Assembly (NCBI GenBank): GCA_021162185.1
Contig: JAGGZC010000049.1
Coordinates: forward strand, 1-26,617
DNA length: 26,617 bases
Direction: 5' to 3'
Source of the DNA: Candidatus Woesearchaeota archaeon
GTDB taxonomy: Archaea > Nanobdellota > Nanobdellia > Woesearchaeales > JAGGZC01
The translations under genes and the position numbers were made by a program. How positions within the stretch are numbered: position 1 is the stretch's first letter; each line of letters opens with the position of its first letter. Positions 1 to 26,617 of this stretch are shown piece after piece. Under the pieces are notes generated by a model that had not been told where the DNA came from, did no database searches, and worked only from the letters and a program-made list of their open reading frames with translations.

Positions 1-15
1 AGAAATAGATAATTT

Positions 16-87
16 TTCGCGCGTCCTCGTGACTTCTGTGGTGTTCGGCTTACGCCTGCGCTACTCGACCCTGCGCTTCGCTTGAGG
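16..87 (+). repeat. GC-rich hairpin module preceding attC-like site 1
   Basis: Starts CGTCCTCG like the module at 1263 (CGTCCCTCG) and ends GAGG-GTATAAC like the other two copies; contains GCTTACGC and GCTTCGC loops. Confidence 0.45.
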
Positions 88-167
88 GTATAACACGGAT
101 TTTACGGTTTCACTTCGTTCCACCTCAACTCGACTTCGTCGAGCTTCGTAAAATCCGAATGTTATAC
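88..167 (+). repeat. attC-like recombination site 1 (80 bp, intact)
   Basis: GTATAAC (88-94), A, CGGATTTTACG (96-106) ... CGTAAAATCCG (147-157), AAT, GTTATAC (161-167). The arms are perfectly complementary apart from two unpaired bases (AA, 158-159). Internal hairpin CTCGAC-TTC-GTCGAG at 129-143. Confidence 0.75.
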
Positions 168-193
168 ACAATTGGCTCCGGGGAGCCTGAAAC

Positions 194-208
194 AAAAAGA
201 TATTTAAA
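194..208 (+). promoter_or_regulatory. Archaeal BRE/TATA promoter for the methyltransferase cassette
   Basis: AAAAAGA-TATTTAAA; AGGAGG ribosome-binding site at 231-236, 6 nt before ATG 243. Confidence 0.5.
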
Positions 209-242
209 GGATCACTAATTAATTTATGTAAGGAGGCAAAAA

Positions 243-818
243 ATGGCAAACTTTCAAGCTAAGATGTTCAATAGAAGAGCTTCTGCCCCTAAAAACAAAC
301 CAGACCAGATTATAGAAGCTATCGCATTAAGGCCTGGTCAAAGTGTTGCAGATATTGGTTCAGGAGGGGGTTATTTTTCTCTGCGATTTGCCAAGATAGT
401 TGGAGAAGAGGGAAGAGTTTATGCAGTTGATACAAAACCAGAATTTTTAGAGTATGTTAAAAATAGTGCCAAAGAAAAAGGGTTGAATAATGTTATACCA
501 ACACTTGTATCGGGAGATAAATTAGGTTTACCTGAAAAAAGTTTAGATTTGATATTCATGCGTAATGTCACCCATCACCTACCAAACCGAGTAAAGTATT
601 TTAAGAGTCTAAAACGATTTTTAAAACCTGATGGAAGAATTGCTATCATTGATTATAAAAAAGGTAAAATTCTCACCTTCCATAGATTATTTGGACACTA
701 CGTTCCTAAGGAAACTATCATTCAAGAAATGAAAAAGGCAGGTTATCTGCTGGAAAAGGAATTCAATTTTTTACCAGAACAACATTTTACAATTTATGCA
801 GTGAAAAATGAAAGATAA
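243..818 (+). CDS. Class I SAM-dependent methyltransferase (UbiE/Methyltransf_31-like)
   Basis: Motif I VADIGSGGGYFS, acidic end of strand 2 (VYAVD), post-II LDLIFMRNVTHH; AGGAGG RBS. Confidence 0.9.
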   Translation: MANFQAKMFNRRASAPKNKPDQIIEAIALRPGQSVADIGSGGGYFSLRFAKIVGEEGRVYAVDTKPEFLEYVKNSAKEKGLNNVIPTLVSGDKLGLPEKSLDLIFMRNVTHHLPNRVKYFKSLKRFLKPDGRIAIIDYKKGKILTFHRLFGHYVPKETIIQEMKKAGYLLEKEFNFLPEQHFTIYAVKNER

Positions 819-877
819 AAGTATAATTTGCAATGTTCCAAATAAAAACATATAAAAAGAGAAATAATAATTAATCT

Positions 878-1054
878 ATGAAAGAAGGAAACAAAATGTG
901 TATGAGTAATAAAACAGAAGGCATAATTGCCATCTTAGCAGCTTTCTTCGTGTTGCTCTCAGCAATGCTTAACCCAAAAATTTCCGTAGGATTGGCTATT
1001 GTTTTCCTTGTTGTATTAAGTGCATACAAGTTATATCAAAGTAAAACAAAATGA
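878..1054 (+). CDS. Small two-TM membrane protein (58 aa; alternative starts 896/902), missing from ORF track
   Basis: Hand translation: MKEGNKMCMSNKTEGIIAILAAFFVLLSAMLNPKISVGLAIVFLVVLSAYKLYQSKTK*. Two hydrophobic helices; the stop overlaps the GAGGTGA RBS of the next gene. Confidence 0.7.
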   Translation: MKEGNKMCMSNKTEGIIAILAAFFVLLSAMLNPKISVGLAIVFLVVLSAYKLYQSKTK

Positions 1055-1064
1055 GGTGACAAAA

Positions 1065-1256
1065 ATGGAAAAAGACAAACTGCGAAAAATTGTTGTTGCT
1101 ATGCTTTCGGTAATAGTAACAATAAGTGTAATAGCATATCTCAATACACTACCGAAACCAGTTTTTGAGAAACCATACTGGATCAGTATTGTCGCATTGC
1201 TGTTCATGTATTGGATAATTTTCATCAACTGGTATTCCAAACGTAAAATAAAATAA
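1065..1256 (+). CDS. Small two-TM membrane protein (63 aa)
   Basis: GAGGTGA RBS at 1053-1059 favours ATG 1065 over GTG 1020; two hydrophobic segments, basic C-terminus. Confidence 0.7.
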   Translation: MEKDKLRKIVVAMLSVIVTISVIAYLNTLPKPVFEKPYWISIVALLFMYWIIFINWYSKRKIK

Positions 1257-1390
1257 GCATGACGTCCCTCGCTAACTCTTCGGATTGCTTCGCAATCCTC
1301 GTCTCTGTCGGGAGTGTATAACAGCGGATAAAGGGGAATTAGAGATTTCCCCAGATTGCCTTATGGCACTTCGTTTATCTGCAATATATT
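1254..1390 (+). repeat. Composite repeat 2: hairpin module plus degenerate attC-like site
   Basis: TAAGCATG (1254-1261, overlapping the stop codon), hairpin GGATTGC-TTC-GCAATCC (1282-1298), GTATAAC (1316-1322), GCGGATAAA pairing with TTTATCTGC (1374-1382, one mismatch). The right core is decayed to AATATATT. Confidence 0.6.
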
Positions 1391-1432
1391 CAATCCGCCT
1401 TTGTCTGCTAATTTGTAATTCATTCAATTCAG

Positions 1433-1481
1433 CCGAAAATTTTAAATATCAAATGTGATATATATCTAACATAGAGTTAGA
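1433..1481 (+). promoter_or_regulatory. BRE/TATA promoter with downstream palindromic operator
   Basis: CCGAAA-A-TTTTAAATA (1433-1448); inverted repeat TCTAAC-ATAGA-GTTAGA (1465-1481) near the expected transcription start, upstream of the DUF2178-XRE pair. Confidence 0.55.
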
Positions 1482-1507
1482 ATAATATAACAATATAATG
1501 TGAGAAA

Positions 1508-1879
1508 ATGGATCGGAAGCAATTTGCAATATATGCGGCCTTGGTATGTGCAATAATGGGAGCAGTGGTTGGATATGGAGTATCTAAAGGAAATGCATTA
1601 TTGCCAGTGATTGCATTTAGTATAGGAATAGTTTTGATAGTATTGGGTAAGAGAGGTGTTAAAGAGGTTATGGAGGATGAAAGGACTCACAGAATAAGTG
1701 AGAAAGCATCGAGAAGAATATACCAGGTTTTTGTAATGGGTGCTGCATTAGCTGGTACAATATTGATAGCGCTAAACAAGCATATAGAAGTAGGTTATAC
1801 ACTGGCTTTTTCAGCGTGTGCCTTATTGGTTCTTTACTTAGTGCTCTACAGTTACTACAATAAGAAAGCTTTTGAGTAA
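1508..1879 (+). CDS. DUF2178-like membrane protein
   Basis: Four hydrophobic segments and the characteristic DERTxRISEKASR motif; adjacent to an XRE regulator, a pairing common in archaea. Confidence 0.8.
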   Translation: MDRKQFAIYAALVCAIMGAVVGYGVSKGNALLPVIAFSIGIVLIVLGKRGVKEVMEDERTHRISEKASRRIYQVFVMGAALAGTILIALNKHIEVGYTLAFSACALLVLYLVLYSYYNKKAFE

Positions 1880-1899
1880 GTAAATAAAGAGGAATTAAA

Positions 1900-2100
1900 A
1901 TGAGGACACGGATCAAAGAATTTAGAGCAAGATACAACATGACACAGGAAGAGTTAGCAAAAAAAGTAGGGGTTAGAAGAGAGACTATCGTTTTCTTGGA
2001 GAAAGGAAAGTACAATCCATCCCTTAAATTGGCATATAAAGTGGCTAAAGCATTGAACACAACAATTGAGGAGTTGTTTATATTCGATGAGAATGATTGA
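1900..2100 (+). CDS. XRE-family helix-turn-helix transcriptional regulator
   Basis: [45 protein letters not shown]; GAGGA RBS upstream. Confidence 0.95.
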
Positions 2101-2106
2101 GGTCTT

Positions 2107-2234
2107 TAAGCATGCTCGGCGGATTTCTCAGCTTACGCTTCAATCCTAACTTAGCTTGGGGGTATAACAGTGGATAAAAGGCTTGGCTTCACCCCAAACC
2201 TACTTCGTGGCTTTGCGTGTTCCTATCTTTTATA
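2107..2234 (+). repeat. Composite repeat 3: hairpin module plus truncated attC-like site (array boundary)
   Basis: TAAGCATG (2107-2114), GGATT...AATCC stem, GTATAACAGTGGATAAAAG (2162-2180), nearly identical to copy 2 (GTATAACAGCGGATAAAGG). Only a partial partner arm (CTTTTAT, 2227-2233) and no GTTATAC. Confidence 0.55.
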
Positions 2235-2298
2235 GTGGTAATAAGTTAACAAGACATCCATGCGAAAAATATATAAAGACTATGGGCACTTCAGTATT

Positions 2299-3072
2299 AT
2301 GGCTAGATTTGGGGAGTTATTAGAATCCATATATGAACCATTCAGGACAAGCATAATTGTTCCAGGTATGTTTTTTTCACTTCTACTTCTATTAGTCATG
2401 GACATATTTGACTCTCTACTAACACCTCTAAGCTACACATTACAAGGAGCTATTCTTGAAATAATATTGCTCTTGATCGCTGCTTGGTTCTCAGTAACTA
2501 TTTATGGAACCATGATCTACTTCTATGAAAAAAGAAAGGAAAAGCAGGGATTCTTTAAAAAACTAGTAGAGATTCTCAAGACAAGTTCCCCTAAGTTGTT
2601 CGTGATAGGAATAGTATACGCAGTCCTTATGATGATCTCTTCATTAATACTCTTCCTAATAGCAATGATTGGCCTATGGCTAGGTAAAATCACAATAATA
2701 TTAACAATAATCATTGGAATAGTGGTAATAATTGGTGCAATGTTTATATTATCATACTTATCCCTAGAAGAGCTATATGCATTTAGATTAATCCTACTAA
2801 GAAAAAAGAACATTGGAGAGGCGATCTCTAAGAGTCTAGGAGTGAGGAAAAATATATGTATGGGCACATCTGCAGTTGTGGTAATAGGAATAATCTATAT
2901 ATTATTCTTTTCAATTCTTAATGGTATATTTGCATATCCATTGCTAAGAGGAATCAATGCTTATTATCCAATATATGTAACATTTTCAATGCTTATTAGT
3001 ACATTCCTCTCATCTGCGTTTATAATAATCCTAACATCAATCTCTATTAAGATTCATCCAAAGAGAGCATAG
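2299..3072 (+). CDS. Multi-pass membrane protein of unknown function
   Basis: About six hydrophobic segments. The ORF opens at 2260, but a TATA-like AATATATAAAG about 25 nt upstream favours leaderless ATG 2299. Confidence 0.7.
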   Translation: MARFGELLESIYEPFRTSIIVPGMFFSLLLLLVMDIFDSLLTPLSYTLQGAILEIILLLIAAWFSVTIYGTMIYFYEKRKEKQGFFKKLVEILKTSSPKLFVIGIVYAVLMMISSLILFLIAMIGLWLGKITIILTIIIGIVVIIGAMFILSYLSLEELYAFRLILLRKKNIGEAISKSLGVRKNICMGTSAVVVIGIIYILFFSILNGIFAYPLLRGINAYYPIYVTFSMLISTFLSSAFIIILTSISIKIHPKRA

Positions 3073-3967
3073 TTTCTATTTCTCTTCTCAGATTTTTCGC
3101 GATAATTGTATTGTGTATTATCAATAAGTCTTCATCATTCTTTGTAAAGGCATTTATACTTGGATTATAACTCCCAGTAACAATTGTTTTGTTATCAATT
3201 ATAAAGAGCTTTGAGTGTATTAAAAGTGGAGAATCCTCTAATACTATTTTAGTATACCTTGCTAGTAGCACTGCTTCTTTATTGTTAGCACTACTACTCT
3301 CTATAATCCCAGTAATGCTTATATTCTTCTTTGCAAGTGTTCTTAGTTCCTCTATGATTAATGGATCACTAAGCACATATAGTTGGACATATACTTCTTG
3401 CTCTGCTTCTCCAAGTGTTTTTAATAAGAGCCACCTACAAGTAGGGGATGGTGTGAAACATATTTCTATGGAAGACTCGTTATTATGGACTATGTAATAG
3501 GGACTGATTTTAAGGTTTTGGAGCATGCCTTGAAAGTTTTTTTCAAAGATAGAGGATATTCGCGAGGAATTAAGATTTACTACTATGTTGAACGTATCCC
3601 TATTAGGAATAGTAGGGTTATAACTCCCAAGAACAATGCTTGTGGAATTATAGCAATATTTGTGGTGCATTAAGCCATCACTTTTTCTTGGAATTCCCAT
3701 ACCCCAATAATTTGATTCATCCACTATTAATGATTTATTTTTCAGCATGGTTATTGCTAGAGGATGATTTATACTATAAAATGCACACTTACTAGAATCA
3801 TCCCTAAATATTGGTATGAAGAAGTTTAGGCATTCATCATTGATACATGGATGAATAGCTATGCTTATATTATCATAAAACTCCACATTCCTTTCATTAC
3901 TACTAGTCCTTGTTACCAGCATGCTTAGAATAGTTATGGATAGTATTATGACTTCTAGCTTTTTCAT
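3047..3967 (-). CDS. Secreted or membrane-anchored phospholipase D/nuclease superfamily protein
   Basis: N-terminal signal/anchor. Two HKD-type motifs: HHKYCYNS...GSYNPT (Asp missing) and HSKLFIID...GSYNPS (canonical). Confidence 0.85.
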   Translation of the reverse strand: MKKLEVIILSITILSMLVTRTSSNERNVEFYDNISIAIHPCINDECLNFFIPIFRDDSSKCAFYSINHPLAITMLKNKSLIVDESNYWGMGIPRKSDGLMHHKYCYNSTSIVLGSYNPTIPNRDTFNIVVNLNSSRISSIFEKNFQGMLQNLKISPYYIVHNNESSIEICFTPSPTCRWLLLKTLGEAEQEVYVQLYVLSDPLIIEELRTLAKKNISITGIIESSSANNKEAVLLARYTKIVLEDSPLLIHSKLFIIDNKTIVTGSYNPSINAFTKNDEDLLIIHNTIIAKNLRREIETMLSLDES

Positions 3968-3983
3968 GTGAAAGGAATTATAT

Positions 3984-4565
3984 TTATGGTTTAACCCGTT
4001 TTCTTCTTTTTTCTCGGAGAAGTTTTATCATTCCTGCAAGTTTTTCAATACTATTAGCAGCTCCAAACAATGCATTCCAATGAGCATCCCGAAACACTTC
4101 TAGAAGTATATCAACCTCTCCATAGCTCTCTCTTTTCCCAGGATTAATCCCTAGAAGTTTTCCTGCAAGAGAGATCTCACCCCACAAAAAATGTTTCAAT
4201 ATATAGATGTTTTCTCCATGATATTTTTCTATTATCCTCGCAGGGTCTTCTTGTTCAAGCATTGCTCCAAGAAAGTCTGACACATATTTCTCTAGATATA
4301 TTGGTATGATCATGTCTTTATTTTTCATTCTTTTTGTTTTCTTTATTCTTAATCTGTCTTTAAAGATTTTTTTTAACAAAAACTCTGCGAGCCAAGAGGT
4401 AGGAGTTTCAAGCATATAGTACTCTTTCTCAGAATCAAAACCTGTTCTTCTTAACTCTTTCTTTAATCTTTGTTCTAATAATTCTAGAAAGCAGTCCCTA
4501 CAATAGCATCTATCAATATAATCCAAGCATATAACTGCTTTTCTCCCACAGCTAAAACATTTCAT
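3984..4565 (-). CDS. Zinc-finger protein resembling a degenerate TtuA/Ncs6 N-terminus
   Basis: MKCFSCGRKAV...YCRDCF zinc ribbon followed by a basic helix; no PP-loop SGGKDS; only 193 aa. Confidence 0.55.
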   Translation of the reverse strand: MKCFSCGRKAVICLDYIDRCYCRDCFLELLEQRLKKELRRTGFDSEKEYYMLETPTSWLAEFLLKKIFKDRLRIKKTKRMKNKDMIIPIYLEKYVSDFLGAMLEQEDPARIIEKYHGENIYILKHFLWGEISLAGKLLGINPGKRESYGEVDILLEVFRDAHWNALFGAANSIEKLAGMIKLLREKRRKRVKP

Positions 4566-4608
4566 GGTTTTGGATTCCTTTCCTTATTTTTAATTATTTT
4601 TATAATTC

Positions 4609-4624
4609 TTTTCAATATTGAAAA
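4609..4624. promoter_or_regulatory. Perfect 16-bp palindrome TTTTCAATATTGAAAA
   Basis: Read directly; an identical core recurs at 18278-18293. Regulatory role is inferred. Confidence 0.4.
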
Positions 4625-4721
4625 ATTTTTATCAAAAACTTTAAATATCAGTTAATCTACTACAGGGTGGTTAACAATTACTTTAGAGTGATTAATTATT
4701 TATGCTGCCCTCACCTCTTTC

Positions 4722-4752
4722 CCAGGGAGAAGCATTTCCTGCTTCTCCCTGG
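4722..4752. other. Perfect 13-bp stem / 5-nt loop hairpin in an intergenic region
   Basis: CCAGGGAGAAGCA-TTTCC-TGCTTCTCCCTGG; function unknown. Confidence 0.6.
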
Positions 4753-4824
4753 CCCATATTCCTCTCATTTCTTCTATGCATAATTAGAAGAATCCTTAGT
4801 TATAAAGCGGATTATTTACTCGCT

Positions 4825-6573
4825 CTATTTCCTTCTTTTCCTTTTCTTTGCTTTCTTTAATTTTCCCCTTCTCTTTGGGATTATTAGCCCTATAATAAGT
4901 CCAACAAGCAAACCAACCCCAAAAGAGACAGGATAACTAGTATTGATCCTTAACTCTTTCTCTGGGAAGTATTGGCTCATAGAGCTAAACTCTAATGCAT
5001 ACTCTGCATATATAAGGGAGGATAGTGGACTCTTATCTAGAAGATATTCACCATAAGCATAGTAACTATAACCCATAAATGGGAATCCTTTATCTTCTTC
5101 ATTTGCAATAAAGATCTCTGCAGCTCTAAGTTTTTCTTTGGTAAGATCTGGTATTAATTTTTCATCCATCCTAATAGTGGATAATAAACTATTAATCTCT
5201 GCCACCGCTTTACTAGCAAGATATAATGCTAGTGCAGGATCATTTGCTAATACACTCTTTGCCTCTTCAAGGTCTTGTCTTTGCTTTTCTGCTTTTACTT
5301 CTCCATAGCTTATTGCTTCCAGATATTCCGCTCTCTCTTCTCCTTCCAAGATTTTTTCAATTGCAAGGTTTTCTAGAAAGCTTTTATCTATCTCTATCTT
5401 CTTACTAGGGATTCCATACATTTCTCCCCATTCTTTTGCACTATAAATTCTTTCCTTTGCATAGCTCAACTCTTCTATGCATATTTTTCTAGAATCATCA
5501 TAACTCTTGTTTTCATCCATGATTGCTTTTCTACAATTCTCAATTGATTTCTCTGCCTCTCTTAATCTTTCTTTTACAACCATTACTGTCTGTAAATCAT
5601 TAATAGTCTTAATCCTTTTTGAATCGGTCTCTATTCTAATATTATCAATCTCTTTTTCCAGTTCATCTATTAATGCAGTAAAACTAGTAGTGGCGTTCAT
5701 TAATATTCTTTGAAGGTATATATTACTATTGAAACACAGGCTTGCTCGCACATACCATATACTCGTATTCATTGCTTCTTCATACTTTTTCTTGGCTATT
5801 TTTGATAGATTCGTTTCTTCTAGCCCTAAAGAAGTAATATTCCTTGTTAGTTGTTCTGATCTTTCACATAACTCTTTAGCTATTTTATACATCCTATTCT
5901 CATATTCCTTGTTTTCTGTTAATTGTTTTATACTTATGTTTTTACTAGTAGCAACTCCTAGTCCTTCTATAATGTTTCCTATAGGTATAATCTTTATTCT
6001 TTTAAACGAATTTATCAGGGTTTCATTTAGTTTGGAAGTATTAGTATTATTATCCCAGTACAATAGAGCGAGTCTTGGGACTAGGACTATGTTTTTTCCA
6101 TTATTCATTGCTGCTAGTGCTTTTTCTTTTAAACCCTCTACTGGGCCTATTACTCCTCCAGATGTAACTGTGCCACTCATTGATACTTGATCCTTTATAT
6201 CTAAGCCATATAGCATTGCAAGCGTTGTTATAGCTATGAACCCACCGGCACTTGGCCCTCCTACTAATGGAGAACTTGTTTTTATATTATAATAGAAATC
6301 ATAATTTTTACAGTCAACAGGGCTATATCTGCATGCTTCCTTGTTTGCAATCCTAATACTTTCAATAGTGTCAAGCCTGCTCAAGGGATATGTATCAATA
6401 TATATCCTACCACTACCCGGAGTTATTTTTACATATAGATTAGCAGTCCCCCCTATCAACCCATTATCTGTGTGGGAAACCGTTAAAAGTGTTACCTCTT
6501 CACTATTTTTTACACCTATGACTAATAGGGGTGAGAATACTAGAAGGATGATTAGTATAAACACTCGCCTCAT
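4825..6573 (-). CDS. Membrane-anchored Lon-like (S16) serine protease without ATPase domain
   Basis: GGPSAG catalytic Ser with Lys exactly 43 residues later (GPVEGLKEK); N-terminal signal peptide, helical middle region, C-terminal TM plus basic tail. Confidence 0.88.
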   Translation of the reverse strand: MRRVFILIILLVFSPLLVIGVKNSEEVTLLTVSHTDNGLIGGTANLYVKITPGSGRIYIDTYPLSRLDTIESIRIANKEACRYSPVDCKNYDFYYNIKTSSPLVGGPSAGGFIAITTLAMLYGLDIKDQVSMSGTVTSGGVIGPVEGLKEKALAAMNNGKNIVLVPRLALLYWDNNTNTSKLNETLINSFKRIKIIPIGNIIEGLGVATSKNISIKQLTENKEYENRMYKIAKELCERSEQLTRNITSLGLEETNLSKIAKKKYEEAMNTSIWYVRASLCFNSNIYLQRILMNATTSFTALIDELEKEIDNIRIETDSKRIKTINDLQTVMVVKERLREAEKSIENCRKAIMDENKSYDDSRKICIEELSYAKERIYSAKEWGEMYGIPSKKIEIDKSFLENLAIEKILEGEERAEYLEAISYGEVKAEKQRQDLEEAKSVLANDPALALYLASKAVAEINSLLSTIRMDEKLIPDLTKEKLRAAEIFIANEEDKGFPFMGYSYYAYGEYLLDKSPLSSLIYAEYALEFSSMSQYFPEKELRINTSYPVSFGVGLLVGLIIGLIIPKRRGKLKKAKKRKRRK

Positions 6574-7172
6574 TTTTTCCTCCCCTTGTATCTTCCTCTT
6601 GATTCAACTATTCTTAATCTCTCTAGGGCTTCTCCTGCTTTTTTAAATTCTTTTCTATATCCCTTTAAGAATAGTTCCCATAGTTCATCCATACATTTAT
6701 AGTGTCTACTCTCTAATGCTTGTCTTAATACATGTAGATCCACTGCATAATCCTCGATTTTTAAGCTATGCCCGGCTAATCCAAAGTCTATCAAGAAGAC
6801 TTTTCCATCCTTTACTATTGCATTACTAGTTGTTAGATCTCCATGATAGATTCCTAGGCCATGCATTTTTCCTACGAGTATTCCGAATTGTTCGATTAAT
6901 TCCTTATTTTCACAGGCTATATCTACTAGGCGTTCTCCTTCAATATATTCCATTATTATCTCATAGTTATCTATTCCTATAATTTTGGGAACGTTTACAT
7001 TATTTTTGTATAATTTTTCCATGATTCTTGCTTCTATTCTTGTTCTCTTCTTTCTGAGTTCTTCGTCTAGTTCTTTTATTCTATAGCTTTTCTTTATCCT
7101 TTTCTTTACTACTCTTCCATCTGTCTTTTCAATTATTGCTTCTGCTCCTCTTCCTAATATTCTCCTTGACAT
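6570..7172 (-). CDS. bud32: Bud32/PRPK KEOPS kinase (Kae1-associated)
   Basis: GRGAEA loop, YHGDLTTSN, LIDFGL, ESRGRYK tail; GAGGTGG RBS favours ATG 7172 over 7196. Confidence 0.93.
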   Translation of the reverse strand: MSRRILGRGAEAIIEKTDGRVVKKRIKKSYRIKELDEELRKKRTRIEARIMEKLYKNNVNVPKIIGIDNYEIIMEYIEGERLVDIACENKELIEQFGILVGKMHGLGIYHGDLTTSNAIVKDGKVFLIDFGLAGHSLKIEDYAVDLHVLRQALESRHYKCMDELWELFLKGYRKEFKKAGEALERLRIVESRGRYKGRKK

Positions 7173-7464
7173 ATGGCCACCTCTTTTCTGCTCCACAGTG
7201 TAAGCATTTTATTATTATTGTTTTTGCTTTTAGCCTTATCTTTGCGTTTATTCCAGGAGTGAGAAAGGCTCCACATTTTTTGCACACTCTTTGTTTTTTC
7301 TCTTTTTCTAGTCTTATATTATAATGCTTAGCTATTCTTAGAGCAATCTCTATTGCTCTATTTGCTAGTTCTTGTGATACTTTCTGAATTCTTTCAGCAA
7401 AAGAAAATAATTCTTCGATATGTCTTCTTGCAAGTCTTTTATACAGCTTCTTGTTTTTTCTCAT
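7129..7464 (-). CDS. rnp4: Ribonuclease P protein component 4 (Rpp21)
   Basis: ARRHIEELF...RVCKKCGAFLTPG...IKCLHCG, two CxxC zinc motifs. Confidence 0.92.
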   Translation of the reverse strand: MRKNKKLYKRLARRHIEELFSFAERIQKVSQELANRAIEIALRIAKHYNIRLEKEKKQRVCKKCGAFLTPGINAKIRLKAKTIIIKCLHCGAEKRWPYVKENIRKRSRSNN

Positions 7465-7513
7465 ATAAGAGATAAATAGCTCTTGCTTTAAAAATTTTTA
7501 GAAAAAAGAAGAT

Positions 7514-7726
7514 TTAACCTATAAGCTCTAGGTCTTCCTCACTTATAAGTTCATCGTTTTCATTGAGCAGGTTTTCTATTTCTTGTAGGTCTCCAGTTAT
7601 GTCTATCACATCTGATTCTTCTCTCTGGCTACTTGTGGGTTCTTGTGTCTTTATACAACTAGTCATCACTGTTGCTACTAGTATTCCTAGTAAGATGAAT
7701 GCTAATAATGCCTTTTTTGTTTTCAT
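7514..7726 (-). CDS. Small acidic lipoprotein
   Basis: Basic N-terminus, hydrophobic stretch, lipobox-like MTSC, acidic C-terminal helix; GGGGGTG RBS. Confidence 0.7.
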   Translation of the reverse strand: MKTKKALLAFILLGILVATVMTSCIKTQEPTSSQREESDVIDITGDLQEIENLLNENDELISEEDLELIG

Positions 7727-7778
7727 TTTTCTAACACCCCCTTGTTTGGTCTATTCGTTTCTCTATATTTAAATCTTT

Positions 7779-8792
7779 TTATTCCGTCTCGTTTACTGTG
7801 TTGTTGTTCTCTGTCTCATTTGTCTCCACTGTTTCATTATTCCCTTGTACTTGTGGCTTCTCTCCTTGCCATCCCTGAGCATTGCTAGGGGTGATTAGTT
7901 TTTCACCATATTCTTGTCTATACTTTCTAACTAGTTCTACTAGGTGTCTATGAGCATTTCTTATGTGGTGTGCCATATCTCTTATAGCTATTCCAAATTC
8001 CTTATGATTCCCATTTTCAAGAGCACTCCTAGCTTCTTCTAGTTTTTCTTCTGCTAGTTCTAACTCTTCATCATATTTGTCTGATAGTCCTATTAATTCT
8101 TCATTATTTGTTTCTTCTACTTTTTCCCTAATGCTATCACTAACATTCTGCATTCTTTCCAATACTAGTTCTGACTTAGCTATCACTGTTCTTTCCCTGA
8201 TCTGTAGCATTCTTTTTTGATAATTTTTCCAATTCTTATTCATTTGTTGTATTATGCTTCTTATTTCTTCAATAGTTGTAGCTTCTTCTATCTCTTGCTT
8301 CTTTTCCTCTAGATAACTGATTCTTTCTTCTATATTAGATATTGCTTGTTGTAGTCCTGTTGCATTTGGGTTCAGTGCATATCTTTCTTCTAGTATTGCC
8401 TTTGTCCTTTCTAGTATTCCTATTCTTCTGTCTAGTATTCCTATTACGAAATCCCTTGTAATGTTCACTCTTTGCTCTGGTGATAACTGTATTGCTTTTC
8501 TCCTTGCCTTTTGTAATAACTCTTTTGCTTTCATATATCTATTATAGGCCCTCACTTCTTTCTGCTTTGCTTCCATGTATCTATTTCTCAACTCTTCCAC
8601 TCTTTGTCTTAGGTTTGCCAACATTTGTGTTCTTACTTGCCCCCCTGATGTTGCTTTTACTTGTCCTTTTACAGGTTGTCCTACAGATATCGTTGGATTT
8701 ACAGGGTTTGGCTGTGGCTTTATTGCATATACGTTTCCAATGGTTGTTAATAACAGAGCCATTATTGCTATTAATGCAATTATTTTTCTCAT
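7779..8792 (-). CDS. Secreted coiled-coil protein
   Basis: GGAGGTGA RBS before ATG 8792; signal peptide MRKIIALIAIMALLLTTIGNVYA, Pro/Gln linker, long E/K/R heptad region, Asn/Thr/Glu tail. Confidence 0.8.
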   Translation of the reverse strand: MRKIIALIAIMALLLTTIGNVYAIKPQPNPVNPTISVGQPVKGQVKATSGGQVRTQMLANLRQRVEELRNRYMEAKQKEVRAYNRYMKAKELLQKARRKAIQLSPEQRVNITRDFVIGILDRRIGILERTKAILEERYALNPNATGLQQAISNIEERISYLEEKKQEIEEATTIEEIRSIIQQMNKNWKNYQKRMLQIRERTVIAKSELVLERMQNVSDSIREKVEETNNEELIGLSDKYDEELELAEEKLEEARSALENGNHKEFGIAIRDMAHHIRNAHRHLVELVRKYRQEYGEKLITPSNAQGWQGEKPQVQGNNETVETNETENNNTVNETE

Positions 8793-8923
8793 TTTTATCA
8801 CCTCCAATTTTCTTGATAATGATAAGCCCATCTTTCTTATAAATATTTTTTCAGAAATGTTTATGAATAATCAAAAAATTTGTTTTTTATTGTTTTAAAC
8901 GCTTATTTTTGTCTATTTAAAGT

Positions 8924-10822
8924 TTATATGTCAATATTTTGGGCCATTTCAGCATTTTCTTCTATGAATTTTTTCCTTGACAAAACATCTCCCCCCATCA
9001 ATGTAGAGAATATCTCGTCCGCATATGCAGCGTCTTCAATTGTAACCCTCTTCAATATCCTTGTCTCAGGGTTCATGGTTGTAGCCCATAACTCGCTGGG
9101 ATTCATCTCTCCTAATCCTTTATATCTCTGTACTATTGCCCATTCCCCAAGCTCTTCTAATGCTTTTTGTTTCTCTTCCTCTGTAAAACAATACCTCTTC
9201 TTATTGCCCTTTTTTACGAGGAATAATGGTGGTTGAGCAATATAGACATGTCCATCCTCTATTAATTGTGGCATGTATCTATAGAAAAAGGTTAATAGCA
9301 AAGTAGTTATATGTGCTCCATCCACATCTGCATCAGTCATTATTATGATTTTTCCATATCTCAATCCTTCTTTATTGTAGTCATCTCTTATTCCTGTGCC
9401 TATTGCTTTTATTATTGCAACTATTTCATCGTTTTTCAATGCCTTATTTATCCCTGCTTTCTCTATGTTTAATATCTTTCCTTTTAGTGGTAGTACTGCT
9501 TGTCTATGCCTATCCCTTGCCTGTTTTGCACTACCCCCTGCAGAGTCTCCTTCCACTATGAACAATTCTGCTTCTTCTACATTCCTTGTGCTGCAATCAG
9601 CAAGTTTTCCTGGTAGAGCACTGCTTCCTAGTAGATTCTTTCTTCTTATTATTTCTCTCGCTTTTCTAGCAGCTTCTCTAGCCTTTGCAGCCATTACTGC
9701 TTTTTCTATTATTGCTCTTGCTATTCCCGGATTTTCCTCGAATATTCTACTAAGTTCTTGTCCAACGATATTTTCCACTATTCCCTTTATCTCAGAGTTT
9801 CCAAGCCTTGTTTTTGTCTGGCCTTCGAACTGTGGTTCAGGTATTCTTAGTGATAATACAGCTGTTAAGCCCTCTCTCACATCTTCACTACTAAGCTTTA
9901 TACCTTTCAACAAGTTGTTTCTCTCCCCATACTTATTTATCACTCTTGTTAGCGCAGATCTAAACCCGCTTAGATGTGTTCCTCCTTCATGTGTGTTTAT
10001 ATTGTTTACAAATGTATGAACACTTTCATCATAACTATTTGTATACTGCATTGCTAGTTCTAGTATTACTTCTCCCTCCCCATTCTCTGCTTTTCCATTA
10101 ATGTATATTGGCTCATGTATAGCTTCCTTTGATTTGTTCAGATCTTTAACAAACCCAATTATTCCTTCCTCACTTATATACTCTTCTCTTATGTTTGCTC
10201 TTTCATCTATAAATAAGAGCTTTATACCCTTGTTTAGATATGCTAATTCTTTTAGTCTGAACCTTATAATATTTGTGTCTATCCTTGCGTTCTGGAAGAT
10301 CTCTCTGTCTGGTATGAATCTTATTACTGTCCCATGCCTATCTGTATCTCCTATGATCTTTACTGGTATTAATGGCTCTCCTCTCTCATATTTTTGATAG
10401 TAAATCTTTCCATTTCTATATACCCATACTTCTAATTTTTTGGATAATGCGTTTACAACGCTCACTCCTACTCCATGTAGTCCTCCACTAATCTTATATG
10501 CCTTTTTGTCAAACTTCCCACCAGCATGGAGTTTTGTCATTACTACTTGTAGTGCTGACACTCCTTCTGTGGGGTGTATATCTACTGGTATTCCTCTTCC
10601 ATCATCTTCTACTATGATTGATCCATCTTTTTTTATCTCTACTTTTATATTCTTAGCATAGCCTGCCATTGCTTCGTCTATGGAGTTATCAACAACTTCC
10701 CATAACAAGTGGTGTAACCCACTACTACTAGTGCTACCAATATACATTCCGGGCCTCTTTCTAACAGCTTCTAGGCCTGATAGAACTATTATATCTCCTG
10801 CTCCATATTCTTTTTCTTTCAT
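8924..10822 (-). CDS. gyrB: DNA gyrase subunit B
   Basis: GLEAVRKRPGMYIGS, EVVDNSIDE, DDGRGIP, GGLHGVG, TOPRIM EGDSAGGSAKQ, PLKGKILN, MTDADVDGAHI, QRYKGLGEMN. Confidence 0.97.
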   Translation of the reverse strand: MKEKEYGAGDIIVLSGLEAVRKRPGMYIGSTSSSGLHHLLWEVVDNSIDEAMAGYAKNIKVEIKKDGSIIVEDDGRGIPVDIHPTEGVSALQVVMTKLHAGGKFDKKAYKISGGLHGVGVSVVNALSKKLEVWVYRNGKIYYQKYERGEPLIPVKIIGDTDRHGTVIRFIPDREIFQNARIDTNIIRFRLKELAYLNKGIKLLFIDERANIREEYISEEGIIGFVKDLNKSKEAIHEPIYINGKAENGEGEVILELAMQYTNSYDESVHTFVNNINTHEGGTHLSGFRSALTRVINKYGERNNLLKGIKLSSEDVREGLTAVLSLRIPEPQFEGQTKTRLGNSEIKGIVENIVGQELSRIFEENPGIARAIIEKAVMAAKAREAARKAREIIRRKNLLGSSALPGKLADCSTRNVEEAELFIVEGDSAGGSAKQARDRHRQAVLPLKGKILNIEKAGINKALKNDEIVAIIKAIGTGIRDDYNKEGLRYGKIIIMTDADVDGAHITTLLLTFFYRYMPQLIEDGHVYIAQPPLFLVKKGNKKRYCFTEEEKQKALEELGEWAIVQRYKGLGEMNPSELWATTMNPETRILKRVTIEDAAYADEIFSTLMGGDVLSRKKFIEENAEMAQNIDI

Positions 10823-10940
10823 GGTTATAGGGGTTTCTTTTTATTTATAAATCTTCTTATGGAAAAATAGGAAATTCTTAATTTTTTAGAACAATATTTT
10901 TAAAAAATATTTGAAAAGATAATAAAAATAAGAAAATCTT

Positions 10941-11231
10941 TTATCTTTGCTCCTCGTGTTTTTCTTTCAATGCTCCTTCAATTCCCATAATTATTGTATC
11001 CTCACTTATTCCTAACATTTCTATATTATTCACCATAAAGAATTCTCTTATCCTCTCACAGACATTTCTAATAGGACCAAGAATAGCTGATTCAAGATCT
11101 TTCATAGACCCTTCTGGATAAAAAAAGAAATCACCACTTATACACACATTAGTAATCTTTTTATCCTCTATATCTAGCTCTATTTTCACAAGCTTTTCTC
11201 CTGGATTCTTTAGAATTATTTCTCTATGCAT
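10941..11231 (-). CDS. Stand-alone lipoate-protein ligase C-terminal (LplB-like) domain
   Basis: KxPGxKLVKIEL...ISGDFFFYPE pattern; 96 aa; 8-nt overlap with the upstream gene. Confidence 0.8.
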   Translation of the reverse strand: MHREIILKNPGEKLVKIELDIEDKKITNVCISGDFFFYPEGSMKDLESAILGPIRNVCERIREFFMVNNIEMLGISEDTIIMGIEGALKEKHEEQR

Positions 11232-12564
11232 TCTTCAGTCTTCTCTCTAAAACCATTGCTGCTTTTACAATGGGATCAATAGTAGTTGTGCATACTGGAT
11301 TATAAGCTGTTTCAAGCATTACGAGATCACTAAGAGATAAATCATTCCTAATAGCCATTCCTATCATATTAATCCTGGTCAACACACCACCCTTCCCTAT
11401 CACTTGTCCACCAATAATTCTTTTCTTTTTATCAACTATAAGTTTTACATGAATCGTGTCTATACCATTCTTATATTCTCTTGGAGCAATAGTCGTAGAT
11501 ATCTTCTGGGCAAGAGCATCTAGATTCATTTTTTCAGCTATCTCCTCACTTATCCCAGCACTAGCAATGAATAAGTCGCCAACCCTAGATATACCCATCC
11601 CTATTATGCCTTTAAACTCTCTCCTCTCAGCTAAGCCTAGTTTATTAGCAATATTATACGCTGCAACTATTGCTTCTCTTACAGCATTATTTGCTAGCAC
11701 ACTCCTTCTAGGTTTTTTAGTTATATGGTCTAATACTTCTACACAATCACCAGCAGCGTAGACATATTTATTACTAGTCTTCATATATTTGTCCACAATG
11801 ATACCAGTCCTTGTTTTTATTCCAGCACTTCTCGCTAGCTCAATGTTTGGTATGTCTCCAATTGAGACAATAAAGTGTTCTACCCCAGGAATTGAGATCT
11901 CATTCTCTAGGATTATTTTTCCCTCAGAGACCTCTCTAATCTTTCCATAATAAATATCTATACCCAGGCTCTTCAAGTATTGCTCAACTATTCTCGCCAT
12001 ATCTTCATCTAATATTCCTGGGAGTAAGTGTGGCATTGCTTCTATGATTACTACTTCTTTTCCAATCCTTTTAAGAGCAGCAGCCACTTCTAGCCCTATA
12101 AAACCACCACCAATTATAGCGATTTTATTCTTGTTAGCAATATTTCTTTCTATTCTCTCAATATCACCAGGATTTTTTATTGTGTCATATGATTCAACGC
12201 CCTTTATCTCTATTCTTCTAGGACTAGCACCAGTTGTAAGGATGAGATAGTCATAGTTATATTCCTGTTCTTTCCCATCCATAATTGTTTTCACAATTTT
12301 TTTCTTTGTATCAATACTGATCGCTTTCTCCCCTGCCTTTACTATTACTCCTTGACTCGTCAACATGTCTTTATTAAAAGGCCAGATCTCTTTTATATCC
12401 ATCTCTCCCTCAAGTATGTATGGTAAATCAAATTGACTATAACCTTTCTCTCTCTTTGAGTCTATAAGCACTACTTCTAGGTCTTGAGAAATCTTTCTCA
12501 GTGTTACAGCTGCCTGACAACCAGCCACTCCTGCACCAATAATTACGACTCTCAATTTACTCAC
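11224..12564 (-). CDS. FAD-dependent pyridine nucleotide-disulfide oxidoreductase (NADH oxidase / CoA-disulfide reductase family), atypical active site
   Basis: GAGVAG (FAD), ILTTGA, IIGGGFIGLEVA (NADH), TSNKYVYAAGD, C-terminal dimerisation domain. The usual redox Cys position reads Phe (YSQFDLPY). Confidence 0.88.
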   Translation of the reverse strand: MSKLRVVIIGAGVAGCQAAVTLRKISQDLEVVLIDSKREKGYSQFDLPYILEGEMDIKEIWPFNKDMLTSQGVIVKAGEKAISIDTKKKIVKTIMDGKEQEYNYDYLILTTGASPRRIEIKGVESYDTIKNPGDIERIERNIANKNKIAIIGGGFIGLEVAAALKRIGKEVVIIEAMPHLLPGILDEDMARIVEQYLKSLGIDIYYGKIREVSEGKIILENEISIPGVEHFIVSIGDIPNIELARSAGIKTRTGIIVDKYMKTSNKYVYAAGDCVEVLDHITKKPRRSVLANNAVREAIVAAYNIANKLGLAERREFKGIIGMGISRVGDLFIASAGISEEIAEKMNLDALAQKISTTIAPREYKNGIDTIHVKLIVDKKKRIIGGQVIGKGGVLTRINMIGMAIRNDLSLSDLVMLETAYNPVCTTTIDPIVKAAMVLERRLKNA

Positions 12565-12895
12565 TCAGATCTTTTAATGCTTTCTCTACTAGTTGCATAT
12601 ACATTAATGCTGGACCACCACCCATCAATACTGCTACCCATGCTGCCTCTCTGATCTCTTCAGGAGTTGCTCCTGCCTCTAGAGCATTCTTTACATGGAA
12701 GGCTATACACCACTTGCAATGAGTAATGACTGCTAGAGCAATAGAGATCAACTCCTTTGTCTTTGTGTCAAGCTTTCCAGGCTTTTCCACTGCTTCAAGG
12801 AATGCTTTAAACTTCTCCATTTGCTCTGGGCTATTATTACTCCACTCTCCGAGACTATTCATTATTTCTCCTAGAAGATCTTTCGTGTTCTCCAT
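12557..12895 (-). CDS. Carboxymuconolactone decarboxylase / AhpD-like protein with CxxC
   Basis: LDTKTKELISIALAVITHCKWCIAFHVKNALEAGATPEEIREA; GGAGGTGA RBS favours ATG 12895 (ORF opens at 12904). Confidence 0.92.
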   Translation of the reverse strand: MENTKDLLGEIMNSLGEWSNNSPEQMEKFKAFLEAVEKPGKLDTKTKELISIALAVITHCKWCIAFHVKNALEAGATPEEIREAAWVAVLMGGGPALMYMQLVEKALKDLSE

Positions 12896-12900
12896 GCCTC

Positions 12901-13275
12901 TCACCTCCTATATACTTGTTCTGCCTGCTCTGGTGTTAATAAATCTTTCGCTTCCTCTGGATTTGAGAGCTTTATCTTCACGAGCCATGTATTATATGGA
13001 TCCTTGTTTATAATCGAGGGATCATTCACTGCTTCATTATTCACATCTATTACTTCTCCATTGAACGGGCTCTTGATTGTACCAGTCCATTTCATTGCCT
13101 CTAAATGAATAAAATCTTCATCTTTCTTTACATTTCTTCCCTTCTCTGGGAGGTCAATAAAGACAAATTCCTCTACCATTCTTGCACCAGGCTCAGATAT
13201 ACCAATTGTTGCTATCTCTCCATCAATCTTTACCCATGCATAATCCTTTGTGTATAATAGATCCTTTTTTATCAT
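12901..13275 (-). CDS. gcvH: GcvH-like lipoyl-carrier protein
   Basis: YTKDYAWVK...ATIGIS...EAMKWTGTIKSPFNGEV..VN...PSIINKDPY.TWLVKI; lipoylation Lys retained. Confidence 0.88.
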   Translation of the reverse strand: MIKKDLLYTKDYAWVKIDGEIATIGISEPGARMVEEFVFIDLPEKGRNVKKDEDFIHLEAMKWTGTIKSPFNGEVIDVNNEAVNDPSIINKDPYNTWLVKIKLSNPEEAKDLLTPEQAEQVYRR

Positions 13276-13284
13276 TTTTTCACC

Positions 13285-14601
13285 TCAACCAAACATTAAT
13301 GCTTCAGGTCTAAATATTAATAATGCCCCAAGTATCAACATTAGTAGTCCGCTTATGAGTTTTAAAATCTTTCCCTCTTTAGCTGTTAATCTTCTAGCCC
13401 CAAGAGTGATGACGAATATTGCAACGATTAATGCATATGGAATCACATATATAGCATTATAAAGAGCGAGATATGCATAATATGCAAATGTTGGCAGATT
13501 TCGAAGAGTGAGGATCCTTGTATATATAGCTGGGAATCCAGCAGTACACAAGCCCTCTACTGCGTTAGCAGTTACTGCTAGTATTATTGTTCCAAGAATA
13601 GTTGCTGGTAGCTGAGTGGTCCTAACAACTCTTCTCATCTTTTCTATTAGTTTAGGCTTAGCGGATTCAGGAATAGTTAGGCTTACACCCTTCTTGAACC
13701 AGAAGAAGTCCTTTACATTGATTAATCCAGCAATAATAGCTACTGCTCCGACAAGGATGCGTAAAATGTTTACATATCCAACCAACAAGAAGAAATTGAG
13801 CCATGCAGCCATAAACAAGAAGTACATAACTCCAGATGTAATCACAAAGATGGATCCAACTATTAGCATCTTTTTCCTTGAATGAGTATATACAAGCAGG
13901 CTTAACAAGAATGTTAAAACCCACATAGCACAAGGATTAAAACCATCCAGCCCGGCAATAATAATTGTTAGTAGTGGAAGACTAATCTTGGATGTATCTA
14001 TCCTGCCAATAACTGGTATATTCATAACACTCTTGTTCTCATTGCTTTCATTGGTCTCGTTTAGAGATACTTGCTCATTCTCCTCTCTACTTTCTTCTTC
14101 CCTGCTTAAGAGCAAGTTGATTAATGGTTGATCACAACCCTCCTCGTGGCATTTAAAGATCTCATCCCTTATAACATTTGCATAGCCAATATATGCACTA
14201 TATGCTGGGCTGTATTGAAGGCTTCCATCGCTATGAGTGAAACCAACAAATACCTTGTCACCAACAAATATTGTTGGCACGCCCATTGGCTCAGTACTAT
14301 ATGCCTTGCTTACAAGCTGCCATAACTCGCGATTACTAGAATTATGATAAACCTCGTATTCATGTAGATCAATCCATTTATATCTATTGGCAAGATCCTC
14401 TAGGAATGGCTTTGCCTCAGCGCAATGTGGGCAACCATGCCCCCAAAATATCGCAACCACTACTCTTTCTTCACTAATATTATTTACAGGATTAATAGGT
14501 GTGAGTATATCTTCTTGTCCAAGCACTAAGAAAGCACTAGTAATCACTACGATTAATAATATTAAAGCCCACCCCGACTTTTTCATGATTCCCCTCTTCA
14601 T
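13285..14601 (-). CDS. Exported thioredoxin/glutaredoxin-like domain fused to a DsbD/CcdA-like transmembrane domain
   Basis: Signal/anchor, FWGHGCPHC, GVPTIFVG cis-Pro motif, then about six TMs with GLDGFNPCAMWVL and VEGLCTAGFP cysteines. Confidence 0.85.
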   Translation of the reverse strand: MKRGIMKKSGWALILLIVVITSAFLVLGQEDILTPINPVNNISEERVVVAIFWGHGCPHCAEAKPFLEDLANRYKWIDLHEYEVYHNSSNRELWQLVSKAYSTEPMGVPTIFVGDKVFVGFTHSDGSLQYSPAYSAYIGYANVIRDEIFKCHEEGCDQPLINLLLSREEESREENEQVSLNETNESNENKSVMNIPVIGRIDTSKISLPLLTIIIAGLDGFNPCAMWVLTFLLSLLVYTHSRKKMLIVGSIFVITSGVMYFLFMAAWLNFFLLVGYVNILRILVGAVAIIAGLINVKDFFWFKKGVSLTIPESAKPKLIEKMRRVVRTTQLPATILGTIILAVTANAVEGLCTAGFPAIYTRILTLRNLPTFAYYAYLALYNAIYVIPYALIVAIFVITLGARRLTAKEGKILKLISGLLMLILGALLIFRPEALMFG

Positions 14602-14716
14602 ATCTATTTTAGCTAATTGAAATGCTTTATAAATCTTTGTTTCAAAAAGTGAAACAGAGGGTTTTTCTCTTACAGAGAGACTTCCTTACTATATTAATAG
14701 GCTTACACTCAAATAG

Positions 14717-14800
14717 TTCTTTTGGACCCTTTATGGTGGTTTTAATTATGAGCCTCTCAATTCTCCTGGTCAGGAAATGATATGGATTGTTGAGAAATAG
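14717..14800 (+). pseudogene. Possible remnant of a SAM methyltransferase C-terminus
   Basis: FFWTLYGGFNYEPLNSPGQEMIWIVEK* resembles, from memory, the LYGxFDxxP...EMIWVAxK tails of class I methyltransferases; in-frame TAG upstream and no start. Confidence 0.25.
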
Positions 14801-14838
14801 GGGTAAATTTTATAAAAAATCCTTTTCAAGCACTATCT

Positions 14839-15849
14839 ATGAGGAGATCAACAGTCCTGTCAATTATTGTTGGATTATTGATAATCATCTTGCTGTTTTC
14901 CAGGGTTGGTTTCAAGGAGATTTATGAGTTATTGCTCAGGGTGAATATTCCATTGTTCTTCTTGGCTGTTCTTCTCGGATTATTATCAATGCTTGTGGCT
15001 GGCTTGAGGTGGAGTATTATCTCTAGCACTCTTGATGCTCATCTCGGCTTTTTTAATGCTGCAATGTATAGGGTTATGGGTTTTGCTGTGCTATATTCTA
15101 CTCCTACAAGTATTGTTGGAGCGGAAACTACGCGTGCATTACTAGCGTCTAGGGATAGTGGGAGATCTGTCTCTACTTGTATTCAGATATCTATTCTTGA
15201 TAGAACAATAGAAATGGTTACTGTTTTAATAATAATGGTTCTTGGCTCATTGTTTTCTCTTATCATTTTTTCTCCTGGTATTCTTGGAATGCTCTTATTA
15301 CTCTTGCTACCAATAGTTATTCTCTCATTGATATATATCACATTATTCATTATTCCAAGGAAGTCATATCATAAGAAGGGCATAATTGGAAGGCTCTTTG
15401 TTTCTCTTAAAAAGATTTATCATAACACTTATTTCTTGTTTAGGCATAGGAAGAGAATCCTGATCTATGCTTTTCTATTAACACTTCTCCAGATATTTTT
15501 CACTGTTCTCTTGTTTTCCTCTATTCTCGCAATGGTTATTGATGCTCCTCTCTTTGGACTCTTGAAGTATTCTTTCCTTGCATATCTATTTTCTGTTTTG
15601 TCATCATTAATACCTATTCCTCTAGGATTGGGTAGCCTTGAAGCTGGACAACTAGTGGCTTTCTCTATAATGGGTCTTAGTTCAAGTATAGCTATTTTTT
15701 CTGCTTTCACTTTGCGTTTAAAAGATGTCTTTATCGCAATGATTGGTGGTCTATTATTCATGATTAAGGGACTACCAAGAAGAGTTGAGAGATGGATTGA
15801 TCTAAAGAGATTAGAAGAATGGATAAATTTTAATAATTCGAAGAAATAA
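14839..15849 (+). CDS. Lysylphosphatidylglycerol-synthase TM / UPF0104 flippase-like membrane protein
   Basis: LRWSII...[13 protein letters not shown]...ILDRTIE...[12 protein letters not shown]...R pattern; about eight TMs; TATA about 25 nt upstream. Confidence 0.85.
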
Positions 15850-18226
15850 TCCCAAAGTCTATTACTCTTTCATCTTCTTCTAGTTTTACTACTCTTACTC
15901 CTTTAGCTGTTCTACTCGTAATCCTTATATCTGATGCTTTGAATCTTATTGCTTTTCTATCAGTGACTACTACTATTTCGTCTTCAAGGCTGAGCGGCTG
16001 GACTTTTATTACTTCTCCAACATCCTTCCCTGTTGGAATATTTAATACCCCTAGTGATCCCCTACTAGTAGTTCTATAATCATTAACCCTTGAAATCTTT
16101 CCATATCCCTTGCTAGTAATAGTTAATACATATTCCTCCCTATCAACTGAGTCAATGCTTATTGCTTCATCATCTCTAAGTCTTGCGAGGATTACTCCTC
16201 TAGCATTTCTTCCCATTGGTCTGAGATCTTCTTTCCTGAATAAGACCACTCTGCCTTTCTTTGTGGCTATGAGTATTAATGGCTTTTCTTTTACTATTGC
16301 AACGTCTACTAGTTCATCTTTTTCATCAATATTTATTGCTTTTTTCCCACTACTCCTAGGATTCGAGAATTCTTTTAACTCCACCATTTTTCCTATTCCT
16401 TTCTTTGTTAGGAATACTAGGAATCCTTCAAACATTGGTGTATGAATTATGGAGACTATTCTTTCTCCTTCTCCCAGCTTTAAGATATTTGATATATGCC
16501 TTCCCTTTCCATATCTATTTGTTCTTGGAACAGCATATGCTTTCAACCAATATGCTTTTCCATAATTGCTAAATAATAATAACCAGTCCTTGTTGTTCGT
16601 AATAATTGTTTCTATAGGAGTATCTTCCTTGCTTATTATTAATCCCTTACCACCCCTTTTCTGTTCTTTGAATTCTTCTAGGCTTATGGCTTTTAGGTAA
16701 TTATTCTCAGTCATTATAACAACTATTTCTTCTTCTTTTATAATCTCCTCGAATTCTATATTTGATTCCTCTGTACTTATCTCTGTTCTTCTCCCATCTC
16801 CCAGTTCACGTGCTATTTCTTCTAATTCTTTTTTAACAACTCTTAATATATTCGCCTCACTGCTAAGAATATGTCTTAGCTTCTCTATTTCTTCTCTAAG
16901 CTTTTCAGCTTCTTTTTCTAAGCCTTCCTTCTCCATCGCTGTTAATCTTGAAATCTTCATATCCACTACTGCTTTTGCTTGTTCCTCTGTGATACCTAGT
17001 TCTTCTACTAGTCTTAATATAGCTGTTTTTGTATTCTTACTTGATTTTACGAGTTTTATAACATTGTCAATATTTTCTATTGCTATGAGTAATCCCTCCA
17101 CTATGTGCAATCTCTTAGATGCTTTTTCTAGGAGGAATCTTGTTCTTCTCTCCACTACTAGTTTTCTATGGTCAATAAATCTCTGTAATAACTCTTTTAG
17201 ACTCATCACTCTTGGTTTCTTTCCATCAAGTGCTAGAAGCTTTATATTCACAGCAGTCTCTAATCCAGTATATCTATATAGCTGATTCTTTACTAATTCC
17301 TTGTCAGCATTACTTGTGAGCTCTATTACAATCCTTATCCCCTCCCTATTGGATTCATCTCTTAGATCCTTAACATTGTCAACTCTTCCATTATTCACTG
17401 CTTCTGCTATCTCTCTTACGAGTTGTGCTTTATTTGTAACTGGGGGTAAGTCTACTACTACTAGTTTATTATCCTCTTCTACTATGTGGGCTCTTGCTCT
17501 TATTCTCCCAGATCCATTACTATATATCTCTTTTAAGTTATGAGCCTCGAGAATGATCCCTCCATTTGGGTAATCTGGCCCTTTTATGTATTCCATTATT
17601 TCTTCTATACCCGCGTCTGGCTTGTCTATTAGTAATGTTAATGCCCCTATTACTTCTCTAAGATTATGTGGTGGAATACTGGTAGCCATCCCAACTGCTA
17701 TTCCTGTTGATCCATTGATCAATAAGTTTGGAATCCTTGATGGAAGCACTACTGGTTCTTTACTGGTTGCATCAAAGTTTGCTATGAAGTCAACAGTTTC
17801 TTTTTCAATGTCTTCTAACATTAATTCTCCATACTTGCTCAGCCTTGCCTCTGTATATCTCATTGCTGCAGGGCTATCCCCATCAATACTTCCAAAGTTT
17901 CCCTGCCCATCTACTAGTGGATAACGCATGTTAAAATCTTGAGCCATTCTAGCGAGGGCGTCATAAATAGCTGCATCTCCATGTGGATGATACTTTGCCA
18001 TGGTATTTCCAACAATTGTTGCAGATTTTTTGAAAGGCTTGTTATGTAGTAATCCAAGCTCGAGCATTGTGTAGAGAATTCTTCTTTGGACAGGTTTTAG
18101 TCCATCTCTAACATCTGGCAATGCTCTACCCATTATAACACTCATAGCATAGTCAATATAACTAGACTTCATCTCCTCTTCAATACTTGTAGGAAGGATT
18201 CTTTCTTTTCTATTGTTCTCATCCAT
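15830..18226 (-). CDS. gyrA: DNA gyrase subunit A
   Basis: [30 protein letters not shown] catalytic Tyr, GyrA-box QKRGGKG, beta-pinwheel repeats. Confidence 0.97.
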
Positions 18227-18275
18227 GGAGAGGGGGATTCTTTTTTAGTTATAAATATTTACAAGAAGGAATAAT

Positions 18276-18295
18276 TATTTTCAATATTGAAAATA
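18276..18295. promoter_or_regulatory. Perfect 20-bp palindrome TATTTTCAATATTGAAAATA upstream of gyrA
   Basis: Read directly; about 20 nt upstream of the gyrA TATA-like box; core identical to 4609-4624. Regulatory role is inferred. Confidence 0.45.
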
Positions 18296-18498
18296 TTTAT
18301 CTTGTAAATTATTCCTAATTTGAGACTAGATATTAGTAATAAGTTAAGGCTTTTTCCCAAGGATAGTTATTTTTTGAATCACCCTATACGCTCATTAGAC
18401 CATATTCTTACTAATTATTTCAAGATTGATGAAAACATGGCTGTAAATGTATGGATAGAGTAAAAATCTTTTTAAATTCTTCATTGTTGCACTCCTTC

Positions 18499-19995
18499 AT
18501 GACTTTATTCAAGAATAAATACATAAGAAAGCTTTTAGACCTCTATAGGGATATATGGGCTATTAATTCTGCAGAAGCATTAATGGGTTGGGATCTTGAT
18601 ACATATATGCCTAAATCTGCTCATAGGTATAGAGGCATAGCTCTTGGAAGACTATCAACATTGTCACAAAGATTAATGCTTAGCGAGGAGTTTAGAAAAC
18701 AGTATGATAAAGCAAGAAGAGAAAAGAATCTAACTATAGAAGAGAAAGGCGTTCTAAGAGTCTTGGGGAGAGAGCTTCATTACTATGATTCACTGCCCCC
18801 AAATTTTTTAAGAGAACTTGCAAGAACAACTACTAATGCTAGAAAGTCATGGCTCATAGCAAAGAAGAAAAAGAGATATGAAAAATTTCTTCCAAGTCTG
18901 AAAAAAATAATAGAATTATCAAGGAGGAAGGCAGAATTATTGGGTTATAAAGATAAGCCCTATGATGCGTTACTAGACCTCTATGAAGAAGGGTTGACAA
19001 CTAAGAGGCTTGAACCATTGTTTAGGGATATAAAGCATAACTTGCCAAGAATAGTGAAGAAGATCCTTGTAAAGAGAGTATTTCCAATGAACCATGAGCT
19101 GGAATCAAAGAAATATAACAAGGAGGCAATGGAAAAGCTTTCCAAGGAATTATTAAAAAGGATTGGTTATCCATTTAATCGCGGAAGACTAGATGTTTCA
19201 GCTCACCCATTCACTATTGATATAAGTCCAAATGATGTGCGCATAACTACATGGTATCCGGAAAAGAATTTTAGAGAATCACTACTAGCAACTATCCATG
19301 AGTTTGGACATGCATTATATGAATTACAGATCTCTAAATCTCTCTCAATGACTCCTATAGGGATAGGGGTAAGCCTGGGTATACATGAATCACAATCACG
19401 ATTCTGGGAAAACATAGTGGCTAAAAGTAAGCAGTTCATTGATACTAATCTCTCCTTATTCAAGAAGCATTTATCAATCCTCGATCAATATGATTCCTTT
19501 GAATTATATAGATACTTTAACACTGTTAAGCCTTCTCTGATTAGAGTAAAGGCAGATGAGGTGACATATAATCTACACATACTGATAAGATTTGAAATAG
19601 AAAAAGAAATGATTAATAAGGATATTGATCCAAGAGAACTGCCAGTAATGTGGAATGAGAAAATGGAGAAATATCTAGGTATAACACCTAAGAATGATGC
19701 AGAGGGCATCCTTCAAGATGTACATTGGTCACAGGGAAGCATTGGGTATTTCCCAACCTATACTATTGGAACACTACTAGCAGCACAGATAGCTAGAAAG
19801 ATGGATAGACAAATAAAACTATATAAACGCATAGAGGAGAAGGATTATTCTTCAATAAGGAACTGGCTCAGGGAAAGAATACATAGGTATGGATCCATCT
19901 ACACGCCTGAAAGACTAATAAGGATTGCTATTGGACAATCCTTAGATCCTGAAGTGTTTATGGAGCATATAAGAAGGAAATATCTCTTTGAATAA
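18499..19995 (+). CDS. Carboxypeptidase Taq family (M32) metallopeptidase
   Basis: HEFGH (HEXXH), SAHPF, HESQSRFWEN, IRVKADEVTYNLH, QDVHWS, GYFPTYTIG. TATA TTTTTAAAT about 25 nt upstream favours ATG 18499 (ORF opens at 18451). Confidence 0.95.
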   Translation: MTLFKNKYIRKLLDLYRDIWAINSAEALMGWDLDTYMPKSAHRYRGIALGRLSTLSQRLMLSEEFRKQYDKARREKNLTIEEKGVLRVLGRELHYYDSLPPNFLRELARTTTNARKSWLIAKKKKRYEKFLPSLKKIIELSRRKAELLGYKDKPYDALLDLYEEGLTTKRLEPLFRDIKHNLPRIVKKILVKRVFPMNHELESKKYNKEAMEKLSKELLKRIGYPFNRGRLDVSAHPFTIDISPNDVRITTWYPEKNFRESLLATIHEFGHALYELQISKSLSMTPIGIGVSLGIHESQSRFWENIVAKSKQFIDTNLSLFKKHLSILDQYDSFELYRYFNTVKPSLIRVKADEVTYNLHILIRFEIEKEMINKDIDPRELPVMWNEKMEKYLGITPKNDAEGILQDVHWSQGSIGYFPTYTIGTLLAAQIARKMDRQIKLYKRIEEKDYSSIRNWLRERIHRYGSIYTPERLIRIAIGQSLDPEVFMEHIRRKYLFE

Positions 19996-20052
19996 GAGAA
20001 AAATATTTAAATGCCTATAATAATTCTTTTTAACAGCTAGGGGGTCTGGGGG

Positions 20053-23000
20053 ATGTATAAGAAATATCCAGTATTCATAGCGCTATGTGTAATCATATCC
20101 ATGCTTCTAATTCCAACTAGTCTTAGTGCTAATAATATTACTAATCCTACTAGTAATCTATTAAACATAGTTGTGGATAATGATAGAGAGGAGTTAAGAA
20201 TAAATGTTGATATTGAGGATGAATATATTCTAGAGATCTATGGCCCGAGTGATAATAATCCTAGTACTTATAGGTATTATGGTAGGGGTCCTAACTCTAC
20301 TGTAGTGTTTTATCCCCCTATTAATGGGAACTATACTCTTTCTCTATATAATAGACTACATCAACTAGTTGAAACAAGAAGTATTATCTTTGGGCGAGAA
20401 GAAACCGGGAAAGAAGAAATAATTGGGAGCAAGTTAATCTATACTGATAAAAAAGAATATGTCCTTGGGGATAAGGTAGTAATAACTATTGCTAGTAATC
20501 TTTCTCCTGGAATAGAAGTAGAGATAACTACGAGCGATGCTAGTTATAGATCTATCCCAAACAAGAAAGAATTAATATTCTTTCCCCAGACCCCTGGAGA
20601 TTATAATTTGAGCCTGCTCTACATGGGCAGGCTCATCTCCAGGAATCATTTCAATGTGAAGAATAAACCAGTAGTTCTTCCAAGAAGGATAAGTATTGAG
20701 AGCTCTCCTTTAATAGACATGTTTACTGATAGGATTCTAAATATTTCAAAGCCAGGCATAAAGCATATACCCAGAATAAGGGTTCTAAGCGGGAATAAGA
20801 GTATTGGTGCAATAATAGAGGTGAGGAAGGAGTATTCCTCCCTAGGGATCATTACTAGTGCTATTGGGCAGACATATTCAGATCTAGTGGTAATACCTCT
20901 CGCTTCTAAGAGGCTTTTAAGATTAAACCTTGGAAGAGTATCACAAGACGCTGGAGATATAAACCTGCATGAACTAAGAATAAGCAGAGAGACAATAGAG
21001 AGGATTAAGAGCCAATTCAACTTTGAGGATCCAAGCATAACTATTACTGATGCATTCCTTGTTGATACTACTAATATAGATATGAGGGGGGATGCTATTT
21101 TGGAAAAGATCTCTACTGGAGAGATTGTATTACTATGCAACGATAATCTTTCATGTAGTGATAAGCTCTATGTGAAGCCGGGAGGAAAATATAGTGTGAA
21201 CATTGGCAAGAAAAGAATAGTGATCCTTGAACTAGGAGTAAGCACTATTAACACTGAGCACCCAATATATAGGCCAGGAGAAAAAGTAGTTGGATACATA
21301 ACTGTTCTAGACAAGAATGGATACACTGCTTTTAGTGCAAACGTAACATTAACAATCACTACTCCTAGTAATGAGACAATAGTTAAGACTTATCCAGGAG
21401 AAATAGAGAAGATACAGAGAGGGGTTTATAGGTTTAATTATACTCCTAGCATGACTGGGAAGTATTACTTGCATGTAGATGCTGTTGGTCCAAATGTTTA
21501 CAATAGTATGGATTCATGGTTCTATGTGAATGATTCATTTCCATTTGATATTACGAGGATTGAGCCATTTAGTATTGATCCATGGAGAGGGCCATTTACA
21601 TCTATTATACATGTAAAGCCCTTAATAGATATTGATAGCTATGTCTTGATAGAGAATCTCCCCAAGAGCTTTGAAGTAGTGTCGACAAATGGACATGTAT
21701 ATAAGTATAATGATTCAGTAATAATCACATGGCCACTGAGAGGAGAGTCAAATGTTAGCTATACTGCTCAAGCACCATTAGAGAGTCCGGCTGTTTATAA
21801 ACTAGGAGAAGCAAGGATATTATATCAACTAGATCCGAATAGTGAGGAAGAAATAGTGTTCCAAGAGGCTCGTCCATGGTTATTGGCATTAGATCCAGCT
21901 GCAAAGATTTGTAACGAGAGTCCTTGTATAGTACCATCCTCACTAATCCAGTGTAGGGACAACACTGCTGGAGGCACTGAGCCAAATCAACCAAACACTA
22001 TTGATGCATGCACAGATGGAACAAGCGGGACTTGTCATAGCGATGAAAGCGTTGAAAACATTACTATTGAAAGCCTTAATCATAGCGTGTTTAGAGCTGG
22101 AGACACAGTGAGGGTAAACATAACTGTTTATTGTTGGGATGGGAGTAGTGACAACGTGAATATCGCATATACCAATAACTCTGAGACTCCTTCATGGAGA
22201 GTGGTTGCATATACTGATCCATGCCCAGCAGCAGGGTTTAATACTTTTAGCTATACATTCAAGCTTGACGACGTGGTTGGGAATCATACTATTAGAGGTA
22301 TTATTCAGTATAATGGGGGCACATCCACTACTTGTGGTGGTGGGAGTTATGATGACAATGATGATGTAACAATAGTTGTTTATAGTAAGGATTCTACTCC
22401 TCCAAGCATTGATGATGCAGCATTGAATGCAACAACTATTCCAAAGGGGGGGAGTGTTCGACTAATAACAAATGTGACTGATGATACAGAGGTAAACACT
22501 GTATGGGCGACATTCATGTATCCAAATTGTTCAAAGGTGAATAAAACATTAACACCATGGGGGGATATCCTATATGATTCATCGGGAGATCTAGAACTAG
22601 GAGAGATTGAGAAAAGAGCACAGGGAACTCCAAATGTCTCAATAGAACAAGTGTTTTATGATGACTTTGAGAGTACTGGAACGCTTACTGGTTGGACGAA
22701 GAATCCTAATGATGCAACAAATGATTGGACAGAGGATAGTGGAGCAAACTGTTATGGCGGAACTGGGTATTGTGCATATACTATTGGAGATGGTACGAGT
22801 AATGATGCTAATATTGAGAAGACTCTTGATTTAAGCCAATACACTGAATGTTATCTAAGCTATGCATACAAGTTTAACTCTTTAGAAGCTGCTGATTCCT
22901 TTTATGTTGAATACTATAATGGTAGTTCTACTATCACTCTTGATACTTATGTAAATGGTGATGATGATAATGTCTGGCATACTGTTAGTAACATTAATCT

Positions 23001-26000
23001 AACTCCTTATGGCTTGAGTTCTTTATCAAAAATTATTTTCAGAGAGGCAATGAGTGGTTCGCGTGATTATGCATGGATTGATAATGTAAATATTACTTGT
23101 AAAAATGTGACATATCTGCCAGGAGGAGAGACTGTTACAGAGTGGACTGTTTATAATGATGTGACTGATAGTGATTATGTAAACATAATATCAGTAAACA
23201 TCACGGTTGAGACTAGTTATTATGATCCCTCTGGAAGCGTTGCTAATAATACTGCCTGGCCAGATCTAGAGCTAGAGATGTTTGATGGTTCTAGTTGGAA
23301 TAGTTTAGGTGTGTTTAATCTATCCTCTTTCTATACTTCTAGTAGTCCTAGTAGTGTTAAGCATAACTTTTCCATTGTTACTAGTAATCAAACATTACTA
23401 AAGGAATGGTTGACAGCTACTAATAGGGATATAAGGATTAGGGGGGCACACATGGATTATTATAATGCTACAAGTATTGATATTATTAATTATACGAGTA
23501 TATGGGTAGATATTACTTATACTAATTCTAGTAGTTATAGCTATGAATGGACTGATACACAGCTGACTGGTAGATACTATGTTACTGATATATATGCAAA
23601 TGATACTTCTAGCAATGTTAATCATTCAACTTATAGTGATCTATACTTTGACGTTGTAAACTATGGAGTGCCAGAAATAACTATTCATGATGTTGAAGGA
23701 GACACAACTGAGCCATATACATTTACAAGTCAGACACCAACACTAAACTTTTCTGTAGACGTGGATGCTACTTGTTATGTTAGTATTAATGATTATAGCT
23801 ATTCACAAATGCTCTCTGATCCAGACGCTGTTAATTGTGGTAGCTATATTGCTAACACTCCAAAAACTTGTACCTATACCAACACGCTATCAGTAGGAGA
23901 ACAATACCTATATATTGCTTGTAATAGTACGTTTGGAGTGGAGAATAATGAGTCAAATAATAAGGATGTATCCCTAGACATTCTTTGTGATTCTCATCTA
24001 GACTGTCCGAGCAATCGATACTGTAACTATGCAGGTGATTGCGTCTTGGATGTATTGACTGGTTATAATTGTGAAGGCTTGTCTTATAGTGGTAACCCTG
24101 ACAACGAGGTATGCTTGAGTAACTACTGTGTCCAAGACACCTGGGACTTTGTTGGTTGGTTCTGCGCAGCTGATAGTGATGACTGTGTGCATGATGATAA
24201 TGGTAATAGCTATGATCTAAACTATGCTTTATGTAGTGGGAATGATTATTACAGGGTTTGTAGTGCTGGACACAATTGGAGTGAACCCATTAATTGTTCA
24301 AAGCAATATGATCCTTGGAACCAAAACGCTACGGCTAGTACGCATATAGGGGATTACTGTGGGTATTATGGGGCTGATCAAACCTGTGAGAGTGGAGATC
24401 TAGATCTGGGTAGTTATGGATGTCTTGGCGGAAGCCCTACTGATTGTGGTCCATACATCTATCTTGGTAGTGGTGTTTGTGGATCAACGCTTGATGATTG
24501 TGATGTTGGATGTGGAGCAGAGTGTGATGTTGATAACTCCACGGATCCAGAATTGGTTAATAGTATTTGTTACTATGATAGATCGTGTAGTGCTAGTTGT
24601 CTATGGAGCGAGAAACAAGAAGAAGCACCAGAGTATTGTATAAATGATTATGATGGAGGACCATGTAGCTATACTAATAGGACTGATCCAAGCAATGAGG
24701 ATATATGTTATTGGTCTCCAACCTGTCTAGACGTGATTGGTGCAAACATGACCCAGAGCGCTATTCTTAGGAAGGATTATTGTGACTATTGTACACCTAC
24801 TGGAAATGTTAGTGGCGATTATAGTCCTGCTCCTAATGCTAGTTGTAGTTTTGATTGTCCAAATAGTGGAATAATCTATTATGACTCGGGAGGAACACCT
24901 CTAGATAGGAGTGATGATTGTAATAATGGAGTATCAACAATATTGATGGATACTCTCAGCATGGGTGATGTGTGGAATGGTAGTGGTCCAGCTTATTGTG
25001 ACAATGCGGAGTGTGATCATGATTGTGGCCCATACCTAGTAGGTATATGTATAGGTGGTGCGAGTGGTTATTGTTATTGTAATGATACAGATCCCCCAGA
25101 ATTAAGCATTGTTTATCCTGAAAACAATACATGGCTAAACACTCCTATAGTTGACTTCCAGTACTATGCAAATGATACTGGATCAGGAATAGCTAATTGT
25201 AGTATATATATTAATAATGTCTTGAACCAGACAAATACTAGTATAAACGAGTCTGGCCTGAACCATTTCTATGTAGGATTTACCAATGGAACATATAATT
25301 GGAGTATTAAATGTATTGATAATAGCGATAATCACTTAGTGAATGATTCTGGTAATTACTGGTTAGGTATTGATACTACTAATCCAAGCTTGTGGGATCC
25401 AAATATCAATAATACAAGTTTCAAGGTTAACCAGAAGATATGCCTAAATATTAGTGCGAGTGACACGTATTCAGGTATTAATAGTGTGACAGCAGTTATA
25501 ACTGCTCCTGGATATCCTAATGATATAGTCTCCCTATATGATAATGGACAGGGCTGTGACATAATAGCAGGGGATAATGTTTATAGTTTGGATTATACAA
25601 TCATATATGATGGTACAAATACATGGACAAGGGCTTATACATATGATAGGGCTGGGAATTATTACGAGATTTCTCCTGGGTTAAGTTGGAGTGTTGCGAC
25701 TGGTGGAAGATTGAATACTAGTCTCACAAGCCCAACTAGTGATATAGAGATTAATGAGGAATTGCCGAATAATAGCTTTATATTAAATTGTACAACTACC
25801 TGTATGGAGGGATACGGTACATGTGAAGATGTAAGCATCTATCCACAATACAATTATTCTGGATGGACTGATATAAACACTTCTACTAGCCTATTGAGAT
25901 CAAACATTAATAGTTATAGTTGTGGGAATCTTACTCCTTATGTTGATCCATGGTGGAATACTTCATGGCTATATAGAAGGCCATACACTGTTTATAATCC

Positions 26001-26617
26001 AAATGATGTGGGCTTATCTGAATATCAAGTAGTGTTAACCATGGATACTGCTACACTCATAGCTAATGGGAGTATGAATGATAATTGCTCGGATATAAGA
26101 GTTGTTATGAATAACTCACTGATACCATTCTATATAGATAAGACTTATACCTATGGGTGTAACACTACTAATACATGGATATGGGTAAAGATTAATATAA
26201 CTGCTAATAGCAAAAAAGCATTATATGTGTATTATGGCAATCCCAGCGCTACTAGTATGGAGAACAAAGAAGAAGTCTTTAGTTATAATTCTTTAACCCC
26301 TATATTTTATGCGGTTGGTCCTAATAATGCTGACAATGCAGACGTGATAGCATTCTATAATAATACCATTGTGAGTTCTGGGGCTACACAGCTAGACTTG
26401 AATCAGCAAGAAATGGGATTATTACCAGGCACTGATATAAGCCAGGAGAGCCCAGTAAATATTACAAAGATGGCAAACATTGAGTCTCAGAGTACTGGTG
26501 ATGTTTTTGTTCCTATAGGTTTTGCTGGCACGACTTTTGTTTATAGGATTGATAGGGGTACTAATACTTATTATTTCTATGCTCCTTTTAATGATTCTAG
26601 GGTTGAGATTTGTTATG
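20053..26617 (+). CDS. Giant secreted multidomain surface protein/adhesin (at least 2188 aa, 3' end beyond window)
   Basis: Translated by hand line by line with no in-frame stop from ATG 20053 to the window end. Signal peptide MYKKYPVFIALCVIISMLLIPTSLSA; MG2-like motifs, Ig-like DxxPP repeats, Cys-rich block, LYDNG..GD motif, DUF2341-like domain; dozens of N-x-S/T sequons. Confidence 0.93.
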   Translation, partial: MYKKYPVFIALCVIISMLLIPTSLSANNITNPTSNLLNIVVDNDREELRINVDIEDEYILEIYGPSDNNPSTYRYYGRGPNSTVVFYPPINGNYTLSLYNRLHQLVETRSIIFGREETGKEEIIGSKLIYTDKKEYVLGDKVVITIASNLSPGIEVEITTSDASYRSIPNKKELIFFPQTPGDYNLSLLYMGRLISRNHFNVKNKPVVLPRRISIESSPLIDMFTDRILNISKPGIKHIPRIRVLSGNKSIGAIIEVRKEYSSLGIITSAIGQTYSDLVVIPLASKRLLRLNLGRVSQDAGDINLHELRISRETIERIKSQFNFEDPSITITDAFLVDTTNIDMRGDAILEKISTGEIVLLCNDNLSCSDKLYVKPGGKYSVNIGKKRIVILELGVSTINTEHPIYRPGEKVVGYITVLDKNGYTAFSANVTLTITTPSNETIVKTYPGEIEKIQRGVYRFNYTPSMTGKYYLHVDAVGPNVYNSMDSWFYVNDSFPFDITRIEPFSIDPWRGPFTSIIHVKPLIDIDSYVLIENLPKSFEVVSTNGHVYKYNDSVIITWPLRGESNVSYTAQAPLESPAVYKLGEARILYQLDPNSEEEIVFQEARPWLLALDPAAKICNESPCIVPSSLIQCRDNTAGGTEPNQPNTIDACTDGTSGTCHSDESVENITIESLNHSVFRAGDTVRVNITVYCWDGSSDNVNIAYTNNSETPSWRVVAYTDPCPAAGFNTFSYTFKLDDVVGNHTIRGIIQYNGGTSTTCGGGSYDDNDDVTIVVYSKDSTPPSIDDAALNATTIPKGGSVRLITNVTDDTEVNTVWATFMYPNCSKVNKTLTPWGDILYDSSGDLELGEIEKRAQGTPNVSIEQVFYDDFESTGTLTGWTKNPNDATNDWTEDSGANCYGGTGYCAYTIGDGTSNDANIEKTLDLSQYTECYLSYAYKFNSLEAADSFYVEYYNGSSTITLDTYVNGDDDNVWHTVSNINLTPYGLSSLSKIIFREAMSGSRDYAWIDNVNITCKNVTYLPGGETVTEWTVYNDVTDSDYVNIISVNITVETSYYDPSGSVANNTAWPDLELEMFDGSSWNSLGVFNLSSFYTSSSPSSVKHNFSIVTSNQTLLKEWLTATNRDIRIRGAHMDYYNATSIDIINYTSIWVDITYTNSSSYSYEWTDTQLTGRYYVTDIYANDTSSNVNHSTYSDLYFDVVNYGVPEITIHDVEGDTTEPYTFTSQTPTLNFSVDVDATCYVSINDYSYSQMLSDPDAVNCGSYIANTPKTCTYTNTLSVGEQYLYIACNSTFGVENNESNNKDVSLDILCDSHLDCPSNRYCNYAGDCVLDVLTGYNCEGLSYSGNPDNEVCLSNYCVQDTWDFVGWFCAADSDDCVHDDNGNSYDLNYALCSGNDYYRVCSAGHNWSEPINCSKQYDPWNQNATASTHIGDYCGYYGADQTCESGDLDLGSYGCLGGSPTDCGPYIYLGSGVCGSTLDDCDVGCGAECDVDNSTDPELVNSICYYDRSCSASCLWSEKQEEAPEYCINDYDGGPCSYTNRTDPSNEDICYWSPTCLDVIGANMTQSAILRKDYCDYCTPTGNVSGDYSPAPNASCSFDCPNSGIIYYDSGGTPLDRSDDCNNGVSTILMDTLSMGDVWNGSGPAYCDNAECDHDCGPYLVGICIGGASGYCYCNDTDPPELSIVYPENNTWLNTPIVDFQYYANDTGSGIANCSIYINNVLNQTNTSINESGLNHFYVGFTNGTYNWSIKCIDNSDNHLVNDSGNYWLGIDTTNPSLWDPNINNTSFKVNQKICLNISASDTYSGINSVTAVITAPGYPNDIVSLYDNGQGCDIIAGDNVYSLDYTIIYDGTNTWTRAYTYDRAGNYYEISPGLSWSVATGGRLNTSLTSPTSDIEINEELPNNSFILNCTTTCMEGYGTCEDVSIYPQYNYSGWTDINTSTSLLRSNINSYSCGNLTPYVDPWWNTSWLYRRPYTVYNPNDVGLSEYQVVLTMDTATLIANGSMNDNCSDIRVVMNNSLIPFYIDKTYTYGCNTTNTWIWVKINITANSKKALYVYYGNPSATSMENKEEVFSYNSLTPIFYAVGPNNADNADVIAFYNNTIVSSGATQLDLNQQEMGLLPGTDISQESPVNITKMANIESQSTGDVFVPIGFAGTTFVYRIDRGTNTYYFYAPFNDSRVEICY

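Follow-up and report, generated by a model that had tools for sequence, protein, structure and literature searches.

The window analyzed here is a 26,617-nt stretch of DNA from a metagenome-assembled genome (MAG; 95% complete) of a Candidatus Woesearchaeota archaeon, and its first ~2.25 kb (positions 1–2251, + strand) hold the tail of a cassette array that is cut by the contig end at base 1. Bud32, gyrA, and gyrB lie on the same contig, in agreement with an earlier sequence-only reading that placed such a tail in an archaeal chromosome. Of cassette A only the GC-rich 3' module is present (17–87, + strand), ending in a CCCT...AGGG hairpin just ahead of the left box of site 1, while the cassette body lies beyond the contig start; about half of all members of the site family described below have such a module ahead of the left box. 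The body of cassette B (161–1322, + strand), defined from Pfam matches and from its recurrence in the Bathyarchaeia genome L100 and in metagenome contigs, encodes a SAM-dependent methyltransferase (243–818, +; Pfam) and two small membrane ORFs (878–1054 and 1065–1256, +), followed by a GC-rich module (1258–1315, +) and the left box of site 2 (1316–1322). Cassette C (1400–2161, + strand) comprises a DUF2178 membrane protein (1508–1879, +; Pfam), an HTH_3 regulator (1900–2100, +; Pfam), and again a GC-rich module (2100–2161, +). The DUF2178-HTH pair also occurs in the relatives G010, G013, G024, G025, and G028 with flanking sites absent, so synteny in those genomes is uninformative on mobility.

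Each of the three sites is preceded by the stop codon of co-oriented genes and forms a GC-rich island (GC 0.45–0.54, versus 0.19–0.40 in between). The motif GTATAAC stands on the + strand at 88–94, 1316–1322, and 2162–2168, and its inverse, GTTATAC, at 161–167. By itself the 7-mer is not enriched (7 matches, where 3.65 are expected; a count of 7 is reached in 12 of 100 shuffles). A covariance model (CM R1) built from 34 family members of other genomes, with the window excluded, matched 84–170, 1312–1399, and 2158–2238, all on the + strand, and thus independently recovered the GTATAAC palindromes that had been described between small co-oriented genes. There was no further significant match to the model elsewhere in the window or in the rest of the genome. 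REP-like scatter across the genome had been named in advance as a finding that would tell against an array; the genome-wide search returned three copies at a single locus.

Site 1 (84–170, + strand; CM 56.1 bits, E 1.5e-10) is an intact attC-like element, with a left box GTATAAC at 88–94, a stem pairing 96–106 with 147–157, two inner hairpins, and a right box GTTATAC at 161–167. Folded as DNA (z = −3.2), it shows 8 bp of outer pairing, a 2-nt bulge, an 11-bp inner stem, and a terminal hairpin, and so displays the inverted 7-bp cores, complementary arms, unpaired bases, and terminal hairpin that had been read from the letters; where its stem departs from the family consensus, the differences are compensatory changes. 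Site 2 (1312–1399, + strand; CM 41.2 bits, E 3.4e-7; nhmmer E 3.6e-14) retains the left box and the inner stem (1324–1334 with 1371–1381) and shares its interior with Bathyarchaeia L100 as far as 1384, and its right box is degenerate, with ATTC in place of GTTA. Site 3 (2158–2251, + strand; CM 19.3 bits, E 0.03 for the matched part 2158–2238), the final site ahead of the chromosomal flank, is eroded: it has a left box at 2162–2168, an insertion of 16 nt, and a stem of just 7 bp, and it does not fold stably as DNA (z = +1.6); a possible right box, GTTAACA, was read by eye at 2245–2251. The three palindromes are therefore related in that the model matches all of them, but sites 2 and 3 are akin to the family mainly through their left halves. 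A split-hairpin arrangement, in which cassettes carry complementary halves of neighboring hairpins, was considered and rejected, as the 3' arm of site 1 pairs with its own 5' arm and not with that of site 2.

These sites belong to a family with consensus boxes [G/A]TATAAC and GTTA[T/G/A][A/G/C][T/C] (RTATAAC / GTTAnnY) around a covarying stem, in which TAAC and GTTA are each present in 87–89 of 89 members. The inverse boxes R'' (RYYYAAC) and R' (GTTRRRY) are found in the family and in site 1; GTTA is missing from site 2, and for site 3 the assignment is doubtful. Changes on both sides are seen in 8 of 10 stem pairs of the 34-member alignment, and 86.9% of stem cells are paired, versus 79.0% after shuffling and 22–45% when the partner columns are slid; on all five pairing measures the alignment lies above every one of 500 shuffles. 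Mismatches of the G-T and A-C kinds are about equally frequent (57 versus 59, outer box pairs excluded), which fits DNA rather than RNA, and the wobble-pair asymmetry gave no signal for the choice of folding strand. The interior consists of two conserved hairpins with CCAAA and ACTTC linkers, the 5' spacer measures 1–2 nt and the 3' spacer 5–6 nt, and the stem is modelled without a bulge. The attC architecture originally ascribed to these sites thus holds for the inverse boxes and the stem kept by structure, but not for the spacers, the stem bulges, the branched interior, or the extra upstream module. A search of all Rfam families at E up to 10 gave no match in 1–2300. Of 151 genomes from the order of the source archaeon, 41 have family hits, which also extend to many further archaea and bacteria, among them ANME, Bathyarchaeia, Asgard, Chloroflexota, Nitrospirota, and CPR; co-oriented arrays occur in many genomes. 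A scan of genome contigs with a 17-nt pattern was less discriminating, with ~36 family members among more than 119 matches listed, most of which are chance.

Several observations bear on whether the cassettes move. Cassette B recurs in L100 with homology beginning exactly at GTTATA, where it is inserted between core genes as a solo insertion that includes the whole site. It is carried by 239 metagenome contigs, in which its upstream neighbors fall into 38 clusters from 43 regions and its far-downstream neighbors into 35 clusters from 42 regions, while for its own downstream part 33 of 60 fall into a single cluster. Homology has its left edge at window positions 155–161 in 28 contigs, whereas the right-hand ends fall at 1309–1339 and, together with the ends of a strain deletion, lie at the left box (1301–1335), and at least 12 different site interiors follow the same cassette B body. 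One contig (L309) joins an integrase of the type found beside arrays, an attI-like motif, and an array with cassette B; another (L353) runs from an integrase through direct repeats and GTTATAC into cassette B. A vent strain whose flank is ~98% identical is without cassette C (joints 1301→2164 and 1325→2172, 846 nt skipped), a difference in cassette presence of the kind for which a comparison of strains had been suggested. Many locus pairs share an ORF plus the complete site, with homology stopping at the right box, and a pairwise scan of left breakpoints found them at both boxes among the pairs listed, a pattern in which site-specific and homology-driven exchange are inseparable. By these comparisons cassette mobility is well supported, and cassette B circulates widely in hydrothermal-vent communities. 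Because the strain deletion and the right end of cassette B fall at the left box and not at the expected right box, homology-driven deletion between conserved site halves could be the source of part of the pattern. Circular junctions of cassettes were not observed.

No tyrosine recombinase (PF00589), XerA included, was found in the source genome, a 95%-complete MAG, so the genome-wide search that had been proposed for an IntI-type enzyme came up empty. Tyrosine recombinases are present in 112 of the 151 genomes of the order, and in 13 relatives one is found at a distance of 0.5–7 kb, in each case upstream of the array and divergent, a position in keeping with the expectation that an integrase would lie leftwards, beyond the contig start. 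There, ahead of base 1, additional cassettes, an attI-like TAGNT-GTTATAC site, and a recombinase gene on the minus strand would be expected. In bacteria and ANME-1, seven arrays are directly downstream of a 43%-identical, N-extended relative. The enzymes in relatives, which are akin to IntI and XerA, are either short (~260–280 aa) or N-terminally extended (~390 aa). Contrary to the IntI type first proposed, the array-adjacent enzymes score 186–197 bits against TIGR02249 (cut-off 265), with model positions ~180–235 unmatched, and alignment shows the IntI-specific insertion to be absent from those examined. They also fall outside archaeal XerA, the housekeeping chromosome-dimer resolvase that is single-copy in the order, scoring 210–217 bits against NF040815 (cut-off 220; non-adjacent paralogues 258–272) and forming a separate clade: 10 of 11 sampled array-adjacent enzymes make up one clade (99/95) apart from the XerA clade of the order, and this clade groups with IntI at moderate support (89/89) in the midpoint-rooted tree. 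An attI-like inverted repeat followed by TAGNT-GTTATAC stands ~100 nt upstream of the recombinase gene in 9 of 11 loci in relatives; in the source genome the motif gave 8 matches versus 9.2 expected, none above chance. The link between recombinase and array in the relatives is solely one of position.

What defines an integron is its integrase, whose special domain reads the bulged bases of folded attC DNA. The present system resembles integrons, the sedentary chromosomal ones above all, in its co-oriented arrays of small, mostly promoter-less genes, each ending in an imperfect palindrome; in its AAC / GTT boxes and a stem kept by structure; in the divergent recombinase gene and attI-like site of relatives; and in cassette edges at G↓TT, with one cassette found in many contexts. 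It differs in that the adjacent recombinase is without the IntI-specific insertion, and in that canonical attC sites have spacers of ~5 nt to either side and extrahelical bases by which the strand is chosen, whereas the present sites lack these and have instead a conserved two-hairpin interior, often an extra upstream GC-rich module, and interiors that appear to be exchanged independently of cassette bodies. At the attP of CTX phage, XerCD, an Xer enzyme that has no IntI domain, works on a hairpin imitating a two-box core site; such Xer-exploiting elements are alike in their domain-less Xer-type enzyme and folded single strand, but are single phage or island integrations at dif and are not known to form cassette arrays with a dedicated paralogous recombinase. 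The pdif modules of Acinetobacter plasmids have inverted Xer-type 28-bp duplex sites and occur in many contexts. They too are gene modules bounded by inverted sites of this type, but the sites are duplexes and not 90-nt hairpins, and no array is known to stand beside a dedicated recombinase gene.

Integrase-less cassette arrays (CALINs) have been published for archaeal MAGs, Nanoarchaeota included (Ghaly 2022, PMC9668308). In that work a CALIN is taken to be two or more attC sites spaced by <4 kb, with an integrase absent from the vicinity, integrases are defined by the IntI domain (only six in archaea), and nine archaeal attCs with canonical TAAC-AAnTC-L'' geometry are listed (PMC9668308). 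With three sites within 2.2 kb and a recombinase absent from the assembly, the window qualifies as a CALIN, which presupposes that non-canonical sites count as attC. It shares with the published archaeal CALINs the integrase-less attC-type clusters, similar cassette functions, and archaea-bacteria sharing (PMC9668308), and is a non-canonical version of an already published kind. We did not find the present site family in the text or supplement of Ghaly 2022 (PMC9668308) or in the other literature searched, and a literature search for an Xer-type cassette platform in DPANN returned nothing relevant.

Taken together, we consider it likely that window 1–2251 is the integrase-distal end of an integron-like cassette array in a DPANN-type archaeal chromosome, belonging to a system that would be served by an Xer-like enzyme. 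Each cassette consists of one to three genes, usually with a GC-rich module behind them, and ends in a ~90-nt site made up of a left box (R)TATAAC, a 10–11 bp stem kept by complementarity, two inner hairpins, and a right box GTTAnnY. We infer that this site would act as a folded single strand, like attC, and that a tyrosine recombinase, for which the array-adjacent enzyme is the candidate, would carry out strand exchange at G↓TTA in the right box with another such site or with the attI-like site beside the recombinase gene. The recombinase end would be missing here either through the cut at the contig start or through loss. With bulged bases absent from the sites and an IntI domain absent from the enzyme, nothing would impose a strand choice, and it is conceivable, although we regard it as doubtful, that both folded strands are recombined, with exchange at G↓TTATAC in the right box as well as at GTATAA↓C in the left box, and that bodies and interiors shuffle separately. 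A cassette B circle closed by right-box exchange would run from the 3' stem arm of site 2, followed by G, into TTATACACAATTGG, and one closed by left-box exchange from module 3, followed by GTATAA, into CAGCGGATAAAGG. The initial proposal that accessory genes are supplied here by site-specific recombination survives as far as the contexts and edges of the cassettes argue for their mobility, but ongoing recombination at this locus is doubtful, given the lack of any tyrosine recombinase in the genome and the degraded state of two of the three sites; most likely the array preserves past captures in partly fossil form, as a decaying tail.

The same locus might instead be an ordinary CALIN of true attC sites, recombined in trans by a canonical IntI and with the neighboring Xer-like genes as bystanders. 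Its boxes fit RYYYAAC / GTTRRRY except at one position, IntI1 recombined a Hadarchaeota attC whose boxes are GTATAAC and GTTATAC, the majority of archaeal arrays in that study were CALINs, and methyltransferases and HTH_3 proteins are typical archaeal cassette functions (PMC9668308). We nevertheless judge this reading improbable, since the spacer geometry and conserved interior are unlike those of the nine published archaeal attCs (PMC9668308), the arrays of 13 relatives begin at a domain-less recombinase with its own attI-like site, and no array-adjacent enzyme examined has the IntI insertion. In G045, the one genome examined with three canonical IntIs, the single family member is near none of them.

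An Xer system resembling dif modules, acting on double-stranded boxes, is in our view quite improbable. Its mobile unit would be the gene body between inverted 7-bp boxes (GTTATAC...GTATAAC), with the hairpin interiors as separate exchangeable units and the likeness to integrons no more than partial, as suggested by cassette B homology that begins at the right box of the preceding site and stops at the left box of the following one, by the dozen or more interiors behind one body, by the strain deletion that ends at left boxes, and by the Xer-like adjacent enzyme. However, stem sequence that is free to vary yet stays complementary favors a folded strand over duplex binding, the solo insertion in L100 includes a complete site, and the many locus pairs noted above share the ORF with the full site up to the right box. 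That the elements are no recombination sites at all, but structured RNAs, 3'-end terminators, or dispersed REP/MITE repeats, is highly improbable: they do lie directly after stop codons, are GC-rich, and include several CTTCG-type hairpins, but Rfam is silent even at E up to 10, the equal mismatch frequencies yield no RNA strand signal, the copies are confined to one locus, gene units end at the boxes, and relatives have recombinase genes linked to the arrays.

For this genome, the message of the integron-like reading is modest: the array is a truncated, partly decayed tail. More generally, a gene-capture platform appears to run without an IntI domain and with a different site geometry in about one in four of the genomes sampled from a single DPANN order, and in other archaea and bacteria. 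With its 239 metagenome copies in almost as many contexts, methyltransferase cassette B is a ready-made test object. Should catalysis lie with the adjacent enzyme, many of the archaeal CALINs in print may be complete platforms missed by current detection tools, and the system would give cassettes a second vehicle for passing between archaea and bacteria in vents and sediments. If recombination of both strands is true, it would be a simpler relative of the integron, which would bear on the origin of IntI-type from Xer-type enzymes.

The first 2.25 kb of the window hold small co-oriented genes with three GC-rich islands between them: a SAM-dependent methyltransferase (243-818), small membrane ORFs of 58 aa (878-1054) and 63 aa (1065-1256), a DUF2178 membrane protein (1508-1879) and an HTH_3 regulator (1900-2100). 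The window is one entire contig of a 690-kb MAG (86 contigs, GC 35.6%, 95% complete). Since Bud32, gyrB and gyrA lie on the same contig and the best GyrB matches are Woesearchaeota MAGs (61%), the chromosome bearing the array is archaeal, probably DPANN. Further along, at 4561-4645, 45-90 nt of the gene-free interval 4566-4824 are repeated on six other contigs of this MAG (C49, C54, C55, C56, C71 and C76; 72-96% identity) and in several genomes of the order (79-85%); it may represent a promoter, leader or small RNA that has become dispersed.

The motif GTATAAC occurs on the + strand at 88, 1316 and 2162, with an inverse copy at 161-167; taken alone, the 7-mer is not enriched in the window. A 17-nt pattern drawn from sites 2 and 3 and run on one-genome-per-species contigs gave mostly chance matches, and about 36 loci among the matches listed have a long conserved element in common. 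We aligned 34 members from other genomes, wrote a structure onto the alignment and counted: 86.9% of cells were paired, while shuffles gave 79.0% and slid partners 22-45%, and eight of ten inner-stem pairs had changed on both sides. The inner four box positions (TAAC, GTTA) are invariant, and the outer three are paired in about half of the sequences. Across 89 distinct members, G-T mismatches are as common as A-C mismatches, which argues against an RNA and shows no preference for either strand.

R1, the covariance model from these 34 members and thus built without the window, matches all three sites, confirming the palindromes that the sequence-only reading had described between small co-oriented genes. 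The matches (84-170, 56 bits; 1312-1399, 41 bits; 2158-2238, 19 bits) fall at one locus, with none in the rest of the window or genome, which speaks against dispersed copies. Their decay from left to right is real: site 1 is a full member whose stem departs from the consensus through compensatory changes, site 2 keeps stem and interior but has ATTC in place of GTTA, and site 3 carries a 16-nt insertion and a 7-bp stem, and has no stable fold. About half of the family, including all three sites here, also has a GC-rich module of 45-60 nt 5' of the left box, which may act as a terminator, form the end of an RNA or offer an accessory binding site. The window modules (17-87, 1258-1315 and 2100-2161) are 45-70 nt long; the second contains a hairpin (GGATTGC-TTC-GCAATCC) followed by TCTC...GGGA, stays conserved alongside cassette B on more than 25 metagenome contigs, and shares about 85% identity with a module in an Exilispira (Spirochaetota) MAG.

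Likeness to attC, claimed from the start, holds for the layout, in which the boxes [G/A]TATAAC (left) and GTTAnnY (right) enclose a structural stem and a variable interior. A Hadarchaeota attC with the identical two boxes is recombined by IntI1 (PMC9668308). The details are not canonical. The spacer is 1-2 nt rather than 5-6 nt, the stem lacks bulged bases, the interior consists of two conserved hairpins with CCAAA and ACTTC linkers, and about half of the members carry the module. Of the 151 genomes sampled from the order, 41 have R1 matches, and there are further ones in other archaea (Asgard, Thermoplasmata, ANME-1, Methanoperedens, Archaeoglobi, Bathyarchaeia and Aenigmarchaeota), in bacteria (Chloroflexota, Nitrospirota, Thermotogota and CPR) and in other genomes.

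Cassette B (161-1322) is found in many contexts. Homology to a Bathyarchaeia MAG locus starts exactly at GTTATA (window 161) and ends at 1384, spanning the methyltransferase, a small ORF, the module and the site 2 interior; there this unit has inserted alone between the genes for an RNA polymerase subunit and a flavodoxin-domain protein. In a Desulfurellaceae MAG the methyltransferase lies directly 3' of a family site, and its relatives are encoded on 239 JGI metagenome contigs. Among the best 80 of these (69-92% identity), the 0.9 kb upstream of cassette B formed 38 clusters from 43 regions and the DNA beyond it 35 clusters from 42, whereas 33 of 60 copies of its own downstream part fell into one cluster. 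In 28 of these 80 contigs homology to the window begins on the left at 155-161, and what precedes it is either non-site DNA or one of many different site interiors. In vent-metagenome assemblies, depth was about 5 for the chromosomal flank versus 50-600 for cassette parts. Directly 3' of the site 1 right box (168-200) lies CAAT, then a hairpin (GGCTCC-GG-GGAGCC); this leader motif is retained as CAATCGGCTTCGGGACGCC in almost every copy of cassette B, and CAAT also stands 3' of the attI-like GTTATAC in relatives. Within the cassette, the 58-aa ORF is an indel (window 899-1048) with no site at either end: in many copies from metagenomes, and on several vent contigs, ~797-842 runs straight into 1062.

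On the right, homology to cassette B breaks off at 1309-1339 in 25 contigs, which is where site 2 has its left box, not its right one; the same cassette body is then followed by at least 12 different interiors, each internally complementary. One vent contig, whose flank is ~98% identical to 2164-3437, joins the cassette B module straight to site 3, skipping 846 nt (the remainder of site 2 plus cassette C, 1400-2161), and both ends of this deletion are at left boxes. Other locus pairs have an ORF and a complete site in common, with homology stopping at the right box. From these edges, exchange seems to occur at both boxes. Recombination acting on both folded strands could produce such a pattern, and so could homology-driven events between conserved site halves. 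On another metagenome contig, the site 3' of cassette B has no interior (left box GTACAAC, 13 nt, then GTTATAT), as if stem and hairpins had been removed whole.

Cross-reading R1 positions with tyrosine recombinase positions across genomes of the order placed a recombinase gene 0.5-7 kb from the array in 13 genomes, upstream and divergent every time, the same geometry as in integrons. Because these recombinases are always upstream, that of the window array would be expected left of base 1. Adjacent enzymes are 252-278 aa long and score 210-217 bits, just under the XerA cut-off of 220. The integron-integrase model matches them except at positions ~180-235, and alignment with three canonical IntIs shows that they lack the ...ALxxKYPNAGKEWAW... 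insertion. Ten of 11 sampled adjacent enzymes form one clade (99/95), separate from XerA paralogues not beside arrays (93/76); their clade is united at 89/89 with IntI and with a bacterial/ANME type of 388 aa (43% identical), extended at its N terminus, which lies directly upstream of arrays and co-oriented at seven loci. At nine of 11 loci, an inverted repeat followed by TAGNT-GTTATAC, together an attI-like site, lies some 100 nt upstream of the adjacent gene. This region appears to take two forms. L309, a metagenome contig, has a short divergent integrase of the adjacent type, a perfect hairpin (GTTTCCCGAA...TTCGGGAAAC, 680-725), TAGT-GTTATAC and an array with cassette B third; in L353, another such contig, the end of an N-extended integrase is followed by three direct repeats of AAGTTCGTATAT (178-270), GTTATAC and cassette B. 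The window's own genome has no PF00589 match at all, not even XerA, and no attI-like motif above chance. Of 151 genomes in the order, 112 have a PF00589 recombinase; here the enzyme could be missing through a gap in the assembly or could truly have been lost.

The IntI-type recombinase sought with the sequence-only reading is therefore absent both from this genome and, by the missing insertion, beside related arrays. Because of this and the non-canonical sites, the system is not a canonical integron. The proposal of an array tail whose cassettes supply accessory genes is supported in kind; in this genome, two of the three sites are degraded and no recombinase is assembled. Integrase-less cassette arrays in archaea are already in print (Ghaly 2022, PMC9668308). 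This analysis adds cassette edges mapped over a wide range of natural contexts, a joint showing presence or absence of cassette C between strains, array-adjacent enzymes that form a separate clade, and site interiors that have apparently been exchanged independently.
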